Positions 1-64,000 of a DNA stretch of 64,000 bases are shown here, piece after piece. Source of the DNA: a phage; the NCBI GenBank assembly GCA_029220445.1, contig GCA_029220445.1_3666.1; one strand, given 5' to 3'. Below the pieces are notes generated by a model. That model saw nothing but the letters and a program-made list of their open reading frames with translations. It made no database searches and had not been told where the DNA came from. Made by a program: the position numbers and the translations under genes. Numbering within the stretch: the stretch's first letter is position 1; the number at the start of each line of letters is the position of its first letter.

Positions 1-35
1 ACACGCTGCAAAATTCAAGTAAACTAGACACAAAA

Positions 36-54
36 GGCGGGAATGTTTCCCGCC
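36..54 (+). promoter_or_regulatory. GC-rich 5' leader stem-loop (ggcgggaatgtttcccgcc) of first early cassette
   Basis: Perfect inverted repeat ~20 nt upstream of RBS and ATG at 74; same hairpin plus CA-rich leader recurs before most early ORFs. Confidence 0.5.
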
Positions 55-73
55 AGCACAAAGGAAAAAGATC

Positions 74-478
74 ATGAATAAGAACGTACGCCGCATCATG
101 AACGAGTTGGCAAACGATGAAAAAATTATTGACATGCATTTGATCAACATTTGCCGCCGTTGTGTAACATATAACAACCGCGCCGCAAAAGCGCGTGAGA
201 TGAACGCAAAAGGTACCTTAAAGCCATTCCAGGTGGTGGTAAAGGCCATTAAAGATGTAACTAATACGGCAAACCAGGTACAGGGGAACACCAACGAGAG
301 TACCAATATTGATCCGGCTTACATCATGAAACGGATCCGGACCTGCAAGAACAAAGAGCAAGTGTATAATATCATAGACTGGTTGGATTCTATGGGCGAT
401 GTGGTTTACAATAGGTTTTCTGCAGCTATCGAGATCCAGCTTGACAGGTTGGACGGTAAAGTACTGAAAACTTACTAA
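74..478 (+). CDS. hypothetical early protein (134 aa)
   Basis: ORF preceded by leader hairpin and purine-rich RBS; no recognisable motif. Confidence 0.6.
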   Translation: MNKNVRRIMNELANDEKIIDMHLINICRRCVTYNNRAAKAREMNAKGTLKPFQVVVKAIKDVTNTANQVQGNTNESTNIDPAYIMKRIRTCKNKEQVYNIIDWLDSMGDVVYNRFSAAIEIQLDRLDGKVLKTY

Positions 479-480
479 GT

Positions 481-526
481 TTATTTTTAGATGGCCTTGA
501 CTTCAGGGCCATCAATAAAGTAAACT
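481..526 (+). repeat. conserved intergenic stem-loop element, copy 1 (TTATTTTTAGATGGCCTTGACTTCAGGGCCATCAATAAAGTAAAC)
   Basis: Near-identical copies at 1103-1147 and 4845-4890, stem-conserving variant at 1438-1478; sits directly after a stop codon. Confidence 0.7.
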
Positions 527-559
527 AATCTCAACTAAGCGAAAAAAGGGGGCTTTAAG

Positions 560-679
560 ATGAGCACTACACGCCAATACACAAAGGTAACTATTATCGT
601 TTGCGTTGTCGGTTACATCCTGGCGCAAATGTTAATGAGTAGCGCTAACAGTTTTGCAAAATTTTTCTTAAATTTTTAA
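560..679 (+). CDS. small hydrophobic peptide (39 aa), putative membrane protein
   Basis: ATG 8 nt after AAGGGGG RBS; hydrophobic core; below ORF-track size cutoff; stop overlaps -35 of next promoter. Confidence 0.3.
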   Translation: MSTTRQYTKVTIIVCVVGYILAQMLMSSANSFAKFFLNF

Positions 680-707
680 TTGACAAACTAACTTAGATCG
701 ATATACT
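680..707 (+). promoter_or_regulatory. sigma70-like promoter (TTGACA-N16-TATACT)
   Basis: Hexamers with 16-bp spacer upstream of leader hairpin and ORF at 759. Confidence 0.6.
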
Positions 708-758
708 TAAACACGTAAACGGGAAAACTTCCCAGAGCACACAAAAGGAGAAAACACC

Positions 759-1100
759 ATGACTACTATGACCGCCGCAGAAAAAGCTATGCAGATCGCC
801 GCGCTGAAAAAACAGATCGCAGACCTTGAGAACAAGATCGATAACTTTGAAATCGACGAGGACAAGTACGACGAAAACTATGATGAATGGTTAGACGAGA
901 TCTACGGCGAAATTATGATCGGAAACATTTCTTTTCTTCCGTCGCGTATCCTCAAGGAGCTAGATCCTATCGCTTACCGCTGCGGATTTAGCGACTACAT
1001 CGACAGCCTGGATATTGAGGAAGATGAAGAATACCAGGAACTACAGACAGAGTTAGAAGAAGCAAAAGAAGATCTTGCGGAGCTGGAAGAAAACGAGTAA
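759..1100 (+). CDS. hypothetical acidic early protein (113 aa)
   Basis: ORF with GGAG RBS; strongly acidic C-terminal half. Confidence 0.6.
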   Translation: MTTMTAAEKAMQIAALKKQIADLENKIDNFEIDEDKYDENYDEWLDEIYGEIMIGNISFLPSRILKELDPIAYRCGFSDYIDSLDIEEDEEYQELQTELEEAKEDLAELEENE

Positions 1101-1102
1101 GA

Positions 1103-1147
1103 TTATTTTTAGATGGCCTTGACTCCAGGGCCATCAATAAAGTAAAC
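1103..1147 (+). repeat. conserved intergenic stem-loop element, copy 2
   Basis: Sequence identity to 481-526 and 4845-4890. Confidence 0.7.
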
Positions 1148-1189
1148 TTTATACTGTTAACACTGAACTAATTCAGAGGAGTTAAAACC

Positions 1190-1435
1190 ATGGCAGCACT
1201 AATCACCAAATATTATGCCCCTACCAACACCAAAAGCGCCCGTATCATGGTAAAAGGCTTCGGACGTAAAAAGGTTTACACCTGGGATTATGCCTTAGAC
1301 ACGGAAGACAACTACACCAACGCGATGACCGATTTTATTAATGATCTGAACACGCGGATCTTGACAAATTATAAAATTACCGACATTGCCTATATAGGGG
1401 AAGGCGGGATCTGTTTTGTCGGTATCGTCAAATAA
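1190..1435 (+). CDS. hypothetical early protein (81 aa)
   Basis: ORF with GAGGAG RBS. Confidence 0.55.
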   Translation: MAALITKYYAPTNTKSARIMVKGFGRKKVYTWDYALDTEDNYTNAMTDFINDLNTRILTNYKITDIAYIGEGGICFVGIVK

Positions 1436-1437
1436 GC

Positions 1438-1478
1438 TGTTTTTTCGGTGGTCCTGGTAGCAGGGCCATCTATAAAGA
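1438..1478 (+). repeat. conserved intergenic stem-loop element, variant copy 3 (different loop, compensatory stem)
   Basis: GGTCCTGGTAGCAGGGCC hairpin plus conserved CATCTATAAAG flank; stem preserved while loop differs. Confidence 0.55.
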
Positions 1479-1510
1479 CAGTTTATCAACACAATGAAAG
1501 GAGAAAGTAC

Positions 1511-1858
1511 ATGATCAGCGGGGCAAGTTTTATTATTGGCGCTATTGCTACGGCTTTAATTGTAAACAAGATCCAATCTAAAAACGAAAAAGAGAGCAAC
1601 GCGCTCACAGAATACCCATTTTGGGTATTCAACGACAATGAAGACTACATTATCAAGTACAAGAATGAGAAGGGCGACCAGGTAACACCGCGACCGATCC
1701 CAGCTTACAAGATGCAAGAAACACTATACCGCCTAAAGGCTGGAGGCGCAAAAATCGTAGACTTTTGGGGATATGATTGCAAGGATCAGGAGGTTATAAA
1801 GCGCCGTATCCGGGCTATTCAGGCCAATATTGAAGTTAGCAAGGGGGGGAATATATGA
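1511..1858 (+). CDS. hypothetical membrane protein (115 aa)
   Basis: ATG 1511 preferred over track start 1448 (which lies in the repeat element); GGAG RBS; N-terminal hydrophobic helix. Confidence 0.55.
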   Translation: MISGASFIIGAIATALIVNKIQSKNEKESNALTEYPFWVFNDNEDYIIKYKNEKGDQVTPRPIPAYKMQETLYRLKAGGAKIVDFWGYDCKDQEVIKRRIRAIQANIEVSKGGNI

Positions 1859-2052
1859 AGATTAATTTTGAGAAGATTGTAAAGCGATCTCATGATTCCA
1901 AAGAGCTGCCGGAACGACGCCAGCGTAACAATAAACTGAATAAGCCGAAAAGATTTGGGAAGATCTGGCGAAATCACTATGATCGCAAATTACCCAGCCT
2001 GCTTTTGGAACGTGAACGACAAGCGGAACGATACCGCCACAAAGACAAATAG
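1855..2052 (+). CDS. hypothetical basic protein (65 aa)
   Basis: ATGA start/stop overlap with upstream gene; Arg/Lys-rich. Confidence 0.45.
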   Translation: MKINFEKIVKRSHDSKELPERRQRNNKLNKPKRFGKIWRNHYDRKLPSLLLERERQAERYRHKDK

Positions 2053-2058
2053 CAACCA

Positions 2059-2086
2059 ACGCCCCGCCATTGTGCGGGGTTTTTAT
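2059..2086 (+). terminator. intrinsic terminator (ccccgc-loop-gcgggg + T-run)
   Basis: GC stem-loop followed by TTTTTATTT just after stop at 2052. Confidence 0.7.
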
Positions 2087-2233
2087 TTCTATCCTACGAA
2101 TAGCGCCCATGGTTGGCCCCACAAACGCCACAAAAGCCCCTACCTATGCAATCCCCTTTATTAACCTGAAAACATCACCCAGGGCCGTTTTATGGTGTTA
2201 AAAAATATCATTGACAGTGATTTTATTTAAAGC

Positions 2234-2262
2234 TTGACACCTTGGAATAGTCCGGATATACT
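2234..2262 (+). promoter_or_regulatory. sigma70-like promoter (TTGACA-N17-TATACT)
   Basis: Consensus hexamers upstream of ORF 2298. Confidence 0.65.
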
Positions 2263-2297
2263 AACCACATCAAAGCAAGGAGGAAGGAGTAAACGCC

Positions 2298-2558
2298 ATG
2301 CGTAAATTAAAAAATTTTGATAAAGTTGATGTTGTCCTGAATAATTTTTACTACTGCAATAACAAGGCCATTTGGTGGCGTGATAGTTCCACCGATAAAG
2401 TCAAGGCGCGCTTTCTCCAGGGGCACTGGCAAGGCCGTCCAGTGATTAAAATCATGGGGCAATTGGTAGCGTTTAAAAATTGCCACCGTGTTGATGACGT
2501 TGAAGAGATTTTAAGCATTTTGCGCCACAATAATTTAAAAAATAGTGTTGACAAGTAA
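2298..2558 (+). CDS. hypothetical early protein (86 aa)
   Basis: ORF with AAGGAGG RBS. Confidence 0.6.
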   Translation: MRKLKNFDKVDVVLNNFYYCNNKAIWWRDSSTDKVKARFLQGHWQGRPVIKIMGQLVAFKNCHRVDDVEEILSILRHNNLKNSVDK

Positions 2559-2575
2559 ATCTCGATAAGTATACT
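2548..2575 (+). promoter_or_regulatory. sigma70-like promoter (TTGACA-N16-TATACT), -35 overlaps last codons of upstream ORF
   Basis: Hexamers followed by leader hairpin ggcgggaaaacttcccgcc and RBS. Confidence 0.65.
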
Positions 2576-2632
2576 TAAACATACAGGCGGGAAAACTTCC
2601 CGCCACTAACAAAGAAAACAGGAGAAAATATC

Positions 2633-3256
2633 ATGACCACCGTTAACATTACCACAGGTTGCAATTTATCTTTCGACGTGCTGACCGACGAACAAAAAGA
2701 AAAAGCTATTGAAATGGTCCGCGAAAGAGAAGAACACAGCGGAGAGGATTTTTTCGCAGAAAGTGTAATTGAATATTATAAAGAACAAGTTTTTCCAGAG
2801 TACGGCCTTGAAGATACCGATGTACATTGGTCCGGCTTTTGGTGCCAGGGTGACGGCGCGTCAATCAGTGCTGAAAACGTGGATTTAGAAAAATTCTTGC
2901 GTAAAGTAAAGGCCCTGACCAAGTTCCGATCAATTCGTCACTTGTTCGGCACAATGCACGATGGCGAGTTATCAGCCAGTATTGAACGCGACAAGTACAG
3001 CCGTTACAGCCATGAAAACACTGTAAGCGGATACATTGATACCACCTGGCTAGATCTGACCGCCAAACAAGAAAACAAAGTGGAAGACCTGGAAGAGCTG
3101 ATCACCGAGACGGTACGGGAGCTATCCCGCAAGGTTTACGTAGACCTGGAGGAGGCCTATCTAGAACAGTTCACTACCGAAAACCTGATCGGCCTTATCG
3201 AGGCCAATGATTGGCGGTTTGATGTGGATGAATATGGCGAGATGACTTTTTCATAA
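2633..3256 (+). CDS. hypothetical acidic protein (207 aa)
   Basis: ORF with GGAG RBS; acidic; no confident family assignment. Confidence 0.65.
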   Translation: MTTVNITTGCNLSFDVLTDEQKEKAIEMVREREEHSGEDFFAESVIEYYKEQVFPEYGLEDTDVHWSGFWCQGDGASISAENVDLEKFLRKVKALTKFRSIRHLFGTMHDGELSASIERDKYSRYSHENTVSGYIDTTWLDLTAKQENKVEDLEELITETVRELSRKVYVDLEEAYLEQFTTENLIGLIEANDWRFDVDEYGEMTFS

Positions 3257-3264
3257 ATAAAGTG

Positions 3265-3292
3265 TTGCAATAACCTAAAAACCTGCTATATT
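3265..3292 (+). promoter_or_regulatory. sigma70-like promoter (TTGCAA-N16-TATATT)
   Basis: Hexamers followed by leader hairpin ggggcaagacgcttgcccc. Confidence 0.55.
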
Positions 3293-3345
3293 AAAACTCA
3301 AGGGGCAAGACGCTTGCCCCCACACAAAACAAAGAGGAAAACATT

Positions 3346-3726
3346 ATGAAAAACACTACTAAAGCTATTGACACCGTTATGTTTAACCTGGTTACCTTTC
3401 GCGAGGATATGAAAGATCTTCCACGTGAAACAGTGTGCGATCACATTGAAAACTATCGCAAACTAATCAAAGAGTTACCTTTAAAACGTGACCAGTATGC
3501 GGCTAACGCTATGCTCAACGCCATGATCAAAAAGATGATTCAGTGTGATTTAACCCTGGCCTATGATTATGCAGGTGGTCGTTTTGCAGTATACAATCAG
3601 CCCGTGCCCGGTATGGGCACCACCGAAGAATTGCACGCGTTAAATCTGAAGCAAGATGTATGGGATAACATGCCCCGCGTGGTGGTGTGGGCAGAAAGCG
3701 GAAAGATTTACGGCGACAATTTTTAA
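3346..3726 (+). CDS. hypothetical early protein (126 aa)
   Basis: ORF with AGAGGA RBS. Confidence 0.6.
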   Translation: MKNTTKAIDTVMFNLVTFREDMKDLPRETVCDHIENYRKLIKELPLKRDQYAANAMLNAMIKKMIQCDLTLAYDYAGGRFAVYNQPVPGMGTTEELHALNLKQDVWDNMPRVVVWAESGKIYGDNF

Positions 3727-3790
3727 TCAGGTAACAGGCGGCATATTTGCCGCCTTATTGTTAATCAGAACTGTAAAAGAGGTACATAGA

Positions 3791-4162
3791 ATGGAATTTA
3801 TTATTTTGGCTATATTAGTTGCCTTGTTTAACGCCTGGATCGCTGGCAAGATGGGCAGATCCGCCTTTTTATGGTTTATTATATCTATTTTCCTGGGAGT
3901 GGTTGCAACTATTGTATTGGTTATCCTTGCAATTGTTGACAAGGGGAATAATAGAAAGGGTAAAGTATTTTCAGACCTGTACGACGCTCAAACATTTGTC
4001 AACGCCTACTACAGCGATCTTCCAGTCTCCCTACGTTGCAGCCTTGCACAACAGGTTTTCGATGAAGCTAAAACCAGAGATCACGCCCATGAGATTTGTT
4101 TAACTGAGGCGGATCGCCTATTTGAGAGGAATAGAAAATATGTGGACCAGCCGTTTAAATAA
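3791..4162 (+). CDS. small membrane protein (123 aa, two predicted TM helices)
   Basis: ATG 3791 with AGAGG RBS preferred over overlapping track start 3656; hydrophobic N-terminal 60 aa. Confidence 0.5.
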   Translation: MEFIILAILVALFNAWIAGKMGRSAFLWFIISIFLGVVATIVLVILAIVDKGNNRKGKVFSDLYDAQTFVNAYYSDLPVSLRCSLAQQVFDEAKTRDHAHEICLTEADRLFERNRKYVDQPFK

Positions 4163-4381
4163 TGCCACGTTAATTAATCCCTTTAGTGAAGATTTGAAGC
4201 CAGCCGCCTGGCGCGATGGATTCAATAACGAAAGCTTTATTTTCAGGCCTGATCTTAAGGAATTTTATAACAATGGATCGAACAACGACAGAGATAATTT
4301 TTCTTGTAATGTGCGTGGTGATAATACTCCTGGGGGCCATTGCAAACCACGTCACTGCTAACAGGAGGGAAGGGGGAGACG

Positions 4382-4501
4382 ATGACAACCAAGGATAAGC
4401 CCCGCACCGATAAGGTGCGCCGTGTTATGGTATGGCTTGAGATCATCGCCCTTGAAATATTGTTAGGCGTAGGGATGTACTTTATCGCTGTAAGTAACTG
4501 A
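4382..4501 (+). CDS. small hydrophobic peptide (39 aa)
   Basis: Strong RBS AGGAGGGAAGGGGGAG before ATG 4382; C-terminal TM segment; followed by GC hairpin and T-run. Confidence 0.35.
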   Translation: MTTKDKPRTDKVRRVMVWLEIIALEILLGVGMYFIAVSN

Positions 4502-4558
4502 TAACGGCCCCCAATCCCTGGGGGGCTTAACTTTTTCAAAAATTTTTCTTCCCGGGTG

Positions 4559-4586
4559 TTGCAATCCGGTCCGGAATGTGGATAAT
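4559..4586 (+). promoter_or_regulatory. sigma70-like promoter (TTGCAA-N16-GATAAT)
   Basis: Hexamers upstream of leader hairpin ggggagctaatcccc and ORF 4643. Confidence 0.55.
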
Positions 4587-4642
4587 AACAATCAACGGGG
4601 AGCTAATCCCCACCACCACAAAAACCAGAAAGGAGAAACAAA

Positions 4643-4843
4643 ATGAGCAACAATATCCGCGTTATTAACTTCAAAAAAGAAGAAAAAATTGCCGTGCTGA
4701 TTGACGGTCAAGAAATCTTCAAGGGCGACTATGAAGATCATCAAACGGCGATTAGTATCACTCGCGTGATTGGTTACCATAATTTTTACCCCCAAGGCGC
4801 TGAGGCAGCGGTTAAACGAATCAAAGAGATTGTAGGCCTGTAA
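4643..4843 (+). CDS. hypothetical early protein (66 aa)
   Basis: ORF with AGGAG RBS. Confidence 0.55.
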   Translation: MSNNIRVINFKKEEKIAVLIDGQEIFKGDYEDHQTAISITRVIGYHNFYPQGAEAAVKRIKEIVGL

Positions 4844-4844
4844 A

Positions 4845-4890
4845 ATTTATTTTTAGATGGCCTTGACTCCAGGGCCATCAATAAAGTAAA
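4845..4890 (+). repeat. conserved intergenic stem-loop element, copy 4
   Basis: Identical core to copies at 481 and 1103. Confidence 0.7.
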
Positions 4891-4936
4891 TTTAAACCCT
4901 GTTAAAATACCACGCAGTTAACAAGGAGTGATAGAC

Positions 4937-5236
4937 ATGTTTATCCAGGCTAATAATCTTTATTTCTTTGATGGTCAGATCGTAGATGGTGTGGAAGTGG
5001 AGATCACCGGGTGCCCTGGCGGTCAGGCTATGACTTTTCGGAATAATGCCTTTGATGATTCTCATATCGTTATGAGAATGGAAGTTACGAAGCTGGATGA
5101 CAAGAAAACACTTATTGACTATTCTGTGAAAGATCATCCAGACTACCGCATGATCCATGGTGATTTGTGCACTGTTGACCGTGACAAGGTGGGCGGCATC
5201 GTGATCGCTATTGTGAACGATGTTTTCTCAAACTAA
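4937..5236 (+). CDS. hypothetical early protein (99 aa)
   Basis: ATG 4937 with AAGGAG RBS (track GTG start 4928 lies inside the RBS). Confidence 0.55.
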   Translation: MFIQANNLYFFDGQIVDGVEVEITGCPGGQAMTFRNNAFDDSHIVMRMEVTKLDDKKTLIDYSVKDHPDYRMIHGDLCTVDRDKVGGIVIAIVNDVFSN

Positions 5237-5253
5237 CTTCAGCAGGTGATTTT

Positions 5254-5604
5254 ATGAAAGTCAAACTATATTACCTTAATGAGCTTAACCCCCTTGCCCA
5301 GGTCCGCGCCCTAGCTAATACCTTGATTTGTGAGAAATCTGTATATTGTGTTGAGCTTAACGCCATGCGTGAACGTCTCAAAGGTGGTTACTTTAACATC
5401 CATGCCGCCATCAACGGCCTGAATATGGAATTTATCCGTTTACGTAACAGCCGCCGGAATCTGGCAAGAATGGAACAAGATCCGGCCCACCTTCGTAAGC
5501 TGGTTATTGAAAATCATCTGATGTTTAATGCCGATGGTGATTATTACCATTTTCACCGCAGACGCTGGTACCGTGGCGGCAATACAGACAAGAATGCAAA
5601 ATAA
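5254..5604 (+). CDS. hypothetical early protein (116 aa)
   Basis: ORF closely following previous gene. Confidence 0.55.
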   Translation: MKVKLYYLNELNPLAQVRALANTLICEKSVYCVELNAMRERLKGGYFNIHAAINGLNMEFIRLRNSRRNLARMEQDPAHLRKLVIENHLMFNADGDYYHFHRRRWYRGGNTDKNAK

Positions 5605-5642
5605 GGCCCCTAGCAGGGCCTGCAGCAATATAATCACATAAA

Positions 5643-5675
5643 GGCCATGCAACCGCATGGCCTTTATTATTTTGG
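5643..5675 (+). terminator. intrinsic terminator (ggccatgc-loop-gcatggcc + T-run)
   Basis: 8-bp GC stem followed by TTTATTATTTT. Confidence 0.7.
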
Positions 5676-5722
5676 CGTTACAACGGCATACGAGGCGCTT
5701 AAAAAAATTTTTAAAGAAGTAC

Positions 5723-5750
5723 TTGCATCATTCCCGACAATATGGATAAT
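5723..5750 (+). promoter_or_regulatory. sigma70-like promoter (TTGCAT-N16-GATAAT)
   Basis: Hexamers followed by leader hairpin gggggaggccccc and ORF 5808. Confidence 0.55.
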
Positions 5751-5807
5751 AAGAGTTGTCGAGGGGGAGGCCCCCAATCATTGACCAGATAGATAGGAGT
5801 TAAAATC

Positions 5808-6092
5808 ATGGCTATTGTTACCGCTGGCGATGTAGTAGAAATGGAAGCAAAATACTTAAAAGCGGGTATGCATATCCTACGGAATGATCAAGAGTTATTA
5901 TTAACGATGGTTGACTATAATCCCGGCCAGGATTATCCAAGCATCGACTACTTTTTTGAGTATGTTGATGAAGAGTTAAAAGAGGATGAGGCCTATTGCG
6001 GTGAGTTCTGCAACTTCTTTTGTCCTGATGAGGTTGTAAAGGTTATTTATCAACCTGGCGTAGCTTTCCCGCTGCACGCTATCAATAAATAA
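5808..6092 (+). CDS. hypothetical early protein (94 aa)
   Basis: ORF with AGGAG RBS. Confidence 0.6.
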   Translation: MAIVTAGDVVEMEAKYLKAGMHILRNDQELLLTMVDYNPGQDYPSIDYFFEYVDEELKEDEAYCGEFCNFFCPDEVVKVIYQPGVAFPLHAINK

Positions 6093-6147
6093 ACCTGGCG
6101 GGGCCGAAAAGGCCCCCAATTATGAAAATAAAGAGAGGTAAATCATC

Positions 6148-6381
6148 ATGATGGAACAAATTAAACGCGCTGAGGCTATTAATGGCAATGTGATCTATTT
6201 TGTCAGTAAAAACGAAAAAGGCGTACCATATGCGGCGGTAATAGTACAACCTGACGGCGATTATTGGTTTACTGTGTACGGCGCTTATTCTTTTGGGCGT
6301 CCAGTGCATGATAAAATTTTGAAAGTAGCGAACCCTACCGGGAAGAATATCACAGCAGAAAAATTTTTTGAAAATAGTTGA
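6148..6381 (+). CDS. hypothetical early protein (77 aa)
   Basis: ORF with AGAGAGG RBS; stop codon embedded in next -35. Confidence 0.55.
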   Translation: MMEQIKRAEAINGNVIYFVSKNEKGVPYAAVIVQPDGDYWFTVYGAYSFGRPVHDKILKVANPTGKNITAEKFFENS

Positions 6382-6405
6382 CATGACCGTATAAAACTGT
6401 AATAT
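6378..6405 (+). promoter_or_regulatory. sigma70-like promoter (TTGACA-N16-TAATAT)
   Basis: Hexamers; -35 overlaps TGA stop of upstream ORF. Confidence 0.55.
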
Positions 6406-6456
6406 ATAAATCAAAGGGAGCAACAAGCCCCACCAACCACAAAGAGGATAAAAATC

Positions 6457-6636
6457 ATGGCTATTATTGCAAAGACTGAGATCGTAGGCTTAGATTCTAT
6501 TCTCCTCGCATATGAGGAAGCTATAGAAATGTATGTGGTTTCCTATGGTGAGTATATCCGTGAATATAAATCTATTGATCTGGCTTTTGAATGTTATATT
6601 CGCCAGGTAAATAAAGCATATGATGATTATCGTTAA
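6457..6636 (+). CDS. hypothetical small protein (59 aa)
   Basis: ATG after leader hairpin and AGAGGA RBS; below ORF-track cutoff. Confidence 0.4.
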   Translation: MAIIAKTEIVGLDSILLAYEEAIEMYVVSYGEYIREYKSIDLAFECYIRQVNKAYDDYR

Positions 6637-6642
6637 AATAGT

Positions 6643-6670
6643 TTGACAACAATTACAAATCGGGTAGAAT
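6643..6670 (+). promoter_or_regulatory. sigma70-like promoter (TTGACA-N16-TAGAAT)
   Basis: Hexamers followed by leader hairpin and ORF 6728. Confidence 0.55.
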
Positions 6671-6727
6671 GTATTTCGTAGGGGAGACAAGCGCCCCATT
6701 AAACGCAACAGGAAGAGGATAAACACC

Positions 6728-6973
6728 ATGAAAAGCAATAAAGGTTATAACGGTTACAAAAACAAAACTCATTGGAATGTAAGCCTTTGGATTAATAACG
6801 ATGAGTCATTGTACCGGTTGGCCCAAGGCTTTATTAACGCTAATGCTAATCGTAATGATGCGGCGCGGGATATGATGCTTTTTCTGGAGCTAACCGGACA
6901 AGATAAGACCCCGGACGGCTTCAAGTACAGCACTACGGCGATCCGTTCCGCGATGGTTGGAATGAAACACTAA
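6728..6973 (+). CDS. hypothetical early protein (81 aa)
   Basis: ORF with GGAAGAGGA RBS. Confidence 0.55.
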   Translation: MKSNKGYNGYKNKTHWNVSLWINNDESLYRLAQGFINANANRNDAARDMMLFLELTGQDKTPDGFKYSTTAIRSAMVGMKH

Positions 6974-7050
6974 AATCACATAGCCGCCTTACCCTGGGGC
7001 TGTAGTAGCGGCCCCATGAATAAGGTTACTAACAGAAGAGAATAAACACC

Positions 7051-7155
7051 ATGAAACAGAAATTAATCGATGCAGTGATCTTGGTTATTGCCCTTGATAT
7101 TGGCCTGATTGCAACCATGTCTAATATGATCTTGTCTTCCAACGGTATCGGGTGA
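7051..7155 (+). CDS. small hydrophobic peptide (34 aa)
   Basis: ATG after leader with AGAAGAG RBS; hydrophobic; short. Confidence 0.25.
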   Translation: MKQKLIDAVILVIALDIGLIATMSNMILSSNGIG

Positions 7156-7164
7156 GGTTGGCAA

Positions 7165-7380
7165 ATGATCACTAACAAAACAGGCAAAACGGAATTTTTA
7201 CGCAACTTACAGATCGGCAAGCCTGAGATCTGGTATTGCACTAAAACACCACGTGACGAAATGAAAGACTTCACCGCCACGCTACAACGGGTAAAGATAT
7301 CCATCACGCAGAAAAAGGCCTTGATAGTGGTGGAAGGTGAGATCCCCCAAACCGTTGTTATAGTTGAGCGTACAGCATAG
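7165..7380 (+). CDS. hypothetical early protein (71 aa)
   Basis: ORF immediately downstream of the small peptide. Confidence 0.45.
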   Translation: MITNKTGKTEFLRNLQIGKPEIWYCTKTPRDEMKDFTATLQRVKISITQKKALIVVEGEIPQTVVIVERTA

Positions 7381-7471
7381 TTTAATTTATACCGATACCC
7401 GAAAATTAACCAACAAAGCATAAACAGGCGGTTACCGCCGCCTTAAACGTAGCAGAAAGAGGATAGACACA

Positions 7472-7756
7472 ATGAAAAAGATGATCGCAGTGGTTGCCCT
7501 GGTTGTTGGACTTAATGCGCCTGTAATGGCTAAAGAGCTGGCAAAAGAGGTTGATCTAACGGATATCCATGCCGTCAATCAAATCGGGGTTACTTATCGC
7601 TTATGCCTTGCCGCTAAAACTTTCCAGGACGGCACGACAGAGTACTACGGATTCGAGGGTATCCGGTGCGGTGAGCTTGCTCGCGACCTTAAGGAAGATC
7701 CAGAGCTGGAAGATCTGCCCATCACCGTAAACGGTAAAGCTTACGTAAACCGTTAA
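7472..7756 (+). CDS. secreted/periplasmic protein with N-terminal signal peptide (94 aa)
   Basis: MKKMIAVVALVVGLNAPVMA signal-like N-terminus; AGAGGA RBS. Confidence 0.6.
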   Translation: MKKMIAVVALVVGLNAPVMAKELAKEVDLTDIHAVNQIGVTYRLCLAAKTFQDGTTEYYGFEGIRCGELARDLKEDPELEDLPITVNGKAYVNR

Positions 7757-7758
7757 CC

Positions 7759-7893
7759 ATGAGAAAGATAATCATCACCTTGGGGATTGTGGCGGGATCG
7801 CTGGCGCTCTTTCCCCTTATGGTTAGGTATGTGCTGATCAGTATTGTCCTGGTAGTCAGTGATCTATTGGAAACGGTTGGCACCTTGTTTTAA
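7759..7893 (+). CDS. small membrane peptide (44 aa)
   Basis: ATG 2 nt after upstream stop; hydrophobic throughout. Confidence 0.3.
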   Translation: MRKIIITLGIVAGSLALFPLMVRYVLISIVLVVSDLLETVGTLF

Positions 7894-7906
7894 AGAGCGA
7901 TAAAAA

Positions 7907-8098
7907 ATGAATGTCGAACAAGTTAGAAAGGTATTGGCGGTACTGCGTTATCATAATCATAGAAAGGTCATAGACGATCCTGATTATGTCGATTCAAACC
8001 TGGAAGAGGATACACTACAAGCCATAAGTAACATGCAAGAATTGCTAAAGCGCATGACAGAGAAAAACCGACCGGACTACATAGGCGAAAAAATATAA
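7907..8098 (+). CDS. hypothetical early protein (63 aa)
   Basis: ORF followed by intrinsic terminator. Confidence 0.5.
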   Translation: MNVEQVRKVLAVLRYHNHRKVIDDPDYVDSNLEEDTLQAISNMQELLKRMTEKNRPDYIGEKI

Positions 8099-8112
8099 TA
8101 TTTATAAACTAC

Positions 8113-8144
8113 AAAACAGGGCTTGCAATGGTCCTGTTTTTTGT
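8113..8144 (+). terminator. intrinsic terminator (acaggg-loop-cctgt + TTTTTTG)
   Basis: Stem-loop plus T-run after ORF 7907-8098. Confidence 0.65.
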
Positions 8145-8225
8145 TATACTTATTCCACGGCAGGCACCTGGCGACGGGAGGAGACAATCACCGGGCCTGC
8201 CTGTCATATAAGAACTATAAAAACC

Positions 8226-8254
8226 GTTGACATCTGCCATGGGGTGGGGTAACA
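8226..8254 (+). promoter_or_regulatory. sigma70-like promoter (TTGACA-N17-TAACAT)
   Basis: Hexamers followed by leader hairpin gggcaaaagtgccc. Confidence 0.5.
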
Positions 8255-8309
8255 TTTATCTTGAAGGGGCAAAAGTGCCCACACAACACCCAAGAGAGAG
8301 GAAAACATT

Positions 8310-8582
8310 ATGTCAAGCTGGATTAATCAAGAAGTCGAATCACGTTTTAATGCTATATGGGATCTCATCGAAAAAGAGGACGGAACATCAAGCCCCTACC
8401 TCAACAATTTGGAATTCCATTTTGTGGAAGCGATGAACGCAGAACATGATCACGAAGGTGGCGCGGATGAGTTCGCTAAAGGTTATGGCTTTAACAATGC
8501 CAACGAAATGATCGAGGCGGTAGTACTCCAGGCTGAGGAAGATTATCAATTAAAAACGCTTGAATTCTGCCGCCGTAAGTAA
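8310..8582 (+). CDS. hypothetical early protein (90 aa)
   Basis: ORF with AGAGAGG RBS. Confidence 0.6.
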   Translation: MSSWINQEVESRFNAIWDLIEKEDGTSSPYLNNLEFHFVEAMNAEHDHEGGADEFAKGYGFNNANEMIEAVVLQAEEDYQLKTLEFCRRK

Positions 8583-8642
8583 TAAGATAATGACACGGGC
8601 CAAAAGGCCCACTAATCAGAACCACACAAAGAGAGAAAGAAA

Positions 8643-8861
8643 ATGACAACCCGTAAAATTAAAGTTGTTTGCATTGAATCGACTGGGGGCGCTTTTGTAG
8701 TTGGTCAGGAATATAATGCGGTTTTAATGGGTACGGATTGGAAGGTTAAAGGCCTTAATGGTTACGAGTACGGCACTACTTGCGGCTTGCGTGGTCGAAT
8801 CGGATACGTGAGTTTAGACAATAAAGAAAAATTTGTTTTCGACACCCTTGTGAGTAAATAG
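8643..8861 (+). CDS. hypothetical early protein (72 aa)
   Basis: ORF after leader hairpin gggccaaaaggccc and AGAGAGA RBS. Confidence 0.55.
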   Translation: MTTRKIKVVCIESTGGAFVVGQEYNAVLMGTDWKVKGLNGYEYGTTCGLRGRIGYVSLDNKEKFVFDTLVSK

Positions 8862-8938
8862 CATGAATTGCTAAAGACTGATCTGCGAACTGCTGTATTA
8901 TCAACTAATCAAAACGAACCACATAAAGAGGAAACATC

Positions 8939-9202
8939 ATGAAACGTCTGGATCAGCTTAAATTAGTTCAGTACATGGCCTACAGAATTCTTGAAGTCCA
9001 AAAAGGTAGCAAAAAAGAGGTTTGCGAGAAAGCTTATAAGATCTTTACCCGCAAAAAAGATGACTGGATGCTACGCCAGACCAAAAAGGCTGACATCTTG
9101 GGGTACCTGGAAGAAGAGATCCGCCTTGAAGAGCAAGAAGAGATCCGCCGTAGTGAGGCAGATTATCAGGCAGCTTGGGAAAGCTGGATGAGTAACAAAT
9201 AA
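8939..9202 (+). CDS. hypothetical early protein (87 aa)
   Basis: ORF with AGAGGA RBS; charged, helical-looking. Confidence 0.55.
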   Translation: MKRLDQLKLVQYMAYRILEVQKGSKKEVCEKAYKIFTRKKDDWMLRQTKKADILGYLEEEIRLEEQEEIRRSEADYQAAWESWMSNK

Positions 9203-9269
9203 TACAACAAGTTACATGGTCAGGGGGCAATAAAGCCCCTTGATCGCATAAAAATTATGCCATCCTTGG

Positions 9270-9298
9270 TTGACAAGGATCGGCAGTTTTGCTATATT
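9270..9298 (+). promoter_or_regulatory. sigma70-like promoter (TTGACA-N17-TATATT)
   Basis: Near-consensus hexamers upstream of ORF 9347. Confidence 0.65.
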
Positions 9299-9346
9299 CT
9301 TTTTGAAGGGAAGTTGTAAGAAAATTAACTAAGAGGTAAAAACACC

Positions 9347-9766
9347 ATGAACATTAAATCTAATAATCCGGCATATAGCTTTGATAACGCTTTTTGTCAC
9401 GGTCCGGCGGCGAAAGGATTCGAAATCGATGGTAAACTAATTATTGTCAATGTTGACGGGGAAGAGGTTGCAGTATATCCGGTAGCAGACGTTAAAAGCC
9501 GTTTACAATGCCGCATTGATGTTACCGCCTATCAGCTTGATCCGGTCCGCATAGTTGCCCTGGTCCTGGAGGAAGAAATTAAAGCCATGCATCATAGCAA
9601 CAAGTTTATCGGTGACGCTCAGGATAATATGAAGGTATGCCGCTATAAAGTTAATGAAGTGCTTAAAGAATATGGATTTAAGGATCTGATGATCAAACGT
9701 GATGAAAAATTCCGCTACCGTAACGACCTGGCAAATCGGATTTTTGAAATATACGAATCATTATAA
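9347..9766 (+). CDS. hypothetical early protein (139 aa)
   Basis: ORF with AGAGG RBS; last gene of plus-strand early block. Confidence 0.6.
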   Translation: MNIKSNNPAYSFDNAFCHGPAAKGFEIDGKLIIVNVDGEEVAVYPVADVKSRLQCRIDVTAYQLDPVRIVALVLEEEIKAMHHSNKFIGDAQDNMKVCRYKVNEVLKEYGFKDLMIKRDEKFRYRNDLANRIFEIYESL

Positions 9767-9784
9767 TTTTTTAACTGAATTATC

Positions 9785-9809
9785 AAGGGGCTTAGGCCCC
9801 TTTCTTTTT
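9785..9809 (+). terminator. intrinsic terminator (aggggc-tta-gcccct + T-run)
   Basis: Hairpin plus TTCTTTTTG immediately after ORF 9347-9766. Confidence 0.7.
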
Positions 9810-10399
9810 GTCTGCTCTTCCCCCTACCATAAACGGCCCTACCTGGCAAGTGGAATAATTGACGAGCCATCAATCCCACACACTGTACAAATATACATGT
9901 AAAATAGCTATTGCATAACCTTTCATTGTGTGGTAGCAGGGCTATTTTTACCCGTTTTCCCTTCCAAAATTGCACGTAATGCCGCTATTGCACAAATTTT
10001 AACCTGATGCAGATCTTCAATATCTTGTCAACAAATAAAAATTCTTATAAGTCATACACTTACACCAACACAAAAGCGTTTTCTACGTGAAAAATCGAGT
10101 ATAACTATAGCCGCCAGATCTCAGAATTTACGTACGCTCACCATTCTATAGCCTGCTAAGTATTTATTCCAACCATAGAATAATGGAATAGTCAATACCT
10201 GCATAAAATAATTATTCGTTTAAATTGCATAACATAAATCAGCCAGGGTGTCAACATTTTTCGTAAACAGTCCGAAATTATCGCTGTGAATTATCATAAA
10301 CAGAGAAATCTTTAGTCGTCTAATGTTTACTGTACGTTACTATACTGACTGGAATCATTAGATGACTAAGAGAAAGATAAGAAATAATTAACAATACAA

Positions 10400-11160
10400 T
10401 TATTTTATCTGTAACAATAAGGCAACTATGCAAACGAATGGCATGGCGCGACGGAGTCGCGACATAATATAAAAGCAGTAACCATCACCCCCGTGATAGT
10501 TTGTCTGCAAACTATTAATCAGATCATAGTTGCCTTGTATTTAGTTAATCATGACATAACAAGCAAGGCAACTATAGATCTGCTAATAGTTGCCCTGCTT
10601 TTATATTATGTCACCTATTGTAAACCAGTTAATTGTCAGCTTGTTGGCTGTTAGCTTGTCAATTGTTATCTTGTTAATTGTTTTCATGCAAACGAATGGC
10701 ATGGCTTATCATCTCTGTGTAAACAGTCAATCATGTAAATGATAAGTATGTTAACAGTTATCCATGTAAACTATTAGACATGTAAACTATTGAGAATGTA
10801 AACAGTAAAGGGCGTGAACAGTAAGCGAGGGAATAGTAATAGCGTGAATAGTGACAGCGTAAACAGTCAGGCATGTCAATTAAGTCTAAAGTGTCAAAGG
10901 TGTCATATTATGTCACCAGTATGCCCAGTATGTCAGACAAGTTTTTCTCCTCTTTGTCAAGTGCTGCATGAAAAATTTACAAGCTGGTATGGTAGCATTT
11001 TTGCGGTCCTGTTTACATTCAGTAATGTATGTATAATCCTTGTTGTGTGGGCGCTTAGACGTCTAGACGGTTGGAAGTCCACAGGTCAATATCTAATCTA
11101 TCGGCTGCTAACTATATCCCACACAAATAGTAAGAAATATAATTGTTATGTGTGTAAACA
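10400..11160. repeat. iteron/palindrome array in gene-free region (GGCAACTAT x4 in inverted pairs; 20-bp direct repeat ATGCAAACGAATGGCATGGC x2; ~10 copies of GTAAACAGT/ATGTAAACTATT-type iterons)
   Basis: Direct and inverted repeats read from sequence; no credible ORF; candidate replication origin or regulator-binding array. Confidence 0.6.
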
Positions 11161-11459
11161 GTAACTCATGTTATCAATCCCTGTATGTATCGCCAGTGGT
11201 GCGCATAATGGGTATTATGTTAAATTGCCCGTAATGATAATGGTTCTCACAATGATATGTATTCTCATTCCCCCACACAAAATAGATTGCAAATGTTGTG
11301 CCACTGTGTGAACGGCCTCACCTATTAATTTGCCTCACTGCCTCGATATTTGAGAATTGTTATAAGAATGAGAATGATTCCCATTTCGTCCGCCTGGCAG
11401 CACTCCTGTAGGACAAGCACAAAATCGTGGCATAGCTGGACCTGTTCAGATATTTCTGG

Positions 11460-11700
11460 CTGGCTCTTCAGGTCTGTGTGGGAAAAGCCAACCCCCTCCG
11501 GCGGCGGGGAGGGTGTCAATTAAAAAATTTACGGGGTATATGAAGCGCTCTTCAGGTAAGGCATGTACTATGGGATGAAACCCTCTTCAGGCAATGATAT
11601 TTGTGGGTGTGATATTTGCTGGAAAGCCAGATATGACGGGACTCCCGGCGGGGCAGGGGTAGTACAGACAGGGAAAATATGGGGATGTAGTTGGGTGAAT
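11460..11700. repeat. GC-rich palindromes (ccctccggcggcggggaggg; cccggcggggcagggg) with recurring CTCTTCAGG motif
   Basis: Motif at about 11463, 11547, 11583 and again near 11996; region lacks ORFs. Confidence 0.45.
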
Positions 11701-12355
11701 TGATCGGGCAGGTAGAGTATGGAATATGTTACAAGTATGTTAAATATGGAGGGTGAATATCTGCAGGATTTGTGTGTAAAATCAAAGACTTAAGTAGTGT
11801 TGTGGTATTTTCTATAAATAATTCAAGTTTAATAGGTAATATTTGTCTCTATCCACTTTGTGTGGTAAACAAATTCAAATGAGATTGGTTTACAAGTGTA
11901 TACATAATATACAAATTAAAGATACAAGAAACCCCCCCTCCCCCTTCGGCTACCATTCACCTTTTCCTCTGACTGGTACTTAAACACTTATTCAGACTCT
12001 TCAGGTTATCACCCATATACCATATGGCAGTGACTGGTGTCCTCCGGCCCCTCTTTCGTCACCCGTCCGCTTCGCCATGCTAATGCCATAGCCAAATGTT
12101 CGGTTGTTCACCCTGTTCACTCAGGTGTATCTCCATACCCCTTCAAACCGAAGAGAACAGAAAACCCGAATTACTCGGTAAAAGAAAAGAGAAGAACTTA
12201 ATTTTATCAGGATAGGCAAGAATGTCAAGGCATGACTGCTCACTAAACAAGCAAACAGTCATGTGTGGGAGGTAAGTGATTGTGGTGGTAGGAAATTTAG
12301 TTGAAAGATGTGTTATAGGTGCTTCCAGCACTTTAGCCTGGCAGCTAATTGTGTG

Positions 12356-12571
12356 TCAGTCCAGCGGTTCATCCTCTACTTCACTGAAATCAATGTTCAT
12401 GGTCTCTTCCCAACCATCGATCTCAGCACAAGAGTGGAGTTCTTTAGGGTTTACTCCCAAAGCCTCAGCAACAGAGTCTATATTTAACACCTCTGGCAGG
12501 TATGATTCATCGAATTCAAGGTAAATCAGGCCACGAGTGTTGTCAACTCCACCAAATATTTCTATCTTCAT
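12356..12571 (-). CDS. small acidic protein (72 aa), member of MK[IV][KE]-start acidic family
   Basis: ATG 12571 with AGGAGA RBS (track start 12637 is upstream extension); acidic C-terminus. Confidence 0.45.
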   Translation of the reverse strand: MKIEIFGGVDNTRGLIYLEFDESYLPEVLNIDSVAEALGVNPKELHSCAEIDGWEETMNIDFSEVEDEPLD

Positions 12572-12691
12572 GAAATCTCCTCTGGAAATGAGAGTGTGAA
12601 CAGGGTTTATACGTTCCAATGCACTGGAATTATGCACGTTTGCCTCTTCAGACCATGCTTTAGCATGAGGAACCTGTGTGGGCTCGGTGCT

Positions 12692-13105
12692 TCATAGTCT
12701 ACCACCCCTGAACTCTTCGTGCTCAGGCATAATAGAGAACCAGATATCTACGATGTCTTCCCACGTTAGGTCATCAGCCTCAGGATCTACCTGGAGCGAA
12801 GATGGAGAATCTTCAGAATCGAAGTTTTCCTCTTTCACTGGCTCAGCCAAGGGACATATAGTCACTCCTTTGGATGTCTCTTCAAATGCATGTGTGTTTA
12901 TCATGTTCCACCCGTGAGTATTCCGGCAACAGCCACTATGGACGTAATGATCATCAGGATCACCACCAAAACCTCTGACAATGTTTTCATTGTGTGTCCC
13001 ATATTCTCCAAACGATGTGTGGATACTATCACTGGAGCGGAAATGTGTCAACAGAAACGTCGCGAGGGTTTGGTTAAAATCCGAGCGTATGGTGATTTGG
13101 GTCAA
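12692..13105 (-). CDS. hypothetical protein, start uncertain (up to 137 aa)
   Basis: ORF with acidic C-terminal half; no clear RBS; may start at internal Met (12904). Confidence 0.3.
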   Translation of the reverse strand: MTQITIRSDFNQTLATFLLTHFRSSDSIHTSFGEYGTHNENIVRGFGGDPDDHYVHSGCCRNTHGWNMINTHAFEETSKGVTICPLAEPVKEENFDSEDSPSSLQVDPEADDLTWEDIVDIWFSIMPEHEEFRGGRL

Positions 13106-13264
13106 AACGGACGTGCGTTCTCGCTACGCTCGAAATATAAAGTTGTTTGTAGGAAGCTCTTAAACGCTCTGTAATGAGATTAACTACCCAAGGTATTCAA
13201 TCGTGCACCAGACAAAGAAAAGGACGCCACAGAGCGTCCTAGGTGTCTTAAATTTGATATTTTG

Positions 13265-13564
13265 CTATACCCATGAGGGCTTATCAAGGTTGGAGTAGCT
13301 AAAAGGTGTCAAAAGGTGACTGTCAAAATCTCTCAAACTATCCAGATCTTTTTCCTCGTCCTGGCACCATCTGTGCCTACATTTATTGTTGTAGTGCATA
13401 GAATGCATAGCGTTCTGCAACTTAACAGGTACAAGTGATTCAGGAGTAGATAGTATTGTTGGGTATGCCAGAACCACCTCAAACAGTGGAAACACATCGA
13501 AACTAAAGTCTACCTCTGCAGAGGTTGATGGCATATAGGAGTATTTAGCCGCCTTTGTAGACAT
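13265..13564 (-). CDS. hypothetical protein (99 aa)
   Basis: ATG 13564 with GAGGTGG RBS. Confidence 0.45.
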   Translation of the reverse strand: MSTKAAKYSYMPSTSAEVDFSFDVFPLFEVVLAYPTILSTPESLVPVKLQNAMHSMHYNNKCRHRWCQDEEKDLDSLRDFDSHLLTPFSYSNLDKPSWV

Positions 13565-13572
13565 AATCCACC

Positions 13573-13899
13573 TCACACAGGTTTGATAATACCTTTACCG
13601 AATAACTCTTTGTATCTAATCTTGTCCGGATCCCACTCCTTGATAATTTCGAAGACAATATCCAACCCTGGGATAATCACTTCTCCAGTGTCAAGTTTGG
13701 CAAGAACAAAACCGGAAGGTTGAATGGTTTCCCAGTTGCGACGATTGGAATAGAAGACCTCGAAAATATCACCGACCTTGATCTGTTGATCAAGATGTTC
13801 AAGATTCTCTTTCATATAGACGCAGCGTATTTTTCGTGCAGGCCATAGACCACCTGCATCACGTTCATTCAATTCTTTTACAGTGATCGGTATACCCAT
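13573..13899 (-). CDS. hypothetical protein (108 aa)
   Basis: ORF on minus strand. Confidence 0.5.
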   Translation of the reverse strand: MGIPITVKELNERDAGGLWPARKIRCVYMKENLEHLDQQIKVGDIFEVFYSNRRNWETIQPSGFVLAKLDTGEVIIPGLDIVFEIIKEWDPDKIRYKELFGKGIIKPV

Positions 13900-13920
13900 C
13901 TCAAATCTCCTTCATAGATA

Positions 13921-13950
13921 GTAAAAAGAGGGGCCCAAGCCCCTCTTTGT
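13921..13950 (-). terminator. intrinsic terminator for minus-strand transcripts (agagggg-loop-cccctct + T-run on minus)
   Basis: GC hairpin followed by T-run on minus strand after ORF 13953-14258. Confidence 0.55.
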
Positions 13951-13952
13951 CA

Positions 13953-14258
13953 TTATTCTACAGAGCGTTTGAACAGAATGTCTGCCTCAGACATGTGCTC
14001 AACCTCTTCTTCGATTTTAGCTCGACGTTTTTCAGCCTCATAGCGAATATCGAACTCGGTAGCCACCAGAGATTTGATGAATTTAGGAGAATACAGGTGA
14101 TCCTGCTTCTCAACGAGAATGATATCCTTAATGGCATCTTTCAGATCTTTAATCTGAAGCTGGAGTTCCACCAGTTCTTCGATTGTTTTGCGAAGGCGAT
14201 CACGTTCTGCAGTGTCAGAAGGAAGAGAGGTGAACAGTTCAACTTTAGATTTAGCCAT
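13953..14258 (-). CDS. hypothetical coiled-coil protein (101 aa)
   Basis: ORF; heptad-like charged sequence. Confidence 0.5.
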   Translation of the reverse strand: MAKSKVELFTSLPSDTAERDRLRKTIEELVELQLQIKDLKDAIKDIILVEKQDHLYSPKFIKSLVATEFDIRYEAEKRRAKIEEEVEHMSEADILFKRSVE

Positions 14259-14286
14259 AGTAAGAGTCTCCTTATGTTGTTTTAAA

Positions 14287-14538
14287 TTAACGTTCTACAA
14301 AAATACCGTTCAGTTCAATAACCAAGAATTTCTGGTCTTCACTATCGTCTCGTGCCAGCACCTCACAGACGTATCGGTCATCCCCATCATCATCGCAGTC
14401 AAATACAAGACTGAGGACTTTATCATGATAAACTTTCGCCACTACCGCCTCGTAAGTATTGCCGATTGTGAATCCAAGATAATCTCCAATGCATTTGACA
14501 ACAACATGATCACCAGCATTCAAGTCAATCTTCGTCAT
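14287..14538 (-). CDS. small acidic protein (84 aa)
   Basis: ATG 14538 with AAGGAG RBS; acidic stretch DCDDDGDD. Confidence 0.5.
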   Translation of the reverse strand: MTKIDLNAGDHVVVKCIGDYLGFTIGNTYEAVVAKVYHDKVLSLVFDCDDDGDDRYVCEVLARDDSEDQKFLVIELNGIFVER

Positions 14539-14693
14539 TACTGCGCTCCTTGGGTAATAATACTGTATGTAAAACTTTAACCAGAGATGTGAATAACGCC
14601 CCAAAACACACCGATAGCGCTAAAACAGACAAGGCCATCATTAAAGCTTCAGTAAAATCAGTCACCCCTCACCTCTTGTTAGTCACTATACTG

Positions 14694-14957
14694 TCATTTA
14701 TCCTTGCCGTCAAGAACTTTTTTAAATCTTTCAGGGATATCGCCTGTTCTTAGATAGCTCATGACCTCACAAGGTTCCCACTTAAATTTCTTACAAAGCA
14801 GGGCGGCTGAGATTGTTTCATTGCGAAAAGAAAGGATATTAATATCCCATTCTGAGAACCCCAACTTCCGAAGGGTAGCTACAGAAATCCTCACCGCAAC
14901 CCAGCAGCAAAAACATGCAACAAACGCCACTGCTATAACCCACATCAGGATGTTCAT
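14694..14957 (-). CDS. small membrane protein (87 aa, N-terminal TM helix)
   Basis: Hydrophobic N-terminus WVIAVAFVACFCCWVAV. Confidence 0.45.
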   Translation of the reverse strand: MNILMWVIAVAFVACFCCWVAVRISVATLRKLGFSEWDINILSFRNETISAALLCKKFKWEPCEVMSYLRTGDIPERFKKVLDGKDK

Positions 14958-15046
14958 ACAAGCACCTTACTGAAATACAAGACACAGTGTTAAGGTTACT
15001 GACCAGCAAATAATTAATAGTGCCGTTGCAACCTTGGCAAGATTTA

Positions 15047-15334
15047 TCATAGTGCCTCTAAGATTTCATATCCTTCTGGTCGGAATACAAGCCACTCCGT
15101 GGCTCCGTTTGGTCGATACGCTTTATACAGAACAACCTGATCTCGGCACATGCACATGGCTACATAGTTTTCATCCACACCTGCAGCCTGCATTGCATCT
15201 TCTTCTCCGGCAACCGCCTTGCTTACAACTTCCTTGGTAGGAAGGTGTGCGATCAGCTCGTCACCATCATTAATTCCAAAATGGCTTAGTTCTCCATTGG
15301 TATCTTTAATCTTAATCTTAACCAGATCTTTCAT
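15047..15334 (-). CDS. small acidic protein (95 aa), acidic-family member
   Basis: ORF; MKDLVKIKIK start, ends YEILEAL. Confidence 0.5.
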   Translation of the reverse strand: MKDLVKIKIKDTNGELSHFGINDGDELIAHLPTKEVVSKAVAGEEDAMQAAGVDENYVAMCMCRDQVVLYKAYRPNGATEWLVFRPEGYEILEAL

Positions 15335-15663
15335 TAGTCTTTCTCCAGGTTCAAAGGCCCTAAGATTTCATATGCCAGATTAGAAGCTACCAGAGGATCT
15401 TCTGCATCTTTAGTATTGTACCACCCGTGAATAACCAGAGCCCCACTTTGTTTAATGTCCAACTGGAACTCTTCTGCCGTTTCCTCATCCAGCTCCAAGA
15501 TTTCCATAAGGTATTTGATGTTAGGAAGGTATGCAGCTGTTACAGTTCCCTCCACCAAACCTTCGGGCCAACCTACATCTGGATGACAAGTAGGAACCAG
15601 GTTGGTCAGCTTAATGGTGTACGCTTTTTCTGCACGAGCCTTCAGTAACGGGTCAATCTTCAT
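15334..15663 (-). CDS. hypothetical acidic protein (109 aa)
   Basis: ORF; start/stop overlap with neighbours. Confidence 0.5.
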   Translation of the reverse strand: MKIDPLLKARAEKAYTIKLTNLVPTCHPDVGWPEGLVEGTVTAAYLPNIKYLMEILELDEETAEEFQLDIKQSGALVIHGWYNTKDAEDPLVASNLAYEILGPLNLEKD

Positions 15664-16013
15664 TATTCGTCCTCCTCTTCGGTGCCTGCTTCCAGCAATA
15701 AGTTAAGAATATCTTCTGCACAAGGCTCATAGAACTCTTGGCCTTCATTATCGATGATTTTGTAGTCATCTCCACGAATAATCAGAGGATCACTCTCAAA
15801 ATTATCAAGACCTTTAACAACGACAACACGATCAATTGCCATCATTGTAAGAACTTTATCGACATCTTCCTCTGCTACACCATACTGCAGCAGAATGTCT
15901 TTAGTAGGAGGAACAGCATCCACCACAACACCGTTACCAAAACCTTCCGGGAGTTTAGCTAAAATATCTTCCGGAACCACATTCACATCAAAACCGGTAA
16001 TTTCTACTTTCAT
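15663..16013 (-). CDS. small acidic protein (116 aa), EGFGN-motif family member
   Basis: MKVEITG start; PEGFGNGVVVD motif shared with ORF 16014-16274. Confidence 0.5.
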   Translation of the reverse strand: MKVEITGFDVNVVPEDILAKLPEGFGNGVVVDAVPPTKDILLQYGVAEEDVDKVLTMMAIDRVVVVKGLDNFESDPLIIRGDDYKIIDNEGQEFYEPCAEDILNLLLEAGTEEEDE

Positions 16014-16274
16014 TTACAGCACCTCTTCGTCAACTACTTCATAAAAATGGCCTGGGATTGCAATAGCGTTCTCACCTTCACCTACAAACACAGTTCCGTC
16101 AAGAATCAACATCATAAGAATTTCTGGAATATCCTCTTCCGGAACGTTGCCAAAACCTTTAATCAGCGTGTAGGTTGGAAGATTTACCTCTAAGATGTCA
16201 CCATCTTTAGAGCGGAAATCAACACCATCCTGAATCTCTGCCATTTCAAGGTTTTTCAGTTTAATCTTCATCAA
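16014..16274 (-). CDS. small acidic protein (86 aa), EGFGN-motif family member
   Basis: MKIKL start; KGFGNVPEEDIPEIL motif; ends EVVDEEVL. Confidence 0.5.
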   Translation of the reverse strand: MMKIKLKNLEMAEIQDGVDFRSKDGDILEVNLPTYTLIKGFGNVPEEDIPEILMMLILDGTVFVGEGENAIAIPGHFYEVVDEEVL

Positions 16275-16350
16275 TCAGTCTCCCGTCTTGTTAAGATGAA
16301 GGTATTATTTCACACAGGGTTGGTGTTGTCAACACCTGTGTGCAAGAAAA

Positions 16351-16746
16351 TTACTGAAACAGTGCGGATAAATTACCTTCTGGTGGGAACTTATCTGCCA
16401 AAAACGGTGTTAGCACAGTAGCCTTCTGAAGATCTGGGGTCCACTCGTTGTTCAGAACATCCCAGTAGTACGCAATGTTGCTGTGTGGGTGCCGCATTAC
16501 GAACTTTTTCCCTTCGTAGTCATCTGAAACCTCTACAGAAGAAATAACAACAGAATCTTCAAGGGTTTCTTCATAGAAAGATCCGCCTTCAAATTTCCAA
16601 CGAGATGCAAGAGCCCCTGCCTTGAACGCTGCAGATAACGGACTGTCGGCAAGAACATACATTTCTTGCACTCTGTCGCTGCGATCTTTACTTCTTACGT
16701 TGTACACAGTATCTGAGCTATACTCAACACGGTATAGGCTTACCAT
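16351..16746 (-). CDS. hypothetical protein (131 aa), paralogue of ORF 18553-18951
   Basis: Shared C-terminal block HP-S-YW-WTP with 18553-18951. Confidence 0.5.
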   Translation of the reverse strand: MVSLYRVEYSSDTVYNVRSKDRSDRVQEMYVLADSPLSAAFKAGALASRWKFEGGSFYEETLEDSVVISSVEVSDDYEGKKFVMRHPHSNIAYYWDVLNNEWTPDLQKATVLTPFLADKFPPEGNLSALFQ

Positions 16747-17078
16747 TACCGCACCTCCTCAATAACTTCCACATCTGAACCTACCACAAATGCAAAAGGA
16801 CAGGTTTCATGAAAGACATCCGGATCGCCGCCAAGCTTGCTAACAATTTCTCCACCACTAATAAACACAAGCTCACCGATATTCATCAGATTGCTGAAAT
16901 AGTATCCATAATGATTGAAGAATGCAGCAGGGTCAGGTAGACTAGTAGCCTCAAGTTCTACATCTGTTGAGATTACTTTCTTATCATAACCTCTCGCCTT
17001 CTGAGATGCAAGATCCGCAGAATCTTCAGGCGACCGGAGATGCACAGGAATTGTTTCACCAATAAAGCGTACTTTCAT
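16746..17078 (-). CDS. small acidic protein (110 aa)
   Basis: ATG 17078 (MKVRFIGE) preferred over TTG at 17105; ends VEVIEEVR. Confidence 0.5.
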   Translation of the reverse strand: MKVRFIGETIPVHLRSPEDSADLASQKARGYDKKVISTDVELEATSLPDPAAFFNHYGYYFSNLMNIGELVFISGGEIVSKLGGDPDVFHETCPFAFVVGSDVEVIEEVR

Positions 17079-17082
17079 ATTA

Positions 17083-17346
17083 TCACCCAACAACCATAGC
17101 TTCAAAAGGGGTCATGAACGAATAAACGGCATCATCATCTGCTTCAGGGAATGCTCCCAAAGACTTCATGTCTGAGCCCTTGACAAATACAAGGTTTTGA
17201 TCAAAAGCTTCTTGGGGATCAATCCGATACATATTTCGTAGAATATCGCTTACCTCCTCATCAAGAGGTGAGTATGCTGTGCACGTTTTTCCGATCAAGC
17301 TTTGAGAATCAGGGTATCCACCTGAAGTTTTAAAATAAACAATCAT
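17083..17346 (-). CDS. hypothetical protein (87 aa)
   Basis: ORF on minus strand. Confidence 0.5.
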   Translation of the reverse strand: MIVYFKTSGGYPDSQSLIGKTCTAYSPLDEEVSDILRNMYRIDPQEAFDQNLVFVKGSDMKSLGAFPEADDDAVYSFMTPFEAMVVG

Positions 17347-17437
17347 ATAGTATCACCTCTGGTAAGAGATTGGGATTCCTTTCCCACAAATAATTACAAA
17401 TCTTCCTTATCGAGGAAGTATGCTAATCCAAGCAGGA

Positions 17438-17707
17438 TTATTCCTCTACAATCTCATACACATCAGGAGTTACAATCAACTCTTCTCCGTTACCCGGTGC
17501 AACAAACACCACCAAACCTTCAGGTGTGTGCTTTTTAGCCATCTCGATAACATCTTCGCGCAGAGCTGGCTCCATCAGATCAAAACCTTCACCCAGGGCA
17601 TCACTAACCACCTTCATATAGTCCACTGGTTGTGCTTCAACAATCATGCCTTCAACCAGTCCACAGTTTTTGTCTGCCAGCTCAGTTTTGAATAATTTAA
17701 TTTTCAT
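17438..17707 (-). CDS. small acidic protein (89 aa), acidic-family member
   Basis: MKIKLFK start; GEGFDL motif; ends YEIVEE. Confidence 0.5.
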   Translation of the reverse strand: MKIKLFKTELADKNCGLVEGMIVEAQPVDYMKVVSDALGEGFDLMEPALREDVIEMAKKHTPEGLVVFVAPGNGEELIVTPDVYEIVEE

Positions 17708-17844
17708 TTAGAGGTCTCCTCAATTATTTGATATTAATAGCCGTAACCTAACACATTAACTACAATTGCGATTGCAAACATAATTTCAAAGCATGCAATC
17801 TCTACATTTGGGACTAATTTCTTAATCACACCCATTGTAGCACC

Positions 17845-18162
17845 TCATTCTCCAAAGTCAATCTTTACTTTGCCTTTCCCCTTACCTTTCTTTCCACCAC
17901 ATTTAGCCAGCTGACGTGCTGCAACATCTACCATACGGTCAGTTGCCTCGTAAGCATCACTGCCTTTAGCTTTGGCAATAACTTCTTTTCCAGAATTGTC
18001 AAAAATGAACGCCATAACTTCCTGGTGATCATTTTCAACTTTTACACTCACACGTGCATAGTTGGCAGAGGGGTGCAAACGCTCCAGCTTAGACATTTTG
18101 TGGGAAATGAAAGACACCATACCTTCAGTGATTTCTACGTTGCCAGTGATTTCAATTTGCAT
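17845..18162 (-). CDS. hpf: ribosome hibernation promoting factor / RaiA (YfiA) family homologue (105 aa) with Gly/Lys-rich tail
   Basis: N-terminus MQIEITGNVEITEGM and later KLE, KVE, ARQLAK blocks align with E. coli HPF (MQLNITGNNVEITEAL ... LARQLTK) from memory. Confidence 0.7.
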   Translation of the reverse strand: MQIEITGNVEITEGMVSFISHKMSKLERLHPSANYARVSVKVENDHQEVMAFIFDNSGKEVIAKAKGSDAYEATDRMVDVAARQLAKCGGKKGKGKGKVKIDFGE

Positions 18163-18244
18163 AACGTGTTCCTTTTAAAGAAGAGGGAACCAAACCCTCT
18201 TTGAAAACAATGATACTAAATCTGAAGCGTTGTGTCAACAGTTT

Positions 18245-18535
18245 TTACAGATTGTTGTCGATAGTATTTAAAATATCTACAGCAAGATCTGCCATTTTTC
18301 GAACATACTCTGCAAACTCAACAGGATCCTTGATCAAAGAATTTACAGGGTCGTACCCTAGAGCGTTCAAAATGGCTGCAGCATCTACAACCTTTTCATC
18401 ATTTGCAAAGATCTCTCCGTCAAACTTATAGGTCCATTTTGAGTCAATCTTGGCAGGGCATGGCTGGTCCATGCTTGTTACACCATCGTCTTTAACCTCT
18501 CCTGCGTTATCAATATTCAGAACTAAATCCATCAT
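18245..18535 (-). CDS. hypothetical acidic protein (96 aa)
   Basis: ORF on minus strand. Confidence 0.5.
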   Translation of the reverse strand: MMDLVLNIDNAGEVKDDGVTSMDQPCPAKIDSKWTYKFDGEIFANDEKVVDAAAILNALGYDPVNSLIKDPVEFAEYVRKMADLAVDILNTIDNNL

Positions 18536-18552
18536 AGTGGCACCTCACTGTT

Positions 18553-18951
18553 TCAGTTTAGCTTTTCTTCAACAACCCCATAGCTTGGGACAGAATCAAG
18601 AGCTTTCTGGTTTAAAAGTGGTGTAGCAGAATCTGCAAACGGTGTCCAAGTTTTTGTTCTGGAATTCCAGTAATGCTTCACTCTGGAATCTGGATGCACT
18701 ATAACAAAAACTTTTTCACTTGTCAACACATTAATTTCTTCTACACCCTTGCTGATAATTTCTCCGTCATAGCCCCCAGTCTGGTATCCTTCGTACCAGG
18801 TTCTTGCATAGGCATAGCCAGCCTGCCAGCATGCAGCCTCCTCCGAGGTGGAGACTACGTAGAAGTCCTTCTCAAATTCCGGAATACGCCCTTGCTTTAC
18901 GCTCCAAGCTCCGCGAATTTTCATTGTAACTTTGAACAGTTTATTTTTCAC
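18553..18951 (-). CDS. hypothetical protein (132 aa), paralogue of ORF 16351-16746
   Basis: Shared motif VHPDSRVKHYWNSRTKTWTP vs RHPHSNIAYYWDVLNNEWTP. Confidence 0.5.
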   Translation of the reverse strand: MKNKLFKVTMKIRGAWSVKQGRIPEFEKDFYVVSTSEEAACWQAGYAYARTWYEGYQTGGYDGEIISKGVEEINVLTSEKVFVIVHPDSRVKHYWNSRTKTWTPFADSATPLLNQKALDSVPSYGVVEEKLN

Positions 18952-18963
18952 AACGGTTACCCA

Positions 18964-19218
18964 TCACAGCTCTACAATATCTGCATCTGACCCTACCCCA
19001 AAGGCATAATAGGACTCTTCCCCGAAATAATATTCAGGTGCACCAGCGGTGATCAGGTCTGATCCTAAGATAAACACCACGTTGTGGCCTACATAACTGT
19101 GATGTTGCCGCACAGGATCATCCCACGGCAACCCTTCAAAGTATACCGCAGGGACGACCTTTCCTTTCAGGAAGGATTGCCCCAAGTAGACGTTAGAATC
19201 AAGAATTTTAACCTTCAT
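18964..19218 (-). CDS. small protein (84 aa), MKVK-LDS / GK-V / DL-AGA paralogue family (A1)
   Basis: Aligns by eye with 19208-19435 and 22767-23000. Confidence 0.55.
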   Translation of the reverse strand: MKVKILDSNVYLGQSFLKGKVVPAVYFEGLPWDDPVRQHHSYVGHNVVFILGSDLITAGAPEYYFGEESYYAFGVGSDADIVEL

Positions 19219-19435
19219 GATCGTCCTCCACTATCTCTACATCCTCACCTAGGGCAAAGTTGTAGGTCCACTGACTGTCAAAGCATTCCTGAGATGCACC
19301 AGCGGCAATAAGATCTGCCCCTTTTATTTTTAAAAGGTCAGGGTAATCTTCGTTAGGGACAGCAGTAAACACTTTCCCCACTAAAGGCTCCTGACCAATA
19401 TAGAATCTTGAATCTAAAACTTTAACTTTCATCAA
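19208..19435 (-). CDS. small protein (75 aa), paralogue family A2
   Basis: MMKVKVLDSRFYIGQEPLVGKVFTAV ... DLIAAGAS; overlaps A1 start. Confidence 0.55.
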   Translation of the reverse strand: MMKVKVLDSRFYIGQEPLVGKVFTAVPNEDYPDLLKIKGADLIAAGASQECFDSQWTYNFALGEDVEIVEDDHEG

Positions 19436-19719
19436 CGGTCTCCATCAGGTGGTTGTGGGACGTAAACACTGTTACGAATATCGTCCGCAGTATAGTAATA
19501 AGTGTCTCCAACCCTATCTCTGGCTGCAATGTACTCTGCTATACCAATAAGTGCCATTGATTTGGTGGCGTATCTTCCCCACTCGTTAGCTCCCCAGTAG
19601 AATTTAGACCAATAGGGAATAAGACCGAACAAATATACCTTTTGACGAACTTCCCAGTAAGTGCCTTTCCCGACAAGTTTAAACTCAACTTCACCACTGT
19701 TAATCTTTTTCATTATCAA
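19432..19719 (-). CDS. hypothetical aromatic-rich protein (95 aa)
   Basis: ATGA overlap with neighbours. Confidence 0.5.
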   Translation of the reverse strand: MIMKKINSGEVEFKLVGKGTYWEVRQKVYLFGLIPYWSKFYWGANEWGRYATKSMALIGIAEYIAARDRVGDTYYYTADDIRNSVYVPQPPDGDR

Positions 19720-20012
19720 TCTCCCTCTACCGTGGTCGGATTGTCAGTAAGAAATTGAGCATTAGCTGGAGGCACACCTGACATTTTCCACACGACCATA
19801 AGTTTGTAACCAGGCACTCTATTAAGCGCAGATCGAGTAGAGTTTGTGCACGTATACTTTCGCTTTCCAAACCCGTTCTCCATCATAATCCAGTACCCAG
19901 TATCTTTGTCACCAGGTATTGGTAGACCACCTTCATCAACCCACTGAATGGACCACGGCACGATGGCTACAGCTTTATATTTAAACTTTTTAAACCACTC
20001 AAAAAGTTTCAT
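19716..20012 (-). CDS. hypothetical protein (98 aa)
   Basis: ORF, overlapping start/stop. Confidence 0.5.
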   Translation of the reverse strand: MKLFEWFKKFKYKAVAIVPWSIQWVDEGGLPIPGDKDTGYWIMMENGFGKRKYTCTNSTRSALNRVPGYKLMVVWKMSGVPPANAQFLTDNPTTVEGD

Positions 20013-20197
20013 AATTCAGCCTCGCTTGGCAACTCTTCCACCTTAACATGCCGAAAAGTGTTACCGTAATGGTTGATCCATGACATCAGCTCACTTTCTT
20101 GCTCTTCCTCTGGGATGAACTCTCGAATACTGACAAGTTTTAAGAAAACCCAATCACAATCTGCACCCATTCTACCAGACAGACAATAGTGCTTCAT
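20009..20197 (-). CDS. hypothetical protein (62 aa)
   Basis: ORF, overlapping start/stop. Confidence 0.4.
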   Translation of the reverse strand: MKHYCLSGRMGADCDWVFLKLVSIREFIPEEEQESELMSWINHYGNTFRHVKVEELPSEAEL

Positions 20198-20216
20198 AAA
20201 AACCCTCCATCCTGGT

Positions 20217-20417
20217 TTAGAATACTGCCTCTTTTAATGATCCAAGGAGCAGCAGGTGTGAAATCTGATCCACATCCATGGTAGATTCAATCTCCTCTTT
20301 TTTGAAAGGTTCTCGGCAAAACAGTACTACATTTGGGTTTTCGCTACGCACTATATAATACAGATCGTTCAAATCATTCTCATAGTAGGTATTAAATTTA
20401 AGAATTTTGTCACTCAT
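20217..20417 (-). CDS. hypothetical protein (66 aa)
   Basis: ORF on minus strand. Confidence 0.4.
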   Translation of the reverse strand: MSDKILKFNTYYENDLNDLYYIVRSENPNVVLFCREPFKKEEIESTMDVDQISHLLLLGSLKEAVF

Positions 20418-20701
20418 TTTCTAATCCTCTTCTTAGATTTTTGTGCAGAAACGCTTTCTGCAATACGAGACAGGCGTTCTTCTGAAGCTTTACCTACCCC
20501 AGGTTTCTTGAGCGGGTTATCTTTATGACCGCAATCCAATTGGATGCTAGATACCTCCCCAACCTTGTAAGTCAATTCTAACAAAAGGTTGTCGTCCTTG
20601 TCAAATGTTTTTACGATAAATTTTTTATCGTCCTCCTGAACTTCATACCTAGTACCTGCAGTATACAGCATGGTGCCATCAGTGTAGGATATCCAAATCA
20701 T
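20414..20701 (-). CDS. hypothetical basic-tailed protein (95 aa)
   Basis: ORF, overlapping start/stop. Confidence 0.5.
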   Translation of the reverse strand: MIWISYTDGTMLYTAGTRYEVQEDDKKFIVKTFDKDDNLLLELTYKVGEVSSIQLDCGHKDNPLKKPGVGKASEERLSRIAESVSAQKSKKRIRK

Positions 20702-21045
20702 TGCACCTCCTTCTGCTGCAACAGCATTAACTCTTTGTTGGAAATCTTTACTGCTGTCTTTATTGTTCCATCTTCACGGAACCACGACCAGAATTCTACA
20801 GTGTCACCACTATCAAGCAAGGCATGACCATGGTAAAAATCCTTGTCCTTAGACAGTTTCTCATCTATATCTGCATCGACACACTCGTGATCCATAGCAT
20901 TTTGCCTGAATGCATCGGTTATGCCAATGCATGCCTTGCTCTCAAGACTGGTATATCCGATATCTTTTAATTCAGTTTCCCAAGTCCAGTATCCTACAAA
21001 AGCCACAACAGCTACCCACATTAATATCGATTTAATCTTTGACAT
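20698..21045 (-). CDS. membrane-anchored/secreted protein (115 aa)
   Basis: N-terminal hydrophobic segment ILMWVAVVAFVGYWTW. Confidence 0.5.
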   Translation of the reverse strand: MSKIKSILMWVAVVAFVGYWTWETELKDIGYTSLESKACIGITDAFRQNAMDHECVDADIDEKLSKDKDFYHGHALLDSGDTVEFWSWFREDGTIKTAVKISNKELMLLQQKEVQ

Positions 21046-21105
21046 TCTCTCTACCTCTTTCTTAATTTGTTTAATTATGGCACATCCTTTGTGCCTTGTT
21101 GCACA

Positions 21106-21567
21106 CTACTTAAACAACAGTTCAAAATAGTGCAAAATTAACAGAAGTTGAATTACGCCTAGCACAACAGCAAGTATGTTAATCTTAGAATCAAAAAACT
21201 TCTTAACTTTTACCCTAAAAGGTTCCTTAATGTCCTTTACGATCCTATCTATAGATGACCTCATATCCCTGATTACCATCCTGAACATTAAAGACGGATG
21301 ATCCCTCTCTGTAACGGAATCGAAAACATACTCTCTTTGATCACAAGGGCCGCCAGCTCTGCGTATTAACCTCTCCACAGAGACCTCGTACGACACACCT
21401 GTAACGTAATCATCTATGACAAGGAGTGACGGGTCTTTATCGTCCAAGGGTATCAAAGTTATCTTTCCAGATTTTGTTAAAATTTCTCCTTTTTCAAGTA
21501 AGGTGTACCAATGCTCTCTGCCAAGACTGTTGAGGCACGTTTTTACATATTTAACAAACATCGTCAC
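21106..21567 (-). CDS. tail-anchored membrane protein (153 aa)
   Basis: C-terminal hydrophobic helix ILAVVLGVIQLLLILHYF. Confidence 0.5.
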   Translation of the reverse strand: MTMFVKYVKTCLNSLGREHWYTLLEKGEILTKSGKITLIPLDDKDPSLLVIDDYVTGVSYEVSVERLIRRAGGPCDQREYVFDSVTERDHPSLMFRMVIRDMRSSIDRIVKDIKEPFRVKVKKFFDSKINILAVVLGVIQLLLILHYFELLFK

Positions 21568-21749
21568 CCCTCATCGCACGTCTGATATAACCACTCTATA
21601 AAATCTTGATACCATTCGCCCTCTGAGCGCTCCGTAGGCCAATAATCTTCACCCTCTCGTGCATTAAAATCTGAGTATTCAACTTTCCACTCCTTTACCA
21701 GCTCGTGGAGAAGGTTTTCAGCCTGCTCTAAAGATTTATTTTTTGCCAT
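21564..21749 (-). CDS. hypothetical acidic protein (61 aa)
   Basis: ATG 21749 with AAAAAGGAGACAGCA RBS (track start 21767 is an extension). Confidence 0.45.
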   Translation of the reverse strand: MAKNKSLEQAENLLHELVKEWKVEYSDFNAREGEDYWPTERSEGEWYQDFIEWLYQTCDEG

Positions 21750-21968
21750 TGCTGTCTCCTTTTTCAAGATAGTTATACATCAGAACTGCACCACCTAAGA
21801 TGGCTACCAGTAACAATACCCCAGATAGCATCTCAATAAACATGGCTTGAAACACTGGAAGGTCTCCCTAAATTAACGCACCATTTTAAATACATGCTCT
21901 TTTCCCATAAAGGTGCCTGGCTAAGATCTGCGTAGAACGCAATCTCTTTAAGAACAGTATAAACAGTT

Positions 21969-22205
21969 TTAGGTGCGGTCTCCATCCCTACTCTCCTTTT
22001 TCTCCTTACGGATATTCTTGTAGTAATCAACTAGGCACATTATTACAATGAAGATAACAATAGGCCAAAAAGGTGCAGCAGTGATGATGGTGATAAAATC
22101 ATCAAACTCCACCTTTCGTCTAGCTAAGATGCATACACCTGTCAAGAATACCGCTGTTATAACGGCTATTACCAGGTAACCTATTAGCACAGCATTTATA
22201 CTCAT
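21969..22205 (-). CDS. small membrane protein (78 aa, two TM helices); holin-like topology but unassigned
   Basis: Two hydrophobic helices, charged C-terminal tail. Confidence 0.45.
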   Translation of the reverse strand: MSINAVLIGYLVIAVITAVFLTGVCILARRKVEFDDFITIITAAPFWPIVIFIVIMCLVDYYKNIRKEKKESRDGDRT

Positions 22206-22236
22206 TAGTCCTCCCTTTTGTAGGTTAAATTATATA

Positions 22237-22770
22237 CTACAGATGGTTGCTTATGGTGTCAAGAAAATTATCTCGTTCTTTCTCGGAGTTTTCACGGGTG
22301 TAGCTGAAAAACATATCTAGAATAACCTTATTGATATATTCCAGCTCCTCTGTGTTCAGGTACTTAGCAGGATCTACAATGACATCCCAAATATCATACA
22401 GACCACACTCATGATATCCATAACGCCACTCAATTGTCAAGCTGAGCGGCAAATCTTTACCGTCACAAACAACCTTCCATCTACATATGTTGGTATCTGG
22501 GCGTATCTGTGCACGGTATACCTGTACAAAATCCAATTTGAATTTGAGGTATTCGTCATGCAATTTAAGCACAAAGCTCTCGATTTGTGGAGACACTTTT
22601 GCAGCAAACTGTGCGTATTTGTATTTGCACTGGATGATCTTTCTGCGTTTTGCAGTTAAATTTTTTGCCGCCAGTTGTTCTTCAGTGTATCTCCACCTAC
22701 GATCAACAAACGCAACAGGGTCTTTGTCCCCATAGAGGTCTTCCCAGTTAATCAGAAGCATACCTGTCAC
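22237..22770 (-). CDS. hypothetical protein (177 aa)
   Basis: ORF on minus strand. Confidence 0.55.
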   Translation of the reverse strand: MTGMLLINWEDLYGDKDPVAFVDRRWRYTEEQLAAKNLTAKRRKIIQCKYKYAQFAAKVSPQIESFVLKLHDEYLKFKLDFVQVYRAQIRPDTNICRWKVVCDGKDLPLSLTIEWRYGYHECGLYDIWDVIVDPAKYLNTEELEYINKVILDMFFSYTRENSEKERDNFLDTISNHL

Positions 22771-23000
22771 TCCTCCACAACTTCAAGGCCTTTACCGCCT
22801 CGCTCTGGCAGATTACTTAAAGATAGGTAATACATATAATCAGGAGAGATCCTGCCAGACTCTGCACCTGCAGATAGTAAATCTTTTCCCTTAACCATGA
22901 CAACATTATCGTTTGCAGATAGTCGTTTTGCTTCCACAATTTTACCAACGCAGTCAACCAAGGAAGGGTACCCTAAATCTGTAAGAAATTTAACTTTCAT
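22767..23000 (-). CDS. small protein (77 aa), paralogue family A3
   Basis: MKVKFLTDLGYPSLVDCVGKIVEA ... DLLSAGAES; ends LEVVEE. Confidence 0.55.
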   Translation of the reverse strand: MKVKFLTDLGYPSLVDCVGKIVEAKRLSANDNVVMVKGKDLLSAGAESGRISPDYMYYLSLSNLPERGGKGLEVVEE

Positions 23001-23039
23001 GCTACCTCCTACTTCTACCGTCCCTGGTAAGATAAATTA

Positions 23040-23438
23040 TTACTGAACAAAGCGCGGAGCTGGGAAGGATAACTCTTCTAAAGAGAAGATTTCATTCCCC
23101 ACAATCCATGTTGCAGGATCATCTGGGTTGACTGGATAGATAATCATCACCTCGTCAGTGTTACATACCCGCTTTTTACCTGTGGAGTCATCAGCAACCA
23201 GCATGCGCGGTTCTTCAGAAATGCACAGGTAGCCTCCTCGGCCCACTGTTCCTTCCACAGGGTCTTGCCCTTTGATCACGATGATTATCTTCTCTCCTGA
23301 GGCGATATTACCTTGCACACTCACCGTTTGACCAACCTTGGATGTGCCAATCTTAGTGACTTCGAACATTACATCCCTAATTACTGTTGCATAATCGCCA
23401 GACACTTTCTTACCTTCTTTAGTGATCTCAATCTTCAT
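23040..23438 (-). CDS. hypothetical protein (132 aa), MKIEIT start
   Basis: ORF on minus strand. Confidence 0.55.
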   Translation of the reverse strand: MKIEITKEGKKVSGDYATVIRDVMFEVTKIGTSKVGQTVSVQGNIASGEKIIIVIKGQDPVEGTVGRGGYLCISEEPRMLVADDSTGKKRVCNTDEVMIIYPVNPDDPATWIVGNEIFSLEELSFPAPRFVQ

Positions 23439-23707
23439 ACACTGGGCTCCTTAAATGAATCTATGTAATCAATTAAATCCCAAGCATCCCTATGACCTGT
23501 CAGAGGGTATACTTCTCCAAGAGGGATCATAGCAATAAGTCTATCAAAAACCCAATCTGGACGCAACATTTTATGGTGATACTCCCACTCACCTTCTACA
23601 GACTTTTTCTGAGTGATCAGGATCTCTGTGTAGTGTTTCGCCTGTCTTGAGTAGATTGAGAATGACTTGTACATAAATGGCCCCCTCTTGTTGAAAACAA
23701 AATACAC
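23435..23707 (-). CDS. hypothetical protein (90 aa)
   Basis: ORF, overlapping start/stop. Confidence 0.5.
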   Translation of the reverse strand: MYFVFNKRGPFMYKSFSIYSRQAKHYTEILITQKKSVEGEWEYHHKMLRPDWVFDRLIAMIPLGEVYPLTGHRDAWDLIDYIDSFKEPSV

Positions 23708-23709
23708 TA

Positions 23710-24024
23710 CTACCAGGTCACTGTCAAGTAGGCAACTGTGTTATTTTTCTCCGGAGAGATGCCAACAACATCCACCTGCAGGCCTCCTGCCCTCAAATCC
23801 CCAACAATGTGTGGGAAGTAGTCTGAGAGATGCGAGGGTAGATTTATCGAAAATCCGCATCCCAGAAAGCCTGCTAACGCTTTATTTTGTATCTCCCCTA
23901 CAATCGCATCATAAATGGAGTTAAGCTCGTCAGGGAGCGTTACAGGACGTTTTAGCGCTAACTGGTGTAATTTGTCCTTAGCACTCATTTTCATTTCAGG
24001 TCTACCTCTGGTGGTGCCAACCAC
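23710..24024 (-). CDS. hypothetical protein (104 aa)
   Basis: ORF; overlaps downstream methyltransferase start by ~30 nt. Confidence 0.45.
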   Translation of the reverse strand: MVGTTRGRPEMKMSAKDKLHQLALKRPVTLPDELNSIYDAIVGEIQNKALAGFLGCGFSINLPSHLSDYFPHIVGDLRAGGLQVDVVGISPEKNNTVAYLTVTW

Positions 24025-24524
24025 ATAAATGGCGGCAAGCCTAAACGGTTTTTCTTATCCCACACAAAATATGCATATGCTTGCCCGTCAGTTCTACCAT
24101 TTGATTGAAATGACGGACGCTTAGATATTGTGATCACAGTGGTAGGTGCATTATCAAGCCACCATTCAAATCTGGCTTTGCTTTCCAGAAAATTAAGACG
24201 TAAAAGCATAATAACTACGTCAGCATCTTTCAACGCCTTGTCTACAAACTCACGAGCTAAGCTGTATGGTGGGTTGGTGATAATACAGTCAACATGGTTG
24301 TATTCTGTATTCAGATAGTCAACACCTTCTTGGATTTCTCCCCATGCAGATCCTAACGGCATACGGGAGTAGAACACACCTGAGGCACTATTCCTGCAAG
24401 GCTCTAAGTAGGTCCAGTCTTCTGGGAACGGAATAAGGTCATACAGCCCTTCTGCACACCACTCCGGTGTCACATACTCATCGTAGGCGTTACGTTGTTC
24501 ATCAGGTTTTCTAGCACAAGTCAT
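23991..24524 (-). CDS. DNA N6-adenine methyltransferase-like (177 aa)
   Basis: Catalytic NPPY motif (CIITNPPYSL) and upstream EPCRNSASGVF SAM-binding-like block; same motif order as the MTase at 39340-40158. Confidence 0.6.
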   Translation of the reverse strand: MTCARKPDEQRNAYDEYVTPEWCAEGLYDLIPFPEDWTYLEPCRNSASGVFYSRMPLGSAWGEIQEGVDYLNTEYNHVDCIITNPPYSLAREFVDKALKDADVVIMLLRLNFLESKARFEWWLDNAPTTVITISKRPSFQSNGRTDGQAYAYFVWDKKNRLGLPPFMWLAPPEVDLK

Positions 24525-24539
24525 GCAAATCTCCAGATC

Positions 24540-24568
24540 ATAAAAGCCCTCCGAAGAGGGCTTTAGAA
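24540..24568 (-). terminator. intrinsic terminator for minus-strand transcripts (agccctc-ttcg-gagggct + T-run)
   Basis: Perfect hairpin with T-run on minus strand after ClpP-like gene. Confidence 0.6.
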
Positions 24569-24575
24569 TTAATGT

Positions 24576-25625
24576 TTAAACTTCTTCGACAATTCCTGCA
24601 CCCAGGATTTTTTCATTGAGCTCTTTTGCTGTTTTAATAATATTATCTACCAGACGCTTGCGAGTCTTATCTTTCACCTTAACCTCTTCACCGCCGTTCA
24701 GAGTAGTCTTCAATTGAGACAGAATATCCTGAAGTTCAACGACAGAGAATCTCTGCAGATCTTCTGAAGTAATCTCACCCAGGGCAATTCGGACGGTCTC
24801 GCCACTTTCCATCTGCAGATTCAGGAACACAGTGTGAACATCACCTTTCGAACCACCCGCTTTTGCAGATTCAACAGCATGAACTAACTCATCTAAAGAT
24901 GTGCACTGGTGAATCTCCGGAAGACCTGCTTCACCTAACACGCCTTCTTCATCACCTTTTGCCAGAAGCTTTTTCGGTTTTTGTCCGTTCTGGATGCGTT
25001 GTATGTTGCCTTCATCCAGAATAATAGCTCCAGTGCGTGCTGCCAGCTCTTCTCCGTCCAACCACACTTCGCCACCAGCTGTGATGGATGCGATCTCATC
25101 TTCTGTCAGCACCCCACCGTAGTATTTTTCGATTAAGCGTTCGAAATGTTTTTTCCAGTAGCTGACCTGAGTATTCATGTTCACACCGTTACCATAAGTG
25201 CCACCTTGGTAGTAGTGGAACATAAACTCTGTGTCCGGAGCCACAGTGCGTTCTTTGCAACCCAGCCATAAGATTGTTCCCGCAGAGCAGCACATCCCTT
25301 CAGCATGTGCAACAACGCTTGCCTGAGACTCGCGGAATGCCTGCAGATAAGCCATTGCAATGTTCACGCAACCCCCAGGACTATTGATGATCACCCGAAT
25401 GCTTTCTTCCGGCTGAGCCATACGGATCGTCTGCAGACGAGACATATGATCTTGTAAGTCTTCCAAATCGTCGATATAAAGAACGTGGTCAACAACTGGT
25501 GTTGGGTAGCTGTATGTTTCCATAATACCACCCGGCATACCGAACATTTTATTACTCATAGGTTCGAAACCGTTCTGTTTTTCTTTCATGCCGTGTACCA
25601 TGGTGCTACGAGGTGTTAAATTCAT
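24576..25625 (-). CDS. ClpP/S14-S49-like serine peptidase with ~130-aa C-terminal extension (349 aa)
   Basis: INSPGG, GMCCSAG (Ser position) and MFHYYQGG (His position) match ClpP-fold motifs. Confidence 0.65.
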   Translation of the reverse strand: MNLTPRSTMVHGMKEKQNGFEPMSNKMFGMPGGIMETYSYPTPVVDHVLYIDDLEDLQDHMSRLQTIRMAQPEESIRVIINSPGGCVNIAMAYLQAFRESQASVVAHAEGMCCSAGTILWLGCKERTVAPDTEFMFHYYQGGTYGNGVNMNTQVSYWKKHFERLIEKYYGGVLTEDEIASITAGGEVWLDGEELAARTGAIILDEGNIQRIQNGQKPKKLLAKGDEEGVLGEAGLPEIHQCTSLDELVHAVESAKAGGSKGDVHTVFLNLQMESGETVRIALGEITSEDLQRFSVVELQDILSQLKTTLNGGEEVKVKDKTRKRLVDNIIKTAKELNEKILGAGIVEEV

Positions 25626-25685
25626 GAGAAATCCTTAATATTGGAAGTTGAAAGCTATTTATTTAAACCTGATTCACATTTACCT

Positions 25686-25997
25686 TTATTTAGCAATCAC
25701 TATAGAGTACTTACGATTGTCAGAAGCATCGCAGCTCAATGATTGCCAGTCTACCACATACCACGTATCATTGTCAACAATCACTTTATCGCCTGTTCTG
25801 TAGCAGGTGCTGCTTTCAATAATCCGAGACTCGATAAAGAATCTGTGTCGGCGCTCACGTAGCAACGCTAAGTTGATTATATTGCCACCACTGTCCTTGA
25901 TCCATACATTCTTGGATCCTTTATATGCCAGAATTGTCTCGCCGTTATAGACAAACAGGCAGTATATTTTATTTAGTTTCTCTTGTATTGTGGCCAT
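25686..25997 (-). CDS. hypothetical protein (103 aa)
   Basis: ORF on minus strand. Confidence 0.5.
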   Translation of the reverse strand: MATIQEKLNKIYCLFVYNGETILAYKGSKNVWIKDSGGNIINLALLRERRHRFFIESRIIESSTCYRTGDKVIVDNDTWYVVDWQSLSCDASDNRKYSIVIAK

Positions 25998-26100
25998 ACT
26001 ATCTCCTTCTCCTTGTCTTGTCCGATAATAATATCTAAAGCTTACCTGTTTGTCAACAACTGTTTTAGATATTTAAGGGTGGAATAACCACCCTTCTGTA

Positions 26101-26889
26101 TTACTCGGAAACAGGGGTCCAAATATGATTTGCACGATCCTCTATAAGATTGAGAGCAATCTGACGACCCAACCCGGAACGAACGACATCGTCTGGACTA
26201 TCAAAGCTGATCATTCCAACCTCGGGATCTGGATGACGAGTAAAGAAATCCGTCACCCATGCAAGGCCAGATTTACCAGGGATGTCACGTTGGCTATTAT
26301 CGCCCATAATTACAAGGGTGGCCTGATCAGAGATCCTTGTGATAATTGACAACATTTCTTCAGGGTTAGTTTGCTGTGCCTCGTCAATCAGGACAAAGCA
26401 TCGCTCATCGAAACTACGACCACGAATGCTTTCAACCTCACAAATCTCGATACGGCTGTTCTGACCGTCTCCCAGCATTGCGGCAAAAGCACCTTTGCCA
26501 ACACGACGACAAATCGTGTCCATCATGCTTCGAAGATAGGGCCACAGTTTCTGCATTGCATTTCCAGGTTTAAATCCTGAAGTCTTTCCTGTCTGAACGT
26601 AAGGACGTGCAACAATGATCTTATCAATCTCGTTCTTACGCAGAAGATCACCTGCATATGCAGATGCCATGAATGTCTTACCGGATCCAAACACACCGTT
26701 TACAATAATAATCTTACGTGACCCTAGATAATCAAGATACTTTTGCTGCTTCTTATTCATTGGTCTGAGAGCTGGAGCGGTGTGCTCTCTTTCGTCAGCA
26801 AATTTCTCAGCAGCCTTACGCAGGCGATCAGATTTGCGAGCCTCTCTAGCCTCATCACGCATGCGTTTTGTTTCTTTAGCTCGACCCAT
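26101..26889 (-). CDS. phoH: PhoH-like ATPase (262 aa)
   Basis: Walker A GVFGSGKTF, IIVARPYVQTGKTSGFKPG and LIDEAQ...MGDNSQRD blocks typical of PhoH family. Confidence 0.75.
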   Translation of the reverse strand: MGRAKETKRMRDEAREARKSDRLRKAAEKFADEREHTAPALRPMNKKQQKYLDYLGSRKIIIVNGVFGSGKTFMASAYAGDLLRKNEIDKIIVARPYVQTGKTSGFKPGNAMQKLWPYLRSMMDTICRRVGKGAFAAMLGDGQNSRIEICEVESIRGRSFDERCFVLIDEAQQTNPEEMLSIITRISDQATLVIMGDNSQRDIPGKSGLAWVTDFFTRHPDPEVGMISFDSPDDVVRSGLGRQIALNLIEDRANHIWTPVSE

Positions 26890-26927
26890 GTTGGTACTCC
26901 TTTCAGATTGAGATGTGCCAAGTACTT

Positions 26928-27278
26928 TTACTGCAACAGTTTTTCAATAGCCGCTTCCATGCTGCTTGCAACAGCCTGAACTCGGATATTCATCTCTTCT
27001 TGGTGGATCAGCTCCTTAAGCTCTTTAATGGTAAATTCTTTAGAGAAACCTTCCACCATAATCTTGTGCAAGGCTTCTTGCGTGTCTACTTGCAAGAACT
27101 TTTCCAGTTTGTTGGCAGAGGCTTCTAAATCAGCCCGAATACGAGGGTCATCTGTGCGATTCAGCATTAGACGTAAGCCATCGAGATTAGTAGAAATAGC
27201 GTCTGCATGTTGAGTAACTAACCGTGGCAAAATGAGATCTACAAACTTATTAGCCAAATCGATACGTTCTTGTGTCAC
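26928..27278 (-). CDS. hypothetical helical protein (116 aa), GTG start
   Basis: GTG start overlaps stop of upstream small basic ORF. Confidence 0.5.
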   Translation of the reverse strand: MTQERIDLANKFVDLILPRLVTQHADAISTNLDGLRLMLNRTDDPRIRADLEASANKLEKFLQVDTQEALHKIMVEGFSKEFTIKELKELIHQEEMNIRVQAVASSMEAAIEKLLQ

Positions 27279-27388
27279 TGTTGCACCCCCTCTTCATCCT
27301 CATGATATTTCTTTTCGCGCTTGTGTTTTTTCTTAAGCTCAAGCGCAATCTCTTTTTTGTACGCCTTCTTCAAGGCTTTTTTAGCCAT
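27275..27388 (-). CDS. small lysine-rich protein (37 aa)
   Basis: Strong AGGAGG RBS 7 nt before ATG 27388; below ORF-track cutoff. Confidence 0.4.
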   Translation of the reverse strand: MAKKALKKAYKKEIALELKKKHKREKKYHEDEEGVQQ

Positions 27389-27450
27389 TTGGCACCTCCT
27401 CTGCTTTCATTACGCTAATTATAACCAACTTAACAAAGCTTTGTCAACAA

Positions 27451-27924
27451 TTAGTCAACCTGAACCCAACCATCTGCTGCCTTTTTAAACATTCTTTGGT
27501 TATCACTACCTCTGAAGGGTTTTTTGGTGGGGTTATCTTTTTCGTACTTACCATCCATAATGTAATCGACACTATCTTTAATGTAATCGGGAACCTCTTC
27601 AAACAAATACCCTGTGTACACCCAGATAGTTTTTGTGTTGCCGAAGTGTTCACGGATAGCGCGAATGATCGAGTACATACCATCAATATTGTAAGGCGCT
27701 AAAGGTTCGCCACCGCATAATGTAACGCCAGTAATGTGTTTCGGCTCTATAGAGTGAAGTATGCTCTCAATAGTGTCATTTGTTAACGGTTCCCCTTTAG
27801 CTGGTGACCAAACACTTTTGTTTTGGCAACCGACGCAGTGATGTGGGCAACCAGAACAGAACACCGTTGTCCTAATGCCTGGGCCGTCAACCATGCTACA
27901 CTCTATAATATTAACAACATTCAT
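27451..27924 (-). CDS. nrdG: anaerobic ribonucleotide reductase activating protein (radical SAM)
   Basis: N-terminus DGPGIRTTVFCSGCPHHCVGC with Cys cluster; 157 aa; next to nrdD. Confidence 0.8.
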   Translation of the reverse strand: MNVVNIIECSMVDGPGIRTTVFCSGCPHHCVGCQNKSVWSPAKGEPLTNDTIESILHSIEPKHITGVTLCGGEPLAPYNIDGMYSIIRAIREHFGNTKTIWVYTGYLFEEVPDYIKDSVDYIMDGKYEKDNPTKKPFRGSDNQRMFKKAADGWVQVD

Positions 27925-28157
27925 TCCTTATCCTCTTTTAGGTAAGGATATTCAGGCCCACAATAAGCTCTATCCAAGAAAACAGCTTCTTCCCCTCTGG
28001 AATCAGTAGATCTATAATACCCATCACCATGGTAACTAACGAACCAGTGGCACCCATCATCGCTTTCTACTGTTGTGGCTCTGTCCGAATGAAAGATAAT
28101 TTCGTAATCCTTACCGAATGTAAACCATCTGTTAGCTTTTACACAGACACCTATCAT
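27921..28157 (-). CDS. hypothetical protein (78 aa)
   Basis: ORF between homing-endonuclease-like gene and nrdG. Confidence 0.45.
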   Translation of the reverse strand: MIGVCVKANRWFTFGKDYEIIFHSDRATTVESDDGCHWFVSYHGDGYYRSTDSRGEEAVFLDRAYCGPEYPYLKEDKE

Positions 28158-28477
28158 AAGGAACCTCTCTTCTGTGATGTGCTTCTATTCAAGATAAACC
28201 TATAAAAGTCCATTTGATGAAGCCGTATAACTTTTTATACTTACGCTTCAGTGCTAACAATTTTATCTTGATTTTCTTGATAGATTTCCGCATTTCGACC
28301 CCTTATGCTTATAAGTACTCCGCATCGCATTCAGGGCAATGACAAATAAAATCGTCCAGTGCCTTGCACCAACGAAGATTGCAACGACAACCACACTTGC
28401 AAATTTTATAAATACCTGATGACATACTGCACCTCCTTAGTTAATAGCATGTTTAAGATATGCATATCTTTCTACAA

Positions 28478-29605
28478 TCATTTACCACAAATCTTCTTGT
28501 ATACCTCTTCTACCGTGTCAAACACTTCAGGCCTGTAGTAGAAAAACTCAGTGCTACCGTCAAATTTTACAGGAAAGTTTATTTTATACTTGCTGAAGGC
28601 CTTATGCACAGATTTTTCTAAATCTGCCATGTTTTGAGTTGATCCTTCCCACGTTTTCGCCAGGTAGAGATCATAAATACCTGCCCCTGCCCTTTTGGCA
28701 CTTTTCAATATCCTATCTTTTCTCTCTTCGACACTGACGCTAATACCGATCTTCATAAGTGTTGGTACTTCTAAGTCATCAACCATAATGTAAAGTTTGC
28801 CGTGATTGTACGATAAAAAGCCGTAGTTAGCACATCTAGGGCACCCATGTCCTTGCTTGAGCCTAATAGGAGCAGGAGACCATTCATAATCACAAATCTT
28901 ACATCTACATAATACTTTTGCACTACCGTTTTTAATTTTTCCAAGCACTTTAATACTTGGATTGACAACCTTTATATGCCCTACCCATTCCACATGGGAT
29001 CTCTTTGCATTGCCTTTACATCTAGGACACCCATGCCCTCGTTTAAGATGGGATGGTCTTGCTAGCCATTCATGACTGCAAATTTTGCATCGTGCCAATA
29101 CTGGTGTATCGCTATTTTTAACTCTTTCTACTATTTCAATATATGTATTTTTCTTCGTTATGTCCTCGACCCACTCGGTATGGGCTATAGCTCTGCTTTG
29201 TGCGAATTTTAGCTTGCCGCATCTAGGGCACCCATGTCCTTGTTTAAGAAGATAAGGCATTGCTGACCATTCATGACTGCAAATTTTGCAGCGGCACGGC
29301 ACTTTTGTTCTGCAGCTTATTATTTCTCCAATCACTTCGACATAAGGATTGACCTCTTGGATAACATTCAACCACTCCTTGTGTGGTATAATGTGGCTTT
29401 GTGCCATTTTTAGCTTTCCACATTCCCGGCAGCCTCGTCCTGCAAGGTGTTGGTGGGTAGCTTGTTCAAATTCTCCATGATATGGGCAGATAATTATAAC
29501 CTTGGTGCAGGCATTTACATACTCAACCTTAGAGTAATCATACTTATCTCCATGAACTGCTTTTGCCTTCTTTATAAACTCATCTGTTGTAAGTTTTCTG
29601 GACAC
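28478..29605 (-). CDS. putative free-standing homing endonuclease-like protein: four tandem zinc-ribbon repeats plus C-terminal GIY-YIG-like (T5orf172-type) domain
   Basis: Repeats CPYHGEF...GRGCRECGK / CKICSHEW...GHGCPRCGK x3; C-terminal GKLYIM...KIGIS...R block; inserted between nrdD and nrdG. Confidence 0.6.
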   Translation of the reverse strand: MSRKLTTDEFIKKAKAVHGDKYDYSKVEYVNACTKVIIICPYHGEFEQATHQHLAGRGCRECGKLKMAQSHIIPHKEWLNVIQEVNPYVEVIGEIISCRTKVPCRCKICSHEWSAMPYLLKQGHGCPRCGKLKFAQSRAIAHTEWVEDITKKNTYIEIVERVKNSDTPVLARCKICSHEWLARPSHLKRGHGCPRCKGNAKRSHVEWVGHIKVVNPSIKVLGKIKNGSAKVLCRCKICDYEWSPAPIRLKQGHGCPRCANYGFLSYNHGKLYIMVDDLEVPTLMKIGISVSVEERKDRILKSAKRAGAGIYDLYLAKTWEGSTQNMADLEKSVHKAFSKYKINFPVKFDGSTEFFYYRPEVFDTVEEVYKKICGK

Positions 29606-29671
29606 TGCTGAACCTTCTTAGCTCTAATCTTTGAACTAAGTGTGCCACATCCTTGTGGCTTTTGTCAAGTA

Positions 29672-31795
29672 TCAGCAACCACAACTTCCGTAGTGCTTAA
29701 CCCGTTCTATAACTTCCGCTTGCTTACCTTTATTGTAAGGACGGGAGTTAGGACTGGAAAGGTATCCAGACACTCTTCGGATCACTGAGATATATTGTTC
29801 ATCGTGGCATCCGCACGCAGGGCAGCAGAACCCTTTAGCTGTTGCACTGAACTCACCAGAGAAACCACACTTGAGACATTTATCCACAGGTTGGTTAATA
29901 CCAAAATACATAATGTGTTTATACCCGAAGTCAACAAGAGCCTCTAAAGCATCAAGGTTGTTTTTCAGGTTAGGTGTCTCTACGTATCCGATGTTGCCAC
30001 CGGAGGAGATCATAGCAAAACCTTCCTCATACTCCCACTTATCAAAAGGAGAGCTATTGATCCATACTGGCTGATGGAAACTGTTGGTGAGATATTCATG
30101 CTCGTGCTTTAACACTTCTGGATATTCACGATCCAGACAGGTTGCAGCTTTATAGCATAGACTCTCAGAAGGAGTGCCGTACAAGCTAAATGCTAGTCTA
30201 CTTTCCTTCTTGTATCGCTCACAAGCATCTCTCATGTGCTGAAGGATTCCAAGAGCTAAAGCCTTGTCACCTTCTCTGCCCAAAATCTGACAGGTTTCAT
30301 ACACACCAATGTACCCAATGCTGATGGAAGCGTACCCGTCATAGAAGAGTTTATCAATACTCTCTTCAGGGTCCAGGCGAGCAAGAGCGCCTTCACACCA
30401 CATGATAGGGTTCTGCCCTGCCTTTGTCCCTTTTAGACGATTAACCCTTACAAGGTGAGCCTCGTATGCAAGATCCAGGTATTCGTCAAGAACTGCAAAG
30501 AAATCAACACCTTCCGTTTTAGCTTTTGCCGCAATCATTGGCAGGTTAAGGCTAACAACGCCTAAGTTAAATCTGCCAAGGTATTTCTCCTCGCCTGTTT
30601 CCAAGTCATTGTATTTGCTAAGAAAACTCCGGCAACCCATGCTCGTTACTTTACCATCTGTCGAGCCTGTCACTTTACGATTTAGTGGAACAGAAACAAA
30701 GTCAGGATAAATCCGCTCTGCAGAGCATTCCAGAGCTAATCGTTTCAAATCATAGTTAGGATCTCCAGGGTTCATGTTGACACCCTCTTCTAGGAAGAAC
30801 AACACTTTAGGGAACACAGGTGTGATACGTTCTTCACCAAGACCCATTTTGTGGACTTTCAAGTAGTTTTTGGTAATCATTCTACCAAAGACTGAGGTGT
30901 CCAGACCTAAACTTAATGTGATGAATGGGGTTTGCCCGTTGACAGAAGTTAACGTATTGATTTGATAGAGCAAAGTCTGCATGCTGTCAAATACGTCTTT
31001 ATCTGTCATCTGCATTGCAACAGTCTCAGCATCTGGCAACCAATGTTCCTGGCAAAATTTAAGGTTCTTCTCATAAGTCGCCTCAGCATACTGTGCCAGA
31101 TAATGATCAATATGGCTCATAGTCTGACCCCCATATTGAGCACTAGCTACCGCACTAGAGATTTGGCTAAGGATTGTTGTTGCAACCCCTATTGACTTCG
31201 GCTTACTGACATGGGCGTTACCAATGTTGAATCCGTTTTCCAACATATCTGGATAATTTACCAAACAACAGTTTGTTAACGGACTGATCAAGTAGTCAAG
31301 ATCATGCACATGGATGAAGCCTTTATTGTGCTCTTCTGAGACACGGTCTGGCAGGATCTGTGTTGATGCAAGGTGTTTGCTAAGGATGCCTGCAAGCAGG
31401 TCACGATGAGTGTGTACATGATTGGTAGGCTTATTTGCGTTTTCTTTTGTAAATTCATCACAAGTTCGATCCAAGAAGCCACTAATATCTGCAAGCAGTT
31501 TTCCACCTGCCTCTCTGTTATTATCTCTTGTCTGTCTATACTGGATGTATTCTCTGGCTGCACATTTTAAACCCATATCCATAAGAGCATCTTCAACAAG
31601 GATATGGATATTTTTTACAGAGATCGTGCACTGGTCGGTTGGTAGATTGTTAGCAACAACTTCATTAACCGCACAAGCGATCCGGTAAGCTTCTTCTTCA
31701 GTATGTCCAGACTCAAGTAAGGCGGACTCTGCCGCCTTGATCACCTTAATTCCGTTATAGACCTCTTCTCTACCGTCCCGTTTTACAACTTTCAC
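29672..31795 (-). CDS. nrdD: anaerobic ribonucleoside-triphosphate reductase (class III)
   Basis: 707 aa; C-terminal glycyl-radical motif RVSGY and Cys cluster; adjacent nrdG. Confidence 0.9.
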   Translation of the reverse strand: MKVVKRDGREEVYNGIKVIKAAESALLESGHTEEEAYRIACAVNEVVANNLPTDQCTISVKNIHILVEDALMDMGLKCAAREYIQYRQTRDNNREAGGKLLADISGFLDRTCDEFTKENANKPTNHVHTHRDLLAGILSKHLASTQILPDRVSEEHNKGFIHVHDLDYLISPLTNCCLVNYPDMLENGFNIGNAHVSKPKSIGVATTILSQISSAVASAQYGGQTMSHIDHYLAQYAEATYEKNLKFCQEHWLPDAETVAMQMTDKDVFDSMQTLLYQINTLTSVNGQTPFITLSLGLDTSVFGRMITKNYLKVHKMGLGEERITPVFPKVLFFLEEGVNMNPGDPNYDLKRLALECSAERIYPDFVSVPLNRKVTGSTDGKVTSMGCRSFLSKYNDLETGEEKYLGRFNLGVVSLNLPMIAAKAKTEGVDFFAVLDEYLDLAYEAHLVRVNRLKGTKAGQNPIMWCEGALARLDPEESIDKLFYDGYASISIGYIGVYETCQILGREGDKALALGILQHMRDACERYKKESRLAFSLYGTPSESLCYKAATCLDREYPEVLKHEHEYLTNSFHQPVWINSSPFDKWEYEEGFAMISSGGNIGYVETPNLKNNLDALEALVDFGYKHIMYFGINQPVDKCLKCGFSGEFSATAKGFCCPACGCHDEQYISVIRRVSGYLSSPNSRPYNKGKQAEVIERVKHYGSCGC

Positions 31796-32070
31796 TTTTT
31801 CTCTCCAAAACCATTCTTAACAAAAGAGATGAAATCGTCGGCACCGCCTATATGGACACTTTCAAGATTGCTTTCTAAGAAGATCTGCGGCAACGTTCTG
31901 GGTACGATTGGACTGCACTTCTCAATAAGCTCTTCTTTTGTGTAACCCTCGCCAAGTGTCTTATATACAAAAGGCAGACCTTTACTGACTGCAAATTCTT
32001 TTGCTCTTACACAATGTGGGCAGTTATCTTTACCGTAAATAATAAAGAAAAAAGATTTTTCACAGCTCAT
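31792..32070 (-). CDS. glutaredoxin/thioredoxin-like redoxin (92 aa)
   Basis: CPHC active-site motif in IYGKDNCPHCVRAK; between nrdB and nrdD. Confidence 0.7.
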   Translation of the reverse strand: MSCEKSFFFIIYGKDNCPHCVRAKEFAVSKGLPFVYKTLGEGYTKEELIEKCSPIVPRTLPQIFLESNLESVHIGGADDFISFVKNGFGEKK

Positions 32071-32073
32071 GTA

Positions 32074-33162
32074 TTAAAACTCCCAAATTTCTTCTTCAGC
32101 GTCATTAACAGTTGTGTTGACGCGGTAGTCAGTGTTCGACATTTCTTGGTTCGCCGTCTGTTGCAATGAAGGTTTCATCCACACCTGCATAAACGGTAGA
32201 GGGTCCTTTGTTGGCGGCACAAAGTCTTTGTCGATGCCGTAGTAATCATAAATCGGTGAGCAGTTATAGTCAACCCATTCTTTAAGCAACGGTGAGTTAA
32301 GACCTATAATCGCTCTTCCTTCGCTGAAAATATAGTCACTCCAACCGTACTCTTTGGTTCGTACTTCATCAAGAATCTCTTTTAACTCCCCTTTTATCTC
32401 AAGGAAGCTTTTCTCCCATGCTGGATCATTAAGCAGGATATCAATGATGGCAAAATCACCTTTCGAGTGTAGCATTTCGTCAAGCATGATTTTTTGAACA
32501 AGCTGCGCCACCTGAACAAAAATACCCTGTTCAGCTACTGCGAAAGTGCATGCAAAACTTGCAATAAACTCAATACTTTCCAGAGCTAAAAGTGCAAAAA
32601 GCGCTCTAAGAATGCATTTCCGCACAATATCTTCTTCAACACTAGAAGGATCCAGTCGGTATTTTGCACCAATAACCTCAAGCTCTTGCATGTACTTGAC
32701 AATAACGCCAGATCTGCTCAGAACGTTTTGGTTTTCCTGAATCTCTTCTATAATCTCACGGGCATTGGGGAGGCATTGTCTAACAATCTCTGAGTAAGTT
32801 AGTGCGTGAAGAACTTCAATCTCTGACTGTTTCATCAATAGAGTGAAAAGCTCACTATTAGTGATGAATGGTGAAAAGAGGCAGATGATCGATCTTGCCG
32901 CAACGCTATCAGCCTCCCATTGCCACATCAAGGTCTGCACCATTACATCATAAGTTGACTTGGAGCATGTTACAAAATCTGAAATAGATTGCGACAAATC
33001 CACTTCATCCTCTGCCCAGTCTTGTTCTTTTTGTTTTTTGTACAGTTCGAACAGTTGTGGATATTTTTTGTTGATAGAGTCGTACATACCCATTTGCTGT
33101 CCCAGAAACAGCGGATAGTCACCAGTTTTATGAGCGGTGTTCTCAGCATTAAATACAGCCAT
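32074..33162 (-). CDS. nrdB: ribonucleotide reductase class Ia small subunit
   Basis: Di-iron/tyrosyl-radical family by context and length; ATG 33162 with GAGGTAG RBS preferred over track start 33222; directly downstream of nrdA. Confidence 0.85.
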   Translation of the reverse strand: MAVFNAENTAHKTGDYPLFLGQQMGMYDSINKKYPQLFELYKKQKEQDWAEDEVDLSQSISDFVTCSKSTYDVMVQTLMWQWEADSVAARSIICLFSPFITNSELFTLLMKQSEIEVLHALTYSEIVRQCLPNAREIIEEIQENQNVLSRSGVIVKYMQELEVIGAKYRLDPSSVEEDIVRKCILRALFALLALESIEFIASFACTFAVAEQGIFVQVAQLVQKIMLDEMLHSKGDFAIIDILLNDPAWEKSFLEIKGELKEILDEVRTKEYGWSDYIFSEGRAIIGLNSPLLKEWVDYNCSPIYDYYGIDKDFVPPTKDPLPFMQVWMKPSLQQTANQEMSNTDYRVNTTVNDAEEEIWEF

Positions 33163-33200
33163 TATTCTACCTCTAAAATGGGGCCGAAGCCCCTTTAAAA

Positions 33201-35516
33201 TTATAGTGCACAGCTTTCGCAATACGGATCTTCAACTGAACTATCTGCAATCAAAGGATAGTTCTTTCTGGTTTCATCTTCAGCCTGTTTCTTGGCATGA
33301 AGTTCCTCTGCCAAGGAGTCACCCGCACCAACCCTGGAGTTTAAATAATACCATGTCTTCATTCCGAATTTAGTGGCACGGATAAGGTACCCTAGCTGCT
33401 CCTTCATTGAAATTTTACCATCTTTCAACTTGGTGTAGTCTATGTATAAATCCGCGCTGATTGCCTGACCTGTAAATTTTTGAATCACAGCATACATATC
33501 GATCATGTCGTTAGTATCAACGTCCCAAGCCGAGGTGTAATACTCTTTCAACTCATCATAGTCAGGAACGATAAACAGCACCTGCCCTTGTGGCGACTTT
33601 TTAAAGATAATGTGCTCACGGACAGGATAAACCCCGTTAGTGGTGTTTGTTGCCAGCGAAGAGCTTTCATTAGGCATATATGCTTCAAGAACGCTATTAC
33701 GTAGCCCACCATTTTCAATGATTTCTTTACGTAACCCTTCCCAATCCTGTTTAAGAGAAGGATCTTTCACCACGCTATCGACCTCTTTGTTATAGGTGTC
33801 GATTGGTAACCAACCCTCCGGGTATTTTGTTTTATGCATCCACTCACAGACACCACGCTCTTTTGCCAATCGTAAACTTGCCTTATGCAAACTGTAGCTG
33901 TGAAGTTCTGCAAGATCGTGAACAAGCTGTTTACTTTCAGGAGATCCGTAAGTAACCTTGTGGCTGGCAATAAAATGTGCAACATTGGTAAGGCCAACTC
34001 CGATGGATCTGCGTTTTTTAACAGTGCTCTCCATATTTTCATACGGATATGTCATGATTTCCATAACATTGTCAATCATAAGCACCGTGTAATATGCAAC
34101 ATCCTCATACTCCTCTGGGGTAACCCTTCCGGCTACAAGGGATGACAGGAAGCACAATGCAACTTCGCCATCATCAACATCGTGCTTGAAGATATTACGC
34201 ATATCTGAATAGCCTTTTGTCGGGAGGGCTATTTCTGCACACAGGTTACTTGAATAGATCACATCTTTAAAAGGTGTATGTCTATTCATCTCATCTGTCC
34301 AATATACGTACAGTCTTCCCACCTCGGTACGCTGCGTGATCAGCTCAACAGCAAGATCTCTAGCTCGGATCCATGTTTTAGGAATACTGTCATCTTTAGC
34401 GATACGATCAACCTCTGCATCAAACTCCTCCATAGACATGGTGAAGATACCCTCATGCAGTTGAGGAGCGTGCTTATAAGAAACAAGCATCCAATCTAAA
34501 TTCTTAGCCACACGGTTGATAAACGACCTATTAATACCGATGGAGTAGTCCATGGTGTTGATTCTTTTTGAAGCAACAGTCATAGGGTTTCTCAAACGGA
34601 TTAGCTCATCAATCTGCGGGTCCAGTGCAAGGAATGATACTGTTGCAGAACCGCCACGTGATTGTTGTCTGTTCTCCTTAACACCAGCATCAATACCTCG
34701 ATAATATGGAATCTTACCCATATGTTTAATAGTGTTACCACGAACACCATCGCCTGCAGATCTTGAGGATAAGTAGTAGCCGATACCTGCTTGGTTAACC
34801 GTCATTGTGTACGCAACTTCACGTGCCACACCAATAGATTTTGCTGTATCGTCAGCTTTTATTACACAACAAGATGCATACCCTGTCTTACCTGTGCGCA
34901 GCCCGTTTAAGTACGGTGTCGGGGCATTGATCTTTAAGTCGGACAGATAAGTGTATAATTTTACAACATCGTTGATACGACGTTCTTTCGGCATATTCTT
35001 CATGACAGCCATTGCTATCCCCATAAACATCATCTGGGGAGATTCAAACAAGGTGTCTTTAAGAGTATCCTTGATCCCGTATTTGTCGCGAAACTGTTTA
35101 AGGACTGCATAGCCATAACCGAGATCTTTACTGTGGTCAATAACAGCGTCTAAAGTGTTTAGCTCGGTAAAGCTATAACCCATATCCTCCCAATAACCTT
35201 TCTCAACCATGTCATTGTAAAATGATGGTAAGGAAGGGATCTTTGTAAACCCTCCAAAAGCCTCTTTATAGATCTGACCAATAAGAACACGACCAGCCAT
35301 ACGGGAATGTGCTTCGTCTTTACGGCTAACACAAGAGTCTATAATAGCTTGGTTAACTTCTTTGGTTGTACATCCATCATACAACCGCTTGTAGGCATCC
35401 AGTGCAATATGTGACCAATTGCCGTTACCGTCGTCACCGAAAATAGCTGCCTTATTTAAACGTTCTGGATCGAATGCCACTTCACATCCGTTGCTTTTAA
35501 TTACCTTGGTGATCAA
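33201..35516 (-). CDS. nrdA: ribonucleotide reductase class Ia large subunit
   Basis: 771 aa; N-terminal ATP-cone; conserved RNR alpha blocks (LNSRVGAG, NLCAEI). Confidence 0.9.
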   Translation of the reverse strand: MITKVIKSNGCEVAFDPERLNKAAIFGDDGNGNWSHIALDAYKRLYDGCTTKEVNQAIIDSCVSRKDEAHSRMAGRVLIGQIYKEAFGGFTKIPSLPSFYNDMVEKGYWEDMGYSFTELNTLDAVIDHSKDLGYGYAVLKQFRDKYGIKDTLKDTLFESPQMMFMGIAMAVMKNMPKERRINDVVKLYTYLSDLKINAPTPYLNGLRTGKTGYASCCVIKADDTAKSIGVAREVAYTMTVNQAGIGYYLSSRSAGDGVRGNTIKHMGKIPYYRGIDAGVKENRQQSRGGSATVSFLALDPQIDELIRLRNPMTVASKRINTMDYSIGINRSFINRVAKNLDWMLVSYKHAPQLHEGIFTMSMEEFDAEVDRIAKDDSIPKTWIRARDLAVELITQRTEVGRLYVYWTDEMNRHTPFKDVIYSSNLCAEIALPTKGYSDMRNIFKHDVDDGEVALCFLSSLVAGRVTPEEYEDVAYYTVLMIDNVMEIMTYPYENMESTVKKRRSIGVGLTNVAHFIASHKVTYGSPESKQLVHDLAELHSYSLHKASLRLAKERGVCEWMHKTKYPEGWLPIDTYNKEVDSVVKDPSLKQDWEGLRKEIIENGGLRNSVLEAYMPNESSSLATNTTNGVYPVREHIIFKKSPQGQVLFIVPDYDELKEYYTSAWDVDTNDMIDMYAVIQKFTGQAISADLYIDYTKLKDGKISMKEQLGYLIRATKFGMKTWYYLNSRVGAGDSLAEELHAKKQAEDETRKNYPLIADSSVEDPYCESCAL

Positions 35517-35743
35517 TTTGCTTCCTCCACTTCATTAACGTATTTATCAAGGCAGGTATCAGTATCTTGCTGGATAAAGGTATCCTCTTCTACAGAGATA
35601 TTTATAATTTTACCTGTATACTCGTCATAATAAACATCATCATACATTTTAATATCGTTTGTCAGGCCGTTGAACCAAAGCCAACCAACATACTCTGCCC
35701 GACTTGCAAAACCAAGATCCTTCCACTTGGAGTTATGACTCAT
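35513..35743 (-). CDS. hypothetical protein (76 aa)
   Basis: ATG 35743 with AAGGTGG RBS preferred over overlapping track start 35821. Confidence 0.4.
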   Translation of the reverse strand: MSHNSKWKDLGFASRAEYVGWLWFNGLTNDIKMYDDVYYDEYTGKIINISVEEDTFIQQDTDTCLDKYVNEVEEAN

Positions 35744-35753
35744 CTTCACCACC

Positions 35754-36215
35754 TTAGCTTTCAATACCGAATAATTTTTCCAGGCGATGCAGATCTTCAA
35801 AATTGAAAGGTTCATCAACAATATGAATATCTTCAGCCTTTTCAGATTGTTTTGTATACTTTCTTACATTAACACGATCCTCTACAGGGATATCATACGG
35901 AAGATCTTGAACAAGCATTGCCTCACCGGGTGCTTTATCTACATCTAAAATATCTACACCGTTATACATTTGCGGGTATCTAAAGTCTGCACGCATGACA
36001 CCAGCAAATACATCTGCCTTTCGATAATGTGTTGGCTTATTTTTGCATCGAACGTTTTTTCCACGAAGAACATCAATACTTTTTAAATCAAACCCTACGG
36101 CAAAGAGTGCAGCTCGGAGACCGTTTCGTGTGCGAACGTTAAACCCGGGAACGGTAGATAGGAAATCCAAAGTAACTGAAATAAATGTCTTTTTAGGAAT
36201 CATAACATTACTCAT
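35754..36215 (-). CDS. hypothetical protein (153 aa)
   Basis: ATG 36215 with GGAGA RBS; track start 36254 lacks RBS. Confidence 0.5.
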   Translation of the reverse strand: MSNVMIPKKTFISVTLDFLSTVPGFNVRTRNGLRAALFAVGFDLKSIDVLRGKNVRCKNKPTHYRKADVFAGVMRADFRYPQMYNGVDILDVDKAPGEAMLVQDLPYDIPVEDRVNVRKYTKQSEKAEDIHIVDEPFNFEDLHRLEKLFGIES

Positions 36216-36313
36216 ATCTGTCTCCATTTCTGGCTCACTAACAAAGTGAGCCATTATTATAGATTATCTGATACTATTAGTCAACACAAAAGTTACCTAT
36301 CGCTGTGATAGGA

Positions 36314-37297
36314 TTAACCTTTCACGAAGTGGTTATTAAGCAGTTGTCTGTGCTGAACCCACCCACAAAAGTTGGCAGACCAGAATTTACCATCACGGTC
36401 TTGATGGGTTACACCTTCCTGCCAAGTACTGATGTCTTGTGTGATTTCACATGAAGACAGGTAGTAGTTTAAACGTTCCATTGCGTTATCGTGATCCATA
36501 GGTGTTGCCTGGTGCTCGTAAGGGCTTGCATGAATACGATCCCCACCAATCAATTTTTTAGCCACACTGTCTGCCTTTTCAAACGTGCTGTCAATATTTC
36601 GATAAGATACTTGTGCACAGCAACTAGCACTGATAGACAGAGCTTCTTTAGTATCGAGAATGCAGAGCTTTCCTTCTGTGTCACGCACAGCGTAGTTAAA
36701 CTCTCCGTCCAAATAAACGTGCTCTACATATGGGGTGTGCCATTGACCCGGTTTAAGGATTTCAGGAGTGCTATTCCCAAGAGCCTCCCACATACAATTA
36801 GCCAACATCTGAATCGTAGGATCCGCATCGTGCCAGCAACGGAGGTGGAAAAAATTGTTCCACTCGGTGCTTGTTACAACTGTTTTCATGCGCTGAAAAG
36901 GCTCCACTAAGCGGTTACATACTTGCTTATGGTAACCAGCAAGTGCGAACTTCTCTGCATGCCAAGCGGCGTTTTTTGCAGCCTCTTTCCAAAACTCTTC
37001 AGGAGTTAGCTCCATGTCAGTGTACTCTACACGGATCTTTTGATCGTGTTCCCCACCATCCTCCATTCCTCGCTTATTTACACCGAAGCGAACTGGCATT
37101 GCCGGATTCTCCACAATCTGTTGCAGCATCTTGCCGACAGGTACTGCACGGGAAGACATGGCGTTTCGGCTGAACACTCGGTGCGTCATAAGCTCTGAGT
37201 GAATAATTCGAGGATACTCTAGTTCAAAAGTGGTGATACGCTTACCTTTCTCGGAAATGCTGTCAGCAATAATCTTTGCAGTGCACAGTTTTAGCAT
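36314..37297 (-). CDS. thyX: flavin-dependent thymidylate synthase
   Basis: ThyX signature HR-x7-S (THRVFSRNAMSS); 327 aa. Confidence 0.8.
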   Translation of the reverse strand: MLKLCTAKIIADSISEKGKRITTFELEYPRIIHSELMTHRVFSRNAMSSRAVPVGKMLQQIVENPAMPVRFGVNKRGMEDGGEHDQKIRVEYTDMELTPEEFWKEAAKNAAWHAEKFALAGYHKQVCNRLVEPFQRMKTVVTSTEWNNFFHLRCWHDADPTIQMLANCMWEALGNSTPEILKPGQWHTPYVEHVYLDGEFNYAVRDTEGKLCILDTKEALSISASCCAQVSYRNIDSTFEKADSVAKKLIGGDRIHASPYEHQATPMDHDNAMERLNYYLSSCEITQDISTWQEGVTHQDRDGKFWSANFCGWVQHRQLLNNHFVKG

Positions 37298-37497
37298 TAT
37301 TTAGCTCTCCTTGTTTTAATTTTGGAAATTTCGTCTGGGTTTATGTTGGCCTTAAATGCAAGGTATCTGTTGAACATGTCAGAGCACATATCTTGGGTGA
37401 TCCTAGAGGCATACACTAGCTTACCTCCCAGATCATACACCTCTAGCCAGTCACCGTATCTGACTACAGGATCGCCACCTTTAGAACATCTGCCCAT
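37297..37497 (-). CDS. hypothetical protein (66 aa)
   Basis: ORF with stop/start overlap to thyX. Confidence 0.45.
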   Translation of the reverse strand: MGRCSKGGDPVVRYGDWLEVYDLGGKLVYASRITQDMCSDMFNRYLAFKANINPDEISKIKTRRAK

Positions 37498-37498
37498 T

Positions 37499-38092
37499 TC
37501 AAATACCTTCTAAAAACTTTCCTATTTTATACCAGCTATTAGCGGTATAGTCAACACTGACCTTTAACTCCTCGAATTGCTCATAAGGCGTATCTTTTAG
37601 GATTTTAATAACTTCAGGTCGTGAAGCGAATTGGTTCAGGTATTCATGCCTGTCATCAATTATAACATCTACAGCCACATTTCCTTTGAAATGTGTGGCG
37701 TAGAAGCCGTGGCCCTGGGTGTGATCGTCCAGATCCATAAAATCACTGGTCCAACGCTTTAAGAACCTTGATTTAGATGCAAGGTGGCCTTTCTTGCATA
37801 CCGAGATAAATGCAAGCTTGTGACCACGAGCCACCAAATCTTTCATAACCTCAATAGCCCCCTCTTCAGGCTTAAGGAAGTCGTAGAGGAACGGGTCACT
37901 CCAGAAATCAAAAGGCCCTATGATGTTTTCTTTGGGGCGATCAGGCCAATACTTCGACAGATCGTAATACATTAGCCCATTAGAAGGTTTAGCGACTGTC
38001 TTACTGGCTGGACCATACAAACGCTCCAACCACTCCCACCATGCTGTTCCTGAATCTACCAGTGTCAAATCTACATCAATTCCGATTAACAT
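37499..38092 (-). CDS. HAD-superfamily phosphatase, 5'(3')-deoxyribonucleotidase-like (197 aa)
   Basis: HAD motif I DxDxT (IGIDVDLTLVDS); nucleotide-metabolism neighbourhood. Confidence 0.5.
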   Translation of the reverse strand: MLIGIDVDLTLVDSGTAWWEWLERLYGPASKTVAKPSNGLMYYDLSKYWPDRPKENIIGPFDFWSDPFLYDFLKPEEGAIEVMKDLVARGHKLAFISVCKKGHLASKSRFLKRWTSDFMDLDDHTQGHGFYATHFKGNVAVDVIIDDRHEYLNQFASRPEVIKILKDTPYEQFEELKVSVDYTANSWYKIGKFLEGI

Positions 38093-38700
38093 TCTTCTTG
38101 GGCCTCTTTAGCATCAATATACTTGCACACAATCTCCGATGCACACTCCCAAGGTGCACCTTCAGGGTTTACAACATCAAACTCAACCCCTTTTATTCCG
38201 TTCTTTTCCAGACTTAGATAGGTTCTGGAATCATTTCCCCAGTCATATCCTACACGGTGAATACGGAACAACAACAGATCTCCACCTGTGCTGTATGCGT
38301 ACTCGCTAAGGCATGCCAGCTCCTCTTTGAATCCACCATCGGAGTAAACAATAACCCCTTTACTTTCAGGAAAATCTTTCTTCAAAGATGCGACTGCGGC
38401 TTTACCGAAAGCATCTTCACCAAAGATAGGTTTAATCAGATTTTCACTACAATGGATCATCCATTTTCGCGGAGAAACATGCTTGCCGTCTATCATTAAG
38501 AAAGGGCAAGGCTCTTCTTTGTAGTGGCGGTCATAAAGTGCATTCCAGAGTTGAGGAGTTACACCAGCTGCCTTAATTGCCACACTGAAGAGCATTTCCT
38601 TAACCTCACGGTGGTGTGAGTTAGGAATAGCTTCCAACAAGAGATCTGCAATGTGATCCTTACCACTGCTGGGTGGGGCGTTAAGAACAATAATATCCAT
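38086..38700 (-). CDS. P-loop deoxynucleoside monophosphate kinase-like (204 aa)
   Basis: P-loop variant NAPPSSGKD resembling T4 gp1-type SGKD kinases. Confidence 0.55.
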   Translation of the reverse strand: MDIIVLNAPPSSGKDHIADLLLEAIPNSHHREVKEMLFSVAIKAAGVTPQLWNALYDRHYKEEPCPFLMIDGKHVSPRKWMIHCSENLIKPIFGEDAFGKAAVASLKKDFPESKGVIVYSDGGFKEELACLSEYAYSTGGDLLLFRIHRVGYDWGNDSRTYLSLEKNGIKGVEFDVVNPEGAPWECASEIVCKYIDAKEAQEEC

Positions 38701-38903
38701 TAAAAACCTCCGTGGTATTCTTCAACTGCATCAATAATACTTTTACACTTATCTACCAGCTCGTTAGCCACTACAGCATCGTCTTCCCAAACAGCCTCCT
38801 CAATCTGATCAAGCAATGATCGCATCTTACTCATCATTTCTGGGATAAAGTTTTCTGAAAAGCTGTCTGGAATTGTTAACTCTAGTGTCATTTCGGTCTC
38901 CAA
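38700..38903 (-). CDS. hypothetical acidic protein (67 aa)
   Basis: ORF with overlapping stop/start. Confidence 0.45.
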   Translation of the reverse strand: METEMTLELTIPDSFSENFIPEMMSKMRSLLDQIEEAVWEDDAVVANELVDKCKSIIDAVEEYHGGF

Positions 38904-38918
38904 TCATACTATGCGTTA

Positions 38919-39377
38919 TTAGAAGTTTGTTTTTACACGTCCCTTCTCATCAACCTCGTTGTTAGCTAAAAGCGTTACAAAGTCTGTGAAACGAACATGA
39001 AGAACCCTTTTCTTATCAAGGTATCCTAAAGCCACCCCTGAGAAATTTAGCATCAAAGGGGCTAAAGAAGCTCTGGCACTGAAATGCTGTTGTTCTACCC
39101 TTCCAACACCCTTAGTGTAGGATGGGTTAAGATTGTAAGTTCTGAATCCCAGTTTTGTTGGAGCTTTAGAATTAAAAACGACTTTATAGCGTTTCTTACT
39201 CAACTTATGCTCCAGGATAAGCATTCCCTTATCACCTTTGATAAGTTGAAAATCTGTAAAGTGCTCTTTTAAGACGAAAGGTAGTGCCAGTCCCATCGCC
39301 TGTCCTCTTTGTACCGCTGTCTCACCAAAAGCTTTTGCATCAGTAAGTTCTTTGGTCAAGTCTATGCTTTTGATCAT
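38919..39377 (-). CDS. hypothetical protein (152 aa)
   Basis: ORF on minus strand. Confidence 0.5.
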   Translation of the reverse strand: MIKSIDLTKELTDAKAFGETAVQRGQAMGLALPFVLKEHFTDFQLIKGDKGMLILEHKLSKKRYKVVFNSKAPTKLGFRTYNLNPSYTKGVGRVEQQHFSARASLAPLMLNFSGVALGYLDKKRVLHVRFTDFVTLLANNEVDEKGRVKTNF

Positions 39378-40158
39378 ACCTGGTCTCCAAAATGTATTGT
39401 AGTTCTTTCTTACCTATACTCTTCATTCCAGCAGTCTTACCTGCTTCTTCTTGAAAAGAAGAATAGCATTCAGCAAACACTCTGTCAACACCGTTAACTA
39501 AAGATTTTATGAAATATGTTGATTCTTCAGATTTTGGGTCATCATCCCCCAATACTTTTCCAGCATTATACCCAACACGTCTTACACAGAAGTCGTAGTC
39601 ATCTGGTGTGCTAAAAGAAAATAACTTATTCTCTCCAATCTCTACAGGATCCCTATTGCACGCCTTTTTCTCCCAAATTTGGAAAACACATGGCACGTCA
39701 TAAGGTTTGCCATTAAGTAAAAACGAATTCTTAGGGCACCTTTCGCTGTAGACAAGGTGCATCGACATGTCCAGTTTGTTTGCAAAAAATATTTTTTCAA
39801 ATGTCCGTGGCAAGATGAAGGCTATAGCCCCTCCAAGCTCTAGCAATGATGCACAATGGTTAAAGAATTTGCAAGCTAAGGATGAATTCTTGCCAAATGG
39901 TGGGTTACCTATGAAGACATCTGCCTTGGGATGCACCTCCAAGAAGTTTGCCTGAATGCACGGTGTTGGTCCTTCAAATTCAGGATCTGGTACTAAATCG
40001 TACGACAGTATCTCTGAAAATAGTTTTGAAAAAGAACCCCTTCCAGCAGAAGGCTCAACGTATGCACAATTCCCATACTTATCTTTTACTTTACCAACAA
40101 GATATTCTGCATACTCAGGGTTTGTGTAATATTTGTCGTTGGACTCTTTCTTACTCAA
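39340..40158 (-). CDS. DNA N6-adenine methyltransferase (272 aa)
   Basis: SAM-binding motif VEPSAGRGSF and catalytic FIGNPPFGK. Confidence 0.7.
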   Translation of the reverse strand: MSKKESNDKYYTNPEYAEYLVGKVKDKYGNCAYVEPSAGRGSFSKLFSEILSYDLVPDPEFEGPTPCIQANFLEVHPKADVFIGNPPFGKNSSLACKFFNHCASLLELGGAIAFILPRTFEKIFFANKLDMSMHLVYSERCPKNSFLLNGKPYDVPCVFQIWEKKACNRDPVEIGENKLFSFSTPDDYDFCVRRVGYNAGKVLGDDDPKSEESTYFIKSLVNGVDRVFAECYSSFQEEAGKTAGMKSIGKKELQYILETRYDQKHRLDQRTY

Positions 40159-40167
40159 AGTGCCTCC

Positions 40168-40196
40168 AAAAGGAAAAGGGAGGCTTGCGCCTCCCT
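40168..40196 (-). terminator. intrinsic terminator for minus-strand transcripts (gggaggc-ttgc-gcctccc + T-run)
   Basis: Perfect hairpin followed by TTTTCCTTTT on minus strand. Confidence 0.6.
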
Positions 40197-40203
40197 ATAC
40201 TTG

Positions 40204-41187
40204 TTAGATTATCTGAATCAGGGTGTTTTTCATCTCTTCTCTGGTACGGATGTTGTTACGATCACGAACAACAGATCCACAACCTTCACAGCGGTATGTT
40301 TTAAATGCACTCAGCTGAGTATATGCCAAAGCTTCTTCCTCGTGAAGGTGTTCTCCACCACAGCGTGGGCAACGAACCTTTGGCTCCTCGTCCTGGTAGT
40401 ACAATGACATGTTTGGGTGCTGCTTAGCAAACGGGCGAGCCAGCAAATACAGTCCTTCCAGAGACAGGATATCACCAACATTATACTCACGCATCTGTTT
40501 AAATGCCTCAAGATCACCATGGACACACTTGATCCACATTTCAAATGTGTGATCAATCAGTTTCTGTCGGGCCAGTTGGAAGTATTTGCATGCATACTCC
40601 AAAGTGTTTGCATTCAAACGAAATGCCTTTTTGATCATTTTAAGGGTGTCAACATCTTTGTAGGGGCTTGTTGGAGGCAACCCGTGAAATGCAAATCGTT
40701 GGTTGGCCCACCCGCAGTCAAAACCTGAATTGTGGGCTACTGCGACATCGCATTTATCCAGATAATACCACAAATCCTGAATCAATTCGAGATCATTGTG
40801 AATATCCTCATCCCACATTTTGTAATCAGGAAGAGCGCAGTCAACCACACTAGGACTGTCTAACCACTTACCTGCGAAAGTTAGCATGTAGGGCATAATT
40901 TCAATACCGCAGGTTTGAATGTTGGTCTTATAGTGCCCAAAGAACCAGCCGTTTGTTGGAGATGTCTCTGTATCATACACCCAAACTTTAGCACCTTTGT
41001 GCTCTTCAAGGAAGCGCTCCGTTGCTTCTCCTACAATCTCTGACATATTCTCTTGTGCACGTTTAAGCTGTAGTCGGATCCAGCTCTCACGTGACTCACG
41101 GCCTAAAAATTCACGAGCAATTTGTCTATTAGTGTATCCCTGTTGCTTTAGTGTTAAAATTTGCTCAAGAGTTAACTTTGTCATCAT
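40204..41187 (-). CDS. DEDD-type 3'-5' exonuclease-like protein with N-terminal HTH and C-terminal zinc ribbon (327 aa)
   Basis: Exo I-like YDTET, Exo II-like AHNSGFD, HTH LKQQGYTNRQIAREF, CPRCGG...CEGCG. Confidence 0.55.
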   Translation of the reverse strand: MMTKLTLEQILTLKQQGYTNRQIAREFLGRESRESWIRLQLKRAQENMSEIVGEATERFLEEHKGAKVWVYDTETSPTNGWFFGHYKTNIQTCGIEIMPYMLTFAGKWLDSPSVVDCALPDYKMWDEDIHNDLELIQDLWYYLDKCDVAVAHNSGFDCGWANQRFAFHGLPPTSPYKDVDTLKMIKKAFRLNANTLEYACKYFQLARQKLIDHTFEMWIKCVHGDLEAFKQMREYNVGDILSLEGLYLLARPFAKQHPNMSLYYQDEEPKVRCPRCGGEHLHEEEALAYTQLSAFKTYRCEGCGSVVRDRNNIRTREEMKNTLIQII

Positions 41188-41199
41188 CGTTAAGATTCC

Positions 41200-41421
41200 T
41201 TAGTAAAACTGAAGAATGTCTTTTAAAGCGAAGTCACGATATTCGCCCTTGTCTACATCGAAGGCACGCATCAACCACTGCTCTTCTTTATGATACTCTG
41301 TAGAGCCAAACCATAAATTAGGCTCAGTAACGCAGCGATCTGCAACAACACCTTTCCAGTTACGGTATTTCATCCTGATCAGAACTGAATCGCAAGGATT
41401 GAATACCTTTTTCATCCCCAT
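41200..41421 (-). CDS. hypothetical protein (73 aa)
   Basis: ORF; overlaps 3' end of upstream gene, start uncertain. Confidence 0.4.
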   Translation of the reverse strand: MGMKKVFNPCDSVLIRMKYRNWKGVVADRCVTEPNLWFGSTEYHKEEQWLMRAFDVDKGEYRDFALKDILQFY

Positions 41422-41965
41422 AGAAATCTCTCTCCTCAGTTTTCTTTATAAACTCCTGCATGTAGAACTCAATAGCCTCATGCTTGGTGCACTCCGGATT
41501 AATGACAAGATTGAGATCTGATTCTGCTCGTGCAATGATCGTAGCTTTAGAGCATCTCCTCAAGAACTTTGTCATATCATCTCTGTAGTTTTTGTGGAGC
41601 GGGAAGTCGCTGTAGTCTTTCTCCAAATAGTCAGCCATCCGGCGCAACGCCTCTGATAAACTGCAATCTGTATACTCGTTACAGTATTTCATCCAGTATT
41701 TAAGCACATACCCCTCAAAGGTATTAGTGCATTGGGACAAAACACCCCTGCAACGACCAGTCAGATGGTCATGATCCAAACAAGGCTTACGAAGTGGCTC
41801 GCACAAGATAGGATCAAGACCATCCTGCTCCTCTGACAATTCTTTTCGAAAGTTGGCTATGTCCTTAGAATCTTTTAACCACCCGTTATGAACGGGGGCT
41901 TTGACAGCTTTCTTTCTTATTTTACGCTTTGCGATAATCCCTCCAGATGCGCCCTGCCTATCCAA
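41360..41965 (-). CDS. T4 endonuclease VII-like junction-resolving nuclease (start uncertain)
   Basis: CLDHDHLTGRCRGVLSQCTNTFEG matches EndoVII H-N-H-like core (HLDHDH...G.VRGLLC..CN..EG). Confidence 0.55.
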   Translation of the reverse strand: MDRQGASGGIIAKRKIRKKAVKAPVHNGWLKDSKDIANFRKELSEEQDGLDPILCEPLRKPCLDHDHLTGRCRGVLSQCTNTFEGYVLKYWMKYCNEYTDCSLSEALRRMADYLEKDYSDFPLHKNYRDDMTKFLRRCSKATIIARAESDLNLVINPECTKHEAIEFYMQEFIKKTEERDFYGDEKGIQSLRFSSDQDEIP

Positions 41966-42546
41966 TAAGCATCTGCGAGATCGGCCTTACCTTGTACCAA
42001 ATTGATCCCATCTAGGAACCCAGGTTCAGATACTTCGCAGGCCTTAACCATCAACTTTTTATCCATCGTAACAGGTTTCTTCACAGTATGCTCTTTACCT
42101 GTCTTTTTGTCAAGCTTTTTCTTCTCCTCGAAAGCAAGTTCCTCAGGAAGATGACCACGAGCAAACTTTTTGGCAGTTGTTGGTGTCACTGTGTGGACCT
42201 TAAACAGGCCGTCATTTTCACAATCAGCTAAGGCATCCCAAAGCATAACTTCAAGACCGTAAAACAACCCAGCCAGTTCACGTGTGGCATCCCCGCGTGA
42301 TCCAAAGGAAAGCCCTTCCATAACTACAGTGTCAACGCCGTGCGTGTGGATATAATATCTGACCTGTTTGCAGATCCAGTCAATACGCTCAGCAGCTGTT
42401 GCAAAAGAAACCGTCCCTGGTTTCTTCTCTTTTGCAGATGAGCTTTGAGTTCGTAACACAACCTTATGAACAGGCTTTCCATCGTCCCATACAACGCAAG
42501 CTGTGTGTGTCAACGACTGGTCTATGGATAATAGACGCTCTCTCAT
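41917..42546 (-). CDS. RuvC-like Holliday junction resolvase (209 aa)
   Basis: LSIDQSLTHTA (Asp motif), VVMEG (Glu), ADLADAYWI (D..D) in RuvC order. Confidence 0.6.
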   Translation of the reverse strand: MRERLLSIDQSLTHTACVVWDDGKPVHKVVLRTQSSSAKEKKPGTVSFATAAERIDWICKQVRYYIHTHGVDTVVMEGLSFGSRGDATRELAGLFYGLEVMLWDALADCENDGLFKVHTVTPTTAKKFARGHLPEELAFEEKKKLDKKTGKEHTVKKPVTMDKKLMVKACEVSEPGFLDGINLVQGKADLADAYWIGRAHLEGLSQSVK

Positions 42547-42878
42547 GCTTCCTCATCCTCCTCTCCTTCATCAGGAGCATAAGCCTTATCTTTGAACAAT
42601 ACGAGAGAGCAAAGCTTAACATCTGTTTCCACACTGGTGAACATGCATAACCGCTCGCCCTCAATCAGCTCACAATCCTCTTTTAAAACAGCAGACCATA
42701 CACGGTCATCTGCGTAATCATCCGTGTACAGGATGTATGAAATGGTGTCATCTTCATACAACCGCCACATACCTGTGGCAACAACGAATGTATTTTTTGT
42801 TTTAAGTGTCCCTGTTGTGTGATCATCCTCAAAAACAGCTTCCATAATTGCGTTATCTACAGAATTTTTAGTCATCAA
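42543..42878 (-). CDS. hypothetical protein (111 aa)
   Basis: ORF with overlapping stop/start. Confidence 0.5.
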   Translation of the reverse strand: MMTKNSVDNAIMEAVFEDDHTTGTLKTKNTFVVATGMWRLYEDDTISYILYTDDYADDRVWSAVLKEDCELIEGERLCMFTSVETDVKLCSLVLFKDKAYAPDEGEEDEEA

Positions 42879-44014
42879 ATTGCTCCAACATTTCTAAGAA
42901 CGTTAACAAGTTTTGTTTGATCATTGAATGTTCGCTTCATATACAAACAGTCAAAAATTATACTCATCCATTGACCTACGGAGATTCTACGATCAATACC
43001 ATTGAAGTCAGTATACTTAACAACACCTTTCGGGAACCACTTCTTGTACTGATCAATAATAGCCACCCACATCTCCTTTGGAGTGCTGCACTGAGACAGT
43101 AGGTAGAATGCTGAGGCATCTCCGAACTTACCCTTACCGATAAGTCCTTGATACGGCTTGATGTTGTCAGCAGAGTCACCACACAGCATTTGGTATCCGA
43201 AGAACAGCATTCCGTAACCACCAACCTCTCCATTAGGCTTCATGAAGATGTTCCCCATACCGTTATCGATCAGCATAGGGGTTTCCCTTACAAAATCTCC
43301 CTTATCGTTTCGCATGGGATCGAACACAAGCCCCGGTAGTGTTCTTTGGTCCTTATCAATAGAGATAATAAACTTGTTGAACTTACCTGTTTTTTGGTAG
43401 TGGTTCCAACCTTCAAATTGCTGGATAGCTAACCAGTCATCAGCCTCGATACCGTTGATCACTTGAGCATTATACTGCTTTTGGAGATACTGTCTTGCAT
43501 CTTCAAGCAGCAGTGGTCGAAGAGTATTGTTACGGTTGGCTTTATATCTTTCCGGCATGGGAAGATCTAGTCTGAAATTACCTGTGCCTCCAAGTACCCC
43601 CACGCACCGATCTTCCGGAATACCGAGATAATTAAGGACTGCATTAGCTTTACACTTAATTGTGTGCAAGCAATTCTCTACAGGATCAGGGGTTTGGATA
43701 TCCAAGACATCGAAATCTTCTCGTGTCCACGGAATAAACTCCTTGCCAGCCTTTTTACATGCAGCTTCACGGTTGGTATTCTCAGCTTTTAACCAACCAC
43801 CAACGGTGTTCTTCTGCCGCCCCCAGAACTCTGTTCGTGTTTTAAACATCTTCTTACGTCCGGAGGCTTTGTGTGTTACCTCAATTGTCCTTTTTTCACA
43901 ACTTGCTGCAGCTTGATATGCAACCTGATCGAAGTCATAATAAACTATAGCGTCAGGTTCAAGAAGATCAGCCAGACAATCTATGGACTCAATAAGTGGA
44001 TATTCTCTACTCAA
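42875..44014 (-). CDS. 5'-3' exonuclease / flap endonuclease (FEN, RNase H-like)
   Basis: GIEADDWLA and H3TH-like LCGDSADNIKPYQGLIGKGK motifs. Confidence 0.7.
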   Translation of the reverse strand: MSREYPLIESIDCLADLLEPDAIVYYDFDQVAYQAAASCEKRTIEVTHKASGRKKMFKTRTEFWGRQKNTVGGWLKAENTNREAACKKAGKEFIPWTREDFDVLDIQTPDPVENCLHTIKCKANAVLNYLGIPEDRCVGVLGGTGNFRLDLPMPERYKANRNNTLRPLLLEDARQYLQKQYNAQVINGIEADDWLAIQQFEGWNHYQKTGKFNKFIISIDKDQRTLPGLVFDPMRNDKGDFVRETPMLIDNGMGNIFMKPNGEVGGYGMLFFGYQMLCGDSADNIKPYQGLIGKGKFGDASAFYLLSQCSTPKEMWVAIIDQYKKWFPKGVVKYTDFNGIDRRISVGQWMSIIFDCLYMKRTFNDQTKLVNVLRNVGAI

Positions 44015-44315
44015 AGACCCTCCTGTTAGTTATTCTGCAAGATGGTTGGATGCTGTAATGGAATGCATCATCACTTTCTGCAATAAGTGACTCAACATCC
44101 CAATACTTTTCAAAAAGGAACGGATTAGAACCCCAGTGATGAGTTATTTTCATCAAGGAGTCTGGTATCAGATAACCAGAGATCTTAACTACATCGCCAG
44201 GTTGAATTGTGTTTTCATGAAGGTTGCTTGCCTTCTTCAGGATCATACCTTTATGATTCTCGTTTGCATACAACTGGACAATATCTTTATCTTCAACAAT
44301 AAAAATTTTAAGCAT
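44007..44315 (-). CDS. hypothetical protein (102 aa)
   Basis: ORF on minus strand. Confidence 0.5.
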   Translation of the reverse strand: MLKIFIVEDKDIVQLYANENHKGMILKKASNLHENTIQPGDVVKISGYLIPDSLMKITHHWGSNPFLFEKYWDVESLIAESDDAFHYSIQPSCRITNRRVFE

Positions 44316-44374
44316 ATCTAGTTCTCCTGGTTTATAAATATCTGAACGATAATATCAGATTAATAACACTTTTG

Positions 44375-44668
44375 TCAAGACTTTTTAGTCTTTCTTGGAG
44401 AGCTTTTTGTTGATCTTTTCCTTTTGTGGTAGATTCCAAGTGCAGCGTTTTCTTGGGCGCACGTTTTAACAGTTCTCAGACAAGAACTTTCAGCTTTAGG
44501 CAGGTTTAACTCCCACCAACCAAGCCAGTAAAGTTCTGATTCAGACAACTGCTCAGATTCAGCCTTCCGATACAAGGTTCGCATACCTCTGATGATATCG
44601 TCCAGAGGTGTATCGAATACAAAAGCTGTCTTATCGAATTTCTCTTTTACAGGTCTCTTAGCCATCAA
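44375..44668 (-). CDS. hypothetical basic protein (97 aa)
   Basis: ORF; Lys/Arg/Ser-rich C-terminus. Confidence 0.45.
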   Translation of the reverse strand: MMAKRPVKEKFDKTAFVFDTPLDDIIRGMRTLYRKAESEQLSESELYWLGWWELNLPKAESSCLRTVKTCAQENAALGIYHKRKRSTKSSPRKTKKS

Positions 44669-45122
44669 GGTAACCCTCTATCCACGAAAAGTCAGTCTTC
44701 CATTCTGGAACTTTACTAAGCTCACGCCACTCTGCAAAGCAGTCTCGGTAATACGCCTCTGCCATACCTTTGGTGATCTTATTCACCTTAGCCAACTGAT
44801 TAACTGCCTGAGCATACTTTCCACGGATATTTGCTAACCCAGGATGCACCGATGTGTGACAATCTGGGCACAACGCTATCAGTCCGACAAGCCGGATCAC
44901 TCCCTCTTCGAAAGTGTAAAGTTCATGGCACTCCACTGGATGTTTGCTACCTTTACCGCCGCACACCTCACAAGTGTAGTTGGCTTCTCTATAGCACTTC
45001 TTACGGATCTTATCCCACTCACTCTTCTTCACAGCGTTTCGGAGGTTATTATACCAAGCTGTTTCTGGGATCAATTGCACAATAAGCCTGCGTTCAGACT
45101 TCATTAAACGTCCGTCTTCCAC
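44658..45122 (-). CDS. zinc-binding protein, HNH-like Cys/His pattern (154 aa)
   Basis: CEVCGG...ECHE...CPDCH...VH spacing resembles His-Me finger; not confirmed. Confidence 0.45.
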   Translation of the reverse strand: MEDGRLMKSERRLIVQLIPETAWYNNLRNAVKKSEWDKIRKKCYREANYTCEVCGGKGSKHPVECHELYTFEEGVIRLVGLIALCPDCHTSVHPGLANIRGKYAQAVNQLAKVNKITKGMAEAYYRDCFAEWRELSKVPEWKTDFSWIEGYLDG

Positions 45123-45131
45123 GTATCCTCC

Positions 45132-45338
45132 TCATTCAAAGAAATGGGTGCGAGGGCAGGAACCTGCCTCACCTTGTTTCACAAGTTCGTAGAGCTCACC
45201 TTGGCTTGTCTCATAAAGGCAAATACGTTTACCATTGTCCCGATATACATCGACAAGATACGCTGTTTCACCTGCAAACACGACACCACAGGCCAGACAT
45301 GCTGCCATGAACAAAATTGCCAACAGAAAATCTTTCAT
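45132..45338 (-). CDS. small secreted protein or lipoprotein (68 aa)
   Basis: Signal-like N-terminus LLAILFMAACLACGVVFA; directly downstream of endolysin. Confidence 0.5.
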   Translation of the reverse strand: MKDFLLAILFMAACLACGVVFAGETAYLVDVYRDNGKRICLYETSQGELYELVKQGEAGSCPRTHFFE

Positions 45339-45401
45339 GGTTAAACCCTCCTAAACATTTTATGAGGTAAAAATACCACGTCCGTGTGGTTATGTCAATG
45401 A

Positions 45402-45872
45402 TCAATCAAGGACAACACCGCCTGCCTTTTTAAACACCTCGATCAACTTCTCAATCTTCTGTTCATGCTGACCATATCCAGCACCAGGTAACGAAGCCCA
45501 GCGGGAACGGCATTTATGGATAGCCTCGTGGATACGCCCTTCGTCAATGTCAGCGAGAGCCTTGCACTCACGGATCAGTTGCAACGCAATCTTGTCCTGA
45601 CTGGCAGGGCCAAAATCTGGTAATCCTAACTGTTTCATATAGTGTTTAGCAAACTTCTCCAAAACCTGGTAACGCCCAGCAGCGGAGGAGGTAAGTTTAG
45701 CATTTAGCTTAACGTAAACACCGGGGTGCTTGCTGTAATCGCTGAACAGCTTGCCGCCGACTATGACATCGTACCCCCGATCCTTGGTAGGTTGTCTACC
45801 ATTATCTGTGCCTTCCGAATATGCGATCATATCCAAGAAAGCTTTTCGTTGAACATTTTTATCAAGTTTCAT
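45402..45872 (-). CDS. endolysin, lambda R-like lytic transglycosylase/lysozyme (156 aa)
   Basis: QRKAFLDMIAYSEGTDNGRQ...GYDVIVGG...WASLPGAGYGQ blocks match lambda R from memory. Confidence 0.85.
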   Translation of the reverse strand: MKLDKNVQRKAFLDMIAYSEGTDNGRQPTKDRGYDVIVGGKLFSDYSKHPGVYVKLNAKLTSSAAGRYQVLEKFAKHYMKQLGLPDFGPASQDKIALQLIRECKALADIDEGRIHEAIHKCRSRWASLPGAGYGQHEQKIEKLIEVFKKAGGVVLD

Positions 45873-45995
45873 TTTTCATACTCTCCAGTTTACTCATAAC
45901 TAACCCGATCAACAACACTGCATAGTGTGGTTATGTAGGTGCCAATTGAAAACCATCATTCAATTGGTTACCGTTACCTACTAGACCTTCCTACA

Positions 45996-47261
45996 TTATT
46001 CCAGCACCTCCCAAGTTTCTGGATTAAGATTGCGGAATGCGATACCCACAGGGAATTGAGGCACACCGTCCACCGTACGCTGTTGGAATTTTATCGTGAT
46101 AAATTTGCCAACATATGAGCAGCATTTTTCGTAGTTCCTTACGGCAAAAGTGCCTTTCATTTTGCATTTGCATTGTGTCCCATCTTTCTCTTCGCAGATA
46201 AGAACACCTTCCCCGTTTTTATCTTTTTCAACACCGATCACTTTTGCTTCAACATCGGTGAACAGTTTCCACTTGAGCAGATCAGTAGAGCGTTGACCGT
46301 ATTCGTAGGTGCCACGGAAGTTACGAATAATAGATCCTTCATAACCTTCCTGCATGTACTGTCCGATGGAGTTGCGAACCTCTTCCTCGTTGTAGGCGAT
46401 CTTGAAAGGAACACCCTCGACGTTGGTGAGATGGTTAACTTCACAATAATCAATAACTTCCTGAAGATTTGTGGCCCGATCTTCCCAGCGATGGATGCAA
46501 TCAGGAACATCGAACACCATCAGTTTCAGGTCATAAGAGCAGTAACCTCCATACCGATCAGAATCACGGACAGGTTCTTCATAAACCGGATGATCAACCT
46601 TGTTGAAGTCTTTCCATGTCTCCTCTCCGGCCTTGATCGCTTTCTCACGGCGTTTTATGTCTGCCATGAAATCCTTATCAATTTCTTTCTCAATGTCTTC
46701 CAGACTACGCCATTTCTTAACGAGGGAGGTTATTTTCTGCAACGGTAAACCGTGAATGTAGAACTCCCCATCAAATTCATCAAAGCCTGTTTCTTCATGC
46801 AGGTCTTGTAGCTCACGGAGGATGTTACCTTTCGGCTCATACACTTTGTTACCGCGAGAGATGAATTTAGGTACACCGTCTACGAATTTGACAAAGCAAC
46901 GGTTCCCGTCAAGTTTGTGTTGCAGGTGGCATGGATACACAATAGCGTGTGGTTTTTTCGAAGCATCTTGCGCCAGCATAGGTGAAATGTCAATGGCCTC
47001 AAGGTCTTCGACATTTTCTTTGTAACCCAGCCGGACTTGCTTTTCCCATTTAGACTGCGCCTCTAAAACAGCTTGTTCTTCTGCTGTAGTTTCGTTGGAT
47101 CGCCCGATGTTTTTGGCTTCACATTTTGTGGTTTTTGATTGTACAGCGCCACCAACCCTGCCGAACACAACAATAACCTCGTTGCCGCTTGTATCTACTT
47201 TCCACATCTGGATGGACCCGTCTTTATTGCGAGCATAAAGTGTTGTTTTGAATTGATGCAT
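45996..47261 (-). CDS. ATP-dependent DNA ligase (421 aa)
   Basis: Motif I KLDGNR, motif IV EGSIIRN, motif V LLKWK. Confidence 0.7.
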   Translation of the reverse strand: MHQFKTTLYARNKDGSIQMWKVDTSGNEVIVVFGRVGGAVQSKTTKCEAKNIGRSNETTAEEQAVLEAQSKWEKQVRLGYKENVEDLEAIDISPMLAQDASKKPHAIVYPCHLQHKLDGNRCFVKFVDGVPKFISRGNKVYEPKGNILRELQDLHEETGFDEFDGEFYIHGLPLQKITSLVKKWRSLEDIEKEIDKDFMADIKRREKAIKAGEETWKDFNKVDHPVYEEPVRDSDRYGGYCSYDLKLMVFDVPDCIHRWEDRATNLQEVIDYCEVNHLTNVEGVPFKIAYNEEEVRNSIGQYMQEGYEGSIIRNFRGTYEYGQRSTDLLKWKLFTDVEAKVIGVEKDKNGEGVLICEEKDGTQCKCKMKGTFAVRNYEKCCSYVGKFITIKFQQRTVDGVPQFPVGIAFRNLNPETWEVLE

Positions 47262-47530
47262 TACTCTACCTCTTCCTTAAAAATTTTAAACATCTCTTCT
47301 TTACTCATTACCAACCAGTCACCCATAAAATCAACAAGCCAATCACCCTGGTACAAGACTAGGTTACCAAACGGCTCTACAAGCTCACACATACGACGAA
47401 GATCTCTGGTCCGAACAGGTGACGATGTAAACACACCTGTATCAATCCACCGTTGCAGATCAGATACTGATGAAGAGCTTCCGTCAAACTGGTGTGCTTC
47501 TACAGGTTTAGCAAGATTAAATAACGGCAT
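47261..47530 (-). CDS. hypothetical protein (89 aa)
   Basis: ORF with stop/start overlap to ligase. Confidence 0.45.
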   Translation of the reverse strand: MPLFNLAKPVEAHQFDGSSSSVSDLQRWIDTGVFTSSPVRTRDLRRMCELVEPFGNLVLYQGDWLVDFMGDWLVMSKEEMFKIFKEEVE

Positions 47531-47825
47531 TGCAGTCCTCCTTCTCTAATAGGTCTTTTATCGGGTAAACAAGCAGGTGTGGATCGTAATAATTTATAGT
47601 TTTATTCTGCCACACTATGAACTTAATTACAACTAAATTTACCACATCTTTATCTCCATGTAGTCCAACACACAGATTTGTCCATATTTTGTGGTTGAAT
47701 ACTTTGCTGTCGATGTAGATCTTAGTGTCAAACTTATCCTCTATCCTACCTATAAATTTAACCAATTCTTTCATCTGATCTCCAAACACAGCATCGTTTT
47801 CAAGATCTCTGGAGTGCTTGTACAT
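47517..47825 (-). CDS. hypothetical protein (102 aa)
   Basis: ORF on minus strand. Confidence 0.45.
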   Translation of the reverse strand: MYKHSRDLENDAVFGDQMKELVKFIGRIEDKFDTKIYIDSKVFNHKIWTNLCVGLHGDKDVVNLVVIKFIVWQNKTINYYDPHLLVYPIKDLLEKEDCNAVI

Positions 47826-47888
47826 AACTTTCTACCTCACTTGCATACTTTCCGAAACAAGTAAAGCCGGGTAATCCCGGCTATGTTG

Positions 47889-48602
47889 TTAAATATACTC
47901 TGTTACATCCTTGAAGCTCGAAGGCTTCATAATCTTACCTTTATTGTCAAGGAATATGATAACTTTATTACCGTTGTAGAATTCTTCCTTGGCAACAAAA
48001 CCTTCATATCGACCATCAAAGCGTCGTTCAAGATCTTTAATCTCCAACTCGATTAGTTGTTCAGCAGGCATATCTGCACTGGCACCGTGTGAATACCGTA
48101 GATGGTTGACCCGTGCAAACTTGCTGTCATTCGATTTGAGAACCTTACGCATCATCCCGCACACATCGCCGCGAAGCTGGAACAGCAAAGCTGTTGACAA
48201 CTCTGCTAAGCGGTAAGCAGACGCTCTTTGCTTAGAGGTGTTTTTCGCAGCGATCAGTGTATCATAGAACTCGCCGATCTTGAACTTAATACCTCGCGGA
48301 TTATCAAACAGGTTTGACCACTTTTCGTGATTATCATTAACAAGATAAGCGGCATAACTTGTGACAACGTGAAGATCGCAGGCCTCTTTTAGCAGGTGAT
48401 CTCCACCATCACCTTTCTCCAGCTCTTCCAAAACCTCATTGAACTCTTCCTCAATGAAGCTAAGCTGTAATTCGAATGGTGTGTATGATTTTTTCACTTT
48501 AGCTGCCACACGGTTCCAGTTTTCCACCCAATTGGCAGACCAAAGGTAGTTTTCAGGCTGAGACAGTTTTTCCAGGTTGTCGATCAGTTTAGTATTCAGC
48601 AT
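47889..48602 (-). CDS. MazG-like nucleotide pyrophosphohydrolase (237 aa), tentative
   Basis: EExxE ... ExxD pattern (FIEEEFNEVLEELEKGD...LKEACDL). Confidence 0.4.
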   Translation of the reverse strand: MLNTKLIDNLEKLSQPENYLWSANWVENWNRVAAKVKKSYTPFELQLSFIEEEFNEVLEELEKGDGGDHLLKEACDLHVVTSYAAYLVNDNHEKWSNLFDNPRGIKFKIGEFYDTLIAAKNTSKQRASAYRLAELSTALLFQLRGDVCGMMRKVLKSNDSKFARVNHLRYSHGASADMPAEQLIELEIKDLERRFDGRYEGFVAKEEFYNGNKVIIFLDNKGKIMKPSSFKDVTEYI

Positions 48603-48615
48603 TAAAGGTCTCCTT

Positions 48616-49377
48616 TTAAAGTTCCATAAAGTTTTCTACAGTTTCAATAAATGCTTTATCAGAGAAAGCGTCAACAGCACCGTTAAACCATACAGGGATC
48701 CCGCGATCCTCATATTGATAAAGGTCGCTACGTGAAATGCCACTTCCATCTGCACTCTGCGAATCATACTTGTTTACAATCAGCAGTTTTGTTCCTTTAC
48801 AAGTAGCAGGAAACAATTCCCAGTTAAAATTAATAACTGTGTTAGAACAACCCACTAGGATCACCATATCATTGCTGGTGAGAGATGTCAACAGGTCATA
48901 CATGTCTGTATACTTAGGAGCAACCTCACCGAAGAACACTACATTGGGCTTAACCCAAGTATACTTGCCTGTATCTACCTCCGTGTATCCGATATTTTTA
49001 ATTACATCATTACCTTCAGCATCTTCGTAGGTGATTTCAGGCAAATACCCGTGGACATGTAAAATATCTTCATGTTTTACACCAGCACGCTCCAGCAAAT
49101 CATCTACATTGGTGGTAAGGTTGATCACACGACCAGACCAGCGGGAATACCACTCAGCGATCCGAAGATGTGCAAGGTTAGGATCAACACTGCCCAGAGC
49201 TACACGACGTGCATTGTAAAAGTCATGCACCTTATAGTAGTTCTTGGCAAAGGTGTGGATGTTGCACACCTCATCGATGCTGAAATTCTCCCACATTGCA
49301 GTGCTACCAGATCGGAAGGTGGGAATACCAGATTCTGCGCTCAAACCAGCACCAGAAATAACAATAAGTCGTCGCAT
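48616..49377 (-). CDS. Sir2-family (sirtuin-like) NAD-dependent enzyme lacking the canonical Cys4 zinc ribbon (253 aa)
   Basis: GAGLSAESGIPTFR, FYNARR, TTNVDDLLERAG, HVHG, VVFFGE, ILVGCS in sirtuin order; no CxxC pairs between HG and VVFFGE. Confidence 0.7.
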   Translation of the reverse strand: MRRLIVISGAGLSAESGIPTFRSGSTAMWENFSIDEVCNIHTFAKNYYKVHDFYNARRVALGSVDPNLAHLRIAEWYSRWSGRVINLTTNVDDLLERAGVKHEDILHVHGYLPEITYEDAEGNDVIKNIGYTEVDTGKYTWVKPNVVFFGEVAPKYTDMYDLLTSLTSNDMVILVGCSNTVINFNWELFPATCKGTKLLIVNKYDSQSADGSGISRSDLYQYEDRGIPVWFNGAVDAFSDKAFIETVENFMEL

Positions 49378-49385
49378 AAATGTCC

Positions 49386-49736
49386 TTAGTAGATGTTTTG
49401 TTTGATCTCTATTCCAAACTTCTTGAATGAGTCAGCAGCAAGCATAAATTTACGAGCTGCCGATGGATTAGAAGTATGCACGAAAATAATCACGTTGTCA
49501 ATAAGTGGTGGCTTTCCGAATACAAGTTTCTCCTCTAGCGCAGAGAAGCAGTCGTACCCTTCAAGAACTTCACCTAGATCATTGTCAAAATACCATTCAG
49601 ATACGCGTCTGTAGAGCTTTCTCTTATCATTAAGAAAATCCATAAATTCAGAAGAATTCTTTAGCCACAGAGCGTCTGGGAGTCCATAATCTGACGGATC
49701 TCTAAAATCATCAAGCCACACAATCCACTTCTTCAT
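49386..49736 (-). CDS. hypothetical protein (116 aa)
   Basis: ATG 49736 with GAGGA RBS; IVWLDDFRDP ... FDNDLGE motifs, no family assigned. Confidence 0.5.
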   Translation of the reverse strand: MKKWIVWLDDFRDPSDYGLPDALWLKNSSEFMDFLNDKRKLYRRVSEWYFDNDLGEVLEGYDCFSALEEKLVFGKPPLIDNVIIFVHTSNPSAARKFMLAADSFKKFGIEIKQNIY

Positions 49737-50668
49737 TGCATATAGTCCTCGTTGTGGAAATAGCAGTCCAGTATCTCGCGACGCTCCTGCTCTAATAAGC
49801 AATTCCACACATCTTCTGTATAGTTGCTACGAATAAATTTTACCATACCGTAAAACTCCTCGTCAACACGTTTAAAAATATCGTCATCCCAAATCTTCCA
49901 TGCTTTACCTCTCATTACGGCCTTCCGTGCCAAATAGTATGGAGACTTGATCTTCAGCTGCAGGTCATAAGGGCAGTAAGGCTTACGGATCATATACCCT
50001 TCGCCCCTTGTTTCTGCAGCTAATTCTTTTGCATAGCTGAACGGGATTTCACGCACAGTGTGAGGACGTTTTGCACCAAGGTATTTGGCAATCCCATCTA
50101 AAGCTGCTTCTGGTAGCATTATTCCAGAATCATTATATCTGCAACCTATCAAATATGCGCCATGGTCTTCTTGAACAATATGCGGATCTGAAGGGTGACA
50201 AATTTCAAACATGAATGTCATGTTTTCATTGCCCATAACCTTCTTGATAAGATCTAAATTACCACATTGCTCTTGGATGGTTTCCTTTGCAAGGTTACAA
50301 TATGGAGAATCAAGAGACCCGGTTGTTGAGAACAATAGTTCACCTTTATGAGATGATACCACACCGAGGAATCCGTTCTTTTTCTCTACCGCAGTAACAA
50401 GTTTACTGTCCGGTAGGTTGGTGGAGTTTTCTCCTAAGTTGAATACTTTTGTGAAAGGCCATGCCACAACATTCCCCTCATTGCCAACAACAATACCTCG
50501 GCACTCCAGTAAACGCGGAGACAAATGCCACAGATTGTTGTAGAATACTTTTCTGGCATATTTATAGATCTTTAATCCAAGATCTGGATAATACCGACTG
50601 GTTACAAGACCTTTGTCTACTAGGTCATCTGCATTAAAATACTTCATCATACGTTCCTCATTTGTCAT
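49733..50668 (-). CDS. polynucleotide ligase of the covalent nucleotidyltransferase family, probable RNA ligase (311 aa)
   Basis: Motif I EKKNGF, motif IV EGYMIRK, motif V LQLKIK; divergent from kinase/phosphatase genes. Confidence 0.5.
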   Translation of the reverse strand: MTNEERMMKYFNADDLVDKGLVTSRYYPDLGLKIYKYARKVFYNNLWHLSPRLLECRGIVVGNEGNVVAWPFTKVFNLGENSTNLPDSKLVTAVEKKNGFLGVVSSHKGELLFSTTGSLDSPYCNLAKETIQEQCGNLDLIKKVMGNENMTFMFEICHPSDPHIVQEDHGAYLIGCRYNDSGIMLPEAALDGIAKYLGAKRPHTVREIPFSYAKELAAETRGEGYMIRKPYCPYDLQLKIKSPYYLARKAVMRGKAWKIWDDDIFKRVDEEFYGMVKFIRSNYTEDVWNCLLEQERREILDCYFHNEDYMQ

Positions 50669-50768
50669 TTTGTCAGTCTATCCTGCCACACAAATAACCT
50701 AGTGTCAACACTTGAAATTAACAAAACAGTTAGGTATACTATCATTAAAATTAAAACGGAGGATTGCT

Positions 50769-51179
50769 ATGTCTAAAATGCTATATATCGTGCGTGGTCT
50801 GCCAGGGTCTGGCAAATCAACACTGGCAAATGCGCTATCTTTAGAAGGTCTGTATCCACATTTTGAGAACGACATGTTCTGGTATGACGATGACGGCAAT
50901 TACAACTGGGATGCAAGTAAAGTAACACTCGCAGCAAAATGGTGCAAAGATAACGTAGAAGATATGATGAGTATGGGATACGACCGTATCGTGGTAAGTA
51001 ATACGTTTACAAAAGAAAAACATGTGCAGGAATATGTTGACATGGCAATCAGTCATGGGTATAGTTATACCGTGATCGTGGTTGAAAACCGCCACGGTAA
51101 TAAAAGCATTCATGATGTTCCAGACAAGGTTGTGGATCGTATGGAACGCCAGCTTAAAAACTGCATTAAACTTAAATGA
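50769..51179 (+). CDS. polynucleotide 5'-kinase-like P-loop kinase (137 aa)
   Basis: Walker A GLPGSGKST and VVSNTFT block resemble T4 Pnk kinase domain; ATG 50769 with GGAGG RBS. Confidence 0.6.
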   Translation: MSKMLYIVRGLPGSGKSTLANALSLEGLYPHFENDMFWYDDDGNYNWDASKVTLAAKWCKDNVEDMMSMGYDRIVVSNTFTKEKHVQEYVDMAISHGYSYTVIVVENRHGNKSIHDVPDKVVDRMERQLKNCIKLK

Positions 51180-51186
51180 GGAATGT

Positions 51187-51741
51187 ATGAAATACTTTGT
51201 AACAAGCGACACACACTTTCTCCACCAGCGGGTCATGGAGTTTGATTCATGTCAAAAACACAGATCTCAGTATGATCACAATCTTGACAGTATGAATGCG
51301 GGAATCATCGCCGAGTGGAACTCTGTTGTGTCACCTGCAGACACTGTGTTCCACTTGGGAGATATTGCGTGCACTAATGATAAGAATATCAACAAATTAC
51401 TTCCAGATATTCTAGATATGTTGAACGGACATATTATTCTTGTTCGTGGCAACCATGACACAAGGACGACTGTCAGAATTATGAAAGAGTTCTATCACGA
51501 GGTTGTAGATTATTACGAGCTTCGCCACAACAAGAATTTGATCTGTATGAGCCATTACCAATTTGCAAAGTGGAACAGAAAGCCTCACGGATCAGTCCAA
51601 CTGTTCGGTCATGCTCACGGAACCACACAACAGTTGTTTGGCAGGCAGCTTGATGTCGGTTGGGATGTGTGGGGGAGACTCTTACCATTAGAAGAGGCAT
51701 ACCGTACTGCAATGAGTTTTGATATTGACAGCAGGGAGTAA
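51187..51741 (+). CDS. calcineurin-like metallophosphoesterase (185 aa)
   Basis: SDTHF, GD, GNHD, GHAHG motifs; ATG 51187 with GAGGA RBS. Confidence 0.65.
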   Translation: MKYFVTSDTHFLHQRVMEFDSCQKHRSQYDHNLDSMNAGIIAEWNSVVSPADTVFHLGDIACTNDKNINKLLPDILDMLNGHIILVRGNHDTRTTVRIMKEFYHEVVDYYELRHNKNLICMSHYQFAKWNRKPHGSVQLFGHAHGTTQQLFGRQLDVGWDVWGRLLPLEEAYRTAMSFDIDSRE

Positions 51742-51788
51742 TCCCTGCTATTTTAAAGAAAATTGCCACACAAGGAGAATCAGGAGAT

Positions 51789-52139
51789 ATGAAAGATGGG
51801 GATAAGCTGCTATATCTTAAAGTCCCCCTTGAAATACTGTCTATGTCAAAAGTTTTGAATGACACAACTGGGGAGGTTGTTGTTCTTGACTTGTATGACA
51901 AGATCGTATACTGCTACCTGCACAACTGGTATAAACTTGGAGGAAATTCACGCTTCACACCCAGCACAAGGAAAATTGCAGCAGATGTTGGGATAAAGAA
52001 AACAAAAGCAGCAGCGTGCGTTAAAACTTTAGAATGTGCAGGATTGGTTGAAACATCCACACAGGGGAGAGGTAAAAGATGCACATTTTCCAAAGTTTTG
52101 CCACCAGAAAAAGTTATTCGAATGTCAACAACTGGTTAG
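51789..52139 (+). CDS. helix-turn-helix DNA-binding protein (116 aa)
   Basis: STRKIAADVGIKKTKAAACVKTLECAGLVE HTH/winged-helix-like segment; upstream of palindromic operator array. Confidence 0.55.
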   Translation: MKDGDKLLYLKVPLEILSMSKVLNDTTGEVVVLDLYDKIVYCYLHNWYKLGGNSRFTPSTRKIAADVGIKKTKAAACVKTLECAGLVETSTQGRGKRCTFSKVLPPEKVIRMSTTG

Positions 52140-52213
52140 ACCAGTAAAAACTTAAATATCTGTACTATAAGGATTCGTATGTTTTATGTTCGCTCTGGAA
52201 CAGAGGTTAGTAA

Positions 52214-52297
52214 CTGTCCGTGATACGGACACTACTGTCCGTCACGCGGACACATCTGCCCGTAATACGGACACTAACTGTCCGTGATACGGACACA
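52214..52297. promoter_or_regulatory. array of four palindromic operator-like sites (GTCCGTnAnACGGAC) at ~21-22 bp spacing
   Basis: Four tandem copies read from sequence, each an inverted repeat; followed by AT-rich inverted repeats to ~52440. Confidence 0.65.
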
Positions 52298-52439
52298 TAA
52301 AGAATATAACTAAAATAACTAAATAATAAAAAATAAAAGATCTAGTACTTATGGTACTAAAGTACATATACTTAACTTATGTAGAATATACTAGATCCTA
52401 AGTACCATGTTTTAAATTTATTACTTACTGTAGGTAGTG

Positions 52440-52740
52440 TCGGCCCTTCATTGGCACTCGCCTACGAGGGGCGAGATGCCGGGCCTCCGTAGTGCACACA
52501 TGCAGGTCTGTTAACATGTGTGGGAGCGAAGCGATAGCGCAGGCCAAAGGCCGAGCACTAATGTGGACCACCGACGAAAGCTTGCCAGCGCCGTAAGGAG
52601 TCGGTTGAGAGCCTCCCGCGCGAGTTTGGATAAAGTTTATGTGTGGAAACGGACAATGAGGCCCCTAAATCGCTCCACAGCCATATAAACTATACCAAGT
52701 AAGGCAATCGCACCAGTTTGATAGAAAAGCTCGTTACAAA
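52440..52740 (+). ncRNA. GC-rich, ORF-free island with multiple hairpins; candidate structured RNA or structured 5' leader of ORF 52783
   Basis: Local GC well above neighbouring sequence; stems cacacatg/catgtgtg, ctcgcc/ggcgag, ggcc-aaa-ggcc; no ORF of 60 aa or more on plus strand. Confidence 0.3.
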
Positions 52741-52782
52741 GCGATACAGTGAGTTTTTCTATAACTTGAAGAGGAGGCAGCT

Positions 52783-53361
52783 ATGAGTCCACGCAAAGAT
52801 GACCGTGAAAAGATTGCAAAACGTTATCAGAATGAAGAACAGATGGAGAAAACTTTCAAGTGGAAGCCAGGTTTCCAGCGTAATCATTCTAACGCTCGTG
52901 ATCGTAAGCATCCGGATAAGTGGTTAACACCGCCAAATGATGGCATGCAGGTTGGTGATGAGAAGGAGCTGTCACCTGGAAAAGATGGCAACTACATTCG
53001 CACTAAGGAAGCAGGTCCAAAGGATGACAGCTATCTTGTAGATAAGGTTCTTGATGGTATTGATGTAGATGTTGACACTGCACGAAACCTTTTTCTTGGT
53101 TGGTATCGTACAGGGTTTTTCGACATCAAGGCGATTCGTCGTGTTTGTGATATTAAAAAGTCTGCCTATGATGATGACTCTCTACATCGCACTCTGAGAC
53201 AATACTCAGAGAGATACGGTCATCCAGTTATCACTCTTGACGATATTAACGAAGTGATGTATCATGCAGAGGTTGTTGCAGGTAGATTCGGTGATGCATA
53301 TCTCGGTATTCTTTCTGCAAAAGATGAGGTGATGTTAAATAAAATTTACTATGAACGCTGA
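52783..53361 (+). CDS. hypothetical protein (192 aa)
   Basis: ORF with GAGGAGG RBS. Confidence 0.55.
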   Translation: MSPRKDDREKIAKRYQNEEQMEKTFKWKPGFQRNHSNARDRKHPDKWLTPPNDGMQVGDEKELSPGKDGNYIRTKEAGPKDDSYLVDKVLDGIDVDVDTARNLFLGWYRTGFFDIKAIRRVCDIKKSAYDDDSLHRTLRQYSERYGHPVITLDDINEVMYHAEVVAGRFGDAYLGILSAKDEVMLNKIYYER

Positions 53362-53560
53362 GGAGCGCTTAATGAACAACCCGGTAGCAAAGAACTGTAA
53401 TAAGTTCAACAAGTCTGCAATTCACACTGACAGGAAAAAGAGCTGGTCTCCTGACATTGACGAGGAGCTTGAGAGTTACTTTGAAGACCTGGTCACTAAT
53501 GCAGATGAGGTTGCGATTAAAGAATACGCAGACAGGAAGGATAAGGCCGGAATCTGTTGA
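53351..53560 (+). CDS. hypothetical protein (69 aa)
   Basis: Start overlaps upstream stop; TGA stop embedded in next -35. Confidence 0.45.
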   Translation: MNAEERLMNNPVAKNCNKFNKSAIHTDRKKSWSPDIDEELESYFEDLVTNADEVAIKEYADRKDKAGIC

Positions 53561-53585
53561 CAAAAATAGTGTTACCTGATAAGAT
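53557..53585 (+). promoter_or_regulatory. sigma70-like promoter (TTGACA-N17-TAAGAT)
   Basis: Hexamers upstream of ORF 53637. Confidence 0.55.
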
Positions 53586-53636
53586 CTGCAATATGATGTG
53601 ATGCAATTTTAACTTACGAGGTCTACAGGTAATGCT

Positions 53637-53879
53637 ATGTTTAAGGTTAAGCTCGTTTTTCGTTCCATGAATGAGGATTATTTAGAAGATGAAGGTGAAT
53701 TTCGTGCACTGGATGATGCAATAGATTTTGCCAACGACTTAGCTTGTATGAATACAGGTTATGGGCTATGTTGTTGGGATGGTGGTGTTCAGATCGGTGA
53801 TAGCAAGATCTTCTACTTCTACCCTGAGCCTGATAACAAACAAATTAAGTATGTTTTATTTATTTGTGCTTTACAATGA
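53637..53879 (+). CDS. hypothetical protein (80 aa)
   Basis: ORF downstream of promoter. Confidence 0.5.
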   Translation: MFKVKLVFRSMNEDYLEDEGEFRALDDAIDFANDLACMNTGYGLCCWDGGVQIGDSKIFYFYPEPDNKQIKYVLFICALQ

Positions 53880-53939
53880 GGTTGTTTTCGTGTATCATGA
53901 TTAATATCCAATTTAAAGATGAATTTGATGGCTTTATCT

Positions 53940-54165
53940 CTGGATGCTTTGAAACAGGGTTCGGAGAAGGCTGAGTTCCCCTTAGAGGGCTTGATAGTGC
54001 ACCACACTTAAAATGGTAGGGGCAGCCAGCACATGACGATGTGACCCCAGCCAACCTGTAACAAGGTCGAGCCGAAGCGCGGGTAATAGGCCTCTGGTAA
54101 CCCACTTGTTGGGTCTTGCTGGTCCAGGACGCTGGACAAGTCGCAGGGAATACCACCCTGCGGCG
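53940..54165 (+). ncRNA. GC-rich, ORF-free island with nested hairpins (two GACG-loop hairpins); candidate structured RNA
   Basis: Stems cacat-gacg-atgtg, gtccag-gacg-ctggac, caggg-aatacca-ccctg and long-range ggctg/cagcc pairing; preceded by TTTACA-N17-TATCAT promoter-like sequence. Confidence 0.3.
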
Positions 54166-54168
54166 AAC

Positions 54169-54197
54169 TTGACAATCAGTATTTGCTATGATAAAAT
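54169..54197 (+). promoter_or_regulatory. sigma70-like promoter (TTGACA-N17-TAAAAT)
   Basis: Hexamers upstream of ORF 54226. Confidence 0.6.
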
Positions 54198-54225
54198 CCA
54201 CCTATCACGTGATAATGGAGGAAAC

Positions 54226-54564
54226 ATGGCGGATACAACTAAAAAGCGTCGCCGTAGAGGCAGACCTCTGAAAGAGGAGTCCAACGCCATTCAGCTAGAG
54301 AAGAACATCCTTGATATGAAGGAATCTTTTATAGCGATGGTTCCAGAAGCTCACAAAGTTTTAAGAGAGCTGATGTTGGACCCGAAAACCAAACAAAATA
54401 TTCGTCAAAGCATTGCAGAGTATGTTCTTGATAAGGCAGACCGAATGCAGGAAGAATATGATGAGATGTTTGGTGAAGAGGAAGAGGTGGTAGTGGAAGA
54501 GGCTGAAAAACCAGCACCTTTTATGCCATTTACTACAGAAATACAGCCTGTTAGCAATAGCTAA
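54226..54564 (+). CDS. DNA-binding-like protein with basic N-terminus and acidic C-terminus (112 aa); candidate small terminase subunit
   Basis: ATG 54226 with GGAGG RBS; KKRRRRGRP N-terminus; TerS call is from position and composition only. Confidence 0.45.
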   Translation: MADTTKKRRRRGRPLKEESNAIQLEKNILDMKESFIAMVPEAHKVLRELMLDPKTKQNIRQSIAEYVLDKADRMQEEYDEMFGEEEEVVVEEAEKPAPFMPFTTEIQPVSNS

Positions 54565-54660
54565 AATATTTTCTTGACAAACTTTGCTTAACAGTGTAAT
54601 ATTGTAAACATGGTCTCCCACCTTTTCTGGCGGCTAAGGTGTAAAAGAAAGCCACCCAGT

Positions 54661-54735
54661 GCCCTGTTAGCTTAGTGGATAAAGCAGCGGCCTTCTAAGC
54701 CGTTGACACTGGTTCGAGTCCAGTACGGGGTGCCA
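54661..54735 (+). tRNA. tRNA-Arg (anticodon UCU)
   Basis: Manual cloverleaf: acceptor gccctgt/acggggt, anticodon loop cttctaa, T-loop ttcgagt, CCA encoded. Confidence 0.8.
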
Positions 54736-54739
54736 AATT

Positions 54740-54826
54740 GGGGAGTTATCCCGTAGAGGTAGCGGTGTAGACTGTAAATCTATTGTCATTGCGACTCGGG
54801 TGGTTCGACTCCACCACTCCCCACCA
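54740..54826 (+). tRNA. tRNA-Tyr (anticodon GUA), type II with long variable arm
   Basis: Acceptor ggggagt/actcccc, anticodon loop ctgtaaa, T-arm ggtgg-ttcgact-ccacc, CCA encoded. Confidence 0.7.
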
Positions 54827-54940
54827 AATTTATATTTTTAGATGCATAAATAATACAGATAATGGCATTGATATTTATCGTCGTTTATACTAGTCACTAA
54901 CTGCTCGAAAATCAGTGTCATTATCAGTATAATTTATAAA

Positions 54941-55031
54941 GGAGGGTAGGGAGCAATGGTGCTCAAGCGGTCTTGAAAACCGTCCCGTTGAGGATGACTC
55001 GATGATGGTTCGATTCCATTACTCTCCGCCA
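54941..55031 (+). tRNA. tRNA-Ser (anticodon UGA), type II with long variable arm
   Basis: Acceptor ggagggt/actctcc, anticodon loop cttgaaa, T-loop ttcgatt, CCA encoded; position 8 is A (unusual). Confidence 0.65.
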
Positions 55032-55129
55032 CATTGTTGACCTTGTAATTAAGCGAAAGCCGGAAGCAGAACCGGATTATCAAATGTTACAGTCGTCATC
55101 GCCGACTAGCAACATGGTCAACATACTGA

Positions 55130-55226
55130 GCTAGGTAAGCCCTTTGGCAAGGGCGAGGATTTTTAATCCTGAAAATAGACGAGGTAGTCGTTGAATACAT
55201 AGGTGGTTCGATTCCATCACCTAGCA
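55130..55226 (+). tRNA. atypical tRNA-like element (97 nt): normal acceptor, D and T arms, 4-bp anticodon stem with loop tttttaa (UUU, Lys-like) and ~30-nt extra arm; may be a pseudogene
   Basis: Acceptor gctaggt/acctagc perfect; D arm gccc-tttggcaa-gggc; T arm ggtgg-ttcgatt-ccatc; no CCA. Confidence 0.35.
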
Positions 55227-55233
55227 CCTTTTT

Positions 55234-55309
55234 GCTGATGTAGCACAATCGGTAGTGCAATTGATTTGTAATCAATAGGTTGTAGGTTCAAGTCCTGCCA
55301 TCAGCACCA
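55234..55309 (+). tRNA. tRNA-Thr (anticodon UGU)
   Basis: Acceptor gctgatg/catcagc, D stem gcac/gtgc, anticodon arm attga-tttgtaa-tcaat, CCA encoded. Confidence 0.8.
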
Positions 55310-55310
55310 A

Positions 55311-55385
55311 GGCCCTGTAGCTGGAAGGTTCAAGCAAGCGACTCATAATCGCCAGACGGTGGTTCAATTCCACCCAGGGCCACCA
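55311..55385 (+). tRNA. tRNA-Met (anticodon CAU; elongator, or Ile2 if lysidine-modified)
   Basis: Acceptor ggccctg/cagggcc with G1-C72, anticodon loop ctcataa, T arm ggtgg-ttcaatt-ccacc, CCA encoded. Confidence 0.7.
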
Positions 55386-55396
55386 AATAGTAAATA

Positions 55397-55473
55397 CTCC
55401 GCGTAGCTCAGCTTGGTAGAGCGCCTGATTTGGGATCAGGAGGTCGAGTGTTCGAATCACTCCGTGGAGACCA
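55397..55473 (+). tRNA. tRNA-Pro (anticodon UGG)
   Basis: Acceptor ctccgcg/cgtggag (C1-G72 as in tRNA-Pro), anticodon arm cctga-tttggga-tcagg, T-loop ttcgaat, CCA encoded. Confidence 0.8.
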
Positions 55474-55519
55474 CTTTCAGTTATACTTTAAACATATACA
55501 AACAAAAGGAACCTTTAAA

Positions 55520-55789
55520 ATGTATACACTTAAAATTGTAGAGCGTGTAAATCCAACTCATACCGTAGATTTTCGTGACGATTTCAATCCTCTGGCTGTA
55601 AATCTTCGAGAGTCATATCATGAACTCAGCTGCGATGCAGTGGTGGTCTTTTTTGAAGACAACTCTGAAGGGGCGGTAGCTTGTGTTGTTGATAGTGAGC
55701 AGAAGTTTTATATTTACAGAGATGTAGATGCATACTTGATGAATGAAAATGCAGTTACTGTTAGAATCATCCACCGAGTGCCTCGATAA
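55520..55789 (+). CDS. hypothetical protein (90 aa)
   Basis: ATG 55520 with AAAGGA RBS just after tRNA cluster (track start 55430 lies inside tRNA-Pro). Confidence 0.5.
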   Translation: MYTLKIVERVNPTHTVDFRDDFNPLAVNLRESYHELSCDAVVVFFEDNSEGAVACVVDSEQKFYIYRDVDAYLMNENAVTVRIIHRVPR

Positions 55790-55842
55790 GTATTAGTCTC
55801 CTTTTAGTTAGTTTCGATCTATTTAGGTTACTCAATTTTAAC

Positions 55843-55877
55843 CCGCCCCGTTAGCTGTATAGCTGCGGGGTTTTTTC
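55843..55877 (+). terminator. intrinsic terminator (ccccg-loop-cgggg + TTTTTT)
   Basis: GC stem and T-run after ORF 55520-55789. Confidence 0.65.
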
Positions 55878-55894
55878 GTTTCTGGAGCCTTAAA

Positions 55895-56293
55895 ATGATT
55901 TCAGTTTTAACATGGCTGAGTAGGTATAGAGGGATCATAAAAGGTTTAGTTTTTGCAGCTGCGATAGGTACAGCTTATCTTGGAGCCGTGTATTGGTTTA
56001 ACTCTAAGCTTAATGATGCCTACCAAGAAGGTGTGTCAGCAACAGAGTTAAAGTGGGAACGGATCCTTGATCAGCAACAAAAGCAGGCCGACAAAATTAA
56101 AATGGGCCACGCAGAGGAGGTTAAAAACCTTGAAAAATCCCTTTCTGACCTGCAGGATAAATTAAATATGGCTGAGAAGGCAGGTAAAGAAAAGCAGATT
56201 ATTTACCTCCAATCACCTGAGGGTAAGAAGTCAACACTCCCTGATCAGCTTATAGATATTTATAATGAGAGTATTAATCAGGAGGGTCGATGA
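55895..56293 (+). CDS. inner-membrane spanin component, Rz-like (132 aa)
   Basis: N-terminal TM helix then charged coiled-coil periplasmic domain; ATGA overlap with lipoprotein gene. Confidence 0.55.
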   Translation: MISVLTWLSRYRGIIKGLVFAAAIGTAYLGAVYWFNSKLNDAYQEGVSATELKWERILDQQQKQADKIKMGHAEEVKNLEKSLSDLQDKLNMAEKAGKEKQIIYLQSPEGKKSTLPDQLIDIYNESINQEGR

Positions 56294-56577
56294 GAGTTGC
56301 TGCACTGTTTATTGTGTGCTTGTTATTGTGTGGGTGTGCAACCAGCGTTGAGAGAGAATACAAGATTGACCCTCCAGATGTAGGAAGGTTGATTGTTAAA
56401 CCCCCGGAAGGTGCCATGAAACCACCTGCTAAAGCTATACCTTTAAAGAAAGGTGCGCCAGATGCGGTGAATTCTGGCATTATGAGGGATAATAATCTGT
56501 CTTGTAGCAATGATAGAGCTAAATTGATCATTTTGCAAGACTATATTAGAACACTGTTTCCAAAGGAGAGAGGTTAA
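56290..56577 (+). CDS. outer-membrane lipoprotein spanin component, Rz1-like (95 aa)
   Basis: Signal peptide with lipobox LLCGC; proline-rich mature region. Confidence 0.6.
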   Translation: MRVAALFIVCLLLCGCATSVEREYKIDPPDVGRLIVKPPEGAMKPPAKAIPLKKGAPDAVNSGIMRDNNLSCSNDRAKLIILQDYIRTLFPKERG

Positions 56578-58124
56578 TGTCTAAGATTTACGGACCGTGT
56601 TCTGAAAAGCAGAAGATGATCCTAGAAAACGATGCAGATATTTTGGTAATCGGCGGTGCCGCAGGGTCTGGCAAGTCGTTCCTCTTGCAGTTGATGCCGC
56701 TTAAAATTATTGATGACCCCCACAGCTCTGTGGTTATGTTCCGAAGAACAACCCCGCAGTTGGAAGGTGAGGGTGGACTATGGCCTAAAGCAGTAGCTAT
56801 TTATAGTGATCTGCCTGAAAACATTAAGCCAAAGTTTAGAGAGAAGGATCATAAGTTCATTTTTCCACGGTTTGATCCGAGCACTGGCAAGTGGGATAGA
56901 AGCAAAAAGGGAGCTGTTGTAAAATACTGCCACATGGAGTATGTACAAGATAAGCTTAACCATCAGGGGCTTGAGTACACCATGGTTTGCTTCGATGAGG
57001 GCACGCAGTTCGAATGGGAGCAGATAGACTATCTGATGTCTCGTCTGCGATCTCAGTCAAAGTATCCATCAAGAATGGTTATCAGCTGTAACCCCGATTC
57101 AGAACACATGCTTGCCAAACTGGTTAGATGGTGGTTGGACGATGAAGGGTATCCAGATCCGGAGAAATGCGGTAAGAAAAGATATTTTATCCGACGCGAC
57201 GGTGAATTTATATGGGGAGACTCTAAAGAAGAGTTGATAGAGAAATACACCACGGTTAACGGACTGGGTGTGGAGATCAAGCCAAGACCGTTGTCATTCT
57301 CGTTTATAGGCGCAACAATATTCGATAATCCTGTCTGCTTAAGAGACAACCCAGAATACCTTGCTTTCCTTGAAGGTCTGCCGGAACTGGAAAAAGCTCA
57401 ACTTCTTCATGGTAACTGGTTTGCAAAGCCTGAGGGTGCAAACTATTTTCAAAGATCTTTCCTTCGTGATGCCGATAGAGTACCCCTTGGATCAGTATCT
57501 TGCAGGGCATGGGATAAGGCAGGAACCGAGAGAACTTCCGGTAATAAATTTCCTGACTTTACCGCCAGTATTAAGGTAAGTAAAGATAGCGACGGCTTTT
57601 ATTACCTGTCCGGTGATTATTGTCCTGAGAACGTGGATGACGGGAGGTATTCCACAGGTCTGGAAGGCAAGTTCTGTAAAAAGGCTGGTGAACGAGATGT
57701 GATCATCAGGAAACAGGCGCAGTTTGATGGTGATGATTGCATAATCGTATTCTCTGTGGACCCTGGTCAGGCAGGTAAGAGTGAGTTCTTAACCTCATCC
57801 AGATCCTTGCTCGCCGAAGGGTTCAGGGTTGAAGAAGACCCAATGCCTTCCAACAAATCTAAACTGACAAGGTTCTCACCTTTTGCCAATCTTGCACAAC
57901 AAGGAATGGTGAGGATTGTAAAATCCAGTTTCCATCCTGATACTCTGGAAGCATTTCTGACTGAACTTGAAAAATTCAACGGGGAAAGATCAACATTTAA
58001 CAGAAAAGACGACTGGGCAGACTGTGTAGCTTCTGCGATTAATTTCCTGGAGAAAGAGGAGGTAGCACTTCCTTGTGTGATTCCATCAATCTCATCACCT
58101 TCTATGTTCAAGCGTTTTATCTAA
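56577..58124 (+). CDS. terminase large subunit (515 aa)
   Basis: N-terminal Walker A ILVIGGAAGSGKSF, Walker B-like MVCFDEG, C-terminal nuclease-like region; precedes portal gene. Confidence 0.85.
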   Translation: MSKIYGPCSEKQKMILENDADILVIGGAAGSGKSFLLQLMPLKIIDDPHSSVVMFRRTTPQLEGEGGLWPKAVAIYSDLPENIKPKFREKDHKFIFPRFDPSTGKWDRSKKGAVVKYCHMEYVQDKLNHQGLEYTMVCFDEGTQFEWEQIDYLMSRLRSQSKYPSRMVISCNPDSEHMLAKLVRWWLDDEGYPDPEKCGKKRYFIRRDGEFIWGDSKEELIEKYTTVNGLGVEIKPRPLSFSFIGATIFDNPVCLRDNPEYLAFLEGLPELEKAQLLHGNWFAKPEGANYFQRSFLRDADRVPLGSVSCRAWDKAGTERTSGNKFPDFTASIKVSKDSDGFYYLSGDYCPENVDDGRYSTGLEGKFCKKAGERDVIIRKQAQFDGDDCIIVFSVDPGQAGKSEFLTSSRSLLAEGFRVEEDPMPSNKSKLTRFSPFANLAQQGMVRIVKSSFHPDTLEAFLTELEKFNGERSTFNRKDDWADCVASAINFLEKEEVALPCVIPSISSPSMFKRFI

Positions 58125-58226
58125 GTGTTGCCAATCTTAATTAGATGTGGTAGAATAGAGTAATCGGAGATACTAGCCCTCTAACACGAGGGCTATTTTG
58201 TTATACTGTTTTGAGGGGTAAAGCTT

Positions 58227-59783
58227 GTGTCCAAAAAGAACCGCAGGAAACACAACGCCACAGCCAAAACTGTGAATAAATCTGGGAACGCAGGCGCACC
58301 AACTCATAATGTTCGTATGAGTGAGATCGGTTCTGGCGCACTTTCCCAAATTATGGCAGAATCGCAATCTATGATGGTTGAGGAATTGCGTTGGCCTCAG
58401 CTGATTGCCACAGTGGAGACTATGAAATGTGATTCCACAGTTGCTACTGCCTTAGATACAAAATATGTTTTCATCACGAAAGCATTCAATGATTTTAAGA
58501 TCCTTTATAATGTTAAAAGTGAAGACTCTAAGAAAGCTGCTGAGCTTATAGAGTATTCTTTGCGTAATTTGGCAAACCAACAAACTCTTCGAGATATTGC
58601 AAGAAGCGCAGCTACCTTTAACGAGTATGGTTTTTCACTGTTTGAGAAAGTATACCGCAGAGAGAAAGAAGGTAAATATGCCGGGATGCTTCTTATTGAT
58701 AAAATTGCATTCCGACCTCAGGCCAGTTTGTCCAGATCAGAGCCGTTTGTCTTTGACAAGAATAGTAGAACACTGACAGGTATTTATCAGTCACCTAATG
58801 CATTTCTAAACACTCAGAATGCACGCTGGGCTGGACCTCTTGCTGCAATGCCTTCAAAAGGCTTTAATGAGCCTGAAATTTTCATCCCTGCTAAAAAGCT
58901 TATGCTCATGACCCTGTCAGGAACAGAATCTAACCCTGCAGGTGTGTCACCGATGATAGGTTGCTACAGATCTTTCCGTGAGAAAGTTCTGATTGAAAAC
59001 CTTGAGGTTGTTGGCTGTTCCAAAGACCTTGGTGGTGTGCTTGAGCTGAAAATTCCTTCCAATATTTTGAACAAGGCCAGCATTGACCCGAATTCAATGG
59101 AAGGGAGAATGGTTGCAGACCTTATGCTTGACGCAGCAAACGCCCATAGTGGTGAGCAAAGTTTCTTTATACTTCCGTCTGATAGAGATAAGTCTGGTAA
59201 AGAGCTTTACTCCATGACCCTGAAGGGGGTTGACGGTATGGGTAAGCAATATTCCACTAAAGATTTGATCGATGCCCGTAAGAAGGCGATTCTTGACCGT
59301 TTCGGTGCTGGCTTTATTAACCTCGGTAACGATAACGTTGGATCCTTCTCTCTGTCTGAGTCAAAACAGTCTATCCATGGTCATTTTGTTCAGCGTGATA
59401 TAGATATTATCACTGAAGCCTTCAATAAGGATCTTATTCCACAGCTTCTGGCATTGAATGGTATCATCCTTGAAGATGATGATATGCCTAAACTGAAACC
59501 TGGTCTGATTGAAGAGGTGGACATGGAGAGCTTCTCCAAGTTTGTCCAGAGGATCGGTGCTGTAGGTTACTTGCCAAAAACTCCTGCAGTAATTAATAAG
59601 ATTCTTGAAGTAGGCGGGTTTGATGAAAGATTTGACGAGGACATGGATCAGGAAGAGCTGATGAAGCTCTTGGGCCAGGACATCAGTAGGGCTGGTGATG
59701 GAATGGCTGCAGGATCCACTGGTAACGGCACTTCTAAGATGTCATCAACCAGAGATAATTCCATATCCAACATGGAAAATTAA
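58227..59783 (+). CDS. portal protein (518 aa), GTG start
   Basis: Size and position between terminase and head-assembly genes; GAGGGG RBS before GTG 58227. Confidence 0.7.
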   Translation: MSKKNRRKHNATAKTVNKSGNAGAPTHNVRMSEIGSGALSQIMAESQSMMVEELRWPQLIATVETMKCDSTVATALDTKYVFITKAFNDFKILYNVKSEDSKKAAELIEYSLRNLANQQTLRDIARSAATFNEYGFSLFEKVYRREKEGKYAGMLLIDKIAFRPQASLSRSEPFVFDKNSRTLTGIYQSPNAFLNTQNARWAGPLAAMPSKGFNEPEIFIPAKKLMLMTLSGTESNPAGVSPMIGCYRSFREKVLIENLEVVGCSKDLGGVLELKIPSNILNKASIDPNSMEGRMVADLMLDAANAHSGEQSFFILPSDRDKSGKELYSMTLKGVDGMGKQYSTKDLIDARKKAILDRFGAGFINLGNDNVGSFSLSESKQSIHGHFVQRDIDIITEAFNKDLIPQLLALNGIILEDDDMPKLKPGLIEEVDMESFSKFVQRIGAVGYLPKTPAVINKILEVGGFDERFDEDMDQEELMKLLGQDISRAGDGMAAGSTGNGTSKMSSTRDNSISNMEN

Positions 59784-59850
59784 AAATTATCAACACAGGG
59801 GGTTGCAAAACCTCCTTTGGCGTGATAAAATAATCCACATGGGGAATAAT

Positions 59851-60270
59851 ATGCCACAGGAAGAAATGATTTCCTACGAAATCATCTACGAGCCTGACAC
59901 TAAAGATGCTCACGGTGAGTGGATGAGTAAAGACACCATCAAAAAGGCTAAAGATAACTGGGACGCAGCATACGCCGCAGGCCTAGTTTCTGAGAACCTT
60001 TTCCACTTGACCTCTACAGATGCTTTCACCATTGAAAAAACGTGGATTCAAGAAGAGTTTGATGTTGTAGTAATTGGCACTGAGCAGGTCATCAAGGCTG
60101 GCTCTTGGGTTGCTAAAGTTAAATACCATAATCCTGAACTATGGGAAGCTAAGAAGGCTGGCATTGTTGGTGGCCTAAGCATTCAGGCAACAGGTAATGT
60201 TGATGAAGAAACTGGTGAAATTACCAACGTAAACTTCGGGATCAGTGTTGTAGAAGAGGGCAATGAATAA
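59851..60270 (+). CDS. candidate prohead protease, HK97-type (140 aa), tentative
   Basis: DAHGEWMSKDTI resembles the D-x-H-G-D block of S78 proteases; position between portal and scaffold; ATG 59851 preferred over track start 59695. Confidence 0.35.
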   Translation: MPQEEMISYEIIYEPDTKDAHGEWMSKDTIKKAKDNWDAAYAAGLVSENLFHLTSTDAFTIEKTWIQEEFDVVVIGTEQVIKAGSWVAKVKYHNPELWEAKKAGIVGGLSIQATGNVDEETGEITNVNFGISVVEEGNE

Positions 60271-61247
60271 TGTCTGAAAAAACGATTACTATTAAAGAGA
60301 AGGGGATTGCCCTGTGCCACAAGGCGCAAGGCTATAGCGCTAACAATAGACCTGTATCTCTTTTGATGAAGAGTGATCTTAAGCCTGAGCAGTTAACAGA
60401 CGATATTGTTAAGGCACTTCGCCAAGTTACTGTGGAGCTTAGTTTTGAAGAATACCTGCGTCGTTTCTTCGATATGTGGTATGATGATGCTAAAGCACTT
60501 GCACACATGCTTGGTTTTGAGATTGAAGAGGAGGCTTGGGCTAAAGAGCATCCTGATTGGGAATGGGCGCAAGCTGACGCAGAGTCTTGTATTGCATGGC
60601 TGGAAGAGCGTTGTGATAACGTGACCATTCATAAGGCTGCAAAAGAAGGCAAGCAGCTTAGTGTGGTAGATCAGTACAGCCTGTTAAAAACACAACAGAT
60701 TTTTGAACAAGTAACCGCTGATCTCTTCGATAAAGAAGGGAACCTGATCAAGGCGGTACAGGAACCTGCTGAGGTGGATAAAACTACCGAGGTGGATGAT
60801 GTTGCAAAATCCGCAAATACCGAGGAGAATCCGGTGGACGTAACCAAAACTAAAGAGTATCTGGATCTGCTGAAGCAAGTAGAAGAGCTGAAAGCAACCC
60901 AGAGTAAAGCTGAAGAAATCATCAAGGCCCAGGTTGAAGTTGAAAAAGCTAAAATGCTGACTAAGGCTCAAGCTTTAAGCTTTGTTGGTGAAGAAGATCA
61001 CGCAACCCTGGTTGACTTCATGCTGGAAAAAGCTAACGAACCTATCGTAGCTATGCTGGAGAAAGCTCAAGCAAAAATTGAAGAGCTGGAAGCAGAGGTG
61101 CATAAAACTAAAGAAGAGTTTGCCACCACTGAACATGGTAATGATGGCGAACCTGTTGTGGATGATATTGCAAAATCCGCAGAAGAAATTCTTGCTGAAA
61201 ACGTTGCAAAAGCACTTGCTCGTGCACGTGCAGAATCTAACAAATAA
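60270..61247 (+). CDS. putative scaffolding protein (325 aa)
   Basis: Acidic, helical/coiled-coil composition; immediately upstream of decoration and capsid genes. Confidence 0.5.
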   Translation: MSEKTITIKEKGIALCHKAQGYSANNRPVSLLMKSDLKPEQLTDDIVKALRQVTVELSFEEYLRRFFDMWYDDAKALAHMLGFEIEEEAWAKEHPDWEWAQADAESCIAWLEERCDNVTIHKAAKEGKQLSVVDQYSLLKTQQIFEQVTADLFDKEGNLIKAVQEPAEVDKTTEVDDVAKSANTEENPVDVTKTKEYLDLLKQVEELKATQSKAEEIIKAQVEVEKAKMLTKAQALSFVGEEDHATLVDFMLEKANEPIVAMLEKAQAKIEELEAEVHKTKEEFATTEHGNDGEPVVDDIAKSAEEILAENVAKALARARAESNK

Positions 61248-61267
61248 GACATTAACGGGGGAAATAA

Positions 61268-61657
61268 ATGATTACCGCTCAATATTCTGATATCGTGCTC
61301 GGCAAAGTTGATTCTAGCGATGCTGGCTACAATTTTAAAGAGATGGAAATTACACTGACAGAGCACCATCATGCTGGTACTGTTGTAACAAAAACTGGCA
61401 CTATCGCTAACGATGATGGCTCAGACGTTTATGGCGTTCTCGTAGACCGAGCTCTGGTAAAAGATGCAGGAAAAGTTCATCTCGCTGAGCCTCTGCAAAC
61501 AGGTCAGAAATATAAACTGGTTGTTGCAGTTCATGGTGTTACCTTTGCAAAAGATAAGCTGCTGGGGTCTAACGGTGAAGCAGCTAAGCAGGCTGTTCTT
61601 GAAAAGCTGGAAGCTCTGGGTAACAAAGTTCACGTCCAGACTCTTGGTGAAGAGTAA
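61268..61657 (+). CDS. putative head decoration protein (129 aa)
   Basis: Small protein directly upstream of major capsid gene (lambda D-E-like order); AGGGGGA RBS. Confidence 0.4.
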   Translation: MITAQYSDIVLGKVDSSDAGYNFKEMEITLTEHHHAGTVVTKTGTIANDDGSDVYGVLVDRALVKDAGKVHLAEPLQTGQKYKLVVAVHGVTFAKDKLLGSNGEAAKQAVLEKLEALGNKVHVQTLGEE

Positions 61658-61705
61658 GTCCTAAATTGTTCGGGAAAATATTTAAGTTTTACTTTGGAGA
61701 AATAA

Positions 61706-62713
61706 ATGATTACTCGTAAAGATGAATTTGGCATTGTTGATTTAGGTGCTACTCTGGACCTTGTTCCGCGTCAATTCCGCCTGATTACTGGTATGGATCT
61801 GTTCGAAACTCGTCTCGGCACCTCAACAATTGCTCAGATCGAGCGTGTTGATGAAGTTGTAACAGACATTCCGGCACGCCGTCGTGGTGGTGAGCGTAAC
61901 TACGTTGGTAATGAACGTGCTCAGGTTAAAAACCTGAACATCCCGTTCTTCCCTCTGGATAAAGGCATCACTGCTGCAGATGTTCAGAACTTCCGTCGTT
62001 ACTTCACTCCTGATGCTCCGAAAACTGTTCAGGACGTAGTAACCCGCGTTGTTCGCCGTATCCGTGTTTCCCATGAAGCACTGCGTGAGAAAGCGCTGTT
62101 CCAGGCTATTCTGGGTAAATCCTATGCACCTGGTGACGCTACCTGCCAGTATGACTACTACACTCTGTGGGGTGTGGATCAGAAGTCTGTTGAGATTGAC
62201 CCTGCAAAAGCAGATCAGGACCCCATGGAGGTTCTGGAAGAAGCTCGTCTGCACATCGCACTGCAAGCTGGTGATAACGCAGCTGGCTATCGCATCGTAG
62301 CCCTGTGCTCACCGGAGTTCTTCAGTGCTGTTACCCATCACCCGCTGGTAGAACTGGCATACACCTATTACGGCTCTGCTCAGGAACCTCTGCGTCGCCG
62401 TCTGGGTGCGGGTGGTCAAGACAGCGTATACCGTGTGTTTGAGCATAAAGGTATCACCTTTATCGAAGATATCTCTGGCAATATTCCTAAGAAAGAGGCT
62501 CGCATCCTGCCGATGGGTATTGATCAGATGTTCCAGCTGCACTTTGCTCCGGCAGACGATGTTAACGAAGCAAACACTCCAGCACAGGAACTGTATATGT
62601 GGTATAAACACTCTGCATACCTGCGTGAAGAGAAGATTGAATCTGAAACTTCCATGCTGGCAGTTAACACCCGTCCAGAGCTGGTTGTTAAAGCAACTCT
62701 GAAAAGTGAATAA
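61706..62713 (+). CDS. major capsid protein (335 aa)
   Basis: Size, position after portal/scaffold/decoration genes, strong RBS and downstream terminator. Confidence 0.75.
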   Translation: MITRKDEFGIVDLGATLDLVPRQFRLITGMDLFETRLGTSTIAQIERVDEVVTDIPARRRGGERNYVGNERAQVKNLNIPFFPLDKGITAADVQNFRRYFTPDAPKTVQDVVTRVVRRIRVSHEALREKALFQAILGKSYAPGDATCQYDYYTLWGVDQKSVEIDPAKADQDPMEVLEEARLHIALQAGDNAAGYRIVALCSPEFFSAVTHHPLVELAYTYYGSAQEPLRRRLGAGGQDSVYRVFEHKGITFIEDISGNIPKKEARILPMGIDQMFQLHFAPADDVNEANTPAQELYMWYKHSAYLREEKIESETSMLAVNTRPELVVKATLKSE

Positions 62714-62737
62714 TCACTAAGGTGATTCATCCCATAT

Positions 62738-62768
62738 GGGGAGGGGGTTCTCCCCTCCCCTTTTTATT
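62738..62768 (+). terminator. intrinsic terminator (ggggaggggg-ttct-cccctcccc + TTTTTATTT)
   Basis: Strong GC hairpin and T-run right after capsid gene. Confidence 0.8.
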
Positions 62769-62793
62769 TATTAGGGTTTAACAGGAGTGTCCC

Positions 62794-63621
62794 GTGAAGA
62801 GAGCTGTATATCCAGTCGAGTATGATCCTCTATTAAGAGTTTTCAACAATCAGTTAAGTTTTTATCAATTTTTATCACAATACAATCCAGAAATCAATGT
62901 TGGTTTATCAGCCCTGCTGCCACCAACAGAATTCGTTATTGGCAGTGTTCACTATCCGTGCAGAACGATTGTAGACTTCTTCGAGAAGATTGCAAAACAC
63001 ACAGGCCTGCCAATTGATACTGGTATCTCAACTATTCGTATGGGTGTTATTCTTCTGTTCTTCACAGAGAACCTTGATGAAAGCACTTTAACACTGCAAA
63101 GCGGTGATGTCAATATCACACTCACCCCGTCAGTGTTTAAAGAGGTAGATGCGGCTTTCCAAGTTTCCGTGGCAGAGGGCCATCTATGGGACCCTGTAGG
63201 GATGCCTAAAAAAGTGACCATAAACGATGAGCAATGCAACATTGTTTATGAAGAAGATACCCAAACTTTCACCATTGAGTGGCCTAAGAAACGTTCTCAG
63301 GTTGTAAATCTTGGACTGGTCTCTACGATAGCTCCACCGCCTGAACCAGAGCCGGAGCCACCTGTAGGTCCTACTGAACCTGGTGGTGACGGTGAAGTTA
63401 CTGTAGCAGATCCGCAAGATGTGACTGTATCCTCTTCCTCATTTGTAGCCGTTGAGAATAAGGATGAAATCCTTAAACAGGCCGCAGATCTTAACAACGA
63501 AGATGACAAAAGTGGTTCAAAAGATGCACTCCAAACCTTCGCTAAAGAGTACGGTGTTACCTTAAGTAAGGCAAAAACTTTCCAAAATATGATGAAAGAT
63601 TTTGAGGCTGCACTGGCATAA
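62794..63621 (+). CDS. hypothetical structural protein with Pro/Glu-rich linker (275 aa), GTG start
   Basis: AGGAG RBS before GTG 62794; PPPEPEPEPPVGPTEPGG linker; in late structural block. Confidence 0.55.
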   Translation: MKRAVYPVEYDPLLRVFNNQLSFYQFLSQYNPEINVGLSALLPPTEFVIGSVHYPCRTIVDFFEKIAKHTGLPIDTGISTIRMGVILLFFTENLDESTLTLQSGDVNITLTPSVFKEVDAAFQVSVAEGHLWDPVGMPKKVTINDEQCNIVYEEDTQTFTIEWPKKRSQVVNLGLVSTIAPPPEPEPEPPVGPTEPGGDGEVTVADPQDVTVSSSSFVAVENKDEILKQAADLNNEDDKSGSKDALQTFAKEYGVTLSKAKTFQNMMKDFEAALA

Positions 63622-63628
63622 TTTTGTT

Positions 63629-63668
63629 AAGGCCCCTTCCAAATCAGGAATGGGGCTTTATTTTTACG
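63629..63668 (+). terminator. intrinsic terminator (ggcccc...ggggc + TTTATTTTT)
   Basis: Hairpin with T-run after ORF 62794-63621. Confidence 0.6.
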
Positions 63669-63680
63669 AGGTATTTTCAA

Positions 63681-64000
63681 ATGGCATGGTATGAAGATGA
63701 AGAGATTATCCCGTCACCGCCTAACCATGATGGTGTAGTCGATACCCCAGAAGAACCACCAAAAGAAGATCCTGTGCCTCCGGAACCTGATCCAGACCAA
63801 CCTCTTATTGATATTATGAGGTTATTGCTTGGCAATGTTGATGAGGAAACTCTCCCTGATGAGGTAATTAAAACATTCCTTGACATGGAGAAGTTGAAAC
63901 TAAATTATCCGGCAGATCCTGATAAGCTACCGCTGCTTAAGTACAATGTTCTTGTGCAACTTGTGCGGTGGCTGATGATGCAGGAAGTGTCCAGTGGTAA
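63681..64000 (+). CDS. hypothetical protein, 3'-truncated by window end
   Basis: ATG 63681 opens a frame that runs to the window edge; Pro/Glu-rich N-terminus. Confidence 0.45.
   Translation, partial: MAWYEDEEIIPSPPNHDGVVDTPEEPPKEDPVPPEPDPDQPLIDIMRLLLGNVDEETLPDEVIKTFLDMEKLKLNYPADPDKLPLLKYNVLVQLVRWLMMQEVSSG

Follow-up and report, generated by a model that had tools for sequence, protein, structure and literature searches.

A zinc-free sirtuin beside an RNA-repair cassette in Escherichia phage rV5: a candidate NAD+-dependent step of RNA healing and sealing

The window analyzed here, a stretch of 64,000 nucleotides, is Escherichia phage rV5 at 99.7% identity. Three ORFs had been reported in a sequence-only reading at 47889–48602, 48616–49377, and 49386–49736. 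All were found at these positions, on the minus strand, and they are rv5_gp081, gp080, and gp079 of NC_011041. The locus is already known: annotation of the gene goes back to the rV5 genome record, and its neighbourhood and a hypothesis about it were published in 2022.

The minus-strand unit starts with rv5_gp078 (49733–50668), an Rnl1-family RNA ligase that matches PF09511 (E = 1.1e-14) and phrog_562 (E = 9e-66) and scores far under the T4 RnlA equivalog cut-off (37.5 vs. 242 bits). Its stop overlaps the start of gp079 by 4 nt, an 8-nt gap follows before gp080, and gp081 lies 13 nt downstream of gp080. On the plus strand are rv5_gp077 (50769–51179), a divergent P-loop polynucleotide kinase-like protein (AAA_33, E = 4e-10; phrog_2071; phrog_505 "polynucleotide kinase", E = 4e-10), and rv5_gp076 (51187–51741), a calcineurin-like metallophosphoesterase (Metallophos, E = 1.7e-6; phrog_547, E = 5e-51). 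A tRNA array is located about 3 kb beyond gp077 and gp076, 5.3 kb from gp080. By their predicted activities, the adjoining Rnl1-family ligase (PF09511), 5'-kinase (AAA_33), and 3'-end phosphoesterase (Metallophos) make up a heal-and-seal set, and the RNA-repair module that had been noticed beside the sirtuin was recovered by Pfam as ligase, cREC, kinase, and phosphoesterase.

The intergenic stretch from which the RNA ligase and kinase genes diverge (50669–50768) is the presumed promoter region. It has sigma-70-like matches on the plus strand at 50712–50745, and the assignment is positional because promoter counts in the region were not above the shuffled expectation. Right after the gp081 stop, a G+C-rich hairpin (47865–47882, minus strand) has a 7-bp stem with 6 GC pairs and then a T-rich tail, on both strands. 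It may be the end of a ligase-cREC-Sir2-gp081 transcription unit, a tentative assignment because terminator-like sites in the region were not above chance.

We found that the 116-aa protein encoded by rv5_gp079 (49386–49736), which had been left unassigned, is a cREC (receiver-fold) protein and a predicted cyclic-phosphate phosphoesterase. It matches PF20274 (cREC_REC; E = 9.1e-14, 52.3 bits vs. a cut-off of 27) and phrog_1479, its acidic/Thr motifs (WLDD, FDNDLG, HTSNP) are conserved in 9 of the 9 distinct homologues listed, and an RNA ligase adjoins it. This agrees with the definition of the cREC family by a receiver-like fold, conserved acidic residues, and RNA-repair surroundings that never include a histidine kinase. 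The 116 aa are counted from an ATG; a GTG start at 49808 would give 140 aa. The catalytic activity of cREC is a prediction of the literature, in which cyclic ADP-ribose phosphate is another predicted substrate (PMC9503650; PMC7824862).

The product of rv5_gp080 (48616–49377, minus strand; 253 aa) is a single-domain protein of a zinc-free sirtuin clade of phages, the "TTNVD" clade. It matches Pfam SIR2 (PF02146) at E = 6.9e-28 (98 bits vs. a cut-off of 24) and phrog_2162 at E = 2e-108, and its best sequence match among solved structures is E. coli CobB (1s5p, E = 2.4e-21). The sirtuin motifs were found in the order that had been reported: GAGLSAESGIPTFR, FYNARR, PNLAH, TTNVD, HVHG, KPNVVFFGE, and LVGCSNTV. 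The sequence-only reading had let its assignment depend on a Rossmann-fold Sir2 prediction and on conserved catalytic residues. The AF2 model predicts a confident Rossmann fold (pLDDT 89.5), and a Foldseek search with this model placed CobB, Sir2Af1, and SIRT5 on top, with sirtuins as 50 of the 50 top matches. Among 40 diverse homologues, G9-A10-G11, S16, F21, R22, Y54, R57, N90, D92, and H109-G110 are invariant; the residues of the NAD chemistry, including the catalytic His and the GAG loop, are kept throughout. With the GAGxSxxxGIPxFR NAD-binding loop and the Rossmann fold, gp080 has these two marks of the sirtuin superfamily.

H109, N90, and D92 of gp080 align with H158, N141, and D143 of SIRT5, and its FYNARR aligns with FYNARR of CobB and FYHYRR of SIRT5. 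The class III Tyr/Arg pair, which binds acidic acyl groups (Y102 and R105 in SIRT5), is present as Y54/R57 and is invariant in the clade. The VVFFGE motif of the acyl-lysine tunnel is also intact in the clade, as in real deacylases. We conclude that gp080 is a true sirtuin, predicted from its motifs and model to be catalytically intact.

One reading of these features, to which we give a rather low but serious probability, is that gp080 would be a CobB/SIRT5-type lysine deacylase (deacetylase, desuccinylase, or demalonylase) captured from a bacterium, which relieves host or phage proteins of inhibitory acylations during infection; the RNA-repair neighbours would then reflect only the dense packing of auxiliary genes. 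The best sequence and fold matches (CobB and SIRT5), the invariant catalytic residues (GAG loop, Asn90, Asp92, His109, VVFFGE), and the acidic-acyl-binding pair argue for it, and so does charge: like the CobB core, clade members are acidic (median pI 5.2), and they have no shift to RNA-binding charge.

Against the deacylase stand several deviations of the clade. As had been reported, a Cys4 zinc ribbon is absent: there is no Cys in the 35 residues that separate HG from VVFFGE in gp080, and CxxC...CxxC never occurs in the same segment of 120 homologues, where the Cys count is 0 or 1, and 2 in one. The place of the zinc module is taken in the gp080 model by a confident beta-hairpin (strands 110–118 and 124–128). 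To our knowledge, every characterized deacylase sirtuin has kept the Cys4 site. TQNID is TTNVD in all clade members, with Thr instead of a Gln (SIRT5 Q140) that is near-universal in sirtuins, and GTSxxVYPAA is GCSNxVINFNW, in which the VYPAA substrate-side loop is replaced. These clade-invariant deviations (TTNVD for TQNID and the zinc-free hairpin), combined with the retained class III Tyr/Arg pair, are new here. The scores of gp080 are far under the curated NCBIfam cut-offs for CobB (NF001753, 123 vs. 243 bits; NF040867, less than half at 105 vs. 320). A motif scan of cellular genomes (185,579 species) found the clade motif at 2 loci only. The clade is almost entirely confined to phages, which we also report for the first time, and therefore gp080 is not a recently borrowed host CobB.

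A published explanation comes from Iyer, Burroughs, Anantharaman, and Aravind (2022, Viruses 14:1977; PMC9503650), who described the rV5-type neighbourhood in their section 3.7.3 with phage V5 as the prototype. Their type 2 sirtuin neighbourhood holds a sirtuin, a T4-like tRNA ligase, cREC, a nucleotide kinase, MazG, plus, in some cases, a calcineurin-like phosphoesterase, and they proposed that the phage sirtuin removes RNA 2'-phosphates as KptA/Tpt1 does; the earlier statement that function cannot be inferred understates this literature. We tentatively adopt their proposal, at well under even chances, as the best single hypothesis, ahead of the CobB-like deacylase: gp080 may be the NAD+-dependent step of a phage RNA heal-and-seal pathway. 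The Cys4 loss, TTNVD, and GCSNxVINFNW are consistent with a changed substrate, the NAD chemistry residues are retained, and the distance from the CobB cut-offs points in the same direction. On the other side, the VVFFGE and Tyr/Arg pair, intact as in real deacylases, and the acidic pI argue against RNA repair.

The altered substrate-side motifs would also fit a different non-acyl-lysine substrate. In this third reading, which we find unlikely, gp080 would use NAD+ otherwise, to ADP-ribosylate either a host protein or the end of a nucleic acid (in take-over or counter-defence) or in the turnover of small molecules derived from NAD/ADP-ribose, with nicotinamide recycled by phage salvage enzymes where present. 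The cyclic ADP-ribose phosphate predicted as a cREC substrate agrees with it. The invariant His does not, as it serves the second, 2'-OH-dependent step, which is dispensable for a pure NADase or ADP-ribosyltransferase; furthermore, the parts of rV5 examined have no annotated NAD salvage genes. Class M sirtuins (SirTM) have QG instead of HG and are linked to a macrodomain by operon or fusion (PMC4518038), whereas gp080 has HG and no macrodomain among its neighbours; it was rejected as a class M member. The suggested lead to a defence-type SIR2 NADase (ThsA, DSR1/2; the type also includes SIR2-HerA and short pAgo partners) was likewise dropped, and the lack of matches to defence-type models also counts against the third reading: fold and sequence are closest to the class III deacylases CobB and SIRT5, SIR2_2 was matched at E = 0.097, below the cut-off, and no PADLOC SIR2 model was matched. 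SLOG, HerA, and pAgo partners were neither fused to gp080 nor nearby. A paper on NARP3 (PMC13464706), considered as a lead on phage Sir2, concerns PnuC/NadR and is irrelevant.

The neighbourhoods of the sirtuin were compared across phages. A ligase/kinase/phosphoesterase set lies ≤3 kb from the sirtuin in 6 of the 23 zinc-free lineages, and HAD_SAK_2, a "Swiss-army-knife" RNA-repair phosphatase, is near it in three further ones (T5-like context). Together with the gene order and spacing in rV5 and the Pfam identities of the ligase, cREC, kinase, and phosphoesterase, these counts favour a role in RNA repair. A third, independent sirtuin context described in jumbo phages (2H, Nudix-cREC, PIN) is a further point for RNA repair, and the recurrence of RNA-end or NAD/ADP-ribose-processing neighbours in three phage groups speaks against the deacylase (PMC9503650). 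However, the gene order shared by the 6–7 rV5-type lineages is largely a matter of common descent, because these phages are related.

Adjacency to the repair genes is not general, and this weakens the RNA-repair reading; the variation of sirtuin neighbours between phage groups favours the deacylase. The sirtuin of 8 phAPEC8-like lineages is flanked by a methyltransferase-like protein and proteins without assigned function; one cluster is cytosine-methyltransferase-like (FDGSG and PPC motifs) and another is highly acidic. A search for RNA-repair enzymes hidden among them found no Pfam matches, and motifs of 2H, Nudix, HAD, or P-loop proteins were not seen. Two T4-like contigs have NAMPT, EndoVII, and NrdD around the sirtuin, which is just downstream of NAMPT; one of these contigs (L078) also has NADAR, and an 85-aa ORF between NAMPT and the sirtuin. 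Mydovirus-like and related contigs carry a NAPRTase and Prs-like pair and NADAR within 5–6 kb. The NAMPT, NAPRTase/Prs-like, and NADAR genes are evidence for the reading in which gp080 uses NAD+ otherwise. In two lineages, cREC is replaced by a 161-aa protein, for which a NADAR identity was considered and found no support (no Pfam or PDB match; BLASTP to a NADAR protein, E = 0.39).

The sirtuin and the repair genes also occur apart. Phapecoctavirus has the sirtuin and a cREC-phosphoesterase-ligase-kinase cassette 33 kb apart; their presence in one genome is a point for RNA repair. A related 145-kb phage has the repair cassette and no sirtuin in that slot, a point for the deacylase, since the cassette occurs without an adjoining sirtuin, and against RNA repair. 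T5 has the sirtuin, but tblastn with the rV5 proteins against its 1–65 kb found no Rnl1, cREC, or kinase; without such a ligase in that part, no 2'-phosphate junction would be made. The mobility of the sirtuin relative to the repair cassette is new here, and it leaves less evidence for an operon than one would read from the rV5 locus by itself.

The gene downstream of the sirtuin, rv5_gp081 (47889–48602, minus strand; 237 aa), had been called a MazG-like pyrophosphohydrolase. The assignment held as far as an all-alpha NTP pyrophosphatase is concerned: gp081 has the all-alpha four-helix core and an invariant EExxE...ExxD metal motif, and although the single sequence reached only PRA-PH in Pfam (E = 0.099), PRA-PH was matched by 43 and MazG by 14 of 58 family members (E < 0.01). 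These were the only NTP-pyrophosphatase families, and no dUTPase family was among the matches of the 58 members at E ≤ 0.01. The predicted fold is closest to dimeric dUTPases. Against PDB, the single sequence had no match and the family profile had weak HisE matches only (E = 0.008). What sets gp081 apart from dimeric dUTPases (staphylococcal phage Dut, Campylobacter, Leishmania) and MazG/HisE is a conserved extension at the C-terminus, which forms a beta-hairpin, and the invariant residues N158, K161, Y199, K223, and K226.

The idea that the MazG-like gene is tied to the sirtuin was weakened by the comparison of related phages. In 7 lineages, the sirtuin has a gp081-like gene at a distance of no more than about 3 kb, but this gene is placed after the DNA ligase and not after the sirtuin; rV5 itself encodes an ATP-dependent DNA ligase, rv5_gp084 (45996–47261, minus strand; DNA_ligase_A_M and OB_2). 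In Phapecoctavirus it stays with the ligase, 33 kb from the sirtuin, and distant homologues have a DNA ligase 1–3 genes upstream and neither a sirtuin nor an RNA ligase nearby. We report here that gp081 follows the ATP-dependent DNA ligase and does not follow the sirtuin, and it is therefore probably not a functional partner of the latter. Most likely, it is a dUTPase-like nucleotide-pool enzyme that travels with DNA ligase; the parts of rV5 examined have no annotated dUTPase gene. That gp081 would instead work with the sirtuin, cleaving the pyrophosphate of an ADP-ribose-derived by-product (the role of Nudix in other phage sirtuin neighbourhoods), seems improbable to us. The 13-nt spacing, the hairpin after gp081, the proximity in the 7 lineages, and the inclusion of MazG in the neighbourhood by Iyer et al. 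(2022; PMC9503650) favour such a partnership, and the link to DNA ligase, the Phapecoctavirus arrangement, and the dUTPase-like fold in a phage with no dUTPase annotated in those parts all count against it.

If gp080 acts in RNA repair, the substrate would most likely be a tRNA cut by host anticodon nucleases, with 2',3'-cyclic phosphate and 5'-OH ends. The 5'-OH would be phosphorylated by gp077, and the cREC protein gp079 would open the cyclic phosphate to a 2'-phosphate and 3'-OH. Sealing by gp078 would leave the 2'-phosphate at the junction, from which gp080 would remove it as Tpt1/KptA does. In this step, a phosphate oxygen would attack C1'' of NAD+ and nicotinamide would leave; His109 would then activate the ribose 2''-OH, which attacks the phosphate to yield 2'-OH RNA and ADP-ribose 1'',2''-cyclic phosphate. 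The invariant Tyr54/Arg57 pair may hold the anionic group. Finally, cREC and/or the metallophosphoesterase would degrade the cyclic by-product, and gp081 is probably outside the pathway. The mechanisms of sirtuins and Tpt1 are chemically parallel, which argues for this scheme, as does the annotation of rV5, in which no KptA/Tpt1, macro, or Nudix genes were found in the parts examined. However, a Tpt1-like step would be superfluous if the metallophosphoesterase took off the whole cyclic phosphate, as it could, and E. coli has its own KptA. We know of no demonstration that a sirtuin acts on RNA, and our literature searches found no experiments on phage sirtuins, on cREC, or on an equivalence of sirtuin and KptA, which also weighs against the scheme.

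A wider form of the proposal, which we hold as possible but doubtful, is that the zinc-free phage clade acts on RNA-borne phosphate and not on acyl-lysine. It would contain the first sirtuin RNA 2'-phosphotransferase, replacing Tpt1/KptA in a fungal-type tRNA repair against host anticodon nucleases. More speculatively, the sirtuin would clear tRNA 3' ends that host toxins have phosphorylated or pyrophosphorylated. Should the RNA-repair reading be true, sirtuin chemistry reaches beyond the acyl groups of proteins to the phosphates of nucleic acids, phages have a complete route of NAD+-dependent tRNA repair with which to counter anticodon nucleases, and two themes of phage–host conflict, tRNA cleavage and NAD+ depletion, are linked. 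If gp080 is a deacylase, large virulent phages (T5, rV5, and relatives) remodel host protein acylation. The clade is widespread in easily manipulated model coliphages, so the question is directly testable.

The type 2 neighbourhood of Iyer et al. (2022) is the same object as the rV5 locus, with no difference in the locus itself; two of their points are weakened here, as the MazG-like gene tracks the DNA ligase and the sirtuin can move relative to the cassette. E. coli CobB and human SIRT5 share with gp080 the Rossmann fold, the GAGxS...FR loop, the Asn and Asp of the NID motif, the catalytic His, VVxFGE, and the Tyr/Arg pair. Unlike them, gp080 lacks the Cys4 site, has Thr for SIRT5 Q140 and a replaced VYPAA, scores below the CobB cut-offs, and belongs to a phage-restricted clade.

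In fungal and plant tRNA splicing, Tpt1 works with a kinase, a cyclic phosphodiesterase, and an Rnl1-family ligase. The job proposed for gp080 would be the same as that of Tpt1/KptA, the NAD+-dependent removal of the junction 2'-phosphate with release of nicotinamide and ADP-ribose 1'',2''-cyclic phosphate. The folds are unrelated (ADP-ribosyltransferase superfamily in Tpt1, sirtuin Rossmann in gp080), and the likeness would be a functional analogy only. T4, which counters the PrrC anticodon nuclease with Pnkp and Rnl1, and rV5 both encode an Rnl1-family ligase together with a 5'-kinase and a phosphoesterase for 3' ends. In rV5, unlike T4, the kinase and the phosphatase are separate proteins, the phosphatase is calcineurin-like and not HAD, the ligase is far under the T4 RnlA equivalog score, and cREC and a sirtuin are added.

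A megablast search with window region 47000-51000 identified the locus as that of Escherichia phage V5 (rV5, NC_011041; Vequintavirus; 99.7% identity, 100% query coverage), and 121 related records matched. Eighteen records named 'Campylobacter phage' (MG065654-MG065682; host Campylobacter jejuni) matched this rV5-type E. coli phage region at 96-97% identity; their host label looks doubtful, or they look like contaminating coliphages. RefSeq labels the three genes of interest 'nucleotide pyrophosphohydrolase' (rv5_gp081, 47889-48602), 'Sir2 (NAD-dependent deacetylase)' (rv5_gp080, 48616-49377), and 'hypothetical protein' (rv5_gp079, 49386-49736). All are on the minus strand, downstream of the Rnl1-family RNA ligase gene rv5_gp078 (49733-50668); gp078 and gp079 overlap by 4 nt, and gaps of 8 and 13 nt precede gp080 and gp081. 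The genes for a P-loop kinase (gp077, 50769-51179) and a metallophosphoesterase (gp076, 51187-51741) are transcribed divergently from gp078-gp081, and a tRNA array begins about 3 kb past them, 5.3 kb from the sirtuin gene.

The rV5 RefSeq annotation lists six tRNAs and has no gene at 55130-55228 (plus strand), where we found a seventh tRNA-like gene between tRNA-Ser and tRNA-Thr. ARAGORN reported it as 'tRNA-???' of 99 nt with a 4-base anticodon (atcc), and its Rfam tRNA score was 35.5 bits (gathering score 29); it could be a frameshift-suppressor-like, intron-bearing, or decayed tRNA. Also absent from that annotation is a terminator at 47865-47882, where a G+C-rich hairpin with a perfect 7-bp stem (AGCCGGG-ATTA-CCCGGCT), 6 nt past the gp081 stop codon, could act as one in either direction.

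The rV5 locus is already known as a named prototype, together with Proteus phage Mydo, of a published neighbourhood with a specific hypothesis (Iyer, Burroughs, Anantharaman, & Aravind, Viruses 2022, PMC9503650, section 3.7.3). The set comprises a sirtuin, a T4-like tRNA ligase, cREC, a nucleotide kinase, a MazG pyrophosphatase, and, in some cases, a phosphoesterase of the calcineurin-like type. The same work describes two other contexts of the sirtuin clade: jumbo phages, with 2H, Nudix-cREC, and PIN as partners, and SP15/T5-like phages, with a 'Swiss-army-knife' HAD phosphatase. It proposes that the sirtuin removes 2'-phosphates as KptA does; our literature search found no experimental follow-up to this proposal. 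To this we add a sequence signature and a model for the clade with its phage restriction, the finding that the MazG-like gene and the sirtuin are uncoupled, and evidence for a looser sirtuin-cassette link than one would expect from the rV5 locus.

gp080 matched Pfam SIR2 (E = 6.9e-28) and E. coli CobB (1s5p; E = 2.4e-21). The sequence-only reading, which had described a sirtuin without a zinc ribbon, was accurate: the gene is real, the sirtuin motifs occur in the order listed there, and the 35 residues from HVHG to KPNVVFFGE contain no cysteine. Across 120 homologues, the HG-to-VVFFGE segment was 31-39 residues long and contained at most one Cys, except for one homologue with 2; no Cys4 pattern occurred, and the segment carried a conserved [DN][IV]GY motif. 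At the place expected for the zinc ribbon, the AlphaFold2 model (pLDDT 89.5, pTM 0.88; input alignment of 40 diverse homologues) has a β-hairpin. Foldseek against the PDB matched the model to sirtuins only, with CobB, Sir2Af1, and SIRT5 at the top (TM ~0.72-0.75). Invariant in the 40-sequence alignment were the NAD-loop residues G9, A10, G11, S16, F21, and R22, along with N90, D92, the catalytic H109-G110, and the class III pair Tyr54/Arg57, which aligned to SIRT5 Y102/R105. Lack of a Rossmann-fold Sir2 prediction, or of conservation in the catalytic His and NAD loop, had been named as grounds for abandoning the identification; because the model recovers a sirtuin fold with confidence and both elements are invariant, neither overturns it.

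At 80% identity, the 66 loci sampled formed 25 sirtuin lineages, 23 of them zinc-free. Three departures are fixed in this clade: the loss of the zinc cysteines; TTNVD instead of the near-universal TQNID (23/25 lineages, the other two being canonical sirtuins outside the clade); and, in its enterobacterial phage members, GCSNxVINFNW instead of GTSxxVYPAA. gp080 reached under half of the NCBIfam CobB cut-off scores. A motif-based scan with one genome per species, across 185,579 species of bacteria and archaea, yielded two clade loci, one of them (L078) in a T4-like gene context, so the clade is essentially restricted to phages. In favour of an ordinary CobB-like deacylase, the main rival to the KptA-like proposal, are the acyl-lysine machinery, which is intact, an acidic charge (median pI of the clade 5.2), and the variable contexts, but zinc and Gln have been lost clade-wide in a group restricted to phages, and we consider this identity of gp080 unlikely. 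Class M was ruled out, as those sirtuins have QG rather than HG and a linked macrodomain. A defence-type SIR2 was ruled out too: the earlier lead toward a defence effector yielded only a sub-threshold SIR2_2 hit (E = 0.097) and no PADLOC match.

The 116-aa gp079, formerly left unassigned, matched PF20274 (cREC_REC) with E = 9e-14, above the gathering score, and the receiver-type motifs WLDD, FDNDLG, and HTSNP were kept in all homologues inspected. cREC was defined as a predicted cyclic-phosphate-processing receiver domain (Iyer et al., 2021), and we found no experiment on it in the literature. Two lineages have a ligase-kinase-sirtuin order without cREC; in that slot, between kinase and sirtuin, is a conserved 161-162-aa protein (L053:7079-7564 and L051:7302-7790, coordinates within each locus). 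This protein had no match in Pfam or the PDB, and its similarity to NADAR was not significant (BLASTP E = 0.39).

We tentatively take the published KptA-like RNA-repair model as the most likely mechanism for gp080; it sets predicted catalytic steps on the gene identities, fold, conserved residues, and arrangement found here. An anticodon nuclease would leave 2',3'-cyclic phosphate and 5'-OH ends, gp077 would phosphorylate the 5' end, cREC would open the cyclic phosphate to a 2'-phosphate, and the Rnl1-family ligase would seal the break. The sirtuin would then move the junction 2'-phosphate onto NAD+-derived ADP-ribose, with His109 activating the 2''-OH and the Tyr/Arg pair holding the anion, and the cyclic ADP-ribose phosphate would be cleared by cREC or the metallophosphoesterase. 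The biochemical question is easy to test.

For the 23 zinc-free lineages, an unbiased Pfam count of co-directional ORFs (at least 100 aa, no more than 3 kb from the sirtuin) recovered ATP-dependent DNA ligase in 8; NrdD, RNA_lig_T4_1, AAA_33, and Metallophos in 6 each; DUF7275/DUF7277 in 5; and HAD_SAK_2, cREC, and PRA-PH in 3 each. RNA-end-processing genes were near the sirtuin in about 9 of the 23. Since the six lineages that have the ligase cassette are 135-150-kb myoviruses related to one another, inheritance largely accounts for their common gene order. The sirtuin of eight phAPEC8-like lineages adjoins a methyltransferase-like protein and proteins without assigned function. Phapecoctavirus UP17 has an intact cREC-phosphoesterase-Rnl1-kinase run, with DNA ligase and a gp081-like gene further on, at 40-46 kb, and its sirtuin is about 33 kb away; a 145-kb relative has the cassette, and its sirtuin slot is occupied by small ORFs only. 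T5 carries a sirtuin and HAD_SAK_2, and tblastn of the rV5 ligase, cREC, and kinase gave no match in its first 65 kb. From these and other varied contexts we conclude that the sirtuin gene is movable; in several groups it shares a genome with the repair cassette, and the operon link is not obligatory.

UP17 also has a small Acb2/Tad1 hairpin-domain gene (anti-CBASS/anti-Thoeris sponge family; L005:2918-3193) about 4 kb upstream of its sirtuin, in the same co-directional run. On a 607-kb viral contig (L070:5582-8708), an Rnl1-family RNA ligase and an arginase-family protein are encoded two genes upstream of a canonical TQNID sirtuin from outside the zinc-free clade, which may represent an independent sirtuin-RNA ligase association.

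The MazG-like gene, gp081, keeps company with the DNA ligase. In Mydovirus-like loci the sirtuin is followed by DNA ligase, gp083-like, one or two small genes, and gp081-like. Three distant gp081 homologues (25-28% identity) follow an ATP-dependent DNA ligase gene at a distance of one to three genes, and neither a sirtuin nor an RNA ligase is visible nearby. The direct adjacency of gp081 and the sirtuin is therefore a Vequintavirus rearrangement, and a nucleotide-pool function tied to replication (predicted dUTPase-like) is more probable for gp081 than one shared with the sirtuin.

Two T4-like contigs (L068:6057-8705 and L078:3664-7723) have a zinc-free sirtuin that comes shortly after NAMPT, a nicotinamide-salvage gene, and before EndoVII and NrdD; the L078 series runs NADAR, a 240-aa protein, NAMPT, an 85-aa protein, sirtuin, EndoVII, and NrdD. 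In Mydovirus-like and 145-152-kb phages, a NAPRTase-family gene and a Prs-like pyrophosphokinase gene (L003:1-2133, L080:2376-5107, and L081:1642-4539) are divergent from the block with cREC and the RNA-repair genes, and in L003 NADAR is also encoded, a few kb downstream. Neither the pair nor NADAR is annotated in the examined parts of rV5. The NAMPT, NADAR, and NARP1-like neighbours would fit some other NAD+-consuming role of the sirtuin, such as ADP-ribosylation or the turnover of NAD/ADP-ribose small molecules, a third option that we find doubtful and place after both the KptA-like model and the deacylase. The NAPRTase-family and Prs-like pair itself resembles the NARP1 NAD+ reconstitution pair.

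Follow-up and report, generated by a model that had tools for sequence, protein, structure and literature searches.

Genes and features of the locus

The window analysed here, a stretch of 64,000 nucleotides of phage DNA (GCA_029220445.1, contig GCA_029220445.1_3666.1), is 99.6-99.7% identical to Escherichia phage rV5. Three of its open reading frames, read in a first-pass annotation as a ligase, a kinase and a calcineurin-like phosphoesterase, correspond to rv5_gp078, rv5_gp077 and rv5_gp076, respectively. The gene of gp078, a predicted Rnl1-like ATP-dependent RNA ligase of 311 amino acids (aa) with the motifs VEKKNGF, GEGYMIRK and LQLKIKSPYY, is located at 49733-50668 on the minus strand. 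A spacer of 100 nt separates it from a divergently transcribed pair on the plus strand, an arrangement already noticed at first reading. The pair is composed of gp077, a putative stand-alone polynucleotide-kinase-like P-loop kinase (50769-51179, 136 aa, RGLPGSGKST), and gp076, a small metallophosphoesterase (51187-51741, 184 aa) with five metallophosphoesterase (MPP) motifs. The program-made frames of these two begin with TTG codons at 50712 and 51082; a GGAGG sequence (50759-50763) sits 5 nt before the ATG at 50769, and a GAGGA sequence over the kinase stop codon lies 5 nt before the ATG at 51187, which leaves 7 nt between the kinase stop and the phosphoesterase start. All three proteins exceed the Pfam gathering cut-offs (PF09511, 55.2 against 28.3; PF13671, 41.3 against 27; PF00149, 30.1 against 21.5) and are encoded by genuine genes, not by chance open reading frames.

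The first-pass annotation took these three genes for an RNA end-repair set, but the module is larger. On the minus strand the ligase gene opens a compact unit of four genes, the other three of which had been missed. The cyclic-phosphate-processing Receiver-like (cREC) protein gp079 (49386-49736, 116 aa; PF20274, E 1.6e-13; phrog_1479, E 6e-33) starts in an ATGA overlap with the ligase stop codon. It is followed after 8 nt by the gene of the Sir2-family (sirtuin) protein gp080 (48616-49377, 253 aa; PF02146, E 6.9e-28) and finally by that of the MazG-like nucleotide pyrophosphohydrolase gp081 (47889-48602, 237 aa; phrog_671, E 5e-22), which is annotated in NC_011041. A search of the PDB with cREC returned no solved relative, and its role is a prediction of two earlier studies (PMC7824862; PMC9503650). 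For the sirtuin a function as a KptA/Tpt1-like remover of 2'-phosphates was proposed, and MazG was listed within the rV5 neighbourhood (PMC9503650). These accessory genes of the operon in rV5 and its relatives may handle 2'-phosphate or ADP-ribose by-products.

Directly past the MazG stop codon a terminator-like GC-rich hairpin with a T-rich tail (47865-47882, minus strand) might end the ligase-cREC-Sir2-MazG transcript. A sigma-70-like promoter match (TTGAAA-17-TATACT, 50712-50740, plus strand) lies in the divergent spacer upstream of the Shine-Dalgarno sequence of the kinase. Both are consensus matches and suggestive only, because the counts of such sites in the region are not clearly above those in shuffled sequence (17 promoter-like sites against 11.6 +/- 3.4, and 3 terminator-like sites against 2.9). 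A PADLOC scan of the six proteins gave weak P-loop matches for the kinase only, and nothing in it points to a captured defence system.

Two further features belong to the surroundings. An ATP-dependent DNA ligase gene (45996-47261) is found on the same strand as the RNA ligase gene and 2.5 kb away from it. Seven tRNA genes (54661-55473, plus strand; ARAGORN and Rfam) for Arg-UCU, Tyr-GUA, Ser-UGA, an atypical Lys-UUU-like tRNA, Thr-UGU, Met-CAU and Pro-UGG start 2.9 kb past the end of the phosphoesterase gene, close to the distance of about 3 kb given before.

The ligase

Searches of the PDB with single sequences gave matches at chance level for both the ligase and the kinase, and family profiles were therefore needed. 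The ligase matches PF09511 over the whole model (positions 1-227 of 227) and phrog_562 with an E value of 9e-66. With the family profile T4 Rnl1 (2C5U) is recovered at E 2.3e-13, whereas the next match, a DNA ligase, stands at E 0.008; the choice between an RNA and a DNA ligase clade, for which the first-pass annotation had named profile searches as the check, thus falls on the RNA side, and the genuine DNA ligase of the phage is a separate gene. In hhalign the alignment to T4-type Rnl1 reaches a probability of 98.2% (E 4e-14) and places residues 31-268 on T4 residues 31-288. Judged by its profile, the ligase groups with T4 RNA ligase 1 and not with the ATP-dependent DNA ligases.

The active site is intact. 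The motif I lysine K96 (KKNG) corresponds to T4 K99, E155 of motif III to E159, E223-G224 of motif IV to E227-G228, and K239/K241 of motif V to K240/K242; all four motifs are invariant in 48 family members. R57, K74 and F76 of the N-terminal sub-domain are likewise invariant; their aligned T4 counterparts are R54, K75 and F77, for which roles have been described (PMC6379707). Against TIGR02308, the equivalog model of T4 RnlA, gp078 scores 37.5 bits, far below the cut-off of 242.25, so that by sequence the protein appears to stand outside Rnl1 sensu stricto and inside the wider Rnl1-like set. It is 63 aa shorter than T4 Rnl1, and its last 43 residues remain unaligned in hhalign. Rnl clades are defined by their C-domains, and the all-helical C-terminal domain of the T4 type (T4 residues about 255-374) confers tRNA specificity (PMC6379707). 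Most of this domain is absent from gp078, which counts against a role in tRNA repair.

The kinase

The kinase matches PF13671 with an E value of 2.4e-10. Its P-loop (G10-x4-G15-K16-S17) and D35 are invariant in 50 sequences; K16/S17 and D35 align with K15/S16 and D35 of T4 Pnk, which makes D35 the candidate general base. V117-P118 correspond to V131-P132 in the acceptor pocket of the T4 enzyme, the residue roles being those given in PMC2831316. A Foldseek search of the PDB with the AlphaFold model (pLDDT 92.8) found the kinase of Clostridium thermocellum Pnkp (CthPnk) at TMq 0.74-0.77, T4 Pnk at 0.71-0.75 and PSTK at about 0.71, compared with 0.35-0.58 for UMP-CMP, adenylate and shikimate kinases (about 0.5 for the NMP kinases). 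The family profile matches Pnkp1, T4 Pnk and CthPnk across 100-125 residues, and alignments that extend beyond the P-loop were obtained only for polynucleotide or tRNA kinases. Since hhalign against T4 Pnkp (probability 95.6%, E 1e-8) agrees with both searches, the first description of gp077 as Pnk-like holds: by predicted fold and by profile it appears to belong with the polynucleotide kinases CthPnk and T4 Pnk and not with the NMP kinases.

Two observations on the kinase count against a role in RNA repair. The counterpart of T4 Arg38 is missing, the position being W38 in gp077 and phenylalanine in the family consensus; mammalian PNKP, which needs longer substrates, also lacks it (PMC2831316). 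Furthermore, a kinase homologue of 50% identity adjoins a PRPP-synthetase-like gene and has no ligase within 6 kb. From its sequence relationships the kinase would act on RNA with a 5'-OH end.

The phosphoesterase

All five motifs of the calcineurin-like superfamily are complete in gp076 (D8xH10, G58D59, G88N89H90, H123 and G141H142xH144), 72 sequences show no variation at D8, H10, G58, D59, G88, N89, H90, H123, G141, H142 and H144, and the PF00149 score exceeds the cut-off, so the superfamily named at first reading is right. The comparison with bacterial Pnkp made there does not extend to the phosphatase. The closest structure is 1XM7, a hypothetical protein of Aquifex aeolicus (aq_1665), and gp076 belongs to this uncharacterised aq_1665 clade and not to the Pnkp/lambda-phosphatase clade. 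CthPnkp and lambda phosphatase, members of the same superfamily, are described in PMC2190708 as 2',3'-cyclic phosphodiesterases. From its gene context gp076 is proposed as a healing enzyme for 2',3'-cyclic-phosphate or 3'-phosphate ends. The distant relationship to the Pnkp phosphatase counts against such a role, as does the wider phosphoesterase family (31-42% identity), where among the matches listed a kinase is present at 13 of 80 loci and a ligase at five of 80.

Gene neighbourhood in phages and bacteria

Neighbours were counted within 10 kb of the ligase gene at 80 viral loci, whose ligases fall into 41 clusters at 70% identity. At 74 of the loci (37 of 41 clusters) the kinase is present, the median gap being 0 nt; for the phosphoesterase the figures are 62 loci, 35 of 41 clusters and 125 nt. 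The order of the three genes differs between lineages. Sir2 and MazG each accompany the ligase in four of the 41 lineages and cREC in five; at distant loci, at least four in number, cREC recurs beside kinase, phosphoesterase and ligase genes in varying positions.

Sets anchored on the kinase (79 loci) and on the phosphoesterase (80 loci) are samples of their families among the matches listed, not rankings. Among the kinase loci so listed, 55 of 79 carry the phosphoesterase, 28 the rV5-type ligase and 24 instead an RNA ligase of the PF09414 type. A separate kinase next to an MPP-type phosphatase, regarded as unusual in the first-pass annotation, is thus a common arrangement among these matches. 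An RNA ligase of either of the two families lies within 8 kb at 47 of the 79 listed kinase loci, and many of the others end at contig ends. The kinase-phosphoesterase pair is often found near the different RNA ligase family where the rV5-type ligase is absent.

The enzymes are also found fused. Kinase-ligase fusions (about 430-500 aa) are encoded by phages and by Cardiobacteriaceae, in the latter with a phosphoesterase of the gp076 clade next in line, and kinase-Metallophos-ligase fusions of 708-772 aa exist in Leptolyngbyaceae; phrog_8238 shows the same fused layout. Clustering, shuffled gene order and fusions in distant phages and bacteria support joint action on RNA ends. Together with the family placements they bear out the core of the first reading, an end-repair trio that is encoded in rV5 by separate genes. 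Neither of the placements that had been named there as refuting it, a ligase among the DNA ligases and a kinase among the NMP kinases, was observed.

tRNA genes lie within 10 kb at 46 of the 80 ligase loci and, among the matches listed, at 10 of the 79 loci anchored on the kinase and 23 of the 80 anchored on the phosphoesterase. This enrichment near the ligase is only suggestive because the locus sets differ in window size and lineage; that shared ancestry of the loci is uncorrected in these counts also weighs against it. The tRNA cluster of rV5 is therefore treated as context which may be relevant to the cassette, not as a demonstrated part of the module.

Comparison with known RNA repair systems

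In phage T4, Pnkp (pseT) and RNA ligase 1 (rnlA) reverse the cleavage of tRNA-Lys by PrrC. The rV5 locus resembles this pathway in its Rnl1-like ligase with the same catalytic residues, in its Pnk-like P-loop kinase with the same predicted general base, in ligase and healing genes that are separate but close (1.4 kb in T4) and in the presence of tRNA genes. The two differ in the phosphatase, which in T4 is a HAD (DxDxT) enzyme in one protein with the kinase; rV5 has a stand-alone kinase, and its candidate phosphatase is of the metallophosphoesterase type. Moreover, the rV5 ligase has 311 aa compared with 374 in T4, with most of the C-terminal specificity domain gone, and the kinase is without the Arg38 counterpart.

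With the Pnkp-Hen1 system of C. thermocellum the cassette has three chemistries and three protein superfamilies in common, and the kinase domain of this bacterial Pnkp is the closest structural relative of the kinase model. Membership in bacterial Pnkp, where kinase, lambda-phosphatase-like metallophosphoesterase and Rnl4 ligase form one polypeptide accompanied by Hen1, was rejected. The Trl1/Tpt1 system of fungi and plants likewise combines a kinase, a cyclic-phosphate opener, an Rnl1-like adenylyltransferase ligase and NAD-dependent clean-up, the last of which has been proposed for Sir2 in rV5. However, Trl1 has a 2H cyclic phosphodiesterase and a C-domain of its own (Rnl6 clade, PMC6379707), the rV5 sirtuin is unrelated to Tpt1, and a requirement for a 2'-phosphate is a proposal only in rV5.

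The same locus of the same phage was described by Iyer et al. (2022) (Viruses 14:1977, PMC9503650; Iyer, Burroughs, Anand, de Souza and Aravind), who independently predicted an NAD-using RNA-repair system. Their 'type 2' sirtuin-linked neighbourhood, with Escherichia phage V5 and Proteus phage Mydo as prototypes, comprises sirtuin, T4-like tRNA ligase, cREC, kinase, MazG and calcineurin-like phosphoesterase, and in the window the full set of six occupies 47889-51741. GenBank and BASEL annotations already name the cassette genes. The cassette of rV5 is real, and its reading as an RNA-repair system is plausible and already known as a prediction. Both studies are computational. The earlier one is built around the sirtuin; it describes the phosphoesterase as 'occasional' and names the kinase a 'nucleotide kinase' (PMC9503650). 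When neighbours are counted around the ligase, by contrast, it is the kinase and the phosphoesterase that are constant, and Sir2, cREC and MazG that turn up only occasionally. This shift of the constant partners away from the sirtuin is an incremental novelty, as are the association of the kinase-phosphoesterase pair with a second RNA ligase family, the fused versions in Cardiobacteriaceae and Leptolyngbyaceae, and a phosphoesterase that is not of the Pnkp type.

Genetic data

Our literature search found no experiments on the rV5-type ligase, kinase or phosphoesterase. In Bas54 (MaxBurger), a phage of 93% identity, all cassette genes tolerate transposon insertions when E. coli K-12 is the host, which would be expected of genes that serve counter-defence only under certain conditions. 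The ligase gene has a mean insertion count of about 192, compared with 0 in essential structural genes; in T4 the N-terminal domain of rnlA does not tolerate insertions. Extended Data Table 8 lists no depletion of Bas54 mutants in cassette genes; the table covers the uropathogenic isolates CFE303 and CFE311, the comparison may refer to either, and its result counts against a counter-defence role.

Proposed function and alternative readings

The genes most likely form a phage cassette for healing and sealing RNA, which would mend host or phage tRNAs cut by metal-independent ribonucleases. The gp077 kinase would phosphorylate the 5'-OH end at the expense of an NTP, with its P-loop (K16/S17) and with D35 as general base. 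The gp076 metallophosphoesterase would open and then remove the cyclic phosphate to give a 3'-OH, a step at which cREC could assist or substitute. Finally, the gp078 ligase would pass AMP from K96 to the 5'-phosphate and join both ends. From this context we infer a role against anticodon nucleases.

A variant of this explanation rather than its opposite is the NAD-using pathway of the yeast and plant style proposed by Iyer et al. (2022) (PMC9503650). In this pathway cREC or the phosphoesterase would leave a 3'-OH/2'-phosphate end, the ligase would seal, Sir2 would strip the 2'-phosphate from the junction by ADP-ribosyl transfer like Tpt1/KptA, and MazG would clear the by-products. The dense packing of the cREC, Sir2 and MazG genes behind the ligase gene fits such a series, as do the recurrence of cREC near the other three genes and the adenylyltransferase domain which the ligase shares with the 2'-phosphate-dependent fungal Trl1 (PMC6379707). 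However, Sir2, MazG and cREC occur in very few of the ligase lineages, most of which have the phosphoesterase, the ligase profile matches T4 Rnl1 and no Trl1 structure, and 2'-phosphate chemistry is unneeded if gp076 is a dual cyclic-phosphodiesterase/monoesterase of the CthPnkp type. Furthermore, neither a sirtuin with RNA 2'-phosphotransferase activity nor a characterised cREC is available, as the authors of the proposal state (PMC9503650). We regard it as rather unlikely that this pathway is the correct one. An equally low probability is given to its full form, likewise predicted in print, in which the rV5-type cassette would be a phage version of eukaryote-like 2'-phosphate tRNA ligation with cREC as opener, a short Rnl1-like sealer and a sirtuin in place of Tpt1/KptA, and the aq_1665-type phosphoesterases an unrecognised family of RNA 3'-end healing enzymes.

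Kinase and phosphoesterase could also act on small molecules, in nucleotide salvage or in the destruction of cyclic-nucleotide or ADP-ribose-derived immune signals, and be only loosely linked to the ligase. This is improbable: several lineages have kinase and RNA ligase fused in one protein, and the kinase is structurally closer to polynucleotide than to NMP kinases, keeps the Val-Pro pair of the acceptor-nucleoside pocket and lies near an RNA ligase at most of its listed loci. The points in its favour are the name 'nucleotide kinase' used by Iyer et al. (PMC9503650), the lack of the arginine with which T4 Pnk binds the acceptor 3'-phosphate, and the homologue beside PRPP-synthetase-like and HAD_PNKP genes. 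On the side of the phosphoesterase, the structural neighbours include the small-molecule phosphodiesterases LpxH, MJ0936, YfcE and GpdQ, and the broad family is, among the matches listed, mostly found away from kinase or ligase.

Still less credit is given to the processing of DNA ends in replication or repair together with the nearby ATP-dependent DNA ligase. T4 Pnkp acts on DNA too, the phosphoesterase is weakly similar to the ligase-associated nuclease PdeM/MPE, and a DNA ligase gene lies within 10 kb at 43 of the 80 ligase loci. Nevertheless, at these loci the DNA ligase gene is never less than 100 nt from the RNA ligase or phosphoesterase gene (median gaps 1.7-2.0 kb), the cassette has its own RNA-family ligase, for which another RNA ligase family substitutes when it is absent, and the kinase fusions are with RNA and not with DNA ligase. 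The GenBank product name of gp078, 'RNA ligase 1 and tail attachment protein', was transferred from T4; like the label of phrog_562, it suggests that the ligase mainly catalyses tail-fibre attachment in the manner of T4 gp63. Such a role is scarcely credible given the low RnlA equivalog score of the ligase and the lack of tail genes nearby, and as a main role it was ruled out on the transposon data, insertions being tolerated in Bas54 and not in the N-terminal domain of T4 rnlA.

Significance for phage biology

Host defences that cut tRNAs, among them PrrC, RloC, PARIS, some retrons and the collateral cleavage by Cas13, are a growing theme in phage-host biology. To our knowledge, T4 Pnkp with Rnl1 is the only demonstrated RNA-repair pathway of a phage. 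The rV5-type cassette is widespread and unites a stand-alone kinase, a metallophosphoesterase of an uncharacterised clade, an Rnl1-like ligase of reduced length, cREC and a sirtuin. It bears on the question of how general RNA repair is as a counter-defence of phages, and it could give functions to three orphan enzyme families.

Identity and annotation of the locus

Between positions 49300 and 52200 the window is 99.6% identical, in opposite orientation, to Escherichia phage rV5 (DQ832317/NC_011041), and about 120 further Vequintavirus records share 93-98% identity with the same region. Three genes lie here: gp078 (49733-50668, minus strand, 311 aa) for an Rnl1-like ligase, gp077 (50769-51179, plus strand, 136 aa) for a kinase and gp076 (51187-51741, plus strand, 184 aa) for a metallophosphoesterase. 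A check of the ORFs and tRNA genes of the window reproduced the ORFs, strands, peptide motifs and distance to the tRNA cluster (54661-55473, plus strand) of the first-pass annotation, and each of the three products exceeds its Pfam gathering threshold. ATG 50769 and ATG 51187 are sensible starts for kinase and phosphoesterase, each preceded by a Shine-Dalgarno-like sequence. To judge from the sequences, the cassette is likely to function in heal-and-seal repair of RNA, probably tRNA. The repair interpretation offered at first is supported as far as sequence analysis goes, although it was incomplete in extent and is not new, the cassette being already known from annotation and a published prediction. 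In rV5 the products are named 'RNA ligase 1 and tail attachment protein' (gp078), 'ATPase' (gp077) and 'phosphoesterase' (gp076); the kinase is called 'polynucleotide kinase' in the BASEL phages. Eighteen GenBank records titled 'Campylobacter phage' (MG0656xx, host Campylobacter jejuni) carry this E. coli Vequintavirus locus unannotated at 94-97% identity; their host labels appear doubtful.

The three core proteins

The Pfam family PF09511 (RNA_lig_T4_1) aligns to the ligase end to end. A profile of 48 homologues matched T4 Rnl1 (2C5U) with an E-value of 2.3e-13 and the top DNA ligase with 0.008, and profile-profile comparison with T4-type Rnl1 proteins gave a probability of 98.2% (E 4e-14). 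A distinct DNA ligase, with PF01068 and the OB domain PF14743, is encoded at 45996-47261 (minus strand). Because of this Rnl1 placement and the separate DNA ligase gene, gp078 is assigned to the RNA and not to the DNA ligase clade, as had been proposed. Invariant in the family are K96, E155, E223/G224 and K239/K241, equivalent to T4 K99, E159, E227/G228 and K240/K242, as well as R57, K74 and F76 of the N-terminal sub-domain, the counterparts of T4 R54, K75 and F77 (for the roles of the T4 residues see PMC6379707). RNA ligase clades are defined by their appended domains (PMC6379707). Most of the C-terminal tRNA-specificity domain of T4 has no counterpart in gp078, the Rnl1 alignment ending at residue 268 of 311, and the score against the T4 RnlA equivalog model (37.5) is below the cut-off of 242; the protein is therefore termed Rnl1-like and not a strict Rnl1.

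The kinase family comprises at least about 8000 matches, mainly stand-alone proteins of about 130 aa. The structure model (pLDDT 92.8) comes nearest in fold, at TMq 0.71-0.77, to the kinase domain of Clostridium thermocellum Pnkp, to T4 Pnk and to PSTK, a tRNA kinase; NMP, shikimate and gluconate kinases reach 0.35-0.6. Beyond the P-loop the profile aligns only with Pnkp1, T4 Pnk, PSTK and CthPnk. In the alignment with T4 Pnkp (probability 95.6%, E 1e-8) the P-loop and the general base D35 agree, and V117-P118 corresponds to the Val-Pro pair lining the T4 acceptor-nucleoside pocket; W38 stands in place of T4 R38 and an invariant N78 in place of T4 D85 (residue roles in PMC2831316). Since fold, profile and residue matches all favour polynucleotide kinases, the Pnk-like assignment stands and an NMP kinase is disfavoured. 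The absent Arg38 counterpart allows for a differing acceptor preference. The homologue P0104 (contexts L003-L008), a stand-alone kinase of 50% identity, is encoded in phage DNA along with a PRPP-synthetase-like protein and a stand-alone HAD_PNKP phosphatase. No RNA ligase was found within 6 kb of this homologue, so a ligase does not accompany every member of the kinase family.

All five metallophosphoesterase motifs are invariant among 72 homologues of gp076. The proposed likeness to the phosphatase of bacterial Pnkp holds only at the superfamily level; the clade, that of Aquifex aq_1665 (PDB 1XM7), is a different one and biochemically blank. The substrate of this enzyme is the least secure step of the repair reading.

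Conserved linkage across loci

The ligase-anchored sample consisted of 80 viral loci, with ligases 35-49% identical (one locus 88%) that form 41 clusters at 70% identity. Within a distance of 10 kb the ligase has a kinase in 74 loci (37 clusters; median gap 0 nt) and a phosphoesterase in 62 (35 clusters; median gap 125 nt), both nearly always on the ligase strand. Gene orders vary, phosphoesterase-ligase-kinase and kinase-ligase-phosphoesterase being two of them. The kinase-phosphoesterase pair is inverted in the rV5 type only, so that the divergent layout described at first is a local rearrangement. A DNA ligase occurs in the wider region of 43 of the 80 loci and is never adjacent.

Fusions are also found. 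Kinase and ligase form a single 432-aa protein in one phage group, and in Cardiobacteriaceae (L091, 5371-7510) such a fusion is followed by a phosphoesterase of the aq_1665-type clade. Leptolyngbyaceae cyanobacteria encode kinase-Metallophos-ligase single chains of 708-772 aa (L099, 4786-6909; L101, 4546-6861; Leptolyngbya genomes), which resemble Pnkp in layout but have a PF09511 ligase; phrog_8238 is likewise fused.

Among the matches listed for the kinase, 55 of 79 loci contain a phosphoesterase, often overlapping the kinase stop codon; 28 contain a gp078-type ligase, 24 a PF09414-type RNA ligase and 47 either of them, many loci without an RNA ligase being truncated by contig ends. Among the 80 phosphoesterase-anchored loci listed (31-42% identity), a kinase is present in only 13 and a ligase in only 5, so that the broad family as a whole is not reserved for RNA repair. 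An alternative cassette around a different ligase family is found on the phage contig L131 (7956-13345), where overlapping kinase and phosphoesterase genes are followed by those for a 412-aa protein without Pfam match, a DPBB-domain protein, a cREC protein and an RNA ligase of the PF09414 type that carries an OB fold at its N terminus. Taken together, the variation in gene order, the fusions and the replacement of the RNA ligase family make a strong contextual case for joint function. Kinase and phosphoesterase appear to make up a unit that heals RNA ends, with the ligase as its partner for the sealing.

The leftward operon

The ligase gene is the first of a packed leftward operon overlooked in the first-pass annotation, which had the three genes of the module right and its extent incomplete. 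The next gene, for cREC (gp079, 49386-49736, minus strand; PF20274, E 1.6e-13), starts in overlap with the ligase stop codon and is followed after 8 nt by Sir2 (gp080, 48616-49377, minus strand) and after a further 13 nt by a MazG-like gene (gp081, 47889-48602, minus strand) with a terminator-like hairpin at its 3' side. Two small genes (47261-47530 and 47517-47825) continue the leftward row between the MazG-like and DNA ligase genes and recur in related Vequintavirinae-like loci. For the sirtuin, KptA-like removal of 2'-phosphate has been proposed (Iyer et al. 2022; PMC9503650), and a rationale for cREC is given in PMC7824862. Counted by lineage, however, Sir2, cREC and MazG are each found with the ligase in only 4-5 of 41; these counts invert the emphasis of Iyer et al., the three being occasional partners. 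Genes for cREC do turn up again in unrelated loci, next to the core genes and at varying positions.

tRNA genes near the cassette

Of the 80 ligase loci, 46 have tRNA genes no more than 10 kb from the ligase, compared with 10 of 79 kinase-anchored and 23 of 80 phosphoesterase-anchored loci among the matches listed; this proximity is suggestive, in a comparison that ignores shared ancestry and uses sets of different window size. An atypical tRNA gene at 55130-55226 (plus strand), unannotated in NC_011041, matches the Rfam tRNA model with 35.5 bits (gathering 29). It has the anticodon loop UUUUUAA with the anticodon UUU (Lys) and a variable region of about 30 nt that folds into an additional hairpin (MFE -34.2 kcal/mol, z -3.7). 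ARAGORN calls it 'tRNA-???' with a four-base anticodon, and in BASEL phages the equivalent gene is annotated as a 97-nt tRNA-Lys. PrrC has tRNA-Lys(UUU) as its classic target, which makes this odd phage copy near a repair cassette noteworthy. A match to the Rfam family 'Plastid-ycf2 5'UTR' at 55311-55383 (minus strand; 41.3 bits, gathering 65.7), antisense to a tRNA-Met gene, is almost certainly artefactual and due to tRNA-like structure.

Dispensability and biological role

A literature search for published biochemistry on these cassette proteins found none. The related phage Bas54, identified by coordinate match as MaxBurger (MZ501093) and 93.1% identical to the window from cREC to phosphoesterase, was studied in a transposon-sequencing preprint. 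On E. coli K-12 the genes took insertions with mean counts of about 192 (ligase), 171 (kinase), 140 (phosphoesterase), 88 (cREC) and 406 (sirtuin), essential genes scoring 0; one comparison in Extended Data Table 8, a table covering the uropathogenic isolates CFE303 and CFE311, lists no depletion for cassette genes. In T4 transposon data the N-terminal domain of rnlA is intolerant of insertions. The cassette genes of Bas54 are dispensable under the conditions tested, which fits a putative conditional role in counter-defence; an essential role in tail-fibre assembly is opposed by the tolerated insertions.

Immediately 3' of the phosphoesterase lies an HTH/DUF6945 gene (51789-52139, plus strand) named 'replication initiation protein' or 'transcriptional regulator'. 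Its Bas54 orthologue has about 14 mean insertions versus 140-400 for its neighbours, which suggests that disrupting it costs fitness.

The significance of the cassette is modest at present, and would grow on proof of a 2'-phosphate pathway using sirtuin and cREC, or of RNA-healing phosphoesterases as a new family.

Follow-up and report, generated by a model that had tools for sequence, protein, structure and literature searches.

The origins that resemble the present locus most closely come from lambdoid phages and from iteron plasmids. In lambda, the initiator O (about 300 aa) recruits P-DnaB through its C-terminal domain, and transcription passes across the origin; lambdoid phages exchange the initiator and its iterons together. 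Host-factor sites (DnaA, IHF) are common in iteron origins without being universal, and single-strand initiation signals, such as G4-type G-sites and phiX-type primosome assembly sites, occur beside plasmid origins such as that of R1. In both phages and plasmids, replication initiators frequently carry the HTH_36/DUF6945 domain. The layout of ori-lambda itself is four O sites, imperfect inverted repeats that are bound by dimers, beside an AT-rich tract that is unwound (PMC7466680).

For the rV5-like phages, the genome paper of Escherichia phage rV5 (43.6 mol% G+C) sought the origin by AT and GC skew and found only switches coinciding with changes in the direction of transcription, leaving the repeats described below unmentioned; the same paper reports a T7 gp4-like primase-helicase (PMC3606486). 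Our literature searches on iterons, transcription start sites or satellites of Vequintavirus returned nothing relevant.

The window analysed here, a stretch of 64 kb, belongs to a Vequintavirus. The 1.1 kb around its repeats is 99.4% identical to rV5 (DQ832317) and 99.7% identical to MG065655, a record named 'Campylobacter phage C2', and the locus is matched at 90-99% in 119 Vequintavirus records. From the features collected in Table 1 and their comparison with other replicons, we propose that ORF79, the four palindromes behind it and the adjoining AT-rich tract probably make up the replication-origin module of the rV5-like phage.

ORF79, its palindromes and the AT-rich tract

The gene that precedes the repeats corresponds to ORF79 of the rV5 record, where it is labelled 'putative transcriptional regulator', with 'replication initiation protein' as its RefSeq label. 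It stands in the order phosphoesterase gene ORF80, promoter P76, ORF79, then 640 bp, then ORF77, so that early genes 81-79 are on one side of the repeat region and ORF77, tRNAs, lysis and terminase genes are downstream of it. In sister genera, which were reached by synteny through the phosphoesterase gene, the gene order is different and ORF79, ORF77 and the GC-rich element described below are missing, although SSE-121 has a loose analogue.

Table 1. Positions of the features of the ORF79 locus, numbered from the first nucleotide of the window
Feature	Position	Strand	Description
Promoter of ORF79	51725..51754	+	sigma-70-like, TTGACA-18-TATTTT with TG; 'P76' in the rV5 record
Exchangeable cassette	51752..52438		promoter, ORF79, iterons and AT tract; 687 bp
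ORF79 gene	51789..52139	+	116-aa winged-helix protein; proposed origin-binding protein
Spacer, ORF79 stop codon to iteron 1	52140..52210		poorly conserved, pi = 0.113; local near-neutral baseline
Iteron 1	52215..52231		TGTCCGTGATACGGACA, perfect 7-N3-7 palindrome
Iteron 2	52236..52252		TGTCCGTCACGCGGACA, 1 mismatch
Iteron 3	52257..52273		TGCCCGTAATACGGACA, 1 mismatch
Iteron 4	52279..52295		TGTCCGTGATACGGACA, perfect; adjoins AT-rich tract
AT-rich tract	52298..52432		80% A+T, A-rich on + strand; candidate DNA-unwinding element
GC element hairpin 1	52440..52485	+	TCGGCCC...GGGCC; 2 base pairs compensatory against the plasmid copy (by eye)
GC element core	52517..52622	+	TGTGTGGGAG...CTCCCGCGCG; non-coding; common to 13-kb E. 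coli plasmids

ORF79 is a genuine gene, as its substitutions fall 10/10/41 by codon position, in the manner of ORF77 (18/11/56) and ORF80 (20/9/53). It narrowly passes the gathering cut-offs of Pfam HTH_36 (PF13730; 26.4 bits, cut-off 25) and DUF6945 (PF22182; 30.4 bits, cut-off 28). PHROG 12838 has this protein as its founding type, and there are weak matches to N-terminal parts of three initiator PHROGs (8102, 428 and 270), but none to Pfam Phage_rep_O (PF04492). A full HMMER scan of 1.84 billion representatives returned 11 matches at E <= 1e-3, most of which carry HTH_36 and/or DUF6945 domains. Some are proteins of 180-360 aa that resemble initiators of the O-like, DnaD-like, RepL and RP-C families, others combine the domain with a nuclease domain of the GIY-YIG or T5orf172 type, and two of the 11 are apparently spurious (a repeat-rich protein and an immunoglobulin-domain protein). 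By a word-indexed search as well as by the full HMMER scan, the ORF79 family is nearly confined to Vequintavirus.

An AlphaFold model from a 12-sequence alignment shows ORF79 as a winged helix with one domain (pLDDT 72.5, pTM 0.69), so that by its fold it reads as a candidate DNA-binding dimer; the model made from the single sequence was unusable (pLDDT 45). The similarity to RepA_N is not significant by sequence (E 0.3), and with the model the N-terminal domains of RepA_N are found by Foldseek at E 1.4e-3 to 7e-3, with TM 0.5-0.58. The sequence family of ORF79 leans to initiators, and neither the fold nor the family is decisive. ORF79 is without the second domain of known initiators, which counts against the origin reading. 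ORF77 was considered as a detached C-terminal initiator domain and rejected (hhalign probability 0.5%, no PDB relative).

The evenly spaced palindromes that the initial annotation placed after this gene are there as described. Four copies of TGTCCGT-N3-ACGGACA span 52215-52295, two of them perfect and two with one mismatch, and the array begins 75 bp after the ORF79 gene. The palindromes are embedded in 22-nt direct-repeat units whose starts are 21, 21 and 22 bp apart; as this is about two helical turns, the sites would lie on one face of the DNA. The array is thus of the kind expected of an iteron origin, with at least three tandem repeats in helical phase. With up to two mismatches, the 64-kb window contains four matches in total, all within the array, where shuffled sequences give 0.05 +/- 0.22. 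In MG065655 (140 kb), the same search found a single isolated further match outside the array, and half-sites were no more frequent than by chance (9 and 8, with about 7.7 expected), which argues that ORF79 has no dispersed regulon of such sites. A scan of viral contigs for the palindrome gave about 100 single chance matches and no informative locus, and ORF79's own promoter has no copy of it. We consider it very likely that ORF79 binds these palindromes.

The AT-rich stretch noted beyond the palindromes was likewise found, and it is extreme: its first 48 bp (52298-52345) are 88% A+T, and the lowest-GC stretches of 60, 100 and 135 bp in the whole window all fall inside it. By composition alone, it corresponds to the adjacent AT-rich element of an iteron origin. 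The inverted repeats that the initial annotation saw in it are present as arms at 52327-52351 and 52399-52423 (72% complementary), but as single-stranded DNA they fold no better than shuffles (z = -0.18), so their significance rests on sequence conservation and not on structure. The second half of the tract (52338-52410) has conserved GTAC-containing repeats and two GATC sites. The conservation of the tract in sequence goes beyond what unwinding needs, and this counts against the origin reading. For DnaA boxes and IHF sites, only matches with one mismatch were obtained, both outside the iterons and the AT-rich block.

A promoter scan limited to sigma-70-like sites gave none between 51755 and 53144, and no intrinsic terminator was found from the ORF79 promoter to 53145. 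Within that scope, none of the repeats coincides with a recognisable promoter, and read-through from P76 across them is expected, as at ori-lambda.

The GC-skew check suggested in the initial annotation was carried out on a related 140-kb genome. The global minimum of the cumulative skew, at about 50.7 kb of the window, is 1.5 kb from the repeats; two transcription units diverge at this same place, so that it is weak evidence. A second non-coding region that is rich in repeats and in A+T, at 9.8-12 kb, could be an alternative location of the origin or the pac site. Six copies of a 29-nt repeat based on TGTAAACAGT-like motifs, for the most part 16 bp apart, occur there alongside ATAGTTGCC/GGCAACTAT palindromes, and the region probably corresponds to the box marked 'non-coding' in the rV5 paper (PMC3606486).

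An exchangeable cassette beside a constant GC-rich element

Nucleotide diversity (pi), taken from an alignment of nine Vequintaviruses, was 0.024 for the iterons and 0.029 for the AT-rich tract, compared with 0.050-0.066 for six neighbouring coding regions and 0.118 for the divergent intergenic region at 50.7 kb. The iterons and the tract are about twice as conserved as the flanking genes, meaning that this non-coding block is more constrained than the surrounding proteins. Phage V18 has a deletion of 21 bp, exactly one repeat period, at the junction of iterons 2 and 3 (window 52244-52264), which leaves it with three iterons.

The metagenomic IMGVR_UViG_3300010279_000001, a divergent rV5-like phage of 137,418 bp, shows what happens to this block over a longer distance. 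It is 84% identical to the window up to 51751 and 83% identical again from 52439, while the 687-bp cassette in between has no nucleotide similarity to its 853-bp counterpart. The counterpart encodes a 143-aa homologue of ORF79 (27% identity, pairwise E 2e-6, with weak HTH_36/DUF6945 matches), after which come five or more palindromes of another kind, the ATCTGATRCAAATATGTATCAGA type, and then a different A-rich AT tract. Homology resumes exactly at the GC-rich element. Protein and repeats thus change together between conserved flanks, as is predicted for a cognate protein-site pair, and the AT tract, judged by these alignments, travels with the gene and the repeats as one functional unit. The co-change and the distance of only 75 bp are what would be expected of an initiator acting in cis on its own repeats. 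In our view, this exchange is the strongest new evidence for the putative origin.

The element at which homology resumes begins at 52440 and is a block of 55-60% G+C (52440-52622) in a genome of about 43% G+C. In its core, a 6-bp stem, ACCGAC/GTCGGT, encloses 26 nt, GAAAGCTTGCCAGCGCCG(T/G)AAGGA, that are invariant except for one T/G position, which suggests a recognition site. Between phage and plasmid copies the stem changes from ACCGAC/GTCGGT to GCTGCC/GGCAGC, giving three compensatory pairs with none disrupted, and in the divergent phage a long-range closing helix reads GGGAAG/CUUCC in place of GGGAG/CUCCC; these compensatory changes are a small sample, as they go back to no more than two or three lineage splits. 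Pairing is seen in 99% of cells for the tested structure and drops to 32-47% once the partners are slid. Compared with shuffles, the element folds moderately well as DNA (z -2.4) and weakly as RNA (z -0.95). RNA would accommodate the G-U/G-T pairs of the closing helix no less readily than DNA. None of the Rfam 15 covariance models gave a credible match to the window or to the plasmid copy at E up to 10. The 'ORF78' of the rV5 record (52518-52688), which overlaps the core, was rejected as a gene, since its substitutions by codon position (9/12/8) have no third-position excess of the sort seen in the real genes above.

By sensitive blastn, two sub-blocks of the GC element were found at about 85% identity in small circular plasmids of E. 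coli, and an exact 25-mer scan added two further contigs with the element, both from metagenomes. The 25-mer of the core had no match in genome contigs, and an 18-mer match in one viral contig was dismissed as chance, being inside a GC-rich gene. The plasmids are five circles of 13.2-13.7 kb (NZ_CP020521, NZ_CP043822, NZ_CP178698, NZ_CP035869 and CP148565), a family of which we found no description in the literature searched. Every one has about seven palindromic 19-nt iterons, spaced 23 bp apart, upstream of the GC element, with an AT-rich repeat block in between in NZ_CP020521; downstream of the element are a conserved promoter, two small ORFs and a gene for a Rep-like protein of 288-306 aa. 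This protein is an HTH_36 match, scoring 28.5 bits in one member, and has a weak match to O-like initiator PHROGs, and the ORF79 profile aligns with its N-terminal winged helix (hhalign E 8e-5, probability 61%). There are at least five iteron specificities among the plasmids, whose HTH proteins are merely 25-29% identical to each other, while the 100-nt core of the GC element is invariant.

Since the plasmids replicate outside the chromosome and this is the one Rep-like gene of the 15 annotated, the iteron region is the most plausible plasmid origin. The parts of the phage block have the same order and orientation as those of the plasmid block, iterons and then the GC element, and it is chiefly because the same arrangement occurs in autonomously replicating plasmids that an origin is preferred here over an operator array. 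The plasmids also encode capsid, tape-measure and baseplate-like proteins, two of them 45-50% identical to the rV5-like ones and the tape-measure protein 25%. It is tempting, if doubtful, to see the GC element as a new cis-acting nucleic-acid element, acting as RNA or single-stranded DNA, that is common to the Vequintaviruses and to 13-kb plasmid-borne phage satellites. Such satellites would keep their own initiator and iterons to maintain themselves as plasmids and use the element to tap the replication-priming or packaging machinery of the helper, and the rV5 origin would be bipartite, with an exchangeable specificity cassette and a constant element that faces the machinery.

A working model of the origin can be given. 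ORF79 would be made from its own early promoter, and its dimers would bind the four 17-bp palindromes. The resulting nucleoprotein complex, aided by read-through transcription from the ORF79 promoter, could open the 135-bp AT-rich tract, onto which the phage's T7 gp4-like primase-helicase could then load for replication to start. The GC hairpin element may be a common cis-acting part of the origin, such as a structured site for priming or loading, that stays constant while initiator and repeats are exchanged.

Alternative readings of the repeat array

The initial annotation put forward a replication origin and, as the alternative, a multi-operator switch. Its origin proposal gains from the initiator-leaning family of ORF79, the cassette exchange and the plasmid parallel in iterons and GC element, all of them comparative arguments. 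The alternative has been weakened. In it, ORF79 would be a repressor or roadblock, the four operators would block or time read-through from the early promoters into the downstream genes, and the AT tract would hold phage-specific promoters. The winged-helix fold is indeed common to regulators of the MarR, ArsR and LexA types, palindromic sites suit dimeric repressors, and with no terminator from ORF79 to ORF77 there would be read-through to control. The exchange of the cassette could also be accommodated, because regulator-plus-operator cassettes are swapped between phages too, and promoters in the AT tract would likewise be conserved in sequence, as the tract is. However, the sites are downstream of the regulator gene, they overlap no promoter of the sigma-70-like type that was scanned for, and none is at the promoter of ORF79, while the nearest sequence families are initiators and not repressors. 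A roadblock would have no use for such an extreme AT content beside it, and in the plasmids, which are autonomous replicons, the arrays of about seven iterons are in the one long stretch of non-coding DNA, next to the one Rep-like gene. A control array is therefore unlikely in our judgement.

Packaging could account for other parts of the picture, with the repeats and/or the GC element as the pac site, ORF79 as a TerS-like protein and the plasmids carrying the element for the phage terminase. Vequintaviruses are reported to be circularly permuted and to package by the headful, with the pac site unmapped, and the annotation shows no small subunit of the terminase close to the large one. A precedent for such a protein is Nu1 of lambda, which is a winged-helix protein that binds repeated sites. 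Moreover, the GC element is among the very few non-coding stretches common to the phage and to plasmids encoding capsid, tape-measure and baseplate proteins, as would be the case for satellites that make use of the packaging site of a helper. This sharing between helper and satellite would account for the constancy of the GC element, but it leaves unexplained why iterons and Rep-like proteins are specific to each plasmid, in the manner of determinants of replicon specificity. Furthermore, ORF79 matched initiator-linked families and no terminase family in the Pfam and PHROG searches, the gene for the large terminase subunit begins 4.3 kb from the repeats, at 56577, and so not beside them as a pac site would suggest, and an AT-rich unwinding tract is unusual in pac sites. 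Taken together, a packaging role is very improbable, and a replication origin is the reading we retain for the block.

Parallels in other replicons

In kind, the putative module is an iteron-type origin of a new variant. It is classed as a variant because of its stand-alone, single-domain winged-helix protein of 116 aa, its true palindromes, and a constant structured GC element that outlives the exchange of the cassette and is common to the plasmids. An origin would settle a small question for a much-used group of phages, as rV5-like phages are widely isolated and serve against pathogenic E. coli, O157 among them. If true, a 0.9-kb origin module would be a handle for replication studies and for engineering, such as origin-dependent amplification and phagemids, and the different cassettes would bear on incompatibility or exclusion between related phages. 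The unexpected part is the element common to the phage and to satellite-like plasmids. Its presence in plasmids with capsid and tail genes points to an unrecognised helper-satellite relationship, and possibly to a new structured element associated with origins.

The layout of the locus is that of ori-lambda, with four inverted-repeat sites adjoining an AT-rich tract. However, the repeats are 17 bp long and not 19 bp, and they come after the stop codon of ORF79, whereas ori-lambda is within the O gene. The protein also differs, in that ORF79 has one domain in place of the two of lambda O, is less than half as long and does not match PF04492, so that the module does not belong to the lambda O family.

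The plasmid origins of the RepA_N (pSK41/pTZ2162) and pPS10/R6K types similarly have phased tandem Rep sites, an AT-rich region and the rep gene in cis. ORF79 differs from these Rep proteins in lacking a second Rep domain. Its sites are true palindromes where the plasmids have asymmetric iterons, and they belong to a lytic phage of 137 kb that has a replisome of its own. The GC hairpin element has its nearest parallel in the single-strand initiation signals, as it is a few hundred bp from the iterons and AT tract, shows compensatory changes and has a single-stranded DNA fold at the z-score given above; it has no Rfam match, and a function of this kind is putative.

Also close in arrangement are the 13-kb plasmids. 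Their Rep-like gene is downstream of the GC element, the protein is 288-306 aa long, and their iterons, at the putative plasmid origin, number about seven at 23-bp spacing, all of which differs from the rV5-like module. What phage and plasmids have in common is palindromic iterons followed by the homologous GC element, an HTH_36 gene in cis, and iterons that co-vary with the protein.

The GC-rich non-coding element

Downstream of the AT-rich tract, the GC-rich element (see table) carries sequence differences between relatives that are compensatory and preserve its hairpins, hairpin 1 having been judged by eye. An open reading frame annotated in rV5 as 'ORF78' (52518-52688) lacks codon-position bias and is unlikely to be a real gene. 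No family matches to the element were found in Rfam. At 52497/52498, an additional 18 bp (ACAATAACAGGAGTGCAT), missing from rV5, Murica and the window, is present in most Vequintaviruses; it would give the element one more small hairpin, GCAC/GTGC.

The search with window 51700-52800 also returned 18 GenBank records titled 'Campylobacter phage' that are near-identical to E. coli Vequintaviruses. At least one of them, C2, is marked UNVERIFIED, and the host labels of these records are probably wrong.

Coordinates of the features discussed (window positions unless another record is named)
Feature	Position	Remarks
GC-rich conserved non-coding element	52440-52622	hairpin 1, 52440-52485; core, 52517-52622
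Two GATC (Dam) sites	52339-52342 and 52394-52397	55 bp apart, inside the AT-rich tract
Large AT-rich non-coding region, dense in repeats	9790-12000	where two transcription units converge
57-nt hairpin element	plasmid NZ_CP020521, 10882-10938	inside the Rep-like gene region
57-nt hairpin element, two copies	phage C2 (MG065655), 11128-11178 and 13261-13317	opposite orientation
Divergent intergenic region	SSE-121, 2654-2860	Salmonella phage, sister genus Seunavirus

Plasmids sharing the element

The plasmids sharing the GC-rich element form a family of circular E. coli plasmids of 13.2-13.7 kb, for which no describing paper was found in our literature search. One further record, of 39.6 kb, may be a trimer, because it has the element in triplicate and its length is approximately three times theirs. 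Besides an HTH_36 Rep-like protein, NZ_CP020521 (13.7 kb) encodes a tape-measure protein, with 25% identity to its rV5-like counterpart, and a major capsid protein; it also has a baseplate protein and another protein, at 45-50% identity to their rV5-like relatives. Its annotation has no portal or terminase gene. These plasmids look like plasmid-borne Vequintavirus satellites.

The heptamer TGTGTGG/CCACACA, which stands at the start of the GC-rich core and, in the plasmids, also begins every one of the tandem hairpin modules that precede this core, may be a factor site or promoter element. It occurs 30 times in the window (9.1 expected), clustering at 8279-13022 and 49716-52646, and 17 times in NZ_CP020521 (1.7 expected). 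That plasmid and phage C2 also have in common a 57-nt element of three small hairpins, one looped by CTTCGG, which is absent from the window. This element is possibly a small mobile one.

Iterons, GATC sites and candidate origins

In the alignment, exactly 21 bp (window 52244-52264), equal to one repeat period, are cleanly deleted from phage V18, leaving three iterons; therefore, iteron number is not strictly fixed. The two GATC sites of the AT-rich tract flank conserved GTAC-containing repeats, and these sites, few in number, may serve in methylation control.

Another candidate for the origin, or for a pac site, is the repeat-dense region at 9790-12000, which contains six copies of a 29-nt repeat. 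This repeat is built from motifs resembling TGTAAACAGT, with a spacing of 16 bp in most cases. The region also has five half-palindromes of the type ATAGTTGCC/GGCAACTAT, two copies of the exact 20-mer ATGCAAACGAATGGCATGGC and one perfect 18-bp inverted repeat.

As for the proposed origin at the iterons, the SSE-121 intergenic region may represent an analogous yet unrelated origin module: after two ATTCCC-N4-GGGAAT-type palindromes, 24 bp apart, comes an AT-rich stretch in which GATC occurs four times, and a protein of 186 aa that weakly matches HTH_36 is encoded a few hundred bp away.
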